From contig CBFFSA010000008.1 in assembly GCA_965644495.1 (NCBI GenBank), positions 310,001-374,000 on the forward strand: a stretch of 64,000 nt of DNA. The letters are read 5' to 3'. Position numbers and translations under genes: made by a program. Origin of the DNA: Perkinsela sp. CCAP 1560/9 (taxonomy: Eukaryota > Protista > Euglenozoa: Kinetoplastea). Below are positions 1 through 64,000 of the stretch, in pieces (position 1 is the first letter of the stretch; every line of letters starts with the position of its first letter). Under the pieces are notes generated by a model. It was given only the letters and a program-made list of their open reading frames with translations. It did no database searches and was not told where the DNA came from.

Positions 1-1171
1 TTTGATCTTGAGCAAATTGACGAGAACGCACGACAGATATATTGCCCAATCTGGTTACGGCTCTGGAATTCATGTCGCACGAAAATTCTCCATCTCTATA
101 AACGGTCAAGCCCTCCTTTAATGTCAACTGAAACCAATCGCGACAGGTTACTCGGTTTCCCGTCCAATTGTGAAAGTATTCATGACCTACTACCCCCTCA
201 ATGTACTCGTAGTCAAAGTCCGTGGCAGTTTTTGAGTCAGCAACTATAACCTTCGTATTGAAAATGTTCAAAGATTTATTCTCCATTGCTCCCATATTGA
301 AATCGTCCACAGCGACAACATTGAACAAGTCTAAATCGTATTCGCGACCGAAGGTTACCTCGTCCCATTTCATTGCCTTCTTTAGAGATGCCATTGCGTG
401 ATCAAGTCTATTTAAATAGCATTCATCTGAGTACATGTGAAGGGCTACATTTCTACCGGACATAGTTTCGAAACTGTCGGTCTTCCTGGATAATTTGCCA
501 GCAACGATCGCAAACAGGTAAGAGGGTTTAGGAAAAGGATCAACCCATCTTGTAAAGTGAAATCCTGGACGGCCTTGCATTTTCCCTGATTCGGAAAGAT
601 TTCCATTGCACAACAAGACCGGATATCGACTTTCTTCTGCAATCAAAAGCGCATCAAACTTAGATAATACGTCAGGTCGATCAAAGGCATAAGTAATGGC
701 ACGAAACCCCTCGGCTTCGCACTGCGTACAAAAGGTCCCTCCGCTCTTATACAAACCTTCAAGCTCTGTATTCTTTTGTGGCTGAATACAAACTTCAGTT
801 GAAAGCTTCCACACATCAATAGTTGGCTCCTTTTCTTGATGTAGTAAATTGGGGGAGAGGTGGAGATTTTGATTTATTAGTTCATAGTTTTCTCCACGCT
901 TCAGGACATAACCATTCAGCTTAAATTCATTTAATTGTAGCATTTTGTGGCCATGAAGTAGCAATCCATGTTCCTTAACGTATTGAAGAGGAGTACGTCC
1001 GTGTGCTTCAAGAAATGCGATGTCGGTGTGATCTTTCAAAACTATTTCAGTTGCACATTTTACAAGCGTAGACTCCTCGCCCAGTTCTATGTTCAAGGAT
1101 ATCTTCTGCACCTTAATGGGCAATGGTTTATATTCTTTGCGGTAAGTCAGCTTTGCGATGTCCGTACACAT
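1..1171 (-). CDS. pepN: Aminopeptidase N (M1 family, bacterial PepN type), 3' end runs off the window
   Basis: Manual translation from ATG at 1171: MCTDIAKLTYRKEYKP...GLYKSGGTFCTQCEAEGFRAITY...DPFPKPSYLFA...FNMGAMENKSLNIFN...GHEYFHNWTGNRVTCRDWFQLTLKEG (GAMEN and HEXXH motifs). Absent from the ORF track because it has no stop inside the window. Confidence 0.95.
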   Translation of the reverse strand, partial: MCTDIAKLTYRKEYKPLPIKVQKISLNIELGEESTLVKCATEIVLKDHTDIAFLEAHGRTPLQYVKEHGLLLHGHKMLQLNEFKLNGYVLKRGENYELINQNLHLSPNLLHQEKEPTIDVWKLSTEVCIQPQKNTELEGLYKSGGTFCTQCEAEGFRAITYAFDRPDVLSKFDALLIAEESRYPVLLCNGNLSESGKMQGRPGFHFTRWVDPFPKPSYLFAIVAGKLSRKTDSFETMSGRNVALHMYSDECYLNRLDHAMASLKKAMKWDEVTFGREYDLDLFNVVAVDDFNMGAMENKSLNIFNTKVIVADSKTATDFDYEYIEGVVGHEYFHNWTGNRVTCRDWFQLTLKEGLTVYRDGEFSCDMNSRAVTRLGNISVVRSRQFAQDQ

Positions 1172-1339
1172 TTTTTCAAAAGAAAAGTAAGAAATGCAGG
1201 ATGGAAAATGAATAACAAGCGTATTTTTGTGAAAGTGAATAGCAAAATTCTTCCGTGTTTAGACAAGAGCCCAAAAAGCAAAATAAAACCAATCCTCGAA
1301 TCTATAACAGTTATAGATTCCATCATAAAATGATATGTT

Positions 1340-2660
1340 AACCCCCCTAGGCCCACCGGAAGCCTACCCCCCCCCCCCCCTTGGTCCTACCCCCGAACCC
1401 CGCAGCGGTACCAGTCCTGTACCGCCGCCTGCACAATCTGGGCATTCCCTCTCTGGATGGCCACCCCGATGGCCATTAAGAGATGGGCGAGACACCCATT
1501 CTTGTCCGATGAGTGGGCCCGGGCCACCTTGTTGAGGAAGGTCAAGGTTTCTGGGCCCGGGATCCCGTACGTGGAGAAGGCCAGAGGGTGGAATTCCATG
1601 CCCCTCACCAGCGCCATCTCCTCATGAGAGCGCCTTTTGTTGGCCTGAGCCATCCTCAGCGTGTGAGATGGCTCCGCGGCCTCCTTCTCCACGTACGACG
1701 GGGCCAGTGGGTTCACAACTGTGACGTCAACCAGGACGATCTTCCGTCCCAGCTGGAAACAGATGTCTGGCCCCCGTCCATTGTCGAACCTCGGCTCGTG
1801 GAGGTCCGGGTTGAACCCATAATGGACCAAGAGGTTCCGAAACGTCTCTTTGACGTTTTCTCTTTGACTGAGTTTTCCCCTTCACCTTCTTGCAGTCCAG
1901 TGCGTGTACGCAAAACTCCTCATTGCTGAGGGTTGCACCGCACACGCACTGGAGCTCAGGCTCCGAGGTCGGGGCGACCAGGTACCGGAGGCGGGCCGCA
2001 GTCTCACACTGCGGATCCCGCATGTAGCACTCCGGCCTATTTGGCAGGGCACTCATCCACTTGGTGGAGTGCACATTCTGGATCTGTCGCATGCAGACCA
2101 GTTGGGTTGCCGTTGGGGCGTTCCCCAGGGCTGCCGCACAAAGGTTGCGTCGTAGATCCGTGGCAGAAATTCCAGGTGCTATGCCTTGAAGGGCGTTTTT
2201 CGCCTTAACCTGCATATCCTGGGCCTTGTGCTCGAAGGGGATGGTCCCCAGGAAATCTGCCGTAAAAAGGTTATTAGTAAACGGCGTTTTCCCCAGGGAA
2301 CCCATCCCCCCGAGCAGGGCCTCGGCACATGCCATGACGGCCTTATCAACCTGGTCGTTGGCCCTTTTGGTTACCGGAGGCTCATGCGTCCTCACAATGA
2401 AGTCCCATCTGGGGCTTCCGCAGAGCCTCAGGAGGGGCATGGCGCATTGCCTGCTGATCTCCTTCAATTTCTCGAGGAAGGAGATCACCTTGGGGCTCCT
2501 GGAAAGAACTCAATCCTCCTCCTTGTCCTCGGACTCCCCGATGTACGCCCCCAGGAGTTTTAACCCCCCTGGGGAATGTATCATCCGAGTCCCAGAGAAC
2601 TCCGTGAAGACTTTTTCGTGCCTTGTGGCAACTTTACACTTGGCGGCGTTCAGCCGTAGC
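1340..2660 (-). mobile_element. 5'-truncated, frameshifted non-LTR retrotransposon (CRE/SLACS/CZAR-like, RLE endonuclease)
   Basis: Three overlapping minus-strand frames. RT C-terminus (LNAAKC...GLKLLGAYIG, ~2510-2660); thumb plus zinc knuckle (CVC...HALDC, 1727-2488); restriction-like endonuclease (PDICF..VDVTVVNP..AQANKRRSH..FHPLAFSTYG, 1387-1830). GC-rich relative to flanks. Confidence 0.85.
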
Positions 2661-2935
2661 AAAACATGTAAAATGACATTGCTAAAAAACATATTTTATC
2701 TCTGTCCTCGTATAAAAAGGGAACCGAAATCAGGGTCCACGCAAGACATACTTTATTACCCAGCACCACGTCTCCCTTACAGTAAATACTAAGCTTAGAT
2801 GCAACTTTACGCAACAAAATCAGTTTGACGTGCAATGTTGATATCATAAGATTTGATCAATGGATTGACAGATAAGGGTTTTTCATCAGAGAGTTATTTC
2901 GCCTGGAGGATATACTCTACTAGGCTTCGTCGAAA

Positions 2936-2989
2936 AGGACAAATAAGTGGGGGGTGGAGCTGTGACAAATAAGTGGGGGGGGCACAGTA
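2936..2989. mobile_element. Solo right terminus of a pogo-like element
   Basis: GACAAATAAGTGGGGGG twice, ending GGGGGCACAG|TA, resembling the right TIR of the 3767-6655 element (GGGGGGGTCACAG|TA). No partner end found. Confidence 0.5.
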
Positions 2990-3134
2990 CATCAATCTAT
3001 CTCATTGCAGATGATGAATCAGCATCCTCGTTAACATGTACACTTCCGTCCAAGAATACATGTATTTTACATGTTGTACATGTTGTACATTTTATTGAAA
3101 AATGTCCATCCAAAAAATGGCACCGTTCTGCGGC

Positions 3135-3182
3135 TCATGATTGGGAAGTACACTTCCTCATGATTGGGAAGTAAACTTCCTC
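3135..3182. repeat. 23-bp tandem duplication
   Basis: CATGATTGGGAAGTA(C/A)ACTTCCT occurs twice. Confidence 0.8.
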
Positions 3183-4021
3183 GCTTGGCTGAGCATACCC
3201 CTTCCCGAAAACTGGCGCGATGCCTAGCAGATGAAGTCGCGGTATAAAATTGAAAGTATGAAAGAGGACTTCACGTAAGACAGGGCAGTGCCCAATGAAC
3301 TTCATTGAATGAAGCGAAAACGTGTGCAGAATTAAAGAAATCGATGGCTAGAAGAAAATTACGGACTTCTTTATCTTTTTTTATCTCCCCTCCCTCAAAT
3401 CGCGAACAAGTACAATTACATAATTCCCGTGATTGACAACAAGACTCGTACAGCACCGTCCCAACAGACAGTTTTCATGCAGTTTTTCGTATATAACGGC
3501 GTACAAACAAGATCTCGTAGGCATCTAAAGGTGAACCACGAAACGGAGGGCTAATCGACGATGGCTTTTGCGTTTGAACGAAAATTCTTTTGCAAATTCA
3601 TCAGAGGCTATGTACTGTTTCAGAAAAAAAATCTTTTTTCGGCGGGTTTTCACTGCTTATGGTGCGCTTTTTGCTTCATTTACTACGAACTTTCGGCTCC
3701 TCACTTATTTACGGAGCAAGTTGCAGCGGCCATGCGCACACGCTTGGCATAAATGATTTTGATTTACTGTGACCCCCCCTTTAATATGGACAGGGGGTAT
3801 TCCCCCCCCTTTATTGGACAAATCCGACCTTTATGGACCAAATCCTATATGGACCCTTTATGGACAAATCCGACCGGGCGCCGCGCAGCCGCGCCAATTT
3901 TTTTGGCGTACCCTTTTTTTTGTCTCTTTTTTTCTGTTTTTTAGGGTATCTGTAGCTAGGTAATTTTGTCAGCTTTCACATAGTTCGTCATGTTCATATA
4001 ATTCAGTCATTTTTCAACCTA

Positions 4022-5281
4022 ATGAATTCCGTGGAAGGACCCTTAACCTCTTGGATTAAGGCAACACCCCCAAAGCCACAGGTAGGTAATCGAACAATGT
4101 TGATTACAAATGAGCGCAATGTCCACGCTTCTTTAGATATCCACGTAAAGGAGAAAAGGGGACGAACTGAGCTTAATATATACGAGAAGCGCGAAATCTG
4201 CCGATCGACTCTCTCGGTAAAAAGAATCCGAGAAAAATACGGAATTTCGCGAAGCGGAGTATATGAAATCCGTAGTCACGGTATGAGCTACTTTCAAAAA
4301 CTCATTGATCGTTCCATGGGGAACAACCACAGGAATCGTGCTTTTAACGTTCGAGGAGGCGACTACAATGATCCCGAAGCAGCCTGCTACAACAAGTCTG
4401 AGGCAATGGAACGGGTACACCGCTCCTGCGTCCAAGCTTCCTCGTTATGGTGTCCCCTCATCAGAAATATCGTCATCGACATGATACGACAAAATACGGG
4501 ATTGACTTCAATTAGTGCTTTGGAAGACACTTATGCGAAGTTCAGACGGTACTATGGTTGGGTGTGGTGGCGGTGGGGCAGAATACAGTGCTTAGCCCCC
4601 GCTGATGTGAACCTCAGAATTTCTCGTTGGGCTGAAAAGCTCTACGTTCAAAACACAGTCCGTTGCTACCGTTTCGCGCTTTTCGGGGATGAACCCGCCA
4701 TGTTTGTCAATGGAGAGGTGCAAGGGCACACACTTGCTCCGGTAGGGTGCCCGCAACCTAAGGTAGTGGATACAAACCCAAAGGAAACAGTAACCGCATT
4801 TCTTGCGGGCGTCTATGATTTAGGGGCCGACGAAGTTTACCCACTCCACCCGACTGTAATTTTTGAGCACGGAGCGAAGCGCAGAGAAAGCTCAACAATT
4901 TATTCGGAAATGACAAGTTACGCGAATAAATTGAAAGGGATATTTATTGATGTGAGCTCTTCTGGATGGGTGCGAGATGATATATATCCCCGCATGATGC
5001 ACTGTGACCCGCACACAATTCCGGTCGGGTGCACGAAAGCGATCCAAATTCACGACCGTGTATTCAATCGCCTATTTAAGAGGGCGTACAATGAGTTGCT
5101 CAGTACATGGCGAATACAGAACTCTTCGTGTAAGGTAACTCGTTATTTGGTGCTGGAGTGGATAAAAGAGGCCCATTCGAGAGTGTGGGTAAAGCATCAC
5201 AACACTATTCTTAACGCCGCCCGCAGGTACATCAAGCAATCAGCTAGAGTATCCAAAGAGCGAGAAGGATCCCGAAAGTGA
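4022..5281 (+). pseudogene. pogo-like (CENP-B HTH + DDE_1) transposase, internally deleted
   Basis: N-terminal HTH (EKREIC..IREKYGISRSGVYEI), FGDE, KETVTAF, SSGWV, IPVGCTKAIQIHDRVFNRLFK. The segment that should carry the second catalytic Asp appears to be missing. Confidence 0.8.
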
Positions 5282-6095
5282 ACCAACCAGAAAAGCGAAA
5301 GCTGAGATAAAAGTCCGTGAGGAAATTTCAACACAAATAGAGTCTTCACGAAATGAGCCGATTATTGTGCCGGAAACAGAGGAGACTCCTCCCACCCTGG
5401 TTGATACGTGGAAAAATTTTCGACGTCCCAAAAGCTATCTTACCACGCACGCGGTGGATCAGCTCTGCCAAAACGTAATGGAGGTATATCGGGAATAGCC
5501 TAATGTAGACAGGCATCCCATGTTCCTAAATACCGGACAGACGCAGCTGATGTTAGGCCTGGGCCGCAAGCCAAAACAGCATATTACATCGGTTCGTCGA
5601 ATAGCCGCGGCTTTAATTTTTAATGGGCATTTTATCCTTGTCAATTTCCAGAGGTTTGGGCTAACTGTTTTCGACAGTTACGAAACATATTGTCCCTCTG
5701 CTCGATCTGATTTTCTGAACAGCATCATGATTCACATGCGTCCACTGATAGGTTTCTCTGCGGAGATGAAGATTAAATACGCCGCAGTGCCGCAACAGCA
5801 ACCAATGACGAATGAATGCGCGCTCCATTTGGTAAACAATCTGTGTAACTCGCTTTTTTTGGTTCCCGTGGAGAACAAGCTCACACGCAAAAACATCTCA
5901 AAAACATGGCGACCATGCGTTCCCGGTACTCTGTCTCATCGTCCTGCCCTCACTGAAGAGCTTCACGATGAGGAAATAATTGACACTCAAGATTGTTTAG
6001 GGCAACTAATACTTCATCCAGACAATGACCGCGGGGACATGGACACAGAGGGGTGGGATCAGTCAGTAGCGTATGATGATACTTTTGAATTGTAA
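5243..6095 (+). pseudogene. Ulp1/SENP (C48) SUMO-protease domain, probable C-terminal part of the transposase ORF
   Basis: The 5520 ORF has NGHFIL (His), VFDS (Asp) and PQQQPMTNEC (Gln/Cys). The same frame extends upstream to ~5243 through a single TAG at 5496-5498 (YLTTHAVDQL motif). Confidence 0.75.
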
Positions 6096-6657
6096 AAGGG
6101 CTGTTATTTTATTTTGTTATGATAAGTTTACGTGGGGGTTTTTCCGTGAGCTCTTAACGTTGGTCTTGTTTTTTCCCGTTGTGAACGTAAGTTCTTTCTT
6201 TCCACCTTTAGTTCATTTGTGTGAAACTTTGTATGAGTAGGAAGTTTGGGCTCGATTTTTACGTTAGAACATCTACAATTTAACTGAATGGAACCTTTAT
6301 AGCTACACGGAATATAGAGCTGAATGTGAGCATGCATGATTTTTTGCTTGTTGTTAATTTTTTATTCCTAATTATAGTGTACATCAATAATGTATATCCT
6401 CCATGTATCCTTCACCCTAATGAAGAAGTGCCCCTTCACTCCTCATTGATGCCCTCCTCCCCCGCCCTCTTGCTCTGCTCTCCTCGCCCTCTCTCCTGGA
6501 CATGGATTTTACAATTTTGATTTTTTGTCGCATTATAAGTAAAAAAGGGGCCGCGAAGCGGCGCCGAATTTTTTTTCACACGCCTTTCATCGCCCCCCCC
6601 CCCTTTATTATGGACAAAAGCCGAAAAAGTGTCCATATTAAAGGGGGGGTCACAGTA

Positions 6658-6960
6658 CTATCCCTTAATAGGGCTACGTGTCACCCCCCCTTTAATAGGG
6701 CCATTTTGTCTGGAAGACCAAAAAAGATTTCAGGGAAAATGCCAAAAAATTGTCGAATGCGCCGCGAAGCGGCGATTTTCTTTTCCGCATCTACCCCAAC
6801 AACCAAAAGTGTATCAAAAGGGAGTAGGACCTTGTTTCACAACGATAAAAAAGGCGCCGCGAAGCTGCGCCGATTTTTTTCTTTCATATTATTTTCCATG
6901 TCTCCCCCTTTATTAAGGCCTTTTGCCCAAAATCGGAGTCCTATTAAATAGGGGGGATAG
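6658..6960. mobile_element. MITE (~303 bp) related to the adjacent pogo-like element
   Basis: TA|CTATCCCTTAATAGG ... CCTATTAAATAGGGGGGATAG|TA (left TIR carries a short deletion). Internal GCCGCGAAGC(G/T)GCG motifs are shared with the subterminal regions at ~3880 and ~6550. Confidence 0.75.
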
Positions 6961-7567
6961 TAACTAACTTAACAGCGCAACACACTCGCTGGCTCAAGTA
7001 CAGAAGACTATCCACAACAGCATACGTTGAAAGCTCTGCGTGATCCAGGTTAGTGTCAATCTGTATTAGAAGAATTATTAAACAAATGTTATCTCCCAGT
7101 CTACTCCCGGCGCAGATTACCGAACTCCGCTGGGCCACCACCCTTGTACCGCGGCCTGTATCATCTACGCAGTCCCTTTGAATAGTCACCCCACGGCTAT
7201 CACTAAGAGGGTTGAAACATCCCCAGCCGCACCCGGTCGCACACAGTGTATCTTCAACAGCAAAGACTTACGGCAAGTGAAATTTAGGAGATCCAGAAGG
7301 AACGCTTTCGGGGTACTACTCCCCGAGATGATAACTTTTTCAGTTAATTTGTACGGGTGCTTCACCATGCGCGTATTTTTGCAGAATACAACCCAAAAGA
7401 AAGTGAGACCCGTGTAGACTAAAAACCTTTCACAACATGAACTTTGTGTCCTTACATTGACATAAAACTAACCCACAGTCCGGTTTATCCCAAGTGAGGT
7501 AAAAAAGAACCTATAAAGGGAGAGAGGGGTCGAGGCTATTGTGTAAACGGGGGAGTACAGTAATCAT

Positions 7568-7606
7568 CAAAAAAATTGATAAAGATACAGTTTCTGTACC
7601 TTGTTG
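7568..7606 (+). other. Spliced-leader (mini-exon) relic
   Basis: AAAGATACAGTTTCTGTACCTTGTTG matches the conserved kinetoplastid SL 3' portion (GATACAGTTTCTGTAC..TTG). It is not followed by the GT donor of an SL RNA gene. Confidence 0.7.
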
Positions 7607-7989
7607 ATTTATTTCCTTAATCTCTCTCACGTTCCAAGATTCTAACTCGCTCTAAAGCCAAACAGGAATCAAACTTTGATCGCAAAGCGGGCGCGCACAA
7701 GCTCGGTTCGCGGGACCAATTTCAGGCAAAGACCTAGTTAAAGGCACTGGCACGTACGAGGAAGAGCTGTACACGACATCACTTCCGCCGGATTCTTCTT
7801 CAGAATTAGCACAGCGGGCCAAAGACATTGACCTCAGCATTACCAACTCTATCAAAGGTGTGACACCAGACACAGGGCGTCAGCAAACGAGCTCGGAAGA
7901 AGAATTATTTTCCAGTGTCCGTCCAACCGAGAATTCCGATTTCCAGTTTGAAGGGGCCGCCACTTCTTCACACAGCCAATCGAAATCTA
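7607..7989 (+). pseudogene. Putative processed retrocopy of a trans-spliced mRNA (unknown protein)
   Basis: Follows the SL relic; ~100-codon ATG-less open frame (SQSGRAQARFAGPISGKDLVKGTGTYEEELY...SQSKSR) cut by the MITE at 7990. Confidence 0.45.
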
Positions 7990-8371
7990 GGTCAGATTGA
8001 ACGAAGTTTGCACACTTTGCAAAAATTTTATAAAAGTGACTAAATATCAACGAATTCCAAAGAAAATCAAAATGATGCAGACAAGACAATTTCCGCACAA
8101 AACAATGCCACGTCCAACAAAACTCTTACCAGCGGGCTTAACCTCACTTAACCTCACTAAACGGAAGATGTGTGACATTTCAAGACACCCACAACAAAAC
8201 CCACTATCAAAGTGATTGACCATGATTTCACCAGTACCTGAGAGTGTAAAAAGGTCAAAGATACAAGCAAAGATTCTAAACTACATTTTTTGCAAGCAAC
8301 AGAAAAATAATAATAATAGAGATCGTTTCTAATTTTTTTGAAAAAGTGTGCAAACTTCGTTCAATTCCACC
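7990..8371. mobile_element. Merlin-like MITE (382 bp), 8-bp TSD
   Basis: TIRs GGTCAGATTGAACGAAGTTTGCACACTTT / AAAGTGTGCAAACTTCGTTCAATTCCACC; GAAATCTA duplicated at 7982-7989 and 8372-8379; GG termini. Confidence 0.85.
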
Positions 8372-8817
8372 GAAATCTATATATATTTATAAATCTATAA
8401 ACAAAAAATCTATATTTATAAATCTATAAACAAGGCTGTGAAGGAGAAATGCGAACGCCACATCTGGGGGTTAACTCGTACCAAATACAACTATGATGAC
8501 GAGAGGGTGTAAATCCATATTTCCCACCTCGGCCTTGAGGATGTGTGTTGAAAGGTGCACAGTACGCGTACGAACAAATTCCGCACGATTCGTGCATGTT
8601 GCGTACGGATATTGAGCGAGCGATTGTATCAAAGCTTCGGCCCAAAAAGTTTTCCAAAGAGAAAAATATTCCCGTATTAGAAATTTATCTAGACGTCGAC
8701 ACGTCTCGTTCGATCAGAGGACGGCTTGTCGTGTGCCTTGTTAATCTTTGCCTGGAAAAAAAGATTACACACTTATGATAAAAGACGCCCTCGTCATCAA
8801 ATAAAGAACGTTTTTTT

Positions 8818-8977
8818 TGCCTGGATGGTGTGTCTGAACGGTGTGCCTGGAGAAGTCTTGGATTGCGTATACATTGTAATATTCATTTGCTGTGCCAAAT
8901 CCATTTGGTGTGCCTGGATGGTGTGTCTGAACGGTGTGCCTGGAGAAGTCTTGGATTGCATATACATTGTAATATTC
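8818..8977. repeat. Direct repeat, ~67-bp unit, 93-bp period, 2 copies
   Basis: TGCCTGGATGGTGTGTCTGAACGGTGTGCCTGGAGAAGTCTTGGATTGC(G/A)TATACATTGTAATATTC at 8818 and 8911. Confidence 0.9.
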
Positions 8978-9471
8978 TATTCTTTGTGTTGCTGCGTCAA
9001 CGATTGGAGAAAAAGGGTATATTCTTAGGTTAGTAAGACCTCGCCGCGAAAGGCATATTTTCAGTGCGTAAGTGCAACTATGTTATTGAAAAGCTACCTA
9101 AAATTCGTATGGGGTGATAAAGATGCACGAATAAATATGCGTATGCAAAACAAAATCAACGTGAAACAGATTTGATGCACCCCTGTACAGATACATAAAA
9201 AATGGCCGGCATACGTACAATGTTTGTCAAACGACCATAATAAATTCCATGAGAGAATTTCTCAGAGAAATACAGAAATATTACGCAAAAGGAATTCGTA
9301 CCCTTTTCAAATAGAATAGCCCAAACCTCTGCGGACTTCCTTGACACGCAAGACGCTAAATTATCCAATAAAGGAATAAGTATCAGAAAGGAACAAAAAT
9401 TCTGGCAAACCGACGGCTAAGAAAAGAAAAGTACATACATTAAATGCAAAATATACTTGTAGGTACGATGC

Positions 9472-11040
9472 CTAGAAATGAAATCGGGGTTGCTCAGCAC
9501 TCTGTCCCTCCGTGCTGGACTGCTCGAAGCCGTGTGCTTGAGATGGATCAGGTTCCATGTCGCCTCCTTCGCTCTCAAAATAATTCTCCAGTATTCCAAG
9601 GCACTGGTTGTATACATCATCGCTGTTATGACTTTGTAACTCATCTATCTTGCTAAGACCACCACATTCAATCACCTGTTGTGCATACATATTCGTACCC
9701 TCCACAACAGTACCGGTACGCACGTCCTTTCCTACGCGAAGTATGTTATCAAGTGCTTCCAGTGCCACCATAATAATCTTTGCATCAAATACGGAGAGCA
9801 GGTCGCAAAGAGGTGGAATGACATTCTGCGAAACTAAGTAGTGAATTTGCTCGTGAGTGCCTCCAGCCGTAAGATTGCTTACCGCCCAGGCAGCCTCCTT
9901 TCGTACCTCAAACTCGGAAGCGACAAGTTGTTTAATTACTGCGGGAATAAGCTCTGTCTCTATCACAGCCTGTATCTGCTCCCGAGTCCCCGCCGTAACA
10001 TTCGATATTGTCCAACAAACCTCCTTTCGAATGTTTCGCTTGCTGCTGGCCAAAAGGTAATGGAAGTTCGGCAGGGCACCTTGATTCACCACCGTTTGAG
10101 TCTGTGTGTCACTGCCTGTGACAATGTTCCCGATCGTTCGAATCGCGGGTGTTTGCAGTTGCGACTTGTTCGTTGCCAGAAGCGACACCAAGCGGGGGAC
10201 GGCACCACTTTCAATAACATTTTGGATGCGCTCATTCGGTCCATCACTCAGATAGCTCAGTGCCCAACATGCATCCGCAAGTACCTCATCATCATGGTGA
10301 TTTAATAACGAAACGAGCATCGGCATCAACACCCCCACCTTCTCCATATCCGGCACCGGTTTCCCGCGACACAGGTTCGACACCGCCCATATCGCATTCC
10401 GTACCATACTAATTTTTGTCCCGGGCTGGGCCACAATCCCCATCAGCGGACTCACCACCTCGAGACCTAGAATATAGTCCCGGCACCGCGCGCTGTCCCC
10501 GGCAATATTCCCCAGCGCCCACACGGACTGCTCCCGCACGTCCTCGTTCGGGGACGACAGCAGCTGCACGAACAGCGGCACCGCCCCGCTCTGGATCACC
10601 GCCATGGTGTGCTCGGAGGTCCCGGAGGCTACGTTGGTGAGGGCCCACGCGGCCTCGAACTGCAGCGTTGGGTTGTCGTGCTGGTGAAGGAACTCCACAA
10701 GCCGAGGCAACACCCCGGCGTGGATCACATTGTCAATCGGGGGGTTACTCTCCACAGAGAGCAGCTTGCGAATCAGCAACGTGCCTTTGCACTGTTCCTC
10801 GGTGTCGGTGCTATTCACGAGATGGACCATCTGGGGGAGTTGTTGTAGGAGTTTCTCCACGGACTCCGTGGTGTCGAGAGTCTCCTCGGCGGGTGGTTCC
10901 CCCGCTTTGCGACGCTTCTCCAGGAGGTCATCGCGTTTTTTAGTGCGTAGGGAAAGGGACATCTCTTCACGGCGCCGGGGTGCTCGATCAAGATCCACAC
11001 CTGCCTTGAGCGTTTTCTTTTTGTCTTGTCCTGCGAACAT
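9472..11040 (-). CDS. KPNA: Importin alpha (karyopherin alpha)
   Basis: IBB domain (RRREEMSLSLRTKKRDDLLEKRR) and ARM repeats (QFEAAWALTNVASG, WALGNIAGD); likely start MFAGQ. Confidence 0.97.
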   Translation of the reverse strand: MFAGQDKKKTLKAGVDLDRAPRRREEMSLSLRTKKRDDLLEKRRKAGEPPAEETLDTTESVEKLLQQLPQMVHLVNSTDTEEQCKGTLLIRKLLSVESNPPIDNVIHAGVLPRLVEFLHQHDNPTLQFEAAWALTNVASGTSEHTMAVIQSGAVPLFVQLLSSPNEDVREQSVWALGNIAGDSARCRDYILGLEVVSPLMGIVAQPGTKISMVRNAIWAVSNLCRGKPVPDMEKVGVLMPMLVSLLNHHDDEVLADACWALSYLSDGPNERIQNVIESGAVPRLVSLLATNKSQLQTPAIRTIGNIVTGSDTQTQTVVNQGALPNFHYLLASSKRNIRKEVCWTISNVTAGTREQIQAVIETELIPAVIKQLVASEFEVRKEAAWAVSNLTAGGTHEQIHYLVSQNVIPPLCDLLSVFDAKIIMVALEALDNILRVGKDVRTGTVVEGTNMYAQQVIECGGLSKIDELQSHNSDDVYNQCLGILENYFESEGGDMEPDPSQAHGFEQSSTEGQSAEQPRFHF

Positions 11041-11174
11041 AAAGAGAGGTGGGGTAAGGAAAGAAGTATAGATTCTAGAATTAAGATGTTTCGTCACGAA
11101 TCCTATGGTATCATTTTATCCAATGTTAGATTACATACTCTGCATAATTATGATTCAGAGGATACGTCTACTCA

Positions 11175-12161
11175 CTACGATTGCGTAGACATGATCTTGC
11201 GATTGCCGAGTTCGTTAAGAAATGACGATAAATAGTCATAGTAACCACCACATCGCTCCATCCAACGCAACAAGATTCTGTTGAAAACTGTGGCTGTCGG
11301 TGGACAACATTGAGGCATACAAAAATGGGTGTGCACACTTTGTATCGGCTTCCCTGAATAAAGTATTTTGGTGACAGACTTTGCAGTCGTGGTTGACAAT
11401 TTTCCATTAGTGGTCGTCTGTAAAGAAAACTTCTTTATCGTCTTCATGGGATCTGAACTTTGAAACAACCTCCAGTAGCCAAAATTACACTCCAAAGGCG
11501 CTGTCCATAAAAGTGGAGATTCCACACCTTTGCTGCATTCGGATGCAACGTTTTCCAACGCAGCTTGGTCATAATAACGCGAGTTGTGCGTGTAAGTACG
11601 CCACCGACTCGGAAGATCGCTGTCATTCGTAAACACCCACCCGCCGTTGTACTTCCCGAAAAGAATTTCATCTTCTGTGCGGATGCTGTGCGGCGAAAGC
11701 CCAATAACTTTTTTGTCACTATTCATCTCTGCGTCGTAGTGCGGTAAAGGATCAAGGAGGACTACATCAGAGTCAAGCCACAGTGTATTCGCGTGATGCT
11801 TCAGTGCTAACGACATGGCAGTAGCTTTTTCCATCATGAAGTCCTCATGTTGTGTGCGGTAAATACGTCCAGGTGTAATTTCCATTCGTTTTCGATTAAT
11901 CGCGCCGTATTTGTCTAAGAATGAAAAGAAGAATGTATTATTGCCTTCCAAATTCAATCTGGTATCCTTTTTGGATGCCCAAAATTCGCGCGCTTGAACC
12001 TCCAATGCCGTTGTGCATAATACGAATAACGACAATTTAGGTTGGTAATGTCGCAACGCATGATGAAACAGCAAGAATTCATCTATGCATTCTATAGTGG
12101 ATATTGTGCAAACGCTTTCGATTCCCACTACGATATGGCATAAGTATGATTTACTAAACAT
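11175..12161 (-). CDS. GT-A fold glycosyltransferase (nucleotide-diphospho-sugar transferase-like)
   Basis: TLWLDSDVVLL (DxD), YNGGWVF, YDQAALE. Confidence 0.7.
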   Translation of the reverse strand: MFSKSYLCHIVVGIESVCTISTIECIDEFLLFHHALRHYQPKLSLFVLCTTALEVQAREFWASKKDTRLNLEGNNTFFFSFLDKYGAINRKRMEITPGRIYRTQHEDFMMEKATAMSLALKHHANTLWLDSDVVLLDPLPHYDAEMNSDKKVIGLSPHSIRTEDEILFGKYNGGWVFTNDSDLPSRWRTYTHNSRYYDQAALENVASECSKGVESPLLWTAPLECNFGYWRLFQSSDPMKTIKKFSLQTTTNGKLSTTTAKSVTKILYSGKPIQSVHTHFCMPQCCPPTATVFNRILLRWMERCGGYYDYLSSFLNELGNRKIMSTQS

Positions 12162-13461
12162 GAAGGCAATATGTGTGCGTGTATGCATACACGTATGAAA
12201 GTTCACGTAAAGAATTCTGATATCACACTTGTAATCAACTGCTACACTGTATACTGTACTGTAACTACTATACAGTACCTGTATTTGTTTTAGTGTAGGT
12301 CAATTCAAGTTTCATTACTAAAGGGGGTTTTTCTTCTTTACTAAAAATATGCGGTGGGTGACTTTATGCTGTCCACGAGGACTGTAACAATGCCGATCAC
12401 GGTGATGTGCACCCTTGTTATTGGAATAAGCCCGTTTCTGTGACATAACGCGGCGGAAAGATAAAAAATAGAAGGAAAATACCTAAAAGAACGAAAAAAT
12501 CGATGAAATTGAAGAAAATTGCAAGTTCCGAAGACTTACTTTTTTGTCCAAAATAAAAACATTTAAAAACACTGGAAACGCAATAGCAGGTGACACTTAT
12601 CTCTGCAAGAGCTCTCGAATGCGGGGCTACTTTCCAAAATTGGATAATTTATACGATTTTTGACCCCCCCCATATTTTCGTGCCACCCCATGTATGTTAG
12701 ACATACTAAATCTATATCTATAAATTATTGTTGTATCTTCTGGTTCTATACATTTTATACGATACATAAGTTCTGTCTCTTAATAACCACTCGGGTATTT
12801 TTAAAACGCGCTTGTAGAAAAATCCGTCTCTGATGATGAAGAACTCCATGGCTACATGTTACGAATACTTTCCTTGACACGGGTTCTCTGAACACAGTCG
12901 CAAACCGTATGAATTTTGCATTGCATTTCGCCTGCGCGCATTATTTTTCCTCCTTTCTTCTGTCGAATACGGTATCCCACACGAAAATTTCCGCAACGAC
13001 GCGAATCTCCAGCTTTATGTTTTCGAACACCCGAATTTTTAAGTGTTCGCGCGTTTGAAGGGCTTGAGTTTTGCGCCCGTTTTCGGATCCGAGCCTTCCA
13101 CTTCTTTGCCATTTTGGCCAATAATCCGTGTTTTCTCACATACGAATAAGATTCACTTATTTAAACGGAAAGCAAGAAGTAGAATACAATTTCTTTTGAA
13201 CACGAAACGAGCAATGCAAGAATAATACGAAAGTGTAATACGATAACGAAAGAGTAATACAAGAGTAATACAATAGAAGCCCAATCTTAAGAATAAGTAT
13301 CCCAAGAATTGGTATAACGTTTCCCGGTCCTGTATTACAACGAACGTTTAGAGATTCCAGCAACATTCAAGACTCCTGATAAGAGCGTAGTCAAATGGAA
13401 TATTTTTCTGAATGAGCGAGTCCCTTCATCACTGGTGGACTCCATCAGTGAGCAATACGAA

Positions 13462-14613
13462 TTATACTGACCAGCTTTCAATGCGAAGATGAATAATTCC
13501 CCACTCTTCGTAAAAAAACTTAAAAAGAATTTGAGTTGCGCGACTTATATTACTGATACTCTTTCGAGTAGACTGATTTTCCTGTGTGACGAAGCGGTAG
13601 AATCGGCTCAATAATTGGACGGTTCGTAAAAGTCGTGGGGTTAAATATTCAAAGACAACAAAATCGGTCTCTATACATGACGTAATTCGTTTCGTTTCCA
13701 TGAAATAGTCGCTCAGCGCGTTTGTAGTATGCAAAGCTGGACGAAGGAAACAGTGAGGATTTGAGATTTCATGATTACGTTGAGATTCCTCAAATTTCGA
13801 TTCCGAAAATTTGGAATCAAGTAAAACTTGACGAAAGAAAGACGAATACTTTACATTATTATCATAATGAAGCACCGAAGAATGTACATGCAGTGCCTCA
13901 TCAATCTGGCATGAAGGGTATTTATTCGTACTACGCTGAAAAGAGCCCAATTTCGAAGGACTGCGAGTGACACACGCGCGAAGTCGATACAAACGAGCAT
14001 TACGAGGCTTTAAGGCTGATGGTAAAATTAATCCGAGCCTTTGTGACGTAATAGAAGGATTCTGTAGCATCATATTAAAAGCCGATGAATGGGTATTCAA
14101 TGTGTTCCCTTCAACGCGCGTCGTTGAATCCACCAGAAACTGGTTCTTGGTAACAAAAGAAGTATACCTCTCTGCAAGTTGAATATACGGATGCGTTCCA
14201 CCTGTTAAACATGCATTTTTGTCTCTTGTTGTAAAATATTCTGCAAAGGATATGTGCTCTGCAAGGTTCATAACACGTAGAAGCAGACGAGCAGAGGAAG
14301 ATCCCAGCGAACGAAGATCAGAAATGTAACTCGCCTGGAGAACAACTGAACGTAGTTCTTTATGAAAATCGCTCAAGGAAGAAAGTTGGAAAGGATCGAC
14401 AAAGTACTCAAGTGCTGCAAACAAAATATCGCAGATAAGGTCAGCATAATTCTCATAAAAGAAACCCTGCAGCACATTGTTTATTTCACGATACGAACCA
14501 GAATCTGTAACTCGATAGGTCCTGTATAGATTTTTGAGCTGATAGTGACAAAATGAAACAACCGCACAAAGTGCATGGCGAAGGGTTGGAGGATTTAGTA
14601 CATGATTCGACAT
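13462..14613 (-). CDS. Hypothetical protein
   Basis: 383-aa ORF on the cluster strand; no motif recognised. Confidence 0.7.
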   Translation of the reverse strand: MSNHVLNPPTLRHALCAVVSFCHYQLKNLYRTYRVTDSGSYREINNVLQGFFYENYADLICDILFAALEYFVDPFQLSSLSDFHKELRSVVLQASYISDLRSLGSSSARLLLRVMNLAEHISFAEYFTTRDKNACLTGGTHPYIQLAERYTSFVTKNQFLVDSTTRVEGNTLNTHSSAFNMMLQNPSITSQRLGLILPSALKPRNARLYRLRACVTRSPSKLGSFQRSTNKYPSCQIDEALHVHSSVLHYDNNVKYSSFFRQVLLDSKFSESKFEESQRNHEISNPHCFLRPALHTTNALSDYFMETKRITSCIETDFVVFEYLTPRLLRTVQLLSRFYRFVTQENQSTRKSISNISRATQILFKFFYEEWGIIHLRIESWSV

Positions 14614-15136
14614 AAAACTAACGCCATCACAAGAGAATTATGCCGTGAAACACAAGGACGTCGACAGATACCTCCTCGCGGCGATCCCCAAGAAAGCTAT
14701 GTTGTTCATAAACTATGTTTTAAACAATAAGTGGAATAATTAGAAATTTGATTTGTTATTTTGTTTCATACGTAGCACCATCCTATCAATGCTATAAAGG
14801 ACCTTAGAAAATGTTTCCTTCTTTGAAAAGCATTTTATAGAAAATACCACCTGTACAAGAACAAAGTAATATAATATAAGTTTTAAAATGTGTAGCATTC
14901 AGTTAAATATTTACTGAATGATACACATTTTTTTCCTTAAGCACGTCATAAATTCCTTTGGCTTAATTACACACAATATAGTTAATAGTATCTGGACTGT
15001 GTTGTTTACAGCTGCACATTAAGAAATGAGACCCCGACTACAGAAATTGCAACACATCCAGAATATGCCCTACAAGAACATTTTAACGAAGTTGCGTTCG
15101 ATTTAAAGAAAAAAATTGGGTTCAATCATGAAAATA

Positions 15137-15361
15137 TTAATCTGAATCGTTTAACGCACTCTCAGAGTCCATGGCTTCACATTTGCTTCGTACGCGATCC
15201 CACATTTCTTTTTGTGTGTGTCCAGCATTTGCTGCCATAAAGCCCTTGTCAACAACATCGTACATAGCGACGCGATATGCGAAAGGCAGGGTGACTATCA
15301 AAAACATCCGTACATAACCTACCCCGAATACGTTGTGAAAGACCGACCGCCAGATAGTCAT
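15137..15361 (-). CDS. Small single-TM protein, cytochrome bc1 subunit 9 (QCR9)-like
   Basis: 74 aa; hydrophobic segment followed by N.G....W..VR and an acidic tail, like QCR9/UQCR10. Confidence 0.5.
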   Translation of the reverse strand: MTIWRSVFHNVFGVGYVRMFLIVTLPFAYRVAMYDVVDKGFMAANAGHTQKEMWDRVRSKCEAMDSESALNDSD

Positions 15362-15725
15362 AAAGTAAAGTGAATTACCTCCTATTGTATGGAGTAGATA
15401 AAGTGAAACTATCTCCTGTCGTATAGAGTATACATCTAAATCTTATATACATCTGTATATTTTCTACGACCAGCATGAACGGATTTCAATTTGAATAGAC
15501 CACACTCCACGTTTCTATGTGTAAGCATTCTGCGAAAACGCTTAACTGCAATCTAAACGTATGCGCTATAGATAACATAAAGAGCTCACGAAATTTACAA
15601 CATGCGTATTACATACAAAAACTAGTAGAATAGTTCAGAATATAATGAGACGAAAGTTAGCGAACCGAGCTGCATTATTCAAGCGATAGATGCAAAATTG
15701 TAAAACGAACTAAAAGTGGGCTCCG

Positions 15726-16166
15726 CTACTTCGAGACTTCTCCGAATTTTTCTTTGCGTGCTCGAATACGTTCTTCACTCATTTCGGGATCAGGATTTGT
15801 GTTAAATTTTTTACGACGAGCGGCAATGCGTTCAGACGTCATGGCTTCTGCGAGAGAGACATTGCTATCAGTGGGATCATCATTATGTATTGGGGTGGCA
15901 CTCTTCAAAGTTCCGAATTTATACATTCGCCTCAAAACTCTTTCTGCTTCCGAGTCGGGCGGAACGGGATTATTTCCCAAATCACAGTGTTCGCGGAGCT
16001 CTGGGGACAGCGACTCCGCAAGAGAGTTAATAGTGTGTATTGTGACTCCTTGATCCGGTTCAAAAGTAGCAGGTGGGATCCAAGTGAAAGGCTTCGGAAC
16101 ACCACTCTTCGGTGTCTCCTCCGGAACGTTAGTGGTTATTACTCGGCGTAGACGGGCAAGATCCAT
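15726..16166 (-). CDS. Small protein with Tho1/SARNP-like C-terminal repeats
   Basis: RRMYKFG, ERIAARRKKF and ERIRARKEKFG resemble the R..RFG DDX39-binding repeats. Confidence 0.45.
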   Translation of the reverse strand: MDLARLRRVITTNVPEETPKSGVPKPFTWIPPATFEPDQGVTIHTINSLAESLSPELREHCDLGNNPVPPDSEAERVLRRMYKFGTLKSATPIHNDDPTDSNVSLAEAMTSERIAARRKKFNTNPDPEMSEERIRARKEKFGEVSK

Positions 16167-16404
16167 GAAGTAATACAATAAATGAAATGAGAAATACTGG
16201 TGCGACATTACTGGTGTAATGAAATATGAGTCCCATACAATAGTGATAGAAATACTTCTGGGGATATGAAAATCTGTTGCTTTTAAATCGTAAAATAGAT
16301 AATAACGCATTGGTTCCTGAAGCTCTAAGAGACTGAGTTTTGTGTGAGGACCCGGTTTTTGGGAACCATGAGATGCACAAAAAATGAACGACGGAAGTAA
16401 GATA

Positions 16405-16770
16405 TCATTGACTTGCGTCTTGCGTAGTAGCTCTTCTGTGCTGCCTAGGTTTAGCAGAATCTAAGTCAAATCCTACATACGCGGCCGTCTTTCGTACTCT
16501 TTCCATATCAGATTGTTTCTGTCCATATCGACTGTGCTGGTTTCGCAAGTCGGCAATACACTCTCGTAAAAACGTGTAATGAGAACCGCGAAGAAATGAA
16601 CTGTTATATTCTGGAGAAATGGGCATGCACGTCTCTTGACGTACGTCCTTGCCTCCTTGTTCAAGTCCTTCTTTTTCGTCCGGATGCAACGTTTCCTTTG
16701 CTTTCTCCTGGAGTTCAGCAAATGGAATATTAACAGGGACGCGGCAACGCAACAGTCTGAAACGGAACAT
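16405..16770 (-). CDS. Hypothetical protein, probably mitochondrial
   Basis: 121 aa with an MFRFRLLR presequence-like N-terminus. Confidence 0.65.
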   Translation of the reverse strand: MFRFRLLRCRVPVNIPFAELQEKAKETLHPDEKEGLEQGGKDVRQETCMPISPEYNSSFLRGSHYTFLRECIADLRNQHSRYGQKQSDMERVRKTAAYVGFDLDSAKPRQHRRATTQDASQ

Positions 16771-17110
16771 TTACCTAAAATCTATCAAGCGTAGTAGTGT
16801 GCTACACACATTGATATTTCTATGACAGACACTAAAAGCGGCTCAGAACGAGCTGTAAAAGGTGATGAAAAAGTGCATTGTACAATGATAGTAGTACTGC
16901 AACCATCATAGGGGTGTAAAAAGCGGTTCTTTTAATAAATATTAGCAAGTGATACTTGATAAACTTTTTAGTCGCGGCTGCCAAAGAATTGGTGCTTTTC
17001 AGAATTGTAACCTTGCAGGACGGTAACCTTGCAGAGGAATATCAACAATAATATCAATATTATTTAGACAGTATTTCCAGAGAAAGCATGTAGAGTTGTC
17101 GTTTACCTCT

Positions 17111-18583
17111 TCAGTCTAACTCGCGTTCGATAAATGCTCTAAGAGTGCTGTCATGGTACCCATGCAGTCGTGCAGTTTCGGTGAGATTATAGAGAGGTGA
17201 TGGATCAAAAGGAAACCATTGCAGACGACTCTTGATGGTTTCTTGATCAGTGTCCAAAGAGTACTCGTTTTCGTTAGAAACCATGTTGCCAAAGTGACGT
17301 TTCGTTATGGAAGGGGCCAGAATTCGCCAATTTATGCGTCCCCAAAATCTTTTATCGGTGTTAGGAAAGATTTTCCCTAAGTCTTTACGACTCTCTGAAT
17401 CTATTTCAGGGTGTGTTTCGTTTGAGCTTAAGTACAAATAACTTTGAACAGCTGCAGCCAAGGTACCAGCCGGGCCCTTCGATTCATTTGTCCATTGTAT
17501 AGAGCTTGTCAAGTCGTAAAACCATTGTGCACTTTTTTGCAAAGAATCATGTGTCACGTGTGGAGATCGCATTAAAAATGATGAAAGAAAAAGTAGATAA
17601 TTTTGTGCCTGATAAAAAGAGCACTGTTGCAAGCTTTTTAGTACCGAGAGTTTTAGCTGTTTTATCAAAGCCGACGGATGAAGAAAGACGGTACTCAGGC
17701 AGACATGCATTGCAACAAAGTCTTTTGATGCGTCTGATGCAGCAATCGCAGGGAGCAAGTCGAGTGCAGCGAGTGAAAGACTGCGGCGCAAAGAGGAGTG
17801 ATTCAACACGGTAAGCACCAGTTTTGTGGAAAGATTATCCAGGCACTGTGCATCACGATAGGAGATACATTCGTGCTCAATATTCAAAAAGAATTCCCAT
17901 ACAAGTTTTGAGATTTCAAACGCGGTACAACGAACATCTGTGCTTGAGTTACCAACAGTGAGCTGTGATGTCGAGCTAAGTTTTATTTTCTTTCTGAGCC
18001 ATAACTCGTCAGGACAATGGGAAGAACCATGTTTCCCAAGGCAAACATTTTTTTCATATTCCAAAAATCTGATTAAAGTACTAACCAGAGTTTCAATTTG
18101 CAACAGGTATTGAGTTTTCGAAGAGTGTCGAGTACTTATTACGAAATTTCGCAGGTAGCTCATTGCATCTTTTGACACTATACTATTTTCATGAATTCTC
18201 ATCTTTAAAAATATATTAGCAAGACAATCGCTAAGACGGATTCGAACTTGTGCTAACCTTTGCGAGTCAATTATTTGACCATGCAAGCGCGTTACCTCAT
18301 CCACCTGCAGTTCTTTAACACCAGAAAGTACTTGTTCCAAAATGCTTCGATAAATATCAACTCGCAAGAGCAACGCGCTGCTACATAATTGCTGTATTGA
18401 CATCAAAAAGCTATTCACGTCATCTGGATCTAAGAGATTGAGGGTGCTCCATGGCAAAGCTGATAGGTTAGGAGTGTAAGATTCGTCCTCCGTCATATTT
18501 TTTGCAGCAGCCCGTCGTTGTATTTCAGTTTCTACGTTTTGTACCCATTCAAGGACATCATGAAGAGGTATTTTCGAAGCCAT
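17111..18583 (-). CDS. RRN3: RRN3/TIF-IA-like Pol I initiation factor (divergent)
   Basis: Ordered helical motifs LPW..QLCSS, YLLFLSSFLMRS, AAAVQSYLYL and C-terminal WFPFDP match the RRN3 family pattern. Confidence 0.6.
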   Translation of the reverse strand: MASKIPLHDVLEWVQNVETEIQRRAAAKNMTEDESYTPNLSALPWSTLNLLDPDDVNSFLMSIQQLCSSALLLRVDIYRSILEQVLSGVKELQVDEVTRLHGQIIDSQRLAQVRIRLSDCLANIFLKMRIHENSIVSKDAMSYLRNFVISTRHSSKTQYLLQIETLVSTLIRFLEYEKNVCLGKHGSSHCPDELWLRKKIKLSSTSQLTVGNSSTDVRCTAFEISKLVWEFFLNIEHECISYRDAQCLDNLSTKLVLTVLNHSSLRRSLSLAALDLLPAIAASDASKDFVAMHVCLSTVFLHPSALIKQLKLSVLKSLQQCSFYQAQNYLLFLSSFLMRSPHVTHDSLQKSAQWFYDLTSSIQWTNESKGPAGTLAAAVQSYLYLSSNETHPEIDSESRKDLGKIFPNTDKRFWGRINWRILAPSITKRHFGNMVSNENEYSLDTDQETIKSRLQWFPFDPSPLYNLTETARLHGYHDSTLRAFIERELD

Positions 18584-18893
18584 CGAACAATTTGAGATAA
18601 CGTTTCAGGGGACTTACAAGCCCATTATTGGAAGAATGATGTAATAAAATAATTGGCCAAGTATTAAAATTTTTATACCCCCCAGATCGGACTGATCCCC
18701 CCTGTATATCACTGTGCAGCACATCATTGCGTTCCTACACAAATTGCTGTGTAATACCTACACAGCGTACCTATCTAGCGTATACTCTAGATACGCTATT
18801 ATACATTTCCCTCAACTTTCTTTGAACTACTAGCAGCAGCTCCTACCTAAAGAGGCTAATGCGCCCCCTTTACTAAAGTTCATAGAAACACCT

Positions 18894-19679
18894 TTACAAG
18901 AAGACAATGTTCTTCCACTCTTTTGGTACCGTGCAAGAAAGCTGGTTGGCACTCAAATCAATAGAAAAACATTCTTGAGGAGGAAAGTCATCCAGAAAAA
19001 TGACTTCACCATCGAATGCGTTGTGCGAGAGGTCAATTTGCATCACGGTTTCGGGTAGATTGGCAAATGTGAGATCACCTTGTAACGCGTTATGATCGAG
19101 AAACAACTGCTGTAGAACAGGGGGTAAAGACGAAACAATAATGGAACCATTCAGACGATTGTTGTTTACGCTAATGCATTGTAACGCAGCCGGCAGAGAT
19201 GAGAGATCAATTGACCCAGTAATGTCGTTGTGTGAAACAAAAAGCCGCTCTAAAGGCGGCGGCAGGGTCTGTAGATCTAAACTGCCGCTAAAACGATTTC
19301 TTTGTAGTAAACATCGGTACATTTGAGGCGGAAGAGAAGTAAGATCTGTGTTCCCAATAAACTTGTTGCAGTGCAATGTTAATGCTACAAGAAACGATGG
19401 AAGTGCATCGAGAAAAGCATTCCCACTTAATTCGTTGTTGTCCAAATGAAGTTTCAACAGAGTGGAAGGTAATAGTGACCACGTAATGTTGCCTTTCAGA
19501 TCCATAGAACTCCAGTTAATTTGTGTGATTACCGTCCCATTGCTACAAGAGATTCCTTTCCACTTACATTGAGGTGTTTTCTTCGTCCACGAAGAATGCT
19601 TTTTGTACAACAGAGAAACTATGTGTGCCAATGCCGCTTCTTGAGATATCAGAGAAGCGCTGACCTTCTTCGGCCGCAT
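18894..19679 (-). CDS. Leucine-rich repeat protein
   Basis: CKWKGISC cap followed by LxLxxNxLxGxxxLxxLP repeats. Confidence 0.92.
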   Translation of the reverse strand: MRPKKVSASLISQEAALAHIVSLLYKKHSSWTKKTPQCKWKGISCSNGTVITQINWSSMDLKGNITWSLLPSTLLKLHLDNNELSGNAFLDALPSFLVALTLHCNKFIGNTDLTSLPPQMYRCLLQRNRFSGSLDLQTLPPPLERLFVSHNDITGSIDLSSLPAALQCISVNNNRLNGSIIVSSLPPVLQQLFLDHNALQGDLTFANLPETVMQIDLSHNAFDGEVIFLDDFPPQECFSIDLSANQLSCTVPKEWKNIVFL

Positions 19680-19891
19680 TTTGTCATGGGTTTGTAGTGT
19701 GAACAGTGGCCAAGATCCAAGAAGACCAAGACAGAACATCATGTAAAAATATGGTTAGTATACGTATGAAATATAGACCAAACCAATATTTAGTTATTGA
19801 TAGTAATGCTCTCTTACTCGGGTAAATAAACTGATTCATGAATATAGTGCAACACGAAAACTGATTAGCTATCCGATCAGCTGGGGTTTTA

Positions 19892-21853
19892 TCACTCTTT
19901 GATACGTTTCCGTACTTTTTGACTAAGCCGTCGAATTTCTTTCTGAAATGAATTCCATTCACTCTGATGTAGAGGGGATGATGAAATGGAATTATATGAA
20001 ATCCCGTCAAATACATGTCGCGTTATCTCATAATCTTCACCATTGTACGTAACGCGCCGGGTCATAAAATCCCATGGTCGGTACAAGCCAGGAGGAGTAC
20101 TGAAATCTTCTCCGTGTTGGTTTCTTGAAGAATCGTTGGATTGAAGCATAAACTGAGAGAAGTTAGGTGCTCGACCGACATCGGCAATACAAAACAGAAC
20201 ATTACCATGCCACGAAGTTTGCCTACCGCTCAGTACGTGGAAGCCTCCTGCAGAGCCTCCCAAAATGATCATTGAAGTGGGAATATCCACAAACGTCCCG
20301 CAACAGACTTCTTCCTCTCCGATGCAGGTATGAAGTAGTATGTCACATGTACGCACTGGAGAAGAAAAGGTTGTCCCACGTTTTCTTAAATTTGTTGATT
20401 TATTAAGCCTGCTACCTGGACGAACAAGATATACGCCGTTGTGTGCTGTGCCAAACAGAATGCATTGCGGCGCGTGGTAAGAACATGGGAGAGAACGTAC
20501 CAACATGCATTGAGTTTCTCCAGGAATATCAAAAATACTGTGAAGGGTAAGATCATGACCGTTTATCAGATTACCAGAATAGTATTCCCAGAAAGAGATG
20601 AAAACTTTCGGGTTATAGACAGTTTCATCATTTACAGTTGCAATTGTTACCAAGAACCGTCGGTTACTTGTCCAAGTGTGCTCATAATGGAATATGTCAA
20701 AAGAGAAGTTTGAGCATCTGTCATCACTCGAGATCTGTTTAGAGTTCGTAGAATCTACGATCCTCTTTTTCCACTGTTGCGAACGTGATTCCAAAAAGAT
20801 AAGCTCGGTGTAGCTGTCCAATACCACGGGGTTTAGTGAAACTGATGTGACCAAAATTCCAACATATTCTAACGAGTTGGAGAAGGTTTGTAAACCATGA
20901 GAAAGAGTTTTGCAAATTGATCGGATAGGAAAGCGTCTGTCGTGCTTCTCCGGCATGGGATCTTCAGCCTGGAAACTAGTGAGTAGGCGTACTGATCCCA
21001 CACTCGGAGTACAGCTGAGAGCTAGTGACGCTAAAAACGTCACGGTGAGTGGACCTTGCGCAGTAAGCTTAATTTCGAAAAGACCTACGGCAGCGTCGTA
21101 GCCTATGGCTACGAGATGAGTGTCCAGAGTTCCCTCCACTGAAAATACATTTCTTTTCTGTGCTTGCACCTTTTTTAACAAACATATTGTATGAGTGGTG
21201 CCTTTGAAGATGTTTGTCAACGATGGAGTAAAAAGAACTTCACAGTGCCTCATGGCTTCTGGCGTGTTGATATTCCTCCGTAAAATAATACTGGAAACGC
21301 CATTGTATGGATGACAGCTAATGAGTGTATTGGCACTAAGCCACCGGACGTATGCGTCACCCATCCAGTCGTAGGATGCATAAGATTTGTTTGCTTGTAA
21401 TCGATTCCTGTGAGCGACGTCGTGAGATGGATGTAACTCCCATCTATATACGAATTCCATTGTTTCAATGTTCACTACCCACCCATGATGAAAGGTGATG
21501 ATGCAAAGATATTTGCTTGACGAACCAATTAGTATTTCATATATTGATTCTCCAAGATTAAGAAAACAAGCATTGCGCCAGCTGTCAAAATTCTGAACGC
21601 GAAATACCTTAATGATACCGGCATCATCTCCAGTTACGATAACCGCACCTCCTGGTGGATCGATAAAAGAATCGCAACATGTGATTTCGCTATTGTGTAA
21701 AGCGCATGACGATGTTCCAGCAAAGTCTAATGTCGAAGCACACCATTTTCCGTAAGACTCACATTCGGTCGTGGGAAGCGAGCTAGTAGAGTTCGGCTGA
21801 AGAAAAGGCAGTCTCCCGTGCAGCGATACGTGATCCAGAAATGAGGTTATCAT
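19892..21853 (-). CDS. Beta-propeller (WD40-like) protein
   Basis: HNSEITCC..IVTGDDAGIIKVF and ILGGSAGGFHVL blades; ~650 aa. Confidence 0.6.
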   Translation of the reverse strand: MITSFLDHVSLHGRLPFLQPNSTSSLPTTECESYGKWCASTLDFAGTSSCALHNSEITCCDSFIDPPGGAVIVTGDDAGIIKVFRVQNFDSWRNACFLNLGESIYEILIGSSSKYLCIITFHHGWVVNIETMEFVYRWELHPSHDVAHRNRLQANKSYASYDWMGDAYVRWLSANTLISCHPYNGVSSIILRRNINTPEAMRHCEVLFTPSLTNIFKGTTHTICLLKKVQAQKRNVFSVEGTLDTHLVAIGYDAAVGLFEIKLTAQGPLTVTFLASLALSCTPSVGSVRLLTSFQAEDPMPEKHDRRFPIRSICKTLSHGLQTFSNSLEYVGILVTSVSLNPVVLDSYTELIFLESRSQQWKKRIVDSTNSKQISSDDRCSNFSFDIFHYEHTWTSNRRFLVTIATVNDETVYNPKVFISFWEYYSGNLINGHDLTLHSIFDIPGETQCMLVRSLPCSYHAPQCILFGTAHNGVYLVRPGSRLNKSTNLRKRGTTFSSPVRTCDILLHTCIGEEEVCCGTFVDIPTSMIILGGSAGGFHVLSGRQTSWHGNVLFCIADVGRAPNFSQFMLQSNDSSRNQHGEDFSTPPGLYRPWDFMTRRVTYNGEDYEITRHVFDGISYNSISSSPLHQSEWNSFQKEIRRLSQKVRKRIKE

Positions 21854-22070
21854 GTGACATAAACACAAACCATGAACCCCACATAAGTGATGTACTACTA
21901 AAAAACTTTACCAGAACTACTAAAAATGTATCGATAATGAAACAGTGCTACAATATCTTGATTTTAGAATAAAAAGCGGTACGTGAATGAAGTTTCCCAG
22001 CAACGAACGTTTCGATTCGTCAAAAGAACAGAAACGGATGAAAGATTGAACGTCCCTACGGGAAGACACC

Positions 22071-22802
22071 TCAGAAGGGGTGTACAGAGGTCGGTAAACA
22101 TGCAAAAACCTCATTCGCTATCGCATCTACCGAAGCCATGGCGCCGACTCCGAAATCTCCACATGCTAAAACTTTGGTCACCGGGGGAACTACAACAATC
22201 CCAAGCTCTTGCGTCAAAATGTTAAGATGCTTTGTTGTGAGAGGATGACAGTACATTGCTGTGTTCATGGCGGGTGCCACGATAAATGCCTTCTGGCGAA
22301 TTGGCCATGAACGAGCAATGCAGGTTAGCAAATTGTCGGCCATGCCGTTTGCTATTTTAGACATTGTATTGGCGCTTAGGGGGGCAATAACAAATAAATC
22401 GGCCCAATTTCGCAAAGTGATGTGCAAAACGGAATCGCCAACGCGTTTCCATTCTTCTGTTTCACTCGAATCGTCATACACCCCCTCAACACTGAAAGCA
22501 GGTCTATTCGGCAGATGTTGCATGTTATAACAACCAAACTCACGGATGTCATCGGTCGTGGAATTTGTGCGGCGGATTTCCATTATCACGCGGTCACACT
22601 GTTCTTTTGAAACGAAATCATAAGCATGAGAAGTGAAGACAATACGCACGCTTAGTGAGACGAGTTCAGACCTCAGTGAACTTTCGTTTTGTTTGTAGAA
22701 CCTTTCACGTATTGACGTAAGAAAGTTCTGTAGTTTAATAGCCGCAACGCTTCCAGTGATTCCCACAAGAAGATGTTGTGTCTTGTCAGGATAACTTTCC
22801 AT
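22071..22802 (-). CDS. PPCDC: Phosphopantothenoylcysteine decarboxylase (HAL3/CoaC flavoprotein)
   Basis: GITGSVAA, VLHITLRNWAD, APLSANTMSKIANG, PAMNTAM, LACGDFGVGAM. Confidence 0.95.
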   Translation of the reverse strand: MESYPDKTQHLLVGITGSVAAIKLQNFLTSIRERFYKQNESSLRSELVSLSVRIVFTSHAYDFVSKEQCDRVIMEIRRTNSTTDDIREFGCYNMQHLPNRPAFSVEGVYDDSSETEEWKRVGDSVLHITLRNWADLFVIAPLSANTMSKIANGMADNLLTCIARSWPIRQKAFIVAPAMNTAMYCHPLTTKHLNILTQELGIVVVPPVTKVLACGDFGVGAMASVDAIANEVFACLPTSVHPF

Positions 22803-23150
22803 TACATTAAACCTCCACGTTTTATGAATTTCATATTCTCATAATAATGATTTTCGTTAGTTCTAGACGCTTTTTACATGGGTGATAAGGTAATAATACT
22901 ACGGACTTCGATTGGTATTTAGCCGATTAGTTGAACATTTTGTAGATACAATTTGATTCTTCTTCTTCCACCTCGAATGTGCAAGTTTCATTTCACTTTA
23001 GAAGTACAAATACACAAATTTCTTTTGTGCTGTTGCACATGGTCCTTAAAATCTCCGTCGATTGGGAAACTGCTCTGGTTTAAAGCTACTTTAAAGAACT
23101 ACGACGATGTTTCAGCAGCCGGATGTATATTTACATGTAGGCGCTTTAGT

Positions 23151-24155
23151 TCAAATAGCTTCCAGAAGAAGTACTCCTAGAGAGGAGAAAATGCCAATAC
23201 CGTAAGACCCTGTGAGCATCAATATAACAGTGCCTGCGCACATTGAAAAATAGAGTTCCATGAGGCGTAAAAATCTTTCTGGAAAGATCCAGATGATACC
23301 CAGGATAAAGGCGAATTTGGAGATAAATGGACACAACAGAGGTAGGACGTGGCATGGAGGCAACCTTTTTTGTATCACGTTCTCTGAGAGACTTGAATTA
23401 CCTAATGTATTCTTCTGACGCACTGTTTTAGGAAGGACATCAAGTGACTCTCTCAGTTGTTTAGATTCTCCACTTTTCGTTGTTGAAAGATCTCCACCGC
23501 TCTCGAGTCGATACGAGGGAGGAGGGGTTACAGACATAAACTGAACCGGAGGACTTTCCCATTTGAGGCGTTGGTTTGATGAGAGTGGAGTCGGAGGAAT
23601 GCTACGACTTTTAATATCATACGATACAAAAAGCTTGATTTTAACACAGCTCATCAGCCAAATGAATTCCATTAGATTGCGATATAGAAAAACTGTCGTG
23701 AGTGGCCACAAGTTTGTAATTTGGGTATTTATAACCGCACACACATCCGTTTTACGTATAACATCCGTAGTGCATAGCCAGATGGACAGTGCATCACACA
23801 CTGGAGAAAGTGCATATTCACTCGGTATGATAGTTTCCCTGAGAGATATAGCCACTACGAAGAATATTCCCACCAATAGAAACAAATAAAGCCTCGCCCC
23901 ACAATTCGTCATTGCGACATAGGAACTCGAAATGATTTCATTCGCGCGCCAAACGAAGTTCTGCCGGTTGTAAATTATATGCGCCCAGGCCTGGGGACGC
24001 AACAACAGTACATCCAGAAGCACGATCGGGGTATCATACTCAATATAGGGATCGCAAGTATGAAAGCATGAAGGGCAGGAGCTGAGTCTTATAAAGGCCT
24101 CGTCGTCGTCTTGAAGACGTTCAACTACGCTGTTGCATTCGATGCAAATTGGCAT
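23151..24155 (-). CDS. ARV1: ARV1 family lipid-homeostasis membrane protein
   Basis: CIEC...CPSC..CDPYIEYD..LLDVLLLRPQAWAH plus TM segments. Confidence 0.9.
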   Translation of the reverse strand: MPICIECNSVVERLQDDDEAFIRLSSCPSCFHTCDPYIEYDTPIVLLDVLLLRPQAWAHIIYNRQNFVWRANEIISSSYVAMTNCGARLYLFLLVGIFFVVAISLRETIIPSEYALSPVCDALSIWLCTTDVIRKTDVCAVINTQITNLWPLTTVFLYRNLMEFIWLMSCVKIKLFVSYDIKSRSIPPTPLSSNQRLKWESPPVQFMSVTPPPSYRLESGGDLSTTKSGESKQLRESLDVLPKTVRQKNTLGNSSLSENVIQKRLPPCHVLPLLCPFISKFAFILGIIWIFPERFLRLMELYFSMCAGTVILMLTGSYGIGIFSSLGVLLLEAI

Positions 24156-24359
24156 CCGACATGACTTAATAATAAGTTTATTGGAAATAGGCGATACAAA
24201 CAAATGTAGAAAGTGCAATGCGGCACTACAAAACGAACCGTGTTGCAATCAATACCCATTCGTAAAGCCTACTCGCTCTATTAAAACATTTTGTTTAGTA
24301 GCACTTCAGTATAAAGTTCGAAAAACTATAATAGAAAAAAAGAAATGTATCCTGGTTAC

Positions 24360-25679
24360 CTAGATCTTTCCTACTTTGGACCCTACAAACAGATATCCAC
24401 TGTGAGGATTAGACTGTACTGTTGGATGCGTTCGTGACGGAAGTATTTGATATTCCCGCACATTGCATTCCATAACATGGCATTGCACAGGAACTCCATC
24501 GCATCCATGTGATGCGGTGCGGGTTCTCATTTCTGTCCTTGCATTTTCACGAAAAACAATGGAATCCCAACATCGCCGGACGTGAAAAAATAACTTTTCA
24601 AGATTTGTTATACTCGGAGAAAAAATACAAAAACATCCCCCCAATGCCAAATACGGAAAGAAAGCATCGAATAGATCAATATGATCCCACTTGGAGGCAA
24701 TGACTAAACATGTGGGCAAGCCTTGAGAATAATCATTTTCGTCTACGTCACTTTGCAAGCACAAATTAGACATGGCCTTGTCTGTAGCTTGACCAGGTTC
24801 ACCGAGCAAAGACCACATGGTATTATTTTCACTATTGACGTGTCGAATGCAATGATTTCCTTGAAAGGCAAAAGCAGATACTACTTTCCATACGTTTTTT
24901 CCGGAAGTTAAACCCAAAGCTTTTGCCACAAAGGTTTTAGGAGTTGACTCTCTCGAAAGAATCTGATACATTTTTGCTTCTCCAGACTTGTTTGACTGTA
25001 GGCGATGCAAGATGGCTGCTGGAAGGATGCCTTGACTTTCGTCATATATGAGAACGCGTGAATCGAACATGACATGAGCATGATCAAGAATCCGTTGGAC
25101 CGTATCAGTACTAAGGTAAATGGGAGACTTCCTTTGGGCGTATTCTGTGCAAAAATCAGCAAGACACGGCCTTCGTATTTGATAGATCTGGCTCCAGCGC
25201 TCTGCTTTTTTCTGCACGTACTTCATTTGAGCCATTTTTGTTTTAGAGGAAAAAGTTGAACTATTCTGAACAAGCTCGTCTACCATGGATACCACACCTT
25301 CATCCGTGGCTTTTCTTTTCGTAATGATTTTGTTGTCCAACTTTTGCGCTGTTGATGTATCGATCAAGTTCCTGTTGTCGGCAGTCTCATTTATTATTTC
25401 ACCCTGCGTGTTTGGATTAGACGTGTCGTCCCAGATATCTTCAGATTTTGGCTTTTCGGCTTTTTTAAATATTTTGTTATTCATACTATATTCAACGAAG
25501 CTATTGTAAGGTAAACCGACTAGCTCAGTTGCTTTCACTTTACCTACGTGACGTAATTTAAGCTGACCATACTCAGTCACGTGAACAACAGCATTCGATG
25601 AACTACCATGAAAATATACGTAGTCGCCATGCTGAACCTGGTAATCGGTAGGTACGGTACGAGGCTCTGTCGTCTGCAT
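24360..25679 (-). CDS. TRM6: tRNA m1A58 methyltransferase non-catalytic subunit
   Basis: DNRNLID..AQKL, NSSTFSSKT..AQMKY, REYQILPSRTHP (Gcd10p family). Confidence 0.9.
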   Translation of the reverse strand: MQTTEPRTVPTDYQVQHGDYVYFHGSSSNAVVHVTEYGQLKLRHVGKVKATELVGLPYNSFVEYSMNNKIFKKAEKPKSEDIWDDTSNPNTQGEIINETADNRNLIDTSTAQKLDNKIITKRKATDEGVVSMVDELVQNSSTFSSKTKMAQMKYVQKKAERWSQIYQIRRPCLADFCTEYAQRKSPIYLSTDTVQRILDHAHVMFDSRVLIYDESQGILPAAILHRLQSNKSGEAKMYQILSRESTPKTFVAKALGLTSGKNVWKVVSAFAFQGNHCIRHVNSENNTMWSLLGEPGQATDKAMSNLCLQSDVDENDYSQGLPTCLVIASKWDHIDLFDAFFPYLALGGCFCIFSPSITNLEKLFFHVRRCWDSIVFRENARTEMRTRTASHGCDGVPVQCHVMECNVREYQILPSRTHPTVQSNPHSGYLFVGSKVGKI

Positions 25680-26015
25680 TTGATACAGTAAATGACAGTG
25701 TATGTAGAAAACTTATTTCATAGCACTTCTGTCTCTACGATTAATACTGTGATTAGTAAAGTTTAATGACTGTATCAGTCCATTACACACGCAACAAGTA
25801 TCTATTTTATGTAGTTGTCTTGTAGTTTGCTGTCTACGTGAGTGATTTTTACGTACCTGTATGCACATGAACTTATTACACGTGTATGCACATACAGTTC
25901 AAGAAATAAAGTTTGCTTAACAGTTTTTTATATGCGCATCCACGGGCTTGTGGTATACATTGTACAACTTGAAAATAACTTATATAACTCGAAAATTTTA
26001 AGGAGACAATTGGGA

Positions 26016-26453
26016 TCAGCGCATTTTAATAATGGGTGCGCGGTAGTCTTCTATATAGTCATCCGAGAGTTCGGCTCTTTGGTTAACCAGTGATCTACAA
26101 TTTTCTGCATTATACTGCGTTTTCCAATATGCACCATAGGAAAGATACATGACGTATGACAATGCGAATAAATACAACCAGTTGAAGATGCGAATGTCAA
26201 TATTCCCTGTCGAAGAACGAAATTGCATATAGTGAGGAAGTACATGCTTCAGGTAAGCTCTGTCTTCTTCTGGAAACTGATCAAAGCTAACTCGACCTTT
26301 GTTTCGAGTAGCCTGTTTCACAATTTTCCTTAGATAACCGTATTGGCGCTGTGTACGTCTTAAATTGCGGAAATATGTAAGAAACAGATAAAGTGAATCA
26401 ATCAATGTTTCATTGATCCGCCGTATGATCACAGATCGGAGAGCCTTTGACAT
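26016..26453 (-). CDS. Hypothetical single-TM protein
   Basis: ORF on the cluster strand with one TM (FNWLYLFALSYVMYLSY). Confidence 0.65.
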   Translation of the reverse strand: MSKALRSVIIRRINETLIDSLYLFLTYFRNLRRTQRQYGYLRKIVKQATRNKGRVSFDQFPEEDRAYLKHVLPHYMQFRSSTGNIDIRIFNWLYLFALSYVMYLSYGAYWKTQYNAENCRSLVNQRAELSDDYIEDYRAPIIKMR

Positions 26454-26772
26454 TATGATAAGCACCCTAAAAAACAAACAATCTTCTTTTATGTAAAGCT
26501 CCGCAGTGCGTCAGCACTGCTACATTTCGCTGCAATCCGCTAACATTTCTATGAAGTGCAATTATGTACTAGTAAACAAAAAAAATTGTTGTTGAACTAT
26601 AATGATATGCCAACTGGAAAATATTATAAGACATGATTCATAATTATGGCGTACCGATATAAAACAAAAAAATGTAAAATATCTCAGTAAACCACGTTTG
26701 CCGTGCTTTCAACCAGTAGCACCGATTCGGTTATGTAGTAGCGAAAAGCTGAGAACGAAGCCTACCCCTGGT

Positions 26773-28110
26773 TTACTCCTGGTCACCTCGCCGTCCCTCG
26801 GCAACGGGACTACTGTCTTCACCATCTTGCGTGACATGGGTGCATGTGGTATCAGGGCTTATTGCCTCGTTGCCCGGCGCCGAATCTACATTCTTTGATG
26901 CCTCTTCAGAGGCATCCGAGCCCTCCGTACCCGCCTCCCCTGCCATGCTCTCCTGTGGAACTTCTGTGGGTGGAGGTACCGCCTCAGTTGGGGTAGCAGG
27001 AAGAGAAGGGGGAGGTGGGGGAGGAGGCGGTGGAGGGGGAGGAGGCGGTGGAGGTGCTCCAAATAAATGTGTCTTCTGCCCCCAGGAAGCGATACCCTTT
27101 CCTCCACGACTAATGTCAATGGTGCCCATCCCTTTGGCTCGAAACCCCAGGCGGGGAGCATTGGCTGTTTTCAAAAACTTGAGCACTAGCACACAAGCAC
27201 GCATGGAGACCCCCAGCTTGTCGAGCTCGGACCACTGGATAGGGACGGGGTTTAACCCGGCCTGCGCGATGGCCTCCACAGATTTATCGTAGCCCCGCTG
27301 TACTAGGACGTCAAATTTTGTCTCGGTGGTGTAAAAAGATAAAAAATGACACCCAGGGTCCAAATAGACAATTTGTAAGTCATCATGAGGGCGTGCCCGC
27401 TTGTACTGGTCCACGGCAAAAAGACCGTGTTCATCCTTCCAGGCAAGAATCACATTTTCTCCGGCGAACCCAAAGTAGTCGCCCAACGCCGGAGCGTCAC
27501 TCTCTTGCTCAATAGTCACCACCTCAAAACTGTTAGTGTCACGCAGGGAGAACAAATTCTTAATTGTCTGCTGCGCCAGCATGTTCGTTCGACTCCCATG
27601 GGCGAGTGCTATGCCACTGGGAAGCATCACAAAGTCACCCGAGGCGCAACGACAGCTTTCCACGTCCTGCATGTAGGTTGTTGTAGAGGTGTTCGCCCCG
27701 CTGGCGCGAATATACCGCAGGGTCTCCTGAAATTCCGGAATGCGATGTTCCAGCCCCAAGGTGGGCATAGAAACAAACGAGGCTCCGATGGACACCATGC
27801 TGTCCGCGGTACGAATGGCGTCAATGTGCGGAAGCTCTGCCATGACGTGTAGTTCATCCACAAGGGTACTGCTGGATAAAATACGATAAAACCCACGAAA
27901 CTGGCTCATGAGCATGTCACGATTCACTACAATGCCGTTTGGACCCGTGGTCGGGACGGTGTGATACGCGGGGGGTCGTACGTAGGCATGGACGACAGTT
28001 CTCTTCGGGCTGCTGAACAGAACTCCCCTGCTCGGTAGGGAAGCCAGATTTCTAGGATGTACAGAGAGAGATCGCAGAAACGACACGCTTCGGAACGCAG
28101 TAAAGGGCAT
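26773..28110 (-). CDS. RESC5: RNA editing substrate-binding complex subunit RESC5 (MRB11870/GRBC5), DDAH-like fold
   Basis: GPNGIVVNRDML, SGDFVMLPSGIALAHGSRTN, LGDYFGFAG, WKDEHGL, QWSELDKLG; mitochondrial presequence; poly-Pro/acidic tail. Confidence 0.85.
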   Translation of the reverse strand: MPFTAFRSVSFLRSLSVHPRNLASLPSRGVLFSSPKRTVVHAYVRPPAYHTVPTTGPNGIVVNRDMLMSQFRGFYRILSSSTLVDELHVMAELPHIDAIRTADSMVSIGASFVSMPTLGLEHRIPEFQETLRYIRASGANTSTTTYMQDVESCRCASGDFVMLPSGIALAHGSRTNMLAQQTIKNLFSLRDTNSFEVVTIEQESDAPALGDYFGFAGENVILAWKDEHGLFAVDQYKRARPHDDLQIVYLDPGCHFLSFYTTETKFDVLVQRGYDKSVEAIAQAGLNPVPIQWSELDKLGVSMRACVLVLKFLKTANAPRLGFRAKGMGTIDISRGGKGIASWGQKTHLFGAPPPPPPPPPPPPPPPPSLPATPTEAVPPPTEVPQESMAGEAGTEGSDASEEASKNVDSAPGNEAISPDTTCTHVTQDGEDSSPVAEGRRGDQE

Positions 28111-28434
28111 ATTCTGTTTCTATACAGTTAAACTCTCTTCTAATTTACAATGAATAAGCTATTTCGCAGGTAACTCAGGCTGAAATAAGTTACTTCTACT
28201 GAAGCATGTTCGTTTTCTACTATATTTGTACATAACAAACATTCAATAGGGCACATGACGCTTGAGCTTCCCCCCTACTGTAGTGTACATGCCCACGTGT
28301 CTAAAAATTCCCTTCTCACATACCGTTATGGACATTTTCTTAAGTTAAAAACGGATTCTTACCAAGACAAATAGGTTCTTACCCTCATTTTTTGGGTTCC
28401 ACACCCCGTAGGACAATCAGCAAGCTTGCAATTA

Positions 28435-29490
28435 CTAAGTCCGTGCGTCATTCCTTGCCGTGTCGGTGGAAGTTCTTTCTTCATGGGACAGTGATACAAT
28501 CGTTTCCTGGTGATGCGATGAATTCGCTTCATCTAGTTTCGAATTATAAGCTTGTATTTTGTTCAATAGAATCTTTTTAGCTTGTTCCCAGACGTCACGC
28601 TGGTATTTTCGGTGGTCCAACGCAAGTTCGTCTTGCAGCGGCTCATAAAATTCGTATGCTTTCTTCAACTCCGTAACAAAATGAGATTCCAAAGCGGCCA
28701 ATTTCTTCTGGACTAATTCATCTAACTCACTCTCATCGTATGTATCCTCCACCGCAGTGAGTACAGGAGTATCCAATACGGGATCACCTTCAGGGAGGTG
28801 TCTCAACTTTTTCGCTGGTATAGGCAGAATCCAACCACTATCCGTAGATACCCGAGCTTCTACCAAGCTTCCATCCTCTTGCTTTATTTTAATCAGACGG
28901 AGTGAACACAACGAGTTGGTTTTTTCATCTACGTGCTTCACACAAGTAACGTCGATCGGCCATGGATTGTGTAAAATCTGCTTGGGCCGATCCTCCTGCG
29001 CGGGTATTTCTTCCTCCTGTACGTTCACTCCCTCCACAATAATTTGATTTTTGTACGCTAGAACGTTTCGTATGCGACCCCGCTGGCCACGGTGAATGCC
29101 GGTGACTACTTCAACCAAATCTCCAGGATACCACACCCACGGTGATATCTGGTATCCGGGTGTCATCCACACGTAATTTTTCTTTAGTTCACTGAGCTGT
29201 CTTTTGTTCAGGTCTCGCTTCTCCCATTGGGAATGATACGTGTGATCTTGATAAAAATCCAGTTCTGAGGGATGTCGCATGTCTTCCGCTTCTTGAATGT
29301 TTTCTCGATCGGTAAGATCATGTCTGCTGTCGCAATAGTGGCCACGAAATTTGTTGGATAATTTAATATTTCTTAAGCGATTGGGTCCAAGATTGTATCG
29401 CTTTCCTTTCGGGACTTTGGGATAGTACCATGGGTTTCGAAATTTGTATCGCGCAACCTGCACTCTATGCGTTAAGGTACACTTCAGCAT
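28435..29490 (-). CDS. MRPL24: Mitochondrial ribosomal protein uL24m
   Basis: KOW motif PGDLVEVVTGIHRGQRG..KNQIIVEGVN; kinetoplastid-style extensions. Confidence 0.88.
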   Translation of the reverse strand: MLKCTLTHRVQVARYKFRNPWYYPKVPKGKRYNLGPNRLRNIKLSNKFRGHYCDSRHDLTDRENIQEAEDMRHPSELDFYQDHTYHSQWEKRDLNKRQLSELKKNYVWMTPGYQISPWVWYPGDLVEVVTGIHRGQRGRIRNVLAYKNQIIVEGVNVQEEEIPAQEDRPKQILHNPWPIDVTCVKHVDEKTNSLCSLRLIKIKQEDGSLVEARVSTDSGWILPIPAKKLRHLPEGDPVLDTPVLTAVEDTYDESELDELVQKKLAALESHFVTELKKAYEFYEPLQDELALDHRKYQRDVWEQAKKILLNKIQAYNSKLDEANSSHHQETIVSLSHEERTSTDTARNDART

Positions 29491-29882
29491 ATTGAGGAAA
29501 AAAAAGCAAAGCTGTATCTAAGATGTAGTAAGTGCTGTTGGATTCACTATCCAAAAGGAGTGACTAATCGAGTAGCTACTGAGATAAACTAGTACATATA
29601 AAAACAAAATACGACAATATTGCCAAGTACCACAAAGTGCATTTCCAGAGCTTAGGAGGATCGAAGCATTGATCTAACAGTAAGTGATCAAGCGAAGGTC
29701 TATTCGGCAGTAACCAAGGTGATTCTTATTCTTCTGGAATAGAATCATCTAATACAATCTCATTCTGTTATTCGATATTTTATATAGTCCATTTCGTCAG
29801 TCCCGATTATGACATTACGACTTCGTCTATTCCTACCCATTTCTACCAAACAACACCCAATCAAATTGGGTAACATACCAAA

Positions 29883-31307
29883 CTAAACAAAGTATACACT
29901 CGAGAGTGCCTCTCCCAGGCCCACAGCCATGATTAAGGGGGGTGGGTTGTCTTCGTCATAAAATTGTTGGTGGATATTCTGCACCACATCTCGAATCTCT
30001 TTTTCCTCAGGTGCTCTCGGTCGGTAAAATAGTGACAAGGTTCTGCGGTTAAGATCAAGTTTATCACCCTTAGCAGGTTTAGCCACTTTAACGTCATCAT
30101 ACCACTGCGTGATGGCTCTCTCCTCCACATCCATAAGCAGCTGCAACTTCACCCCATGCTCCGTAAGCTGGTGCAACAGGTCACTTCCCGTCTCCGGCAC
30201 ATCCCCCACCATTTTAAGATTCCGTCCAAAAGCCTTTCCTTTCGCAAGTTTTAACTTCACCAACTCCGCACACGCCACCGCATCCTCCGCGGCGTCATGT
30301 CCCCTCACCATATCATTCTGAATCGTCCGGTGCAACAACGTCGCCACCAACATTTTCAACGAATGTACCTTTCGTCTCCCCCCCTCTCTCCCCCCCCCCT
30401 CTGGCTCCGCCGGAAACAGCTCCGTGAGCTCCACCACATTCCGATGCACCACCCGCAGCGCCTCCAGGTCGCACCCCACGTTATGCCCCACCACCGTGGT
30501 GTCGCGAAACAGCAGCGTGCGCAGCAGCGCCTCCTGGACCTCCCCCCGGCGCGTGCGCACCCCCGCCAGGGACTCCCGCGTGAGTCCGGTGAATTTGGTC
30601 AGGTAGTTCGTCACGGGGAACGGCGGGAGCACGAGCCTGTCGTAGACGACCTCGTGGGAGAAGACATCCACGAGCGTGACCCGGGCCAGCTCCGGGCCCT
30701 CGGTGGTCTGGACGGTGTCGCAGGTGATCGCGAGTGCGCTGTGGAGCTTGCGCGGGGTCGTGGGGGGGCGACTGCAGGTGGTGCGGTAGGAGGGGTCGGG
30801 GACGGTGAGACGGAGGCCGAGGGGGGAGAGCTGGGAGGGGGGGAGGGCGAGATCGCTGAGGGAACAGGTGAAACGGGTGTCGCGGCGTCGTTTTTTGGTG
30901 GAGTAGATCTCTTCCGGGATGTTGCCTTTGACGCGCTTGACCTCGGTGAAGAATTCCTCGCAGAAGAGGTGGACTTTGGATTCGCGTACGTGGTTGGTGA
31001 GTTTTAGACGGAAGTGATGGGAGGGGCAAATTCTGTCCTCGTAGGACATGCCCTCTTCGAGGAGCATCACGACGACTTGGGTTGGTTTTCCACAGGGAAA
31101 TGTCATCCATGTCGGAGACGTGCGTGGCTCCGAGAGCAGGGACTTAAACGTCACTTGACGTAGCATTTCGGTACTCAATACAACGGTAGGGGACAGCTTT
31201 AAGGCAAAGACATGGGACAACGAGGCGCTGCACTCGCACTTAATCTCCTCTTCGTCAGATTCGTCATTTGTAAGGCCATAGGCCATGTGATGCATATACG
31301 CTGTCAT
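29883..31307 (-). CDS. RNA exonuclease (REX1/REXO DEDDh family)
   Basis: ELARVTLVD, TNYLTKFTGLT, VGHNVGCDLEAL, GHDAAEDA; ExoI motif is atypical (AITCDTV). Confidence 0.9.
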   Translation of the reverse strand: MTAYMHHMAYGLTNDESDEEEIKCECSASLSHVFALKLSPTVVLSTEMLRQVTFKSLLSEPRTSPTWMTFPCGKPTQVVVMLLEEGMSYEDRICPSHHFRLKLTNHVRESKVHLFCEEFFTEVKRVKGNIPEEIYSTKKRRRDTRFTCSLSDLALPPSQLSPLGLRLTVPDPSYRTTCSRPPTTPRKLHSALAITCDTVQTTEGPELARVTLVDVFSHEVVYDRLVLPPFPVTNYLTKFTGLTRESLAGVRTRRGEVQEALLRTLLFRDTTVVGHNVGCDLEALRVVHRNVVELTELFPAEPEGGGREGGRRKVHSLKMLVATLLHRTIQNDMVRGHDAAEDAVACAELVKLKLAKGKAFGRNLKMVGDVPETGSDLLHQLTEHGVKLQLLMDVEERAITQWYDDVKVAKPAKGDKLDLNRRTLSLFYRPRAPEEKEIRDVVQNIHQQFYDEDNPPPLIMAVGLGEALSSVYFV

Positions 31308-31633
31308 GCTGCGTCTGATTCTGAAAAGAAATTTTGTTATATTCAAATTTGTTTCTTTTCGTTAAAATTATCTGAATTAGATGTTAACTTAACATCGTTT
31401 AAATTAAAAGCAATAAGCCTATTTTGAGTGCATATTTTTTCGAAGCATCACGAATCGACATGCAAGGTCTCTTTTCTTTGTACAATGTACGTAAAACTAA
31501 CGGTTGTTCGTAATCTGAAAAGTAATCTCAAACGTGAACTATGGAGAGAGTTTCATGTTTTCGTATGTTTTGTGAGTGACGTTCGCAAGGAAAACTAGCT
31601 TTTTCGCTTCACCAATCCGATGTGCAACTAGCG

Positions 31634-33139
31634 TTAGAGGACATATTGCTCCTCCTCCAACACACCATCCTTAAACATCTTGCGCAACTGGACGGCCAGC
31701 TGACGACTGTGCTCGACTCCGAAGTATTCCAAGAATCCCAGAAGCTGCCGTCCCATGTCCAGCGTCACGCGTTTCGATACACGAGGATCGGACATTATTT
31801 GTCCTGCGGCTGCAAATACTGTCTGAATTACATTCTGAGGAAGGTACAGGCGAAGTACAATAATGCAATCAAGAAGGCTTAAAATCGGACCCAAATGGCG
31901 GAAAATACACTCGTTTAGTCGAGACGCAATTTTCTCAGCAAGCTGCCTCAACTTTTGTTTCTCAAGCTCTGTTTGTGCTGAAGTAATTGAGAGTTTCCGA
32001 TACATGGAACGCGCAGCCTGTAACGACGTAACAACCATGATTACATCCATGCGCTCACTCGTAGCAATTTTTTCGAGCAAACGTTCACACACCTCAGGAG
32101 TCAACACTCGCCATTTACGAAAAATCATACAAAGCGTGGCGCTCTCTTTAGCGTTGTATTCATGGACGTTCATCATAGCCCTGGTCGCTAAGTCAAAGAT
32201 CGGTTTAGGAAAAATATCATGTACCGTGTAACATTGAATGATACGCAATATCTGAGGCAATTCTAACTCATTTACAAGCTCACCGATGCGGCGCGACATG
32301 GCTTTCAAAAGAAGCCTTCGCAAATCAAGCGTTTCTTTCTGTGCATGTTCGAACGAACGAAAGAGCTTCGTTGACATGGAACGTATCATTCCCTTCTCCA
32401 GCTGAGTGTAAATCCCTCGTTCCAGCGCATACTCCAGCGCAGTCCACAGAGGTTTATGGTAATAGTCTGCGACGCAAACAAAAGTGCTAATGTAAATAAC
32501 GTCATCCTGAGCAAGTAGCCCATAGTTCATCCGCCGCACGTATTCGACACATAAAATTTTCATAATTTGTGAGTACAATGTAAGGGCTAACCAGTTATAT
32601 TGCTTGAATTGCACACAATAGTATAACGAGCGACGCAATTCTCCGATTGAAGCTGTCTCAACAAATCCGGGACGCAACATCAGCTGCAACATGCTCTCCA
32701 TGCCTTTGATACTCGACGAACGTAATTCACTCACAAAGCCTTCCATCGCTTCCTTTGAAAGCATTTGTATTTGTCCCATCTCCGGAGAGGCCCCAATAGC
32801 GGCACTCTTTCGTGCCAATTTTTTTTTGGCCTTCTTGTCTCCGTCTAACGCCTCAATTTGCACTCGCAGCTCTTCGTAGCGCATGGCGCTCTCTGAAAGC
32901 GTGTTGCAGAGGCCGGACAGTTCAGTGGTTGTCTCCGGAGTTGCACCCGGAAGTCGGACACCCGGAATGGATGTCACCGCGTCCTCATTCTCGATCACCG
33001 TGCGGCGCTGCATGATATAAGGCGGTGCATTGAACAGTGACGTGACGCGAGACGTTGATCCGAAGGACTGCAGCATACCTGCACAAAGCCGTGTAGGGGT
33101 CCCAATCTTACCATAACACCTCACCAGCAGTCGACACAT
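31634..33139 (-). CDS. Alpha-helical repeat protein, probably mitochondrial RNA-binding
   Basis: ~500 aa, presequence-like start, helical repeats (ELVNELELPQILRIIQCY, VHEYNAKESATL). Confidence 0.5.
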   Translation of the reverse strand: MCRLLVRCYGKIGTPTRLCAGMLQSFGSTSRVTSLFNAPPYIMQRRTVIENEDAVTSIPGVRLPGATPETTTELSGLCNTLSESAMRYEELRVQIEALDGDKKAKKKLARKSAAIGASPEMGQIQMLSKEAMEGFVSELRSSSIKGMESMLQLMLRPGFVETASIGELRRSLYYCVQFKQYNWLALTLYSQIMKILCVEYVRRMNYGLLAQDDVIYISTFVCVADYYHKPLWTALEYALERGIYTQLEKGMIRSMSTKLFRSFEHAQKETLDLRRLLLKAMSRRIGELVNELELPQILRIIQCYTVHDIFPKPIFDLATRAMMNVHEYNAKESATLCMIFRKWRVLTPEVCERLLEKIATSERMDVIMVVTSLQAARSMYRKLSITSAQTELEKQKLRQLAEKIASRLNECIFRHLGPILSLLDCIIVLRLYLPQNVIQTVFAAAGQIMSDPRVSKRVTLDMGRQLLGFLEYFGVEHSRQLAVQLRKMFKDGVLEEEQYVL

Positions 33140-33341
33140 TAAATAAAAGGAATGAGTACAAGTAAAGAAGCAGTTACACAAGTTCGTACAAATAAACCAA
33201 ATCACGAGAAGAAAACGGATTCTATAACTTTAGGGAAACATGTAAAAGAGGTCAAAGACATTATCGCTATAAAGTGCATACTAATCTGGGCAAGAATCTC
33301 CGCTCCAAACTGGATGCATGCACTAAAAAGCCAGTGAAACT

Positions 33342-35027
33342 TTATGAAGGAACGTCGTACAGATGATCAAAATTGAAAGCAAAATCATCATCTGCCATGA
33401 TATCGTCGTTTGCCTCATCGACCGGGCCTTGGAAAGGGTTTCGAAAGGACAGTCCGAATACACCCTTTCTATACTGACTCATAGCTTTTCGGTCGTCCTC
33501 ATTGATTTCGGCGGGCAAATCATTTCCCTGCTCTTGCTCGAGAGATGACACCTGAGGTGATACCTGAGACTTAAAAAGTCCCTCCCCGTGTAAGCTGCCC
33601 ATTGGTAAGAAACCCATCCCGAGTCGCATTGCAGGTAAGGGTGAGTGAGGTGCATTGGGACCGAAACCTTCGGTCTCGATGGGCATTGTCGCGCTCACAT
33701 GCGACGGAGACAATGAGCACATCGACTTCCCTGCGGAATCGCTCAGGTGTTCTGTACAAGGAACCATCGATCCCCTACCGCACAACAAATGACCTTTATC
33801 CGTAAGCGGTGTACTTAGTTTCGCGTGCTTGAGCGGAGGACTCACCTGAGAGACCGCAGGGCTGGGTCGATCATAGACTGGCCCTTCAGGCGATTCCGGT
33901 GGAATATGCTGTGTGGCAGACACGTGACTTCTTCCCGACCTCTCAACCGCCTCCCCCGGCTCCGTTTGACTTCTCCCCACATTTCTTCTCACGCCTACCT
34001 CCTCCGTTGCCACGCCCCCCCTTCCCGCCTTCTCCCCTTGCGCTCCTGCTTGCGACCCCACATACACCGACGGCACCCCACTACCCTGCACCCCCCCCTC
34101 CTCCCCCTCCCGCCTCATCTCCACCTCATCATACGACGCCACAAGACTCGCAATCCGACACACCGGGACCCCCACGGGTCCAATTGCACTCTCCAACGAC
34201 ACCGGACTCGACCCCGGACCACACGCCAGGCTCATACGCCCCCCGAACGCGGTCACCAGGTCACAGAACGGACGCAGCCCGCGGGCCTCAAACACCTTGG
34301 TAAACGGACGACACCCTCTATGGCTCTCACGACTATCCCTACCACTCCTACCGCCCGGGTCCTCTCCCCCCAGACGGTACCCCTCGAGGCAGCGAATATC
34401 CAACGAGACAAAGCTGTTGGCCCCCGCTGCTGCGGGTTGGGCACTCACAGAGCCCCGCCCTACGGCAGCGCTCGCCCTGAAGTGGACCCGGGCGTGCAGC
34501 GGGGTGAAGCTCAGCCGGGTCGCCCCGGGGGGCAACACATGGAGCAGATCGCTGAGCTGCCGGCCCCGGCAGGTGAGCTGGCAGTCCGCGTGCTTGGGGT
34601 CAATGGGGCGCTCCGGGGTACAGCGCTGGGTGGAGAGCGTGTAGGCCCGGGTAAGGGCTTTGGTACAGTGGATGCGGAGCTCAAGGGTACTGTTGGGGGA
34701 GAAACGGAAGGTGGCCTCGGTGAGGGGGGCGACGAGGGTGGGGCGTAGGGCGATGAGGAGAGGACGGGTGGTGGTGCGGAAGGCAAGGGGAGGCCCGGGG
34801 CGGGGAAGGGCACGGTTGTCGTCGGACAGAGATTGATACTGGAGGAAGAGACCGTTGGTGGAGGGGAGGGTGACGGCGAGGTGGACACATTTGGTAGAGG
34901 AGGTAAACAGGAGAGACGCGGCGTGGGCTTCGAACTCGAAAACGGTCTCGTCGGAGATTCGTGAACCGGCGCTAAGGATTTTCCAGAAGACCCGGGCGGA
35001 GGAGGCGTTGAGAATAAAGTCTGCCAT
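33342..35027 (-). CDS. RAD9: 9-1-1 checkpoint clamp subunit Rad9
   Basis: N-terminus ARVFWKILSAGSRISDE..TSSTKC..LFLQY of the Rad9 PCNA-like domain; long disordered S/P-rich tail. Confidence 0.8.
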   Translation of the reverse strand: MADFILNASSARVFWKILSAGSRISDETVFEFEAHAASLLFTSSTKCVHLAVTLPSTNGLFLQYQSLSDDNRALPRPGPPLAFRTTTRPLLIALRPTLVAPLTEATFRFSPNSTLELRIHCTKALTRAYTLSTQRCTPERPIDPKHADCQLTCRGRQLSDLLHVLPPGATRLSFTPLHARVHFRASAAVGRGSVSAQPAAAGANSFVSLDIRCLEGYRLGGEDPGGRSGRDSRESHRGCRPFTKVFEARGLRPFCDLVTAFGGRMSLACGPGSSPVSLESAIGPVGVPVCRIASLVASYDEVEMRREGEEGGVQGSGVPSVYVGSQAGAQGEKAGRGGVATEEVGVRRNVGRSQTEPGEAVERSGRSHVSATQHIPPESPEGPVYDRPSPAVSQVSPPLKHAKLSTPLTDKGHLLCGRGSMVPCTEHLSDSAGKSMCSLSPSHVSATMPIETEGFGPNAPHSPLPAMRLGMGFLPMGSLHGEGLFKSQVSPQVSSLEQEQGNDLPAEINEDDRKAMSQYRKGVFGLSFRNPFQGPVDEANDDIMADDDFAFNFDHLYDVPS

Positions 35028-35225
35028 TTAACAAGCCGTGTGACAATGCGTATTAAAGCCCCATTTGGATGCCTCCACTGGTGTTGGACGATTCCGTAGC
35101 TCGGTGGCTTATAATGTCATTGCGTAAGAACATTTCAAAAAAAAAATCATCGCACGTCAATTTCTAGGATAAGACACTGCATACTACTTCTGTACTTATC
35201 ACATTACAATTACCAAGACATTCTA

Positions 35226-36582
35226 AACCCCTGGCCATTATAACCCCTGGCCACCAATAAGGCACCCCCCCGTATTTTTTGCATGAGGGGGTATGATAGG
35301 GTTATCATACCATGTTTTCGTTCAAAATTTTGAGATCTGTACGTTCCCGCTGTTTTTAGCTCATGAAAAATAAAAAAATATTTTACCACTTTAACATTAG
35401 GGTCGATTTATGAAAAAATCATTCCGCAGGCCTCCGAAAGGTGGCCTCAGCCCCCTGGGGAAGGAACTCATGCTTTTAAGGTTTCAAGATGGCATCCCAA
35501 AGAAACGAATAGCATGTGAATTGAATGTAAGCGTGAAATACATTCGAAAATACCTCCGTGATCACCCCAAAATTGAGACGAAAAAAAGCCTAAAGAAATC
35601 CCCACAGAAAAAAAAAAAATCTCGTAAAAAAAGGATTGAAACCATTATTTCTAAGAAAGATGCGGCAGGGGTGCCAAAGTACAGTTCAAAGCGTATTTCT
35701 GTTGTTTTGTGCAGAAAGGGTGTTACTGCAAGCCCTCGAACTGTTCGTCGAGATTTGAGGCAAGCAGGGCATCAATATAGGCCACGCCCAATTTCACAAG
35801 GGCTCACCGCTGTACAAAAAGAAAAACGCGTACAGTTTTCTTTGAATTACAAAGAGGACATATCGAAATTGATATTCTCAGATGAGAAGGCGTTTGATAC
35901 AAACGATAATCGAATGAAAATGTGGGTAAGAAAAGGAGAGACCCCTGCAAAGAGACTAAAGGTGCGCTGGGCGCCTAAGTGTCAGGTGTGGGGTGCTATA
36001 GGAATTAACTGGAGATGCTTAAAAATTTTATCCAGCAGGACCTCTATTACCCACGAAACATACATAGACACACTAAAACATGTTTATTTCCCCCGCAAAA
36101 GAATATTTCAACAAGATGGTGCCACCGCTCATACGGCCAAGGCCACCATAAATTACTGAACAAACGAAAAATTAATCTACTAAAAAATTGGCCCCCAAAT
36201 TCTCCCGATCTTTCTCCCATTGAAAACATATGGTCAATGGTACAACAAGACGTAAATGAAAAGCTACCATCTACAGTTTCCGAACTGCAAAGGTGTATTC
36301 TAAACACATGGAGTTCTTTACCGACTGAGATGATAAACGATACCATCTTAAGTTTCGATCGTAGACTGAAGGCCTGCGTCGAACTAGGTGGCGAAAAGGT
36401 AAAAACGTGGTAAATAGTTTCCACTTTATAAATAGCTATAGGACTAGTGACCAAGTGTGGGAGGACATAAATCCCGAACTGAGATCTGCAAAATGCCATT
36501 GAAATTAGCTCAAACAAACAAAGCATCAAATTTTTAGAGGGGGGTGCCTTATTTTGGCCAGGGGTTATAATGGCCAGGGGTT
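35226..36582 (+). mobile_element. Tc1/mariner DNA transposon (1357 bp), ~45-bp TIRs, TA TSD
   Basis: TA|AACCCCTGGCCATTATAACCCCTGGCCA..AATAAGGCACCCCCC and its reverse complement ending 36582|TA. Confidence 0.95.
35410..36413 (+). pseudogene. Tc1-like transposase with a single frameshift near 36156
   Basis: HTH, IFSDEKAF, VWGAI and FQQDGATAH in the first frame; WPPNSPDLSPIENIW in the second; AATTACTGAAC lacks one base. Confidence 0.9.
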
Positions 36583-36736
36583 TATAATGCTTCTGTACTT
36601 GTCACAATACAGTATTATGATAAGCACATACAGTAGAAAAAACATGATTCCTTGTGCCAGTGTTGCCTATTAGCTGGATCACACAACTTGGCGAAAATCA
36701 GTGCGGTCGCCGGTATTTACGTGCTTAGCTACGTAG

Positions 36737-37345
36737 TTACCTATCGGGATTCTCTATCTCTATTAAGGATGGTTCTGTTTGCATTGTTAAACCTTCGGAA
36801 TCGGCACAAAGTCCGCGCACGATACGATCGAGTCGTCTTTCTTGAGTATGTTTTTCAAAATCGACGTTTTCTATCTCGAAAGCTTTGTTGGGTATTTCTA
36901 TTTGTTTTTTCGATACACCGTTATCGAGATTTTGTTCCAATGCATATGCGAATTCGTATTCATTGTCGGAAGATGAACTGTTTTGAGACCCGCCATTTGA
37001 TGAACTATCTGACACATTGTCGTCGATTTCCAGAATGCCTAATATTAGATTCATTTCTACTGTAGCAGAGGATATCTCTTCCGGTATTTCTGTTTCAGTG
37101 TTTCTACGTTTTTCATGTGAATTCTTAACCTGCGGACTAAAACGAGAAAAAGTCTTCTCCCCGTCTTCCGAACGAGTTCGTTTATTGCACTGGATGATGT
37201 CCGGATCTATGCAGGAACTTGTTTCGAATGACTTAGTTTCATCAAGCAGGACTTGAGCCTTTTCACGAAGAGATCGTAACCCCAACGCCCCGTCTGAGTA
37301 GTTTGAACTGCTAGAGGCGCGTGCGTCCCATTCCTTTGTTGACAT
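36737..37345 (-). CDS. Hypothetical acidic/low-complexity protein
   Basis: 202-aa ORF with an AG just upstream of the ATG. Confidence 0.6.
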   Translation of the reverse strand: MSTKEWDARASSSSNYSDGALGLRSLREKAQVLLDETKSFETSSCIDPDIIQCNKRTRSEDGEKTFSRFSPQVKNSHEKRRNTETEIPEEISSATVEMNLILGILEIDDNVSDSSSNGGSQNSSSSDNEYEFAYALEQNLDNGVSKKQIEIPNKAFEIENVDFEKHTQERRLDRIVRGLCADSEGLTMQTEPSLIEIENPDR

Positions 37346-37595
37346 GCTAAGGATAAAACAGTGATTGTATCTGAAATATGGTATGTTAATAGAGAGCGCA
37401 TCTATCTAAAATATAGTCTACAAGTATTTTCAACGCACCGTTTATCCAAGTACAGTTACTTTCCAAGTAAACCTTCTTTCAAGTACAGTTATTAAAACAT
37501 TCCCCCTTCTGAGGATTTCACCCTACCAATCATGAATATCACGATATCAGTGAGTAGGAAAAAAGCGAAACGAAGCACACTCATGTTTTTGACTG

Positions 37596-38141
37596 TCAAG
37601 AGTGCTCTCTACGCTTTTTCACGTAATCAAGTACAAGAGAAATATCCCGCAATCCGAACAATCCACCAATTATAGTGTTTTCGAACACGTACTGATTGTT
37701 GATCAATTCACCTTCTTTTTCATGTTCTGCAACACTCAGTTCTTCCTTCGTGACTCGAATGGCGTTAGCTATGGCTTTAGGCCCCACGAGAAGATTAAGG
37801 TGCCTAGAGATTTGAGAAAATTCAGTAGGAGATTCCAACTTTAGTGCCGTTCGATCGCAATGTCGAAACATGCTACGAAGGACCTCACCCAAAAAAGCGA
37901 AACGTTCAAAACTGGGTTCAGAATAACATTGGTTCCAAAAGGGTAGAGCTTCATGCATTTCAACATCAGTTAAAACATTTCTGAGATATGGATGCAACAT
38001 CTGGACTATATACTGTGCACGTCGATCAAGACCCACTTTAGAATTTGGTGTGGTTCTTAAAGTAGAACTAGGATGCAACAAGTCTTGTATGGACCCCAAA
38101 TTATCAAGCAATTGCAAGAAGGTTCTCCTACGGTAGCTCAT
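37596..38141 (-). CDS. Hypothetical protein
   Basis: ORF on the cluster strand; likely start MSYRRR. Confidence 0.65.
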   Translation of the reverse strand: MSYRRRTFLQLLDNLGSIQDLLHPSSTLRTTPNSKVGLDRRAQYIVQMLHPYLRNVLTDVEMHEALPFWNQCYSEPSFERFAFLGEVLRSMFRHCDRTALKLESPTEFSQISRHLNLLVGPKAIANAIRVTKEELSVAEHEKEGELINNQYVFENTIIGGLFGLRDISLVLDYVKKRREHS

Positions 38142-38313
38142 CGCGAAGCTGTTGGTAATATGAAAAAGAGCATTGAGATCAGAAGTCTTCCATTTCAAAT
38201 AAAATTACAACAAAAAAAATATATAATTTGAATGAGGAGGGTCATACTGATGAGATACATCGTAGGAGCATCGCATAAATACTACACTATTAAAAGATAA
38301 CTCATCATTTCAA

Positions 38314-38889
38314 TTAGATTTTCCTACTCGAAATGCCAATTTTCCATGAATGAGGAGTCAGTGGAAAAATGCCTCTCTGAATCCCTCTAGACTTAAGTTT
38401 GCGATCCGCAGTAACAATAAATAAAGGGTGCCTGTTCTCTTTTTTTAAATGCAGAGCACAAGAAAGTATCCTATCATCTCCTTCTTCTTTGCTCATACCA
38501 GTTGATGCAATAGCTCGTGATTCAAAACTAAAATCCAATAAAAACCAATCGAGCTCCGAGAGATTTTGCATTGCACTTTTCCATAATATTGGCTCGGGGC
38601 GTAATGAAGCATAAGCCTCTATTAGAGTGGTAGTAGGGAAAAATAGCTTTGTTGTTCTATTACTGGATGAAATAAAGCAACTCTTGATGTCGTAGCTAAG
38701 AGAGGAAGTATCTGCAACATAAATAGACCCGCTTGACAGAAACCCCGGTTCGTCAACGCGGCTAATACAGCTTTCCGGCATATTAAGCTCTAATTTTTCG
38801 AGCAGCTGTGCCCGACGAGTAAGTACAGATAGCTTCATGGAGCGGTTCCAGAATATTTGTAGTTCCGAAAGCAGCTTTTTCGAAAGCAT
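38314..38889 (-). CDS. PIN-domain protein (SWT1/PIN_4-like)
   Basis: YVADTSS, GDDRILSCAL, IVTADRKL. Confidence 0.8.
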   Translation of the reverse strand: MLSKKLLSELQIFWNRSMKLSVLTRRAQLLEKLELNMPESCISRVDEPGFLSSGSIYVADTSSLSYDIKSCFISSSNRTTKLFFPTTTLIEAYASLRPEPILWKSAMQNLSELDWFLLDFSFESRAIASTGMSKEEGDDRILSCALHLKKENRHPLFIVTADRKLKSRGIQRGIFPLTPHSWKIGISSRKI

Positions 38890-39476
38890 GTACTAAAGCA
38901 GATGTAGTAAACCTTTAGAAAGAAAGGTCAACAAGTTGTTTCTAATAATCCGCTTCAAAGTTTTGTAAAGAATTATTGAACAAAGAGTTCTCCTACTAAA
39001 AGACATGTAAAACTGCAAAAGACATGTAAAGTTAAGGTAGAAAGCGTTGTTTGTAGAAGCGTTGATTCTTTAGTGGCAACAATACATGCATGGATAATTA
39101 AATAGTTATAGAATAACTCCACTATTTACCGCAATGCTAAAATATTAAAGCACATTACATAATGTGTATACTGCGCTCAGAAAATATAAAAAAACATTCA
39201 ATCTAACGACAATCATATCTTCGAAAAATAAGAATAGCGCTCTTCGCGAAATAGACACCTGTAGTTGTGGAAGAAAACATCAATTACAACAATAATATCT
39301 AAAGGAATAAATGTATACTTAATTTATCTTTTGGAAGTACGAAAAAACATTCTTCACAATTGCATATTGAAGAATCACACAAGCATTTGCTTCAATAGCT
39401 TGTGCGATGACCGGTTGTTCAAAGCGCCTCGCTATTCTTACAAAAGAATTGTTCTTATTATTCTTACAAAAACATG

Positions 39477-41672
39477 CTACAGCCGTTCTAAAACCTGGAT
39501 ACCTAAAAGATCAAGTGTGGTCCTAAGAACCAATCCACACACTTTAGTGAGAAGCAGCGCATCTGGGTTACCCACTATTTGCACTTTACCATAGAAATCA
39601 GTAAACTTACATACAAGAAAATAGGCGAAGTCAGTAAGACGGGAGGGCATTAATTCTTCCATGCCACGCTGCAAGTGCGCTTGAAAGCGGCACAAATGAA
39701 GAGCAAGGACTCGAGCCGTGGGATGAGAAAGCCTAAACCCAGTTTTTGGCATCTGAGTACCTTTTCCGGCTTTCCGCATCACGCCCTTTATCCGTACATA
39801 AGAGTACAATAAGTAAAGTGCCGTGTTCCCTTCTAATTCACACATTTTGTCAAAACTAAATGCATAGTTGCTCTTTCTGTTCTGTTTGAGGTCACAATAC
39901 TTAATGGCAGAGATTCCTAACACTTCAGAATTGTGTTTAATTTGATCTTCAGAAAAGCCATGAGGGTTCGTATCCTCTCTTCGCTTTGTAATGTCGTAGC
40001 ATCGGCCCACGGCTTCATCCATGAGGTCGTTCAAGCGGACGGTATCACTGCTCCGTGTGCGGAAGCGCTTTCCATCGAGCCCTGTGACTAATCCAAAACC
40101 GAGATGTGCCACAATGCATGACTTTGTCCACCCCATTTGGTCAGCCGCGGAGTTGATCAAATCGAAGTGCCCTGATTGGCCAACGTCTGTTATAACAATT
40201 ACGCGATCCGCTTTTAAGACTTGGGACCGGTACCATATTGCGGCCATATCTGTTGTATCGTACGTGTAACCACCGTCACGCTTTGCTACAATAAGAGGAT
40301 AGGAAAACTGTGGTGCGTGCAAGACGTCGTCCTTCAAAACACCCTTATTTACAAAAAGCTGCAGGAGCGCGTTGTTCGTATCCTTGCCAGTGCCAAGAAA
40401 AGGGTGGCAAAGTTTAGCGAGCTTCTCACCGTCCACCTGCCAATCAATCTTTTCAATAGTTTTTCGTTCCTTTCCACCAAGACATATGGTTCCATCGGTC
40501 TCTATAATTCCGTGTTCCCTCATTATAGAGTGTAAACCATCTTCTTGGGCAAAATTCGCAAAAGAATATACAAACGAACGAATCAATTCGCTCTTTGTGG
40601 CTTCATCAATCGGAACCTTGGTCGTCGGCATTATGACCTTGGCACCATCTGACAGCTCTGTGACCATCCCCGCATCTTGACACATTTGAAGTACTTGAGG
40701 AATCTTATCTCGGTAGAAGCTCTCTCCAAATTCCTTGAGTTCAATATTAAGACGATGATAAACTTTTTCAAACTCCACGCGACTTGCGTCGCATAGAATA
40801 TGCCAGGCAGCCACCGCTTCATTGTCACCTCGTTGTAAGGAAACGACCTCTGCATAAGCACGGGATCGAAACTCAGTGTCTGCGTCAAATTCCACTTTGG
40901 ATTGCTTATAAAACGCTCCAAGATCTTGTATGGGTGGGGGATTTGTCAAACAATCAGGGTATTGCCTCTTGAGATATGCAATCAACATACCAAATTGCGT
41001 ACCCCAATCACCAACATGATTGACCCTGTGAACATTGTGTCCACAAAACTCATACATGCGGCATATGCAATCCCCAATGATGGTGGACCGAAGGTGTCCG
41101 ACATGCATATCTTTCGCAATGTTGGGGCTACTGAAATCAACGACAACCGTTTCTTGCTTTGACGTGGAGGTCTCAAGACCTTTCCGATTCAGTCGCATCA
41201 TCGCATTGCAAAGATACTCAAGTGAAATATTGAAGTAAATAAAACCTCTTTCGTCAGTTGTCACCCCTTCAAGAAACTCATTGTCCGGCAAGTGACCCAC
41301 AATAGATTTCGCTACGGACTTTGCGGGCATTCCTAGTCGTTTCGCCAAAGTCATTGCATTGTTACATTGGTAATCGCTAACCTTACTAGGAGCGAGCAGC
41401 ACTTTTGGTAAATCTTCTCTCAAACTTGGAAAGGCATTCGCAAAGGCTGATTCAAGAGTAGAGCATATCTTTTCTTCAACATGCTGATACCCATCCCGAG
41501 TCTTGCACTGCGCTGATTTCCTACCACAGCATGCTTGGAAGAAAGTAGCCAGAGTGTGCGTCAGACTCTGGAAGACTTTGCCGGACATTGATAGTTTAAG
41601 GAAAAATATAGGGGGGATCTTACGAACTATGAAAAACAACCGAAAAGACAATTCAGCCAACGATTGCGTCAT
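39477..41672 (-). CDS. RARS: Arginyl-tRNA synthetase (start may be 41588)
   Basis: DFSSPNIAKDMHVGHLRSTIIG, GDWGTQFG, KRDGGYTY, KRFRTR, GNTALYLLYSYVRI. Confidence 0.98.
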   Translation of the reverse strand: MTQSLAELSFRLFFIVRKIPPIFFLKLSMSGKVFQSLTHTLATFFQACCGRKSAQCKTRDGYQHVEEKICSTLESAFANAFPSLREDLPKVLLAPSKVSDYQCNNAMTLAKRLGMPAKSVAKSIVGHLPDNEFLEGVTTDERGFIYFNISLEYLCNAMMRLNRKGLETSTSKQETVVVDFSSPNIAKDMHVGHLRSTIIGDCICRMYEFCGHNVHRVNHVGDWGTQFGMLIAYLKRQYPDCLTNPPPIQDLGAFYKQSKVEFDADTEFRSRAYAEVVSLQRGDNEAVAAWHILCDASRVEFEKVYHRLNIELKEFGESFYRDKIPQVLQMCQDAGMVTELSDGAKVIMPTTKVPIDEATKSELIRSFVYSFANFAQEDGLHSIMREHGIIETDGTICLGGKERKTIEKIDWQVDGEKLAKLCHPFLGTGKDTNNALLQLFVNKGVLKDDVLHAPQFSYPLIVAKRDGGYTYDTTDMAAIWYRSQVLKADRVIVITDVGQSGHFDLINSAADQMGWTKSCIVAHLGFGLVTGLDGKRFRTRSSDTVRLNDLMDEAVGRCYDITKRREDTNPHGFSEDQIKHNSEVLGISAIKYCDLKQNRKSNYAFSFDKMCELEGNTALYLLYSYVRIKGVMRKAGKGTQMPKTGFRLSHPTARVLALHLCRFQAHLQRGMEELMPSRLTDFAYFLVCKFTDFYGKVQIVGNPDALLLTKVCGLVLRTTLDLLGIQVLERL

Positions 41673-41809
41673 ATTTTCATGCCCAACTATTCAACAAATA
41701 CAAAGTTGTATGATATTCACCAAAAAATGTTTAATACCCGGATACGAGCTCCGTTACGACTTAGCCTATTCGTTAGTAAAAATATTGCATGTTAGTAATG
41801 CTTGTATGT

Positions 41810-42103
41810 CTACCAATGGTCCCTGTAGCCAAGTCTATAATTCCATCTATTAGTTTTACGGTATTTTGCACGCACAGCTTGTATCTTCCGACTGGCATCC
41901 ATAAAGTCACGCGGTGCCTTCATCTTCTCGCGCTGAAATCTCCACTTACGTTTAAAATAATACCAATGAGCAAAACTTCGGCGTGAACAGGGGAACAAGG
42001 AGGACGCAGCCTTCCCATAATGGATCGAATGGACGAGCGAAGGCACCAAGCTACTGGAGTTGAAGCTTGCCTTCGAAAAATGACGCAGATAACATTTTAA
42101 CAT
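41810..42103 (-). CDS. Small basic protein, probably mitochondrial (mitoribosomal-like)
   Basis: MLKCYLR presequence; K/R/W-rich C-terminus. Confidence 0.55.
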   Translation of the reverse strand: MLKCYLRHFSKASFNSSSLVPSLVHSIHYGKAASSLFPCSRRSFAHWYYFKRKWRFQREKMKAPRDFMDASRKIQAVRAKYRKTNRWNYRLGYRDHW

Positions 42104-42391
42104 TATAATTATTGGGTCATAACAGGAGCTTTTTGTGTGATAACCAATGTTATTGAAGAATATTAGATACAATCTATTTCACGCACGCTATGTGTATTAT
42201 GATGCTCATACTAGATGGAGGTTTATGAGTATCCACAAAGTCTATTCAAATTTTCATTAAAACGTTGTCAATGTCTTCTATCATACATACATGCATGTCA
42301 CGCAATATCATACATCGAACCACCAGAGGTCTTTTGCAAAGACCTCTACAAACCATGCCGTCTTCTTCTCCACAGAAAGTATTTACATAGT

Positions 42392-42877
42392 TTATGAAGT
42401 CTGCGTCCCTTGTAACGCCATCTTATCAATAATTTTTACACATTTTTCCAGACTGTGGGCGTACGCCTCACGACACTGCAGTAAGACTACACTGGTAGGT
42501 CGACGCGAACCAGCAGCAAACCCCAGATCCCTTCGGCTGGGAACCCAAACGTAAGACAGTCCGGCTTGTTCCGCAAGCACGGGAATATGCGACACTACGT
42601 CGTACGGGGAGGTGTCTGCACCGAGTAGCACAATCGATCCAGGAGGGATGGATGCGGCTCCAGGCTTCTTGTTTGTTGCAGTAGTCAGTCGAATTAATTT
42701 TGTTACCTCCTTGATACCTTTGGGCACACCCCGCTTTTTGTTACGCTGGCGCGCTTCCTCCTGCACAGCCTCATGACATTTATGGACAAGAGAGTACAAC
42801 TTTGCAGTGAGCTTCGGGTGAGTGTCGGAAAAAGGATAGGAAATCGGGCAACGATACCGTCCTAACGTTTCTGTCAT
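42392..42877 (-). CDS. NHP2: H/ACA snoRNP protein NHP2 (L7Ae family)
   Basis: GIKEVTKLIR, LGADTSPYDVVSHIPVL, DLGFAAGSRRPTS. Confidence 0.88.
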   Translation of the reverse strand: MTETLGRYRCPISYPFSDTHPKLTAKLYSLVHKCHEAVQEEARQRNKKRGVPKGIKEVTKLIRLTTATNKKPGAASIPPGSIVLLGADTSPYDVVSHIPVLAEQAGLSYVWVPSRRDLGFAAGSRRPTSVVLLQCREAYAHSLEKCVKIIDKMALQGTQTS

Positions 42878-43038
42878 GGATATTTAGAGCGAATGAAAAA
42901 GAAGGATGGTTTGGGAATCTTGTTTTATAGAAAATGTTTCGGTAACACAGAAACTATTGTATAGCGGAAAACACAGTAAAACAAATATAGTATGTGTATT
43001 TCATGCAGACATTCTCATCTGAGTTATCCTGTCCTTCC

Positions 43039-44628
43039 TTACTCACCCGAAGACGACCAAAGTGGGGGCAAAATTTCAATTCGGTGTTCCAACCATGATA
43101 ACGCCACCTCACGGTACGACAGCTCATGAAACGACGGGTGCGGAATACGAGCCCCGTGAGGAGCCGTTCTAAATTTTGTTCCGTCGGGCATGTCCCTAGT
43201 ACTGGATGGCGCAGCTGAATTCTCATCCTCATGCGACACACACGATGACGAAAAAATTTGTCCAGAGGGCTCCTCGACTGTATCGGGACGAAACACAACG
43301 GGAACAAACCCACGAGATTTGGGGACTCCCTCATACGTCTTGGAAGTATTCCCATAGGGATTCCCAGGTAAATCCAGACCTTCTTTGGGCGGCCTCTCAG
43401 GAATTCGCCTCGAATTCTGCAAGGAGGGAAGACAGCGGGCAATGTACGGCTGCGGGCCTACCAAAGAGGCCAATGGTATCTCCCCCCGCAGCTTTTGTCG
43501 CAGTGCCACAATCCGTTCCGTGGTGGGACCTAGATAAGACAGCAGCACTAGAGCCACGAGAAGATTGCGACAGTGAGTGGCGAGGGAGGCGAGATGTTGG
43601 TGGTCCTCTGTGGGGGGAGCGGGCATGACAGAACTGCTCACATTCACTTGACACCCCCAGAGGAAAATCTCCAGCTCCCCCACCATGGCCTCCACGACGT
43701 CGCTTTTTCCTTTGCTCATCACTTTATGGGCGTCCGCGACCAGTAGGTCCAGTCGCGCAAAGTCGTACGTGAACTCGAGATGGGGATTTCCGTAGAGAAC
43801 CCCAATCAAGGGCCCGAGCGAGTTAAACGCGGAGATGCCTTCTGTTTGTGTATCGAACGCATTCGAGACCATATCCCACAACACCGTTGGAATCACCAGA
43901 TCCCCCACCCACTCCGCCTGGTCAAACTCAAACGACCGTCCGGTGCTGTAATCCACACTGTGACGCAACACCCCCTGGTCCTTCAACAGCCCCGCGATCT
44001 TTCGGAACCGCCCACACAGCTCCTGCAAATTCACCGCCACCCCCGCCGGCAGCGTCCCCCCGGGCCCCCGCACCAGCACCGCGTACACCCACTCCTCCAG
44101 CAGCGAGTACGCCGAGCGCCCCCCGTGGTACTCCATCACCAGACAGAACAGGTTCTCGCTGAGGCGGTGCTTCCCCCACACCGCGTGGAGCGCAAAGTCC
44201 TCGACGTGGCGCAGCGGCTCCCCGCACAGGCGGCACTGGGCGCCGTCGAAGAGGGCCTCCGCGGTGAGCCGCGGGCGGTGCTTGAAGTAGAGCGCGCTGA
44301 TGGAGCAGGGCGCGGGTCGGGCCCTGCCGGCCTCCTCGCGGAGCAGCGTGAAGCTCTCGCGGGAGGCCTCCGCGGTGTGGGAGAGGCCGGAGAGGAGGGA
44401 GGCGGTGGCGCGGGGGGGAGCGGACCGGGCGTGGGCGAGAGAGGCAGCGAGGGCGTGGGGGGAGGCGGTGGGGGGAAAGGAGGGGGGGCCGGTGCCGAAG
44501 GGGGCGAGGGTTTGTCGGAAAAGGGTGGTGGAGGAAGGCCGCGTGGGGGGTGGGGGGTGGAGGAGACGGGAGATGTAAAAAGGTCGAGCGCATGTCGACG
44601 AATAGGGGCCATGGGATAGGTGTTTCAT
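43039..44628 (-). CDS. KREN-type RNA-editing endonuclease (U1-like zinc finger + RNase III)
   Basis: CRLCGE..H....H zinc finger; AEWVGD and KSDVVEAMVGE retain the four RNase III acidic residues. Confidence 0.78.
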   Translation of the reverse strand: MKHLSHGPYSSTCARPFYISRLLHPPPPTRPSSTTLFRQTLAPFGTGPPSFPPTASPHALAASLAHARSAPPRATASLLSGLSHTAEASRESFTLLREEAGRARPAPCSISALYFKHRPRLTAEALFDGAQCRLCGEPLRHVEDFALHAVWGKHRLSENLFCLVMEYHGGRSAYSLLEEWVYAVLVRGPGGTLPAGVAVNLQELCGRFRKIAGLLKDQGVLRHSVDYSTGRSFEFDQAEWVGDLVIPTVLWDMVSNAFDTQTEGISAFNSLGPLIGVLYGNPHLEFTYDFARLDLLVADAHKVMSKGKSDVVEAMVGELEIFLWGCQVNVSSSVMPAPPTEDHQHLASLATHCRNLLVALVLLSYLGPTTERIVALRQKLRGEIPLASLVGPQPYIARCLPSLQNSRRIPERPPKEGLDLPGNPYGNTSKTYEGVPKSRGFVPVVFRPDTVEEPSGQIFSSSCVSHEDENSAAPSSTRDMPDGTKFRTAPHGARIPHPSFHELSYREVALSWLEHRIEILPPLWSSSGE

Positions 44629-44881
44629 TTTGTATGGTAAAGTTAAGCCATGGGAGGGTTGTGGAATTCATCAAGAGGAGTGTTCGATGCTTTGCCCATC
44701 ATGACACGATGACCTTAGAGGTCGAATATCCGGTTTAGCATATGATTTTCAAGGAGTTGTTCGGAAAAATGCTCCCATCATGTGCGCCTGAACGAAACAG
44801 GTAGATATCCTAGATGAAAGTCCTAATTGTTGTACAATGAATGGTGTGCGAGTTCTAAAGTAGTTCTAAAGTCTTTAGCGC

Positions 44882-44943
44882 TACCTCTTTAAAAAAGAGG
44901 TATAATAAAAACTAAAATAATAGGTACCTCTTTTAAAGAGGTA
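44882..44943. repeat. Two copies of a palindromic unit
   Basis: TACCTCTTT(N1-3)AAAGAGGTA at 44882-44902 and 44925-44943. Confidence 0.75.
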
Positions 44944-45080
44944 TTATCCCCCTCATCACTTACAGCAGTACTGTTATGTTACAATAGCATACATGTGAGT
45001 ACACGTGTTAAACAATCCGCTTAATTGACAACTTAGTAAATCTGCAGCAGCATAGAGCATCAGTAAGAGTAGCAAACAAT

Positions 45081-46364
45081 TCAATTTTTCTTTTCCATTG
45101 GCGTAGACAATAACGAGTAATAGTCTTCGGTTAAATCCAAAACCCTTTGCTTGGTTCTATGTTTCAACGCAGAATGATGTGCTTCCCCTAAGGTTCCAGA
45201 ATTCAGACTCGATATCACGTTTATGGAAGTCGCATGAGAGGCTGGTAAAAGTCGCTCATCATGGAACCATGCGGTGTGAGTTCGTTTTTTCGTTGTATCG
45301 TAGTGCACACGATGTGAGGGATGTTGTCTCGTACGCTTTCGGTCGACGGCTTCGGCAGCAGCGTCGTTCGGATACTGACATACCAAGGCGGCTCCGTTCC
45401 CAAACCCAGGCAAGGCTATTTCCTTATCTGTCACTTTTAACCGTTGTGAAGAGAATCGATTATCATCATACAAATTCGTGTTTATGGTTCCTTTCAACTG
45501 TAGCCAAATGTCGCTTCCATTTTTTTGATCTTTAGCGCCTTCAACAAAATAATATACATGACGGAAACGGCTCTGGCATTGTAACCAAAATTCTCGTGCT
45601 TCTGGACTGTCCCACAAAGAGCAGCATACAACTGTGGAAGGCATCCAGTATTTCCTACTCACATTGAAACAGCTGCGCGTTGCGCGAACCGCTTCAAAAC
45701 TTGCATGTGATGGAAACGAGTTGTGGAAGAACATTTCGCGCATATCGCATATCACGTTGCTAATACCTCTATTCGGATGACACACATTGCCATGTAAATA
45801 AGCTGTTTCAACATCTGAACTGCGAGTCGGTTGGTAAGGGAGAATGGGAATTCCAGCCTCTTGCAGGAGTGAAGCAAATTTGATATCGGACTTCTCTTCC
45901 GTAACATCCATTTGCAGGAATTCGCATAGTGAGGGAAGATCCGCGGAACTCATAGATTTGCGATCAACACAGATTATGACAGGGAGAACCTCAGTAGCGT
46001 GATTCCAACTATCTTTATCATGCTTGTTGCGCATCGAGCTTCTTGATTGGTACTTTGTGGATTGAATTTGAGACACTATGCGCTGCGTCAACACTCCAGG
46101 ATGCGCACCAAATTCTACTATTGCATGAACGGGCTTCCTGGGCATGTCCGGTTCAGGCGAATCCATGAGACTTGATGCTCCTTTCAGTCCGGTTTGCGTG
46201 GGATAGCGACGTTGCTGACGCCTTGTTTCTTTGGTGTGCGACCTTTTGGAGAATAGGTATGGAAATAGGATTTCGTGCGGCGAAAGTATTGAGTACTTGG
46301 AAACTAATTCCTCTATATTAAAAAATGGGACTTCGCTCATTCGGATAGGAGGTCGTATTCGCAT
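45081..46364 (-). CDS. FtsJ/RrmJ-like rRNA methyltransferase-fold protein (start uncertain)
   Basis: IVEFGAHPG, ICVD, FLQMDVT, VICDM. Confidence 0.65.
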   Translation of the reverse strand: MRIRPPIRMSEVPFFNIEELVSKYSILSPHEILFPYLFSKRSHTKETRRQQRRYPTQTGLKGASSLMDSPEPDMPRKPVHAIVEFGAHPGVLTQRIVSQIQSTKYQSRSSMRNKHDKDSWNHATEVLPVIICVDRKSMSSADLPSLCEFLQMDVTEEKSDIKFASLLQEAGIPILPYQPTRSSDVETAYLHGNVCHPNRGISNVICDMREMFFHNSFPSHASFEAVRATRSCFNVSRKYWMPSTVVCCSLWDSPEAREFWLQCQSRFRHVYYFVEGAKDQKNGSDIWLQLKGTINTNLYDDNRFSSQRLKVTDKEIALPGFGNGAALVCQYPNDAAAEAVDRKRTRQHPSHRVHYDTTKKRTHTAWFHDERLLPASHATSINVISSLNSGTLGEAHHSALKHRTKQRVLDLTEDYYSLLSTPMEKKN

Positions 46365-46852
46365 GTTGCTATTACAACGAATAAAAAGTAATGTGAAAAG
46401 AAGTCTTAGACTACGTACACTGTAGTACTGCCACCCTATTTTTGCCATAGTGTGCTCATTTAAGGATATAAAATTGATCCAATAGTCTATTTGACGAATA
46501 GAACTAAGTGAAGTGGTAGAAGTGATGCATTCCCTTAAGACTACATACCTAACGCGTTGCTTCTGGCAATGCATTCCCCATAAACAGTTATTTGCAGCTC
46601 TCGGTAGTCCTGCGTACAAGTATACAAGTAGTTGTTGAGTATAGGTATAACATTCGTCAATTCTTGGTACTATCAATTCATACAGTTAAACCTTTGTAAT
46701 GACACGATATAATACAATACGCATACATGCGTGCATAATGCATTACTGTTACTGTATTAAAATTGCTACGTTATAATAAAATACATATCAACGGTAAGTG
46801 TACACCTACGCAAGAGCGTACACTTTGGACACGCTTCTCAAAACCAGAAAGA

Positions 46853-48007
46853 TCACACTTTTTTTACAATCTGAACCACGTCTTCATCTTCTAGCTTGTG
46901 ATCTTTACCGACTTTCTGAGGGTTGTGCCTCACGCTTCGGCCCCATACCCATGCGTATCGAAAGTTTTGCATCATTTGTTTGTGAATTTTCTGACAAAAG
47001 GTCTCCAAAGTTGGTTGGGGACTCGCTTTCAGGACTACAGGTGCTGCATAATCCGGAATATTGCCCTTCGGTTTTGGATACACGCGGCATAGATGAAGGT
47101 GCTCCCAAATGCAGTCCATAAGCCCATCCAGGTTCCACTCATGATGGGCACTGATTGGGCAGTTGTGCGGCATACGGGCGATAATATCCAACTCCTCGAT
47201 TGTAATCGAGTCAATCTTATTCATGACATAGATGGCAGGAACATACACTATGCGGCTTCCCCTCATGGTGGCGTCACTGGAGGAGACGTTATGCGCACCG
47301 CTCTCTAACACATCCACGAGTTGATCTACCGTGTAATCGCCCCGAATAACAACATCCACGGAGGCTAACTTGTACTCCGCCAGGACTGATTTAATCGCCT
47401 CTTCTGTGAGATACGTCAGCGAACAGGTCGAAGTGACGGTGATTCCTCCACGATCCTTTTTTCGCACCGTGATGTCCGGACGAGACTGATTCAGCCGAAT
47501 GCCAAATCCCTCGAGCTCACGCTCAATAATCAGTTTGTGCTGCAGTGGCTTTGCGACGTCAAGCACAATCAGAAGCAAAGAACAGGTGCGGGCAGTAGCA
47601 ATGACCTGACGCCCACGACCCTTCCCATCCTTCGCGCCTTCAATAATCCCCGGAAGGTCAAGCATTTGTATTTTCGCTCCATTGTGAGTGACAATTCCAG
47701 GCACGCAGGTTAGTGTGGTAAACTCATACGCCGCAACCTCGCTAAAAGAGGACGTTAATTTGTTGAGTAGCGTGCTTTTGCCTACACTGGGAAATCCCAC
47801 AAATCCGACCCGAGCGTCGCCCGTTTTCGACACGTCAAATCCGGGCATCTTACCCCCACCACTGGACTTGGCGTCTTGTGCCATCAGGTCCCGCTTCAAA
47901 GAGGCGAGTCTTGCTTTTAACTGCCCAATGTGGCCCATAGTAGCCTTGTTCTTCTGTGTGCGGGCCATCTCCGCTTCAATATCCGCAATCTTCTGCAAAA
48001 CGCTCAT
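46853..48007 (-). CDS. DRG1: Developmentally regulated GTP-binding protein (DRG1/RBG1)
   Basis: [35 protein letters not shown]-terminal TGS domain. Confidence 0.97.
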
Positions 48008-48167
48008 GAGAAGAAACGAAGCTTGAAATATTAAGATTGATCTTTCCATAAAACATATAGTTGAATATTCCAACAATCAAAGTGTGTTGCATGTAAATGA
48101 AAGAAACAAAAATTAAGTAAATAAAACATTATTTTGATGGAATTAGACAAAGACCCATCGACGCATC

Positions 48168-48881
48168 TTAACACGTAGCGCCGCCAATATTGTTCTTGTA
48201 CTTCATATGCGCACTTTGTATGACGCAGGCGTCGCACAATCGAATTGGACGAACAGAAATTGGATAAATAACATGTCGTTCTTTGCTAGCTGTAAGACCT
48301 TCGCCTACGTAAAGTTGACCAAGACATCCCCTACACGATGCACAATGCAAGACGTTTTGAGGTCTTATAACGGATGAAGGCTGAAAAGTTCCGACGCTGA
48401 TCCTGGATGAAGCGCTCTCAACGCATCCTTGATAACAACTAGAAAAATTTAACCAAGATTTTTCTTTTAGGCGAATCCGAGAGGATATATCGTAAACAGG
48501 GAGAAAGCAACCTGAACATGCAAAGTACACAATAGAAGATTGAACGCACTTATCGCATGTTTTAGATGACGACGTGTGTATGGAAGAACTATGACCGCAT
48601 ATAGTTTCTGATTCTGTAGAGCGCCTAGAAGAAATCAAGTTCCATTTTTTGCGAGTACTTCTCATTTTTCTGATACCTACTTTGTCAACAACCTGTGGTA
48701 CAGGGGTGCAGTTTTCAGTTTTATCCGAGATGTTAAAATGAGAAGCAGGAATTTGGAACGGTGCCTGTGATCTACCTTGCCGCAGGACTTCATATTGAGC
48801 AGGGAACAACAGTTGTTCCCATTGCAACTCCGACTTGGTACATATTGGAATCGGTGCTCCAATCACTTTTCTGAATGACAT
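48168..48881 (-). CDS. Methionine-R-sulfoxide reductase (MsrB/SelR)-like protein
   Basis: QYEVLRQG, CSGC, SWLNF, CASCRGCLG..GEG; catalytic RxCxN replaced by RHVIY. Confidence 0.7.
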   Translation of the reverse strand: MSFRKVIGAPIPICTKSELQWEQLLFPAQYEVLRQGRSQAPFQIPASHFNISDKTENCTPVPQVVDKVGIRKMRSTRKKWNLISSRRSTESETICGHSSSIHTSSSKTCDKCVQSSIVYFACSGCFLPVYDISSRIRLKEKSWLNFSSCYQGCVESASSRISVGTFQPSSVIRPQNVLHCASCRGCLGQLYVGEGLTASKERHVIYPISVRPIRLCDACVIQSAHMKYKNNIGGATC

Positions 48882-49407
48882 TTGTAACCTGATTTAGTGC
48901 ATGAGTAGGCGCGTAAAAACGTTCAGAACTGCTTACATACGGTACTTTAGGGGATTCATGTACGTGATGCGTGGCAGAAAATTCTTATCAAACTGTTTCA
49001 AAACATACGCGTGGCATCAAAAGTCCAAAATAAACTTTGTCAGCAGTAAATTCTACAAAGTACATTTACATTGTATAAAAAACTGCACGTCCAGGGTGCC
49101 AGGAGGTGCCACTCATAGTCAAGGAACAGGATTTTGGTATGTCGGTTACATTATCAACAAACTATATTTTCCATATACGACGCATTCTTGACATAGTTTA
49201 GGTAGTAATACTAGCTATACTAGCTATACTAAGTAGACTAGACGTGACGTGCTACAAAAATGTGTATGTTCTTTAATGAAAAAAATATGCTGGCGAAGAT
49301 ATGGAAACGTGCACGGAAACAAGCCCAGAGAAATATTAAAGCACACAAGTGGCCTGGCTGTGTTCATCACACATCAAGTGATGAGATCATCATAACTAGT
49401 AGACATA

Positions 49408-49729
49408 CCGTATACCCCCAGTAAGATACCCCCCCCCCCCCCAGTAAGAAAGATTTGGCCCTTTCTTGGGCTGACCCCCAGTAAAAGAGATTTGGCTCGG
49501 GAGCCCCACAGGAGGCGTATAGGGGGTAGGGGGTGGGTGTCTGCACGTTGGGGGACTCGGGGGTAACCCAAAGAAGCGTTTTAACACGTTTTCACAAGAA
49601 AAAATAGAAAAAATAGTCAAAAAAGTTGGGAGAAAAGAGGAAACTAGAGAAAAAAGCATACCCCCCCCAGTAAGAGAGATTTGGCCATTTCGACCCAAAA
49701 CCCATTCTCTTACTGGGGGGGGTATACGG
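49408..49729. mobile_element. MITE (322 bp), pogo-like TIRs, TA TSD
   Basis: TA|CCGTATACCCCCAGTAAGA ... TCTTACTGGGGGGGGTATACGG|TA; internal CCCCCAGTAAxAxAGATTTGGC repeats. Confidence 0.85.
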
Positions 49730-50142
49730 TAGTACCTTCGATCCACCCCCTCCAGCAACAGACCCCCCAGTAACAAGGATTTCGCTCGGCAAGGTGGTTG
49801 GAGTGGGTGTTTAGACGAGTGGGAAAAACGCGGCGGGGTGAGGGTAGTTGGACGGGACCGGAAGGTGTAGCTGCGGAGTTGGCTGGACGGAAAATCAGAG
49901 ATTCTTTCCCGGAGAGCCACACACTCCTGCCGTGCCAATAAACCGGAATTGATGCTTTGAATGACTGCAACTGTGGGTCAAGAAAAACGTAACTTATAGA
50001 AACTAGATCGAAAGTCAAACTCTTATCAACACGCACCTCTTTTTTCTTCAGATCAATCATTGAACCATTCCCGAGGCGCGCAGTAGCTGCCTTCTTGTTC
50101 ACCTTTTCGATATGGAGGAAGGAAATCTCTGGCGGAATAATA

Positions 50143-51525
50143 TTATCTGGCGTTCTGCATCTCATGAAATGTTAATATTTTATCGAACCTTCCAGGGCGC
50201 AGTAAGGCACTATCTAGATGCTGTAGATCCCGATTTGTGAGACCAATTACCCACATTCCCTTTGTAGCACCCAGATTTTCGCCGAAGCCGTCCATTTCAC
50301 ATAAAAGCTGCGACAGGAGCCTTTCACGAACTGACGTAGATGATTTTTCTTCAGTTTCACTGCTTCGTTTTTGCCCAAGAAGATCGATCTCATCAAAAAC
50401 AAGAACGCAAGGGACTCTCGTAGATGCAACCCGGAAAGCTGTTCGAATGTTTCTTTCCGAGTCACCAAAATATGGGGAAAATACAAGAGGACTTGATACA
50501 AGCAAGAAATTGACATGTGGAAATCTTGATTGCAACTGGTATATCATCCGTGTTTTGCCGCATCCTGATGGGCCATGAAGTAAAATAGCAGAGGATGAAC
50601 ATTTCACATGTAAGGGAGAGCTCATATGCAATGCATCTGACTTCCGCACTTCTTCATCCCGTTTCAAGTTAAATTCATAGTTTTGCACACCTTGCTGAAT
50701 TATAAAGCAGATTTTGCTTAATATTTTTTCGTAATCCAAACTGAAACTCGATGTAATGTTTGACCCTTCCTTAAAACCAGAAGTGTCCATTTGGCGCAGG
50801 TAGATAGGAAGCGACGTAATGGCCTCATGCGTATTATTTATTTTTTGGTTATTGGCGCGCTCTTCAGTTGTCGATGAATCAGATCCTTCAAAGTTGGCGG
50901 CTCTTGCGGTGATGGAGGTTCTGCAAAACACAACTGGATAAACAAAATTGATCAAGTCGACAACAAAAGAAAATTCAGTGCTCGTGACCAAAAGGATTCT
51001 CTTCGCATCTTGTTTATGAACTTGTAGAAACTCTTCGAGGTAGCGGCGCACAGCGACGTACTGGGCAGGGAGCAGTAATCTGTCGCGTCCCGAGTCACCA
51101 ACTTCCTCCATGTTGTCAAAAACAAGAATCTTCCATGTCTCGCCACGCCTTTGAGTATTAGTTTTATCTATACCCACCAATATTCTACTTTCAACACTAA
51201 AAGATGTCCTACACTGGTTTGCGTCTGGGGACGACTCTTGCCATGCCGTAAACGGACCAACACTTAGTAGCTTTGGCCAGCTTGTCCAATGAAATTCAAT
51301 GTCACATGAATTCGGATCTCCTACTCGTGATTCGGACAGCAGTTTTTGTTGAAGATGATAGACAAAAGTTGTTTTTCCACTTTTTCTGGGTCCTAACAGC
51401 GAAATACATCTGGAGTTAAAGACACATGAGCGGCAGTTTAATTTGTTGTCTAACCGATCATCCAGCGTCAGTTTGCGTAAGTACGGCAAAAGTTCCTCGC
51501 AGGGAGCTGCATATGAGGACCCCAT
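50143..51525 (-). CDS. AAA+ ATPase (CDC48/AFG2-like; degenerate D1 and conserved D2)
   Basis: GPRKSGKT; GPSGCGKT, VFDEID, LLCEMDG, LDSALLRPGRFD. Confidence 0.85.
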   Translation of the reverse strand: MGSSYAAPCEELLPYLRKLTLDDRLDNKLNCRSCVFNSRCISLLGPRKSGKTTFVYHLQQKLLSESRVGDPNSCDIEFHWTSWPKLLSVGPFTAWQESSPDANQCRTSFSVESRILVGIDKTNTQRRGETWKILVFDNMEEVGDSGRDRLLLPAQYVAVRRYLEEFLQVHKQDAKRILLVTSTEFSFVVDLINFVYPVVFCRTSITARAANFEGSDSSTTEERANNQKINNTHEAITSLPIYLRQMDTSGFKEGSNITSSFSLDYEKILSKICFIIQQGVQNYEFNLKRDEEVRKSDALHMSSPLHVKCSSSAILLHGPSGCGKTRMIYQLQSRFPHVNFLLVSSPLVFSPYFGDSERNIRTAFRVASTRVPCVLVFDEIDLLGQKRSSETEEKSSTSVRERLLSQLLCEMDGFGENLGATKGMWVIGLTNRDLQHLDSALLRPGRFDKILTFHEMQNAR

Positions 51526-52016
51526 TACGAATAATGCAACATTAATCGTGCCGAAAAAATATCATAGGATCTTTAATTCTAAATAGTCACTTTCTCTACA
51601 CAACGTAATGCTAGAAGAGTAGACGGATGTCTTAATACAAGTTGAAAATGCGCGACGAGATCCACAATTAGTAGTTGGGTATGTTGCCTTCAAAAAGAAA
51701 ATAGTTAGTTCAAAAAGAAAGTAGTACCCACGTGGAATGTCCAACCAGGCCGCCAAGTACTGGTTGGACTAGTCGCATGTTTAATATTTCTGTCCGCAAT
51801 TTATAGACCGAAGATTTCGTAAAGTTAGAGGGGAAGAACAAGGCAAGCAAAAAGAAAAGAACAAGTACCCGAATGAACATTTTATTATTCTCACCTTGCG
51901 GTATGCAAGGTCCCATTCATTCGTGTTGATACTATCAACTTGATAGTTCGAAGAACTGTCAGTAGTACTGGTTCCTTAAACGAATGCAAAATATACAAGT
52001 GTGATAAAAACTGTAC

Positions 52017-52427
52017 CTATTCATCGTACAACGAGTATAAGAGCAAAGAAAGCTTATCGAAATTGGATGTTCTGCGTCGATGACCTGTTCGTATAAATTT
52101 TAGCGCACTGTTAATTTCACATTCAAAATCTCCACAAAGTGATCTGGCCTGATTCGACGGTAAAACACCCGATCCATCTGATGCAATTTGATATGCAGAC
52201 GTGTACATGGCCGCCGCACTCCTCTTCGTACCACTTCCCAGCATATTATCTTCTTTTTCAGGAATGCCTGTTGTAGACCTGAAAGCCAGTGTGGAATCAA
52301 GATGAACAAGATCGCGAACCCGTTGTTTCATAATGTGTGTATCATTCGTTTTATCCCCTTGATACAATTCTTTAGGCCAAATTTGCGTTTCTGCAACGTC
52401 GATTACTGTGTTCTTCTTGCAAACCAT
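52017..52427 (-). CDS. Hypothetical protein
   Basis: ORF on the cluster strand. Confidence 0.5.
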   Translation of the reverse strand: MVCKKNTVIDVAETQIWPKELYQGDKTNDTHIMKQRVRDLVHLDSTLAFRSTTGIPEKEDNMLGSGTKRSAAAMYTSAYQIASDGSGVLPSNQARSLCGDFECEINSALKFIRTGHRRRTSNFDKLSLLLYSLYDE

Positions 52428-52599
52428 TGGAACAAATAATAATATTTTTCTTTCTTTCTTTTGTATTACATTGTTGTAATTCAACCCCACCACAATTCAC
52501 TAATTCACTAGAACCGCTCCAATTAATTTAATTAATTTGGGTTACTATTTATTTGCTAGAAAATAAGAAAAGGCAATGATCTCAAGTTACGATAAAGTA

Positions 52600-52920
52600 T
52601 TAAATTTGAGGCCGGAATAATAATCTCCTACGGAGTCTTCCTAAATCATCCAACATAAATGACTGAAGTTGAACGGACGTAGTTTTGAGAGACCTCTGTG
52701 GCTCCTTTGTTTTTAGTGATGAAGTGTCATGTGCAAGGATAGGACAGGTTTCTTTTTGGTTCTCAATAAGCGCGTCTGTGTTTTGCTGCACGTATGAATC
52801 CCTTGAAATTGCAACCTCATCAATAGTTTGTGCGGAAAGTTTTACCAAAGTAAAATACGCTACAGAGGACAGAATTCCTGATGCGCACAGATTCCGAATA
52901 TAGTTACCTGAAAACTTCAT
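52600..52920 (-). CDS. Hypothetical small protein with N-terminal TM
   Basis: ORF on the cluster strand; hydrophobic segment ASGILSSVAYFTLV. Confidence 0.45.
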   Translation of the reverse strand: MKFSGNYIRNLCASGILSSVAYFTLVKLSAQTIDEVAISRDSYVQQNTDALIENQKETCPILAHDTSSLKTKEPQRSLKTTSVQLQSFMLDDLGRLRRRLLFRPQI

Positions 52921-53603
52921 TAATAACGTACAGAAGTACAACCAAGAACACTGCTGCTAACCAATTAACGAAATAATTGTGAGAAATAAAAATTTAGAAT
53001 GTCTATTCAAAATACGGTGGTTCCCGAACAAAAGATCTTAAAATGAAAATTCCACACCCCTAATTTATATTCTGGATACTTCATTTAAACTGATATATGG
53101 TGATTATTTGAAACACTTCACATGATTGACATTATGCAATTTTATTTTTGTGATTAGTAAGTATTAAGTATTAAGACAGGTCGACGTTCGGTCTATACTG
53201 CTCGATCTATGTCTACAGCATAAGATAATTCATACATGTACAACTCGTTGTATGTACAACCTGAGGCTCTGAAGAATCTAAAAAATACGAGAAAAGGACA
53301 AAAAAGAGCTGTCTTCATGCACTACCTTTACTGTGCCTTTATTTATTTCTATTCTATTGTATTACGTGTATGAAAAGTGCTAAATGTGAAATACCGAACT
53401 TCTATCTAGCTAAAAGATGTAGGAATCTAGTACGGGAATATACGTATTGAATGTTACAACTTTGCAACGTATTGTATCTAATCATTGAAATTAAGAAACT
53501 ATTCGTAAAAAATAAAGGGGTAAATGATATCTGTAGAAAATAACATAAAAATCTAGAAAATAAACTCTTTCAAGATCTGCTCCAGTACCGTGTTAAGTTC
53601 GAT

Positions 53604-53930
53604 TCAGTTGCAATTAGATGCCTTTCGCTTCAGTGCCACCTCACTTTCTACAAAAACGTGATCCTGCCGCAACATTTTATGCGAGATTCGAAGTCGCGTA
53701 GGTGGAGCAGGTGATCCTTGTATGGTTCCTCCCCGAACTGAACTGCACCGAGCAACCATTGACAAAGGACGAATTCCGGCCGATGGTTTGTGTTCCGAAC
53801 TCCAACGCCAGGTTGGTGTGTACAGTTCAGAGCGCAATATTGTGCCACGGAGAGGTAGTATTGTTTTCGAGGGAGCTGGCAACATCGAGGGACCACGGTG
53901 AACAGCTGCGAGATGTACACGTGAGAGCAT
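53604..53930 (-). CDS. Hypothetical small protein
   Basis: 108-aa ORF, GC-richer than flanks, MLSRVHL start. Confidence 0.4.
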   Translation of the reverse strand: MLSRVHLAAVHRGPSMLPAPSKTILPLRGTILRSELYTPTWRWSSEHKPSAGIRPLSMVARCSSVRGGTIQGSPAPPTRLRISHKMLRQDHVFVESEVALKRKASNCN

Positions 53931-54173
53931 GTAAAGAGAGATGAAAGTTCTGTTTTAAAAAGTCTGATGAAGTTTTGTTTTGAAAGTTCTGTTTTAAAAA
54001 AAATCTGTTTTAGATAAATAGTGAAAGTTCATAAACGTAAATTTAAGAGATTCATAAATGTCTTTATACATGTTTGTACTGTACGTAAATGTACAAGAAA
54101 TATCAACCAATTTCGTAAGTCCCAATCATACCATCATACCTCTCCATCATACCTCTCGAGGTAGAGGCAAAAT

Positions 54174-55655
54174 TCATCTTCTGCTGTCAAAATCGAACGA
54201 ATTGCCCGGATATTCACGCAATTCTTCGTAATACTTCCCAGATAGAAGCATGTTTTCTATATCCTTTTCCGGAGCCTGCCGAACGCTCGAACGAGCTCCC
54301 AAATCATATTCAAGTTTACGTTTATCTGTATTTCGAGTTGATTTTTCGATTACCCATAGTCCGGTTCCGGAAGGGAATTGAGGACAATACATGTAAGGAT
54401 GCTGATTTTCAAGATCAGAAAGAATTTGCTTCTGCCATTGGCGTCGGGTATTCACGATACAGCGTCCCCACGGGCGTAGTAGATACGGAACTGCGTCTAA
54501 AAAGGTTTTAAACTCCTGCCTCTCACGATTTACAGTCTCTTGGAGGGCCATGATCACTTTCTGCAAGAGATTTGGACGAAACGGCAGTTTTTCTCGTGCT
54601 CCGTTGTCCTCAAACTCAGTTTCATGAATTTCGCCGAAGAAATTCTCTAAAAGAGAGGAAACACGGAGTAGTCCATTCCACGGCCGACTCCGAATAATAG
54701 TATTCGCAACAGAATTAGACTTACTGTACGACACGCCCACGTCATCATGGAACAAGCTCATGAGTTCCTCGTACGTAGATAAATTCAACAAGTCTGTTAT
54801 GGAATCATATCCGTTTACCACGGCTTTATCACCACGTACGGTAAAAGCCTTGGCATACCGAAATGTACAGGGTCCATCACAGCCGGTGGTAAGATCAAGC
54901 CCTCTGTCCTCATCCACGAACTGAGCTTCGCACGGACCTGTCATATCGACAATGATGGCATCAAAGAACCGTTCGGGAAACAACCCTCGTACCCCACTCA
55001 TAGGGTGCGCAAGAAACGTAAAGTGCTCAACCCCAAAGATCCTGCGTAGCTCTGTACCAAAGGGCACCTCCAGGGACTTGTCAATATCCATGGCACACAC
55101 ACGTCCGAACGGGGCAGTGTGTTGGAGTATCGCCGCACTCATGTCGCCCATTCCAAATGTCGCATCCAACACACTGAACTGTACGGGAGGGCGAGATCGG
55201 GTTGTCGCGACTGTGTTTACAACTTGTGTAAGCGCCCTCTGCAGGGTTGGAATTTGCAACCTGCTTTCCGAACGTCGTTGTAGAGCGGTTTTCTGTTCCT
55301 GCCGCACACTGCTTCGATTAGAACCATTCTCATTGGGAAACAAAATTTCATTGAAAAGAGTCCTTTTCTTTGCGACTTGCGACTCAACAATGGGTGGCGA
55401 GATAGCGTTGTTAGATCTTGTTAGGGAGACTAAAGGGCTTGATGTCGAAAAGTTCTTTGCGAAGCGCTTCCGCTTGGTGCGTGTGCTTTTTAAGGCCTCG
55501 CTACGGTTACTAGGTGAATAGACACTCGGAGGGGGGCTACTTTGGAGTCGTAAGTCATGCAAGTATTTATATCTCGGCGTCTCTAAAAGAGCCTGAACGA
55601 CTTTGTCACGAACGCTTCCCTTTACGGCAGATTGCCGTTTTATGACGATCGACAT
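54174..55655 (-). CDS. RsmH/MraW (METTL15)-like methyltransferase
   Basis: VLDATFGMG, CAMDID, DEDRG, ALQETVNRE, LLRPWGR. Confidence 0.8.
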   Translation of the reverse strand: MSIVIKRQSAVKGSVRDKVVQALLETPRYKYLHDLRLQSSPPPSVYSPSNRSEALKSTRTKRKRFAKNFSTSSPLVSLTRSNNAISPPIVESQVAKKRTLFNEILFPNENGSNRSSVRQEQKTALQRRSESRLQIPTLQRALTQVVNTVATTRSRPPVQFSVLDATFGMGDMSAAILQHTAPFGRVCAMDIDKSLEVPFGTELRRIFGVEHFTFLAHPMSGVRGLFPERFFDAIIVDMTGPCEAQFVDEDRGLDLTTGCDGPCTFRYAKAFTVRGDKAVVNGYDSITDLLNLSTYEELMSLFHDDVGVSYSKSNSVANTIIRSRPWNGLLRVSSLLENFFGEIHETEFEDNGAREKLPFRPNLLQKVIMALQETVNRERQEFKTFLDAVPYLLRPWGRCIVNTRRQWQKQILSDLENQHPYMYCPQFPSGTGLWVIEKSTRNTDKRKLEYDLGARSSVRQAPEKDIENMLLSGKYYEELREYPGNSFDFDSRR

Positions 55656-55842
55656 GCTAACATAATTATACAAAAAAGATTGACAAATAACAGGCCCTTG
55701 AATATTGAGTATGGTTGTTCTATTTTCATCGCACACAAACAGTACATTCGTCCATCCAAAAAATATTTTAGGCACCACGATGCTACTACAGGAATGTAAA
55801 CAAATAATTTACAGCAAATAATGTATGATAAGCGAATAAGTT

Positions 55843-57324
55843 TTAAAGCGTGATTATCGTGTATATTAAAATCAGCAAAATAACTGCAGGAACGGATATT
55901 TGCTGGTTCCACAGACGAACGCATAGGCGACCGACTTTCTTATTCATAAGCTGTTGAAACACGTGCACCCTAAATGCATAGAATGTGTCAGAAATAGATT
56001 GGTTCCACGAACGACTGTACCTTCTGGAATTCCTGGTTGGCCGGAAACATACTGCTGGAGGGGATGGTGGCAGTCGTCTGGAAAGCACACTTTGTATTTG
56101 AATCTTTTCTAGCTCCGATTTTGCGGATCTAGTGTTCTGGCTAGCAAAATTTCTGGAAATTTTTTCCTTCATAGAGTTCACCAGTGGCGAACGCAGTATG
56201 TCAGCACAAGACGGCCTCAATCGAGGATCAAACGAAAGAAGTGAACGCAATAACTCCACCATTTCAGCGGGGCGAGATTGTACATCCAAATCAAAACTAA
56301 TGCACTGGTTCCTGTCATCCACTTGAGGAAGCTTGCCATGTGCCATAAGGTAGTGTAGTATCATACCCAATGACCACATATCAGATGCCCGTGAAGAAGA
56401 GTAAGAATATTTTCTTAATTGTGGATCCAGTACAAATAATTCGGGTGCCATGTACTCAGCTGTACCGGTACCTCCTGTTCGAGAGCTGGATTCCGATATT
56501 TCGATGTCGCAACTAGTGCCAAAGTCACCTACCATAAGACGCGGGAGACTGTTAATATCATCCTGCGCCGCAAGTAACAAATTTTGAGGCTTCAAATCGC
56601 GATGAAGAATATTGTGACTGTGAAGGTGATGAACCCCTGAAACCGCACAGAGGAAAAAATACCAAACAAAAGAATTTGAAAGTGCAGAGCCGGAACGCTC
56701 TACGAATATATCCAAAGATCCTTCGGAGGCATATTCCATTAGAATAAAAAGACAAGGAACGACGGGCCCAAAATCTGATATTTTGGCTTCATCTATCCAG
56801 CTGTGATTGTATTGTACAACATTGGGATGACGTGCAACGTCCTCCAATATTCGAACCTCTTTCAACACTTTCGTAAGATATTTTTCATCTTTCCCTACAG
56901 GAATCTTTTTTACTGCAAACAAACCAAGCGTGACACCTCCTACAACGTGTAAACATGCATGAACAGATGCGAAGGAACCTCTTGAAATCCTGCGGAGCTC
57001 CACGAAATTTGATGCATAGTAACCTGAACTTTTAGTACTCGGAAATACTTCTTCACCATCATCTTCACATATATTTTTCTGTGAAAGACGGCGAAAATAG
57101 GTCGCATGCGGGTATGAGGAGTCATTTCTTGTGGGGAGGTATGAACGCGTTTCCATTTTACTCTCCGATTCAGCTTGTGGTTGTGTAAAGGGCTGACGAC
57201 ACAGCGGACAGCAACGGGCACTAACGGATGGCAACCAAAGCGAAGAAGGTAAATGGTGAAGCACGGGTGATTGAAATTTTACTGTGGGGGATGGCAACAA
57301 GCTTTTTTTCATGTCGTTCTCCAT
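55843..57324 (-). CDS. Ser/Thr protein kinase, IKS1-like, C-terminal TM anchor
   Basis: FAVKKIPVG, DFGPVVPCLFILMEY, HRDLKPQN, DFG, GTAEYMAPE. Confidence 0.92.
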   Translation of the reverse strand: MENDMKKSLLPSPTVKFQSPVLHHLPSSLWLPSVSARCCPLCRQPFTQPQAESESKMETRSYLPTRNDSSYPHATYFRRLSQKNICEDDGEEVFPSTKSSGYYASNFVELRRISRGSFASVHACLHVVGGVTLGLFAVKKIPVGKDEKYLTKVLKEVRILEDVARHPNVVQYNHSWIDEAKISDFGPVVPCLFILMEYASEGSLDIFVERSGSALSNSFVWYFFLCAVSGVHHLHSHNILHRDLKPQNLLLAAQDDINSLPRLMVGDFGTSCDIEISESSSRTGGTGTAEYMAPELFVLDPQLRKYSYSSSRASDMWSLGMILHYLMAHGKLPQVDDRNQCISFDLDVQSRPAEMVELLRSLLSFDPRLRPSCADILRSPLVNSMKEKISRNFASQNTRSAKSELEKIQIQSVLSRRLPPSPPAVCFRPTRNSRRYSRSWNQSISDTFYAFRVHVFQQLMNKKVGRLCVRLWNQQISVPAVILLILIYTIITL

Positions 57325-57554
57325 TTTGTTTCATTTGGGGAAACACTTTCTCAAGTGAGAAACGACCAGAGCATGCAAATAAATTTAATACGGATCGCGC
57401 ATAAAACGAAAACGTTTATAATAAACGTCGAATCACGTTCTTTTTTGAAGAGTGAAAGCAGAAGAAATCTTATTACACAACTACTTTTTACTTAGGTAAA
57501 ACTCACTTCTACTCAGGTAACGAAAAATAAGGAGCAAACCTACAAAAACAACCT

Positions 57555-58649
57555 CTAGTTTATCTCTTCGGGCATACATGTATGTGTTTCTGTTTCGGTG
57601 CCATCTTCCAAGGCTGAATCAACATAATTAACCAAAGCTGCTTTTCTCACTGAATTGACATAATGCATAGCCCGAATGGGATGGCCTACTATCTCCCGCA
57701 TAGAATGATGTTCCTCGGGAAATAAAATTAGCTCGCACAGTCGCCGTATCGTGAAAGGTGGATGCGGAAGCTCCACTAAATGGTCAATTATGTACTTATG
57801 GTCCTCCTTAAATGAAGTCATTTGTGCCCTGTCAGGAGCGAGGAAAGGTCGCAAAGCGCTCGCACTTCTAGTTGGAACCGAGCGACCATCAATAACTGAG
57901 GCTCCGTTGTGTACTACGCCGGTGGTGTCACTTCCTCCGTTTGATGTTTCATGTCTAGTTTCCTCGTCGTCGTTCCCAGGCGCTCGACGCGGGCGAGGAG
58001 AATACATATCCAATCCTTCGCTCATCGTCGTCACATCCACTCCAATTGGATCTCCTACCTTTGGTAAATCAACGCTGGGGGGAGGAACTAGATGATCGTT
58101 TGGTGCAGACTCTTGGCAGCTTAAATCCGCATCTAAATCACACTCCGCTCCACTCCACGTATTGTTGTGTACCTTTGCAAGAGAATAGTGAAGTGCGTCT
58201 ACGATAGCAGGTCTGAGCAACGTCCAGGAAATTCCCAAGTCTCCCTTTGCGGCGATGTTTCTCAGTACACGGTAAGGTAAATCTCCCTTTTCGTCCGCGG
58301 GTAAATTTGCGTTTTCTTCCTTCGAAGTTGGATTGCTTGATTTTTTCTTTGAGCATTTCACAGATTTTTTCTTTTTTTTCGGGGAGTCGATTTCAGGAGT
58401 TTTACTCTCGGCATTTTTTTTTGACTTCAGCAACGTCTCTGCTGCAGTTTCTGCACATGATTCCACTGTATTCATGTGTACTGCGTTCTTTGACGTTTCT
58501 GCTATGTTCTCATTCATAGGATTTTCCCACCGGCGATGCGAAATATACTCCTCAAGTTGGCGTATCATAGATTCGATTTCCGTTTTTCGATTATCGGACT
58601 CGCAAAAAGGAGCATCGGTGCCCATTCCAACCGCGATATTTTCATTCAT
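57555..58649 (-). CDS. PPP4R2: PP4 regulatory subunit 2 (PPP4R2/Psy4)-like
   Basis: IAAKG..SW.LL and PPFTIRRLCELILFP motifs. Confidence 0.75.
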   Translation of the reverse strand: MNENIAVGMGTDAPFCESDNRKTEIESMIRQLEEYISHRRWENPMNENIAETSKNAVHMNTVESCAETAAETLLKSKKNAESKTPEIDSPKKKKKSVKCSKKKSSNPTSKEENANLPADEKGDLPYRVLRNIAAKGDLGISWTLLRPAIVDALHYSLAKVHNNTWSGAECDLDADLSCQESAPNDHLVPPPSVDLPKVGDPIGVDVTTMSEGLDMYSPRPRRAPGNDDEETRHETSNGGSDTTGVVHNGASVIDGRSVPTRSASALRPFLAPDRAQMTSFKEDHKYIIDHLVELPHPPFTIRRLCELILFPEEHHSMREIVGHPIRAMHYVNSVRKAALVNYVDSALEDGTETETHTCMPEEIN

Positions 58650-59363
58650 TACAAGAATAATCAGTACCACCAAAAGAAATTTCGCCTATGAGCTTAAAGT
58701 TTTCTATTGAATGCAAACAACTTTCTACAGAACGCTTATGAGTGTCAAATGTTTAACGTTTTCATTATAACATTTAGTCTTATGTAAAGGATACACGAGA
58801 TGAACTTATTACATGAGTGATTAACGTCTAGAGCATGTTCCAGTCTCCTTAACGAGTCCCATGCAAAGAAATTTTGGGCTAACAATACGCGCATTTTTCA
58901 TTTATGTGTGCAGTATGTACAATTTCTCACAGATTCCTGTATGTTGAAAGAGTTGCCAGAATGACCTTTACCAAAGGTGAATCTGACTATGCGATCGTAA
59001 TGTTTATGGTACGAGGATGAGAATGTGCATTGACAGTACGAATAAAATACCAATACACTACCAGATTTCAACATTGTACCAGATACTATATAACGGGATA
59101 CAGCTATACATGTACTCGTAGTACTATTTCACACGACGTAGGCTATAATACCGCTAGGAATACGTTTGTGCCTCCCTTCAGGAAAACGAAACACACCTCT
59201 TAGAAAGTATTGCCATAAACCACATTTCAATGTCCTCTCTGCCGAAAGCATACCACCCCTCATGACAAGGTTACGCTCTTTTAGAGAGGTCGGAATGACT
59301 CCGATAAGTACATACAATTAGCCTGCGGACCTACATTCTACCGACACATAACCACTATTTTTA

Positions 59364-60188
59364 TTAATTCTGGCGATACTTTGTGTGCCGCTGCCTTCCG
59401 GTATATGCATGATTCAACTCCCCGCACATTGCGCAAAGTCGTAAAAGCATGATGCAAATATTATCACCACCTTTCATTAAATCCTCTTTTGACAGGAAAT
59501 CCGATTTCGACTGATCCAATGAATAAAGAGAAACATCATATTTCGTGGACAATTTTTCTTTTTCCCGATTTCTAGGCGCTGCAAACTGAGCAGATGTAAC
59601 ACGTATGTCTTGAAAACCTTCGATCAAAGATACGCTAGCCTCCAGTTCTTCACATGGTTTTGGATATTCAAAATTTATACTTCGCAAAATAGGACACACA
59701 CAAAATAATTCCCAGAGGCGACGAATATCCCGAATAACTAGTTTTCCTACAGGATTTGCCAAACCCGACAGCTGCATCGCGACTTGTGTGTGAAGGCATT
59801 TTACGGCATAGCAATGAGAAACGCCACCGTTACCAAATTTCCCTTTCATGGTCCTATGCCACGTAATTGCCTCCTCCTCCGTCATACATTGGGTGACAGA
59901 TTCTAAGTAGGCTGCATGACTGTTCAAGTACGCTTGTTGGAAAGATGTTTGGTTAGGGTAGCTCATACTACAAAGCAGCATTTCGTGATAAAAACCAATA
60001 CCACCTCCTCTCTCTAAGTGACCTATCACACGATTGATATGTGGGCACATAAGCCATATTGTAGTGGCGCCGACGGGTTTCAAATTTTTGTTGCCCTTTA
60101 CTTTTCCGGAGTGCAGAAAAAATTGAACTCCTATATGACCCTCGGGAGGAGACGCGCCGCACGCAATTGAGTTTTCTGGTAAAGGCAT
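59364..60188 (-). CDS. DUF501 family protein
   Basis: TTIWLMCP..IGHLE.GG, GNGG....VKCLH, NPVG. Confidence 0.8.
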   Translation of the reverse strand: MPLPENSIACGASPPEGHIGVQFFLHSGKVKGNKNLKPVGATTIWLMCPHINRVIGHLERGGGIGFYHEMLLCSMSYPNQTSFQQAYLNSHAAYLESVTQCMTEEEAITWHRTMKGKFGNGGVSHCYAVKCLHTQVAMQLSGLANPVGKLVIRDIRRLWELFCVCPILRSINFEYPKPCEELEASVSLIEGFQDIRVTSAQFAAPRNREKEKLSTKYDVSLYSLDQSKSDFLSKEDLMKGGDNICIMLLRLCAMCGELNHAYTGRQRHTKYRQN

Positions 60189-60864
60189 CGAGCGAACACG
60201 ATAGTCTAACGAACGGCTAAAAATGTAAGCATTGGCATTGTATGCCCTCGAGTGTAAGAAATCATGAACTGAAAGGCATATTTTTTTCGTCTTACCTTAC
60301 GGAACAGGTAAATAAAGTATTCTGTCTTTAAATATTTACAATGTACTATAACAGACATACGACGAGGTGTACCTGGGGGATCGAAAATGTGGAAAGAAAA
60401 CCTACAGAGTACCCGAACGCAAACCGATATCATCGGTTTCATCTGCCGCATGCAACGGCATTTGATTTGCAATGGCGTCCAGGATTTATCCATCGCAGAT
60501 GGTGGAGACAAACCCGATCTTTACGTAGCCGGAGTGGCGTGCTACAACCGTTTGCTTCATTGGAGAAAACCAATGGAAACCGCGTCCAGCGGTCCTCAAC
60601 GGAGGCCAGCGTGACGCATGACCTCTTCGGTCAGCACCGAAAAGGGGCAGCATGCTCACACGAGGGAGAAGTTCAACTTGAAGGAGTCAGGGAGGGGCGA
60701 TGGGGTGGAAATGCACATAAAAGTAGTAAAATTATGCTCGTTTTCGGGGAAAGAAAGGATGAACTAAGAAAAAAGCACCAACAAGGTGCAGAAGTTGTAC
60801 TTTTCCCAAAGTGTAGCTTCTACAAGTGTATAGCTATAGATTTTAAAGTGTTTTATTAGATAAA

Positions 60865-61135
60865 GCTCGTGGAACAACTAGCGCGCCTTACGAAGTAGCC
60901 ACAACACCGACGAAAGACGGTTCTGAGAGAGCGAATTCCGATAATTCAAGTTCCATTTCTTACAATCTTATCTGCTTTCATATGCGGGCGCTTGAATCGG
61001 CCTTCGAATTTCACGCGTATTTACTGGTGAGAAATATCAGAACTGTAAAAGCAACTTCGTCGGTGACCTGCTTATGTGGCACGTGCGAAACCCCGGGCTA
61101 GCGTCTACCGTTTAATCCTCCCCGGAAACGGAGCA
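60865..61135 (+). ncRNA. Candidate structured non-coding RNA (unassigned)
   Basis: Nested stems GCCACA/TGTGGC, CACCGACGAA/TTCGTCGGTG, ACGGTTCTGA/TCAGAACTGT, CCGA..TTCAAG/CTTGAATCGG, TCTGC/GCGGG; G-U pairs favour the + strand. Confidence 0.45.
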
Positions 61136-61158
61136 AGGAGACGTACAGCATTTGTACA

Positions 61159-61584
61159 TTACTGTTTTTTTTTTGAAGGATTGGAAGTTCTTTTTGAAGT
61201 AACATACAGTGTTCTCCCATCAGAAAGAGTTGTACCAGTCAGTTTTTGTGCCTGTTCAGCGAATCCAACCGTGCTAAATTCAATAAAACCAGATCCCTTA
61301 GGTGTGCCATCCGATTGAAGCAATCTGCGAAATTTCGTAATCTCATCGGACAGAGGACCAAAACAAGATTTTATGTGCTCCGAAGCACAATTCGATGTAA
61401 ATCCAGCGAAGAATACGCTTTGATTATTTATGAATTCAAGCTTGGGTTCCACTACCATGGCCTTGTGTCCAGTGGACTGGATGTGGCGTAACGTAAGCTC
61501 TTCTTCAAGCAAGTGTATTTCTTGTTTGAGACGTTCTATTTCTTGTCGAAGCGTTGAACTGTCCACTAAATCATTTATACTCAT
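61159..61584 (-). CDS. Single-RRM protein, nuclear poly(A)-binding protein (PABPN1/Sgn1)-like
   Basis: N-terminal coiled coil, RNP1 KGSGFIEF, GRTLYVTSKRTSNP. Confidence 0.7.
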   Translation of the reverse strand: MSINDLVDSSTLRQEIERLKQEIHLLEEELTLRHIQSTGHKAMVVEPKLEFINNQSVFFAGFTSNCASEHIKSCFGPLSDEITKFRRLLQSDGTPKGSGFIEFSTVGFAEQAQKLTGTTLSDGRTLYVTSKRTSNPSKKKQ

Positions 61585-62466
61585 TGTAGACTGTAGCGAA
61601 ACGTATAAGACATGAAAATTATTATGCGAATGCTCGTACTACCGTTTCTCCGATTATAATAATTAGCAGATATTTTTGCGCGGAAATTATTCCGTTATTG
61701 TATTCTTTTCCGTTAATGGTTATTCCAATGTGTTTTACCAAGGTTTTACTTGCCATTAAAAAACACAAATATGATACTTAGAGAAATCAAATTAGTATTC
61801 TTACAAAGTTTTTTTTGGCCATTTTTTTTTACAAGTAGTAGTTTTTTAGTAAGGTTACAAGTAATTTATTTTTTACAAGGTTAGTATTTCCCTATTACGC
61901 ACTATTTAGTCTGCACGCAATTTAGATTAAAAACTACTTCTTTACGTCCTGTTATGTTTTTCACATTTTTAGTCCCACCTCATGGTTCTCCGAGGCAGAA
62001 ACAGATTACGGGCAGGCATGGGACACATACATTCCCAAACCCTCTCATCACTACTGACCCTCTCCCATCTTCACCACACCTCCTTTCCCCCCCACACCGC
62101 AGTAACCACTAGTCCGCTCTCCCTCCCCTGTGCACCACAGTAACCCCACTTTCTCTTTCTCCTCCACAATAACCATCAACGACTTCATTGATGCTCTTCA
62201 ATCATCATGCTTTATTGTATCCATGTCATGTCCGCAGCAATTTCCCGGAGAAAACACGTGTGGACTTCATGTAGCAAACAACATGTATTGTGCTTTGTTT
62301 CCTTATCTGGGTAGAGGTTACAAAGTGTTTCTATTTTGGCTGCGCCCAGCGACGCATACCCCCTAGTAATTTGTCATCCGCCCTACGCCCCTAGTTATTT
62401 GTCACTGTTCTTCAAAAAAAAAATGCAAAGATTTCTGTTATAATAATTATTGACTGCCCCTATGGA

Positions 62467-62703
62467 TTAAACGCGATTAAATATTCTGATGCTCCACCTG
62501 ATAAAAAATATCTTGTGTTTTTCCTTGGTTTCTTCGAAAAAATCATATTTTCGATGCCATGGTGGTCTATTTGACGACAGATGTTCTTGAGCTGGTACCC
62601 ACCCGGTCGCTGAATCATAAAAGCTACCGTAATTAAGCTTTAAGGTATCTACGGAAAATGATTCTAACTGTACCACGGCAATCCCTTGGGTTCGCATCAG
62701 CAT
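62467..62703 (-). CDS. Hypothetical small protein
   Basis: 78-aa ORF directly downstream of ACR2. Confidence 0.3.
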   Translation of the reverse strand: MLMRTQGIAVVQLESFSVDTLKLNYGSFYDSATGWVPAQEHLSSNRPPWHRKYDFFEETKEKHKIFFIRWSIRIFNRV

Positions 62704-62730
62704 ACTTTTTGTCAGGGTATCATGGCGAAA

Positions 62731-63168
62731 TCATGGTGCTTGCGTGGAAACTAACGTTGGATACATCTGATAAAACATTTGAAAGCCACCTGAAAGCACT
62801 GATACGCTCGCAGTATCTTTTTCTGGAATGTTGATTTCCCTCATTACATCTACACAAAGGGCAGCTGCTGCGGGACCACGCTGTTGACTGAACATACAGT
62901 GAAAAACAAGGGTACATTTGGAAATATTGGCCTCGTCGCGTAGAGTTTGCTTCTCAAAAAGACGTCTACGATCAGAAAACAATGTGTGGAGGAATTCCTG
63001 CATTTTTAAGCGGCATAATGATTTTGAAGGCAGATGCAAACTCTGCGGTATGTATCCCTCTGCCCGGTCCTCATCGCGCACATCTACAACAATTACTTCT
63101 TTCCGAAAAAGAGCCCCGCCCTTTATCACAGTGGCAAGCTCTGCGCTAGTTATTTTTCGTACGGACAT
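62731..63168 (-). CDS. ACR2: Cdc25/rhodanese-like arsenate reductase-phosphatase (ACR2)
   Basis: VVDVRDEDR..GYI, VFHCMFSQQRGP (HCX5R), VLSGGF. Confidence 0.88.
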   Translation of the reverse strand: MSVRKITSAELATVIKGGALFRKEVIVVDVRDEDRAEGYIPQSLHLPSKSLCRLKMQEFLHTLFSDRRRLFEKQTLRDEANISKCTLVFHCMFSQQRGPAAAALCVDVMREINIPEKDTASVSVLSGGFQMFYQMYPTLVSTQAP

Positions 63169-63338
63169 GTTCATAAGAAATATTGGGTTTTGTAAACAAC
63201 AATTTTGTTGTACTACTTCTGGTATATTACATGCAGTATGAATATACAGTACTACAGTACGAATTTCAAAACGCAACCTACCATATCCCGTGACGGAAAC
63301 GTTCTGAGAAAATAGAGAACTGAAGAAGCGAAAAAGCG

Positions 63339-63519
63339 GAAACAAATACTGTTCTCTTATTAAGCTTTTCTCCACTATTGTTCACCCTGGTTTGTTTGAA
63401 ACAAATATTATTCTCTTATTAAGCTTTTCTCCACTATTGTTCACCCTGGTTTGTTTGAAACAAATATTATTCTCTTATTAAGCTTTTCTCCACTATTGTT
63501 CACCCTGGTTTGTTCGAAA
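63339..63519. repeat. 59-bp tandem repeat, 3 copies
   Basis: GAAACAAATA(T/C)T(A/G)TTCTCTTATTAAGCTTTTCTCCACTATTGTTCACCCTGGTTTGTT at 63339, 63398, 63457. Confidence 0.95.
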
Positions 63520-64000
63520 AGTGGATTTTCAAAATCGACATGAATTTTTCTTAATTTATTTATCTTATTTTTCGAATAATGTAGTTCATGACACAAGCAC
63601 ATACATTAGGAAAATAGATATTTCAGGTTACATTATCATTTCAGGTTCACTCAAACCCCTTTTCAAACATCTCCCTCTGTTACCCGCTTCACTGGTCTGG
63701 ACTGGTGACCCGCAAACGTGACGTTGAGGGGGCTTTCATTAAAACGGTATCGATGCTTCAAACTTCGACCCCATCTCTCTTGTATTTAATGGCTATGCAC
63801 GGCGATTTTCGGCAAAGGGCACAACCCGTCGAAATACTTATCCTTATAAAATTAATTAAGAAAAGACGCAGTACAGTGTAGTCTACTCGCAATTAATTTC
63901 TGATGTCTGTGCTTTTGCAGTAGGCAAAGACAGTTGTATTGGCCTTCCAAACATGAAAATGTTTTGCCCCAAAATTGTCAGCCATACTATCGTCGGCTAT

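Follow-up and report, generated by a model that had tools for sequence, protein, structure and literature searches.

In the textbook view, retrotransposons are the only transposable elements of kinetoplastid genomes. The question raised by the locus described here is whether a segment at positions 3767-6655 of the window, as the whole stretch of 64,000 nucleotides that was analysed is called below, represents a DNA transposon family of such a genome, and whether the transposase and the Ulp1-type protease that it encodes, which in this copy are found in different reading frames, belong to a single protein. A first-pass annotation, made from the sequence alone, read the segment as a pogo-like transposon carrying a transposase-Ulp1 fusion. 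The explanation that best accounts for the data, and that is considered highly probable, is that this segment is a dead copy of a pogo-superfamily element, from a family in which a DDE_1 transposase is fused to an Ulp1-type protease.

Termini and target site of the element

The element comprises 2889 bp, has perfect inverted ends of 26 bp and is flanked by TA on each side, as the first-pass annotation indicated. The left terminal inverted repeat is located at 3767..3792 (+ strand) and the right one at 6630..6655 (- strand); when the flanking dinucleotides are included, the arms 3765-3792 and 6630-6657, formed by TA and the 26-bp repeat that begins CTGTGACCCCCCC, show a complementarity of 100%. 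Within the window this 26-mer occurs in two places only (shuffled sequences are expected to give 0), and a genome-wide search, which had been suggested as a check, revealed 53 exact termini versus 0 in the control. The left TA is found at 3765..3766 and the right TA at 6656..6657, the latter being common to the element and to a MITE that abuts it. TA also borders 17 further copies that were examined, each of them amid different flanking DNA. Empty paralogous sites with the arrangement flank, one TA, flank, were found 10 and 12 times in retrotransposon copies, and since these sites have a single TA, the TA duplication is proven.

A motif scan detected five TT(W)ATGGAC-like subterminal motifs at 3781..3866 (+ strand; starts at 3781, 3810, 3830, 3845 and 3857), which are putative binding sites of the transposase. 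The number of these motifs varies among copies; the sister copy L003 lacks 45 bp at 3812-3856.

Coding remains of the window copy

All the coding features described here are on the + strand. The remnant of the transposase is an ORF of 419 residues in frame 2 (4022..5281) that includes the first predicted helix-turn-helix (4163-4282), the first catalytic Asp, in a GDE sequence (4688-4690), and the third catalytic Asp (5054-5056). After this ORF, coding sequence is found in frame 0 from 5283 to 5495, followed by a TAG codon at 5496-5498 and again by open sequence from 5499 to 6092. A frameshift near 5240 and the TAG at 5496 had both been proposed from the window alone. L003, the sole other full-length sister copy, is longer by two bases at about 5245 and reads TTG at the position of the TAG; given that L003 is intact at both sites, the frameshift, a 2-bp deletion at about 5245, and the TAG codon are real and private to the window copy.

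An additional lesion was overlooked in the first reading. The alignment with L003 and other sister copies revealed that the window copy has a private, in-frame deletion of 90 bp at about 5000-5003; 30 codons are lost, among them the codon of the second catalytic Asp. An intron as the cause of this difference was rejected; the segment is in-frame, coding, and present in all the sister copies that span the site. The window copy is non-autonomous and mutationally dead, given the 90-bp deletion, the 2-bp frameshift and the TAG codon.

Copies of the family and their reading frames

The genome contains 91 DNA matches to the element, and copies reach 96-98% identity. An ORF of 557 residues in L003 spans the transposase core and the rest of the protein down to the C-terminus without a break, and in a diverged subfamily of the same genome uninterrupted fused ORFs are present in L033 (742 residues) and in L034 (771 residues, at 1342-3657 on the minus strand), a copy whose ends are perfect and bordered by TA. 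Likewise, P0009, a protein of 784 residues from another dataset, shows the DNA-binding part, the DDE_1 core, the linker and the protease domain in the same order. The sequence that codes for the protease is kept at 18 or more loci; at those that also retain the core, it follows the core in a collinear arrangement. The coding plan of the family, ancestral and extant, consists of a single ORF, about 730-780 residues long and free of introns, that includes, in this order, a predicted double helix-turn-helix, a DDE_1 core, a fast-evolving linker, a C48 domain and an acidic tail. This kinetoplastid genome holds several old subfamilies, and L033 and L034 are among their members.

Both conserved parts of the protein are under purifying selection, with pN/pS values between subfamilies 1 and 2 of 0.18/0.90 for the transposase core and 0.34/0.82 for the protease; for the linker the values are 0.53/0.80, which is near neutral. 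Regarding mobility, one internal deletion is common to three copies located at three different loci, from which it follows that these copies moved after the deletion had occurred. Transposition of internally deleted copies and the number of copies support that the family is multi-copy and recently mobile.

Since the transposase and the protease parts of the window copy are in different frames, with a stop between them, they could be taken as unrelated genes that ended up side by side through a nested insertion or by coincidence; however, this idea is refuted by the sister copies and retains next to no credence, given the uninterrupted ORFs of L003, L033, L034 and P0009, the collinear arrangement at these 18 or more loci, and the fact that both breaks of the reading frame are private to the window copy. 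Still less credible is the possibility that the element is a domesticated gene of the host or the product of a segmental duplication, and not a mobile element. This possibility would account for the long ORFs only, and it is contradicted by the inverted ends, the TA duplication, the dozens of copies in unrelated contexts, the empty paralogous sites and the deletion derivatives that moved, which together refute it. The reading frames of the natural copies support instead that the fusion of transposase and protease proposed by the first-pass annotation is a genuine feature of the family, derived from an ancestral single ORF.

Word-based protein searches recovered nothing beyond copies of the same family. 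Scans with family patterns found no relatives in JGI metagenome contigs or in IMG/VR, blanks that are weak given that the patterns are narrow, and no genomic context was recovered on the contigs of the remote homologues P0012 and P0014.

The transposase

The proteins analysed were the unaltered translations of natural copies, and for the Pfam searches the sister copies were used instead of the window pieces. The three ORF pieces of the window had no Pfam match at E<=1, and the 90-bp deletion explains why a DDE_1 match is missing from them. In contrast, four natural proteins, none of them from the window, matched DDE_1 (PF03184, cut-off 22) with scores that barely exceed the cut-off (L007 22.8, P0009 23.8, L034 29.1 and L033 31.0 bits); no other transposase family was matched. 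The catalytic pattern in the sister ORFs consists of GDET, TDD with a His at +5 and, 30 residues apart, HD, and these columns (GDET, TDD..H and HD) are invariant in the family alignment. Only DDE_1, Tigger and pogo clusters appear among the feature neighbours of the transposase in the Atlas (0.93-0.96), which is taken as a lead.

The transposase model obtained with AF2 is poor (mean pLDDT 55), and for this reason its fold matches are weak. Among these, the best seven found by Foldseek correspond to Mos1, and VIA gave a Z of 5.3 with the cores of Sleeping Beauty and Mos1. In the same model, two three-helix units are predicted at residues 58-91 and 130-183, with a block-mean pLDDT of about 60-87; the comparison with residues 1-129 of CENP-B resulted in a weak match (Z 6.1, rmsd 12.8, 111 residues aligned). 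No match to CENP-B_N, HTH_psq or HTH_Tnp_Tc5 was obtained for the sister ORFs with Pfam, where HTH_28 appeared only with E=0.15, and the transposase profile had no match among PDB sequences. From the CENP-B-HTH/DDE_1 transposase described initially, the DDE_1 assignment was upheld by the four proteins mentioned above, whereas the CENP-B/psq type of helix-turn-helix was not recovered with Pfam and retains the weak structural match. Taken together, these sequence data support that the element belongs to the TA-inserting transposons with terminal inverted repeats of the pogo (DDE_1) type.

The C-terminal domain, the linker and the tail

A poorly conserved linker in frame 0 (5283..5402) precedes the domain that was recognized as a C48 cysteine protease of the Ulp1/SENP fold (5403..5936, with the TAG at 5496-5498 inside). 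The AF2 model of this domain from a sister copy has a pLDDT of about 90 across residues 1-178. The best 50 PDB matches listed by Foldseek are all CE-clan proteases, with E values from 9e-6 to 8e-4, and the comparison of the model with NEDP1, SENP and Ulp1 using VIA gave Z values of 13-15, with an rmsd of about 3.3 Å and about 160 residues aligned. The Atlas neighbours of the domain, by features and by shape, correspond to PF02902.

In a phmmer search of the PDB the single domain matched only Ulp2 (E=0.16), and the family profile matched Ulp2 5lnb with E=0.0022. Peptidase_C48 (PF02902, cut-off 20.7) was not matched by the window pieces, L003, L033 or L034, and P0009 scored 12.3 bits; the Pfam check suggested in the first-pass annotation was therefore positive for DDE_1 on undeleted copies and negative for Peptidase_C48 on the copies of this genome. 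Only the remote homologue P0012 passes the PF02902 cut-off (31.6 bits); a phmmer match (E=6.9e-6) connects it with the domain, so that membership in C48 by sequence is only transitive. The models nevertheless support that the C-terminal domain is a protease of the C48 Ulp1/SENP fold.

The His-Asp-Cys triad was initially described as intact, and all its codons are indeed present in the window: His at 5628-5630, Asp at 5673-5675 and Cys at 5817-5819, with Gln at 5793-5795. These four residues, in the C48 order, are conserved in the family alignment and align with those of Ulp2 and of the host C48 protein; in the protease of L003, Ala replaces the catalytic Asp. The domain resembles the cellular Ulp1, SENP and NEDP1 proteases in its fold (Z 13-15), and its catalytic residues come in the same order (His, Asp, Gln, Cys), but its identity to these proteases is 10-16%. 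The single clear C48 gene of the host, L066, has a score of 92.8 bits to PF02902, and its comparison with the transposon domain using hhalign gave only E=0.29; accordingly, a recent capture of this host SENP gene was rejected.

The linker, previously described as acidic, is only mildly so; a strongly acidic character is found instead in the C-terminal tail (5937..6095, including the stop codon at 6093-6095). The comparison of the tails of seven members of the family revealed a hydrophobic core at about 5970-6010 that acidic or Ser residues flank, and, at 6048-6056, a conserved EGW motif. The tail was modelled by AF2 as disordered (pLDDT about 30), and its hydrophobic core may represent a SUMO-interaction-like motif.

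A possible mechanism and a proposed role of the protease

It is proposed that the helix-turn-helix part would recognize the TT(W)ATGGAC motifs of the subterminal region together with the inverted ends, and that the DDD core would excise the element and then reinsert it. The protease may remove a ubiquitin-like modifier through isopeptidase activity, SUMO being the most likely modifier and NEDD8 a possible one; it could act on the element's own transposase, or else on chromatin or on repair proteins present at either the donor or the target site. The removal of the modifier would aid the propagation of the element. Deletion copies without the protease moved, i.e., the domain is dispensable in cis, which suggests that the protease may be supplied in trans. 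The escape from silencing through deSUMOylation of the transposase or of chromatin, as suggested in the first-pass annotation, is one speculative form that this role might take.

Other roles can be envisaged for this domain. It could be a module of the C48 fold with no activity on SUMO-modified host or transposase proteins, being specific for NEDD8 or ubiquitin, or a mere binder of ubiquitin-like proteins, a minority reading that deserves serious attention given that the structural comparison ends in a tie between NEDP1/Den1 (Z 15.0 and 14.8) and SENP5, SENP3 and Ulp1 (Z 13.7-14.8), that XopD and NopD, whose substrates include ubiquitin, reach Z values of 14.4-14.7, and that the low identity noted above extends to the latter two proteins. 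On the other hand, the conservation of the His, Asp, Gln and Cys residues across homologues that are 25-50% identical argues for catalysis over mere binding, and Ulp2, the only PDB sequence matched by the single domain and the best match of the family profile, is a SUMO protease, although neither observation discriminates among the modifiers. A different suggestion is that the protease processes the polyprotein in cis and frees the transposase, as the CE-clan proteases of adenovirus, ASFV and poxvirus do. The CE-clan fold, the matches to the ASFV pS273R protease and adenain (Z about 9), and the long and unconstrained linker are compatible with this role, but it is judged quite improbable; the eukaryotic Ulp, SENP and NEDP1 proteins match far better (Z 13-15) than these viral processing proteases, and subfamilies 1 and 2 and P0009 lack a conserved Gly-Gly-type cleavage motif in their linkers, hence self-cleavage at a Gly-Gly in the linker was rejected.

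The removal of a SUMO-like modifier is the preferred role, and it could be extended to propose that this is the first family of the Tc1/mariner-pogo class in Kinetoplastea, and a new pogo lineage that needs its built-in Ulp1-type deSUMOylase and its SUMO-interaction-like tail for transposition or for evading chromatin repression. According to this proposal the family would still be autonomous, given the copies with intact ORFs and perfect ends; in its complete form, it is viewed as unlikely.

Comparison with other DNA transposons

The family shares with pogo, Tigger and Fot1 the TA duplication, the short terminal inverted repeats, the single intron-less ORF with a predicted N-terminal helix-turn-helix part and a DDE_1-type core, the DDD triad with the second and third Asp about 30 residues apart, and the presence of non-autonomous deletion copies and MITEs. 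It differs from them in the Ulp1/SENP-fold C48 protease and the acidic tail at the C-terminus, in its highly divergent core (DDE_1 scores of 23-31 bits), and in its kinetoplastid host.

Mutator, Ginger1, Crypton and Zisupton, the last one being another DNA transposon that carries Ulp1, likewise have a transposase or recombinase that carries a C48 Ulp1-type domain or has one fused at its C-terminus. The fusion places pogo among the unrelated superfamilies that independently acquired this domain (Mutator, Ginger, Crypton and Zisupton). The enzymes of these carriers are of the Mutator type, Gypsy-integrase-like DDE transposases or tyrosine recombinases, in contrast with the pogo DDE_1 core present here, and their target sites, ends and host groups are also different. 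The Ulp1 cargo has been reported in Mutator-like KI-MULEs, Ginger1, oomycete CryptonF and CryptonS (PMC2836005, PMC3212892), and a pogo element with an Ulp1/C48 domain was not found described in the literature searched, in agreement with the initial statement that such cargo is typical of Mutator, Ginger and Zisupton-type elements and is not known from pogo. A pogo element with an Ulp1-fold protease makes a stronger case that the removal of SUMO-like modifiers is of general benefit to DNA transposons, and the family offers a compact, single-ORF and intron-less system in which this idea could be probed.

The host and the retrotransposon-only picture

The glycosomal GAPDH of the host shows about 70% identity to the proteins of T. 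cruzi, L. mexicana and T. brucei, and it is equidistant from them; from this sequence, the host is probably a kinetoplastid outside Trypanosomatidae. The first-pass annotation contrasted the element with trypanosomatids, which were said to lack DNA transposons. This statement is in agreement with the survey of 57 trypanosomatids in which none was found (PMC12278014); nevertheless, given that the host is probably not a trypanosomatid, the contrast is weaker than was implied. [quoted passage not shown] The family described here is also a DNA transposon of a kinetoplastid that is probably not a trypanosomatid; unlike Merlin, it is pogo-like, duplicates TA, and has dozens of copies with up to 96-98% identity, some of them with intact ORFs.

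The suggestion that the element represents a possibly undescribed family of kinetoplastid transposons is in accordance with its multiple copies and its kinetoplastid host, and 'undescribed' applies to the literature searched. This pogo-type family is diverse and was recently mobile; its copies number in the dozens and include some with intact ORFs, it comprises several old subfamilies, and it has relatives among MITEs. It alters the retrotransposon-only picture for at least one kinetoplastid lineage. If the proposal of an autonomous, protease-dependent lineage were true, the family would be a candidate for a transposon tool, native to kinetoplastids, for use in their genetics.

Subterminal GC-rich stretches

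Direct inspection of the sequence also revealed a GC-rich palindromic stretch followed by a T-run in the left subterminal region (3876..3904, + strand), and a GC-rich hairpin with a GCCGC-GAA-GCGGC core, also followed by a T-run, in the right one (6547..6576, + strand). This type of hairpin and T-run motif is present as well in the adjoining MITE (6658-6961) and at both ends of L032, the contig of a distant homologue.

The element family and its mobility

Comparison of the window with itself showed that positions 3765-3792 are exactly complementary to 6630-6657. The element at 3767-6655 is 2889 bp long, and each side consists of TA followed by a 26-bp terminal inverted repeat; this 26-mer has only two sites in the window, one at each end of the element, and none is expected from shuffled sequences. 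The coordinates, the 26-bp repeats and the TA duplication proposed in the first-pass annotation are borne out by the exact complementarity and by the TA at both ends. In the 21-Mb assembly, 91 stretches match the element, many of them at 96-98% identity, and the exact termini (TA, a CTGTGAC start, a C-run and then TTTAATAT) were found 53 times, versus 0 for the reversed control. TA was also present at both ends of 17 further copies, whose flanking DNA is unrelated.

Two sister copies, L002 and L007, lie inside retrotransposon sequence, and for each the empty site was predicted as the left flank, one TA and the right flank. Other copies of the retrotransposon contain such sites, 10 of them for L002 and 12 for L007, ten of the latter without mismatch. 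These paralogous empty sites with a single TA fix the boundaries of the element and prove the TA duplication. The two copies (L002:9-944 and L007:139-1479) are placed within reverse-transcriptase-coding ORFs of a multi-copy retrotransposon, which is the source of the empty sites. The sister copies L006, L007 and L008 carry one common internal deletion at three different loci with different flanks; therefore, these copies moved after the deletion had occurred and were mobilised in trans. The stretch 3767-6655 is a real member of a multi-copy family of mobile elements.

A single reading frame for transposase and protease

The coding sequence of the window copy consists of an ORF of 419 aa (4022-5281) and, in a different frame, the stretches 5283-5495 and 5499-6092, between which a TAG stands at 5496-5498. 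This layout, together with a comparison with L003, the sole other full-length copy of the same subfamily (subfamily 1), located 45 kb upstream on the same contig, shows that both breaks recognised initially, a frameshift and a TAG, are correct. Versus L003, the window copy lacks 2 bp at about 5245, has TAG instead of TTG at codon 5496-5498, carries 45 bp extra in the subterminal repeats (3812-3856), and, at about 5000-5003, is missing 90 bp, the length of exactly 30 codons. Since all other copies that span this site keep the 90-bp segment, the deletion is private to the window copy; it takes out the segment in which the second catalytic Asp lies, and it is the one feature omitted from a first-pass description that otherwise read the element correctly. 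A 1-bp insertion at a more upstream position is peculiar to L003, and neither of the two full-length copies of this subfamily is intact. The window copy is an ordinary dead member of the family.

The proposal that transposase and protease are fused in one ORF was confirmed by uninterrupted natural sequences. Among 1.84 billion representative proteins, searched exhaustively with HMMER, a homologue of 784 aa (P0009) was recovered; it is encoded on a 2660-bp contig of another dataset and shows the same order of parts as the family. When the genome was searched with this protein 66 matches were obtained, including two copies without stops from the diverged subfamily 2, L033 with an ORF of 742 aa and L034 with an ORF of 771 aa; the L034 element measures 2925 bp and has perfect ends with TA on both sides. 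Likewise, L003 keeps an unbroken ORF of 557 aa that runs from the core of the transposase across the linker and takes in the C-terminal tail, and L007 one of 496 aa from Met1 to the linker. The protease-coding sequence is kept at at least 18 loci, and where the core is also present the protease is downstream and collinear. The fusion is the real coding plan of the family. A truncated copy of subfamily 2 (L031) was also detected in another public assembly (ENA ERZ24900291, ctg3625l); it has the same left end, its 431-aa product is identical to that of L034 over the aligned part (55% of the query), and its source is probably this organism or one very close to it.

The transposase

Pfam gave no match on the window copy's own transposase ORF. 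On undeleted natural proteins DDE_1 (PF03184) was the only transposase family detected, with 22.8, 23.8, 29.1 and 31.0 bits (cut-off 22), and the matches cover profile positions 18-168 of 177 (47-166 for P0009). The invariant columns of the core alignment include GDET, TDD..H and CT..Q.HD...N..FKR.Y, and the second and third Asp are spaced by 30 residues, which is the established pogo pattern. The language-model neighbours are DDE_1 clusters throughout (Tigger, pogo, oomycete, fungal and parabasalid, at 0.93-0.96). Assignment of the transposase to the pogo superfamily is well supported. The AF2 model of this protein is poor (mean pLDDT 55), with the exception of three-helix units at 58-91 and 130-183; with this model the seven best Foldseek matches were Mos1 transposase, and the VIA scores were Z 6.1 for the DNA-binding domain of CENP-B, with 111 residues aligned at rmsd 12.8, and Z 5.3 for the catalytic cores of Sleeping Beauty and Mos1. 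Of the CENP-B-HTH/DDE_1 architecture assigned at first, the DDE_1 part stands through the sister proteins above the cut-off, and a CENP-B type for the N-terminal HTH is plausible from the predicted structure.

The protease domain

The copies in this genome all stay below the Pfam cut-off for Peptidase_C48; the exhaustive search returned 13 relatives, with PF02902 scores of 31.6 bits for P0012, 19.6 for P0011 and 17.8 for P0013, so that Pfam backs the C48 assignment in the remote relative P0012 and not in the copies themselves. By sequence, the 230-aa domain of L002 had the SUMO protease Ulp2 as its sole match in the PDB (E=0.16), and a 12-sequence family profile placed Ulp2 at E=0.0022, with ChlaDub1 next at about 0.1. 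In a protein-cluster atlas, PF02902 accounts for 28 of the 30 clusters nearest by features, and a shape search gave PF02902 in seven rows, plus one bacterial CE deubiquitinase of the SseL type. The AF2 model of the domain is confident (residues 1-178, pLDDT about 90), and the best 50 Foldseek matches listed against the PDB are all CE-clan proteases. VIA gave Z 13-15 with NEDP1, SENP1/2/3/5/7, Ulp1, Ulp2, XopD and NopD (about 160 aligned residues, rmsd about 3.3 Å), 9-10.7 with bacterial CE effectors, and about 9 with the ASFV protease and adenain.

The motifs HF, (F/Y)DS, QQ.P and N(D/E)C(G/A) are kept in homologues at only 25-50% identity, and they line up with the catalytic residues in Ulp2 and in the C48 gene that the genome itself carries. 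All four catalytic residues are kept in the window copy, including the triad noted earlier. The predicted fold is compatible with SUMO, NEDD8 or ubiquitin specificity alike and does not discriminate among them; hypothetically, the protease might deSUMOylate the transposase or chromatin to escape silencing, as was suggested in the first-pass annotation. Seven family members share a tail in which a short hydrophobic core comes after an acidic or serine-rich stretch, and most of these tails also have a conserved EGW-like motif behind the core; read by eye, this arrangement resembles a SUMO-interaction motif.

Synonymous sites are saturated in the comparison of subfamily 1 with subfamily 2; pN and pS are 0.18 and 0.90 in the catalytic core, 0.34 and 0.82 in the protease domain, 0.42 and 0.88 in the acidic tail, and 0.53 and 0.80 in the linker. 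These values show that purifying selection kept both enzymatic domains during the diversification of the family, the linker being nearly free. Judged by divergence, the subfamilies are old, and the copies within a subfamily, 96-98% identical, are young. A recent capture of the host gene as the origin of the protease was rejected: the genome has a single clear host C48 gene (L066, 92.8 bits), and its hhalign alignment with the transposon domain reaches just E=0.29.

Merlin elements in Bodo saltans and Perkinsela were the first kinetoplastid DNA transposons reported (PMC8101967), and no DNA transposons were found in 57 trypanosomatid genomes (PMC12278014). Ulp1 domains are known from Mutator and Ginger1 elements (PMC2836005) and from Cryptons of oomycetes (PMC3212892); a literature search for Ulp1 or C48 combined with pogo, mariner or DDE_1 gave no description of such a fusion. 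The family joins a pogo transposase and an Ulp1 cargo, each of a known kind, here combined in a kinetoplastid.

Genomic surroundings

Long intron-less ORFs on a single strand fill the window from 9 to 60 kb, and the first 9 kb, which are TE-rich, are where a long array of minus-strand genes has its 3' end. At 7568-7605, 0.9 kb downstream of the element, there is a relic that resembles the spliced leader (…GATACAGTTTCTGTACCTTGTTG) and lacks a GT donor. Across the genome, 91 dispersed sites carry the 3' end of the spliced leader with GT after it, among them tandem SL RNA genes (L061, L062); the upstream and intron sequences of the sites L059 and L060 are unlike those of L061 and L062, which suggests that sites of this type may be an SL-derived dispersed repeat or retroelement target sites. 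The GAPDH of this genome (L064:883-2118) is of the glycosomal type: it best matches the T. cruzi, L. mexicana and T. brucei glycosomal enzymes, with near-equal scores for all three species (501-514 bits; next 351). In the alignments shown, its identity with those of T. cruzi and L. mexicana is about 70%, and both lack an extra segment of ~30 residues that it carries at query residues 62-92. Taken together, the ORF arrangement, the spliced-leader sites and GAPDH point to a kinetoplastid host, probably one outside Trypanosomatidae.

A MITE of 304 bp (6658-6961) adjoins the element, the right TA being common to both; its ends resemble pogo ends (CTATCCC...TTAATAGG), and its family has at least 17 near-full-length copies in the genome at 81-93% identity. 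A GC-rich hairpin (GCCGC-GAA-GCGGC type) followed by a T-run is present near both ends of the element (3876-3904 and 6547-6576), in this MITE, and at both ends of the P0009 contig (L032:1-20 and 2625-2660); its conservation across about 35% protein identity indicates that it is probably functional.
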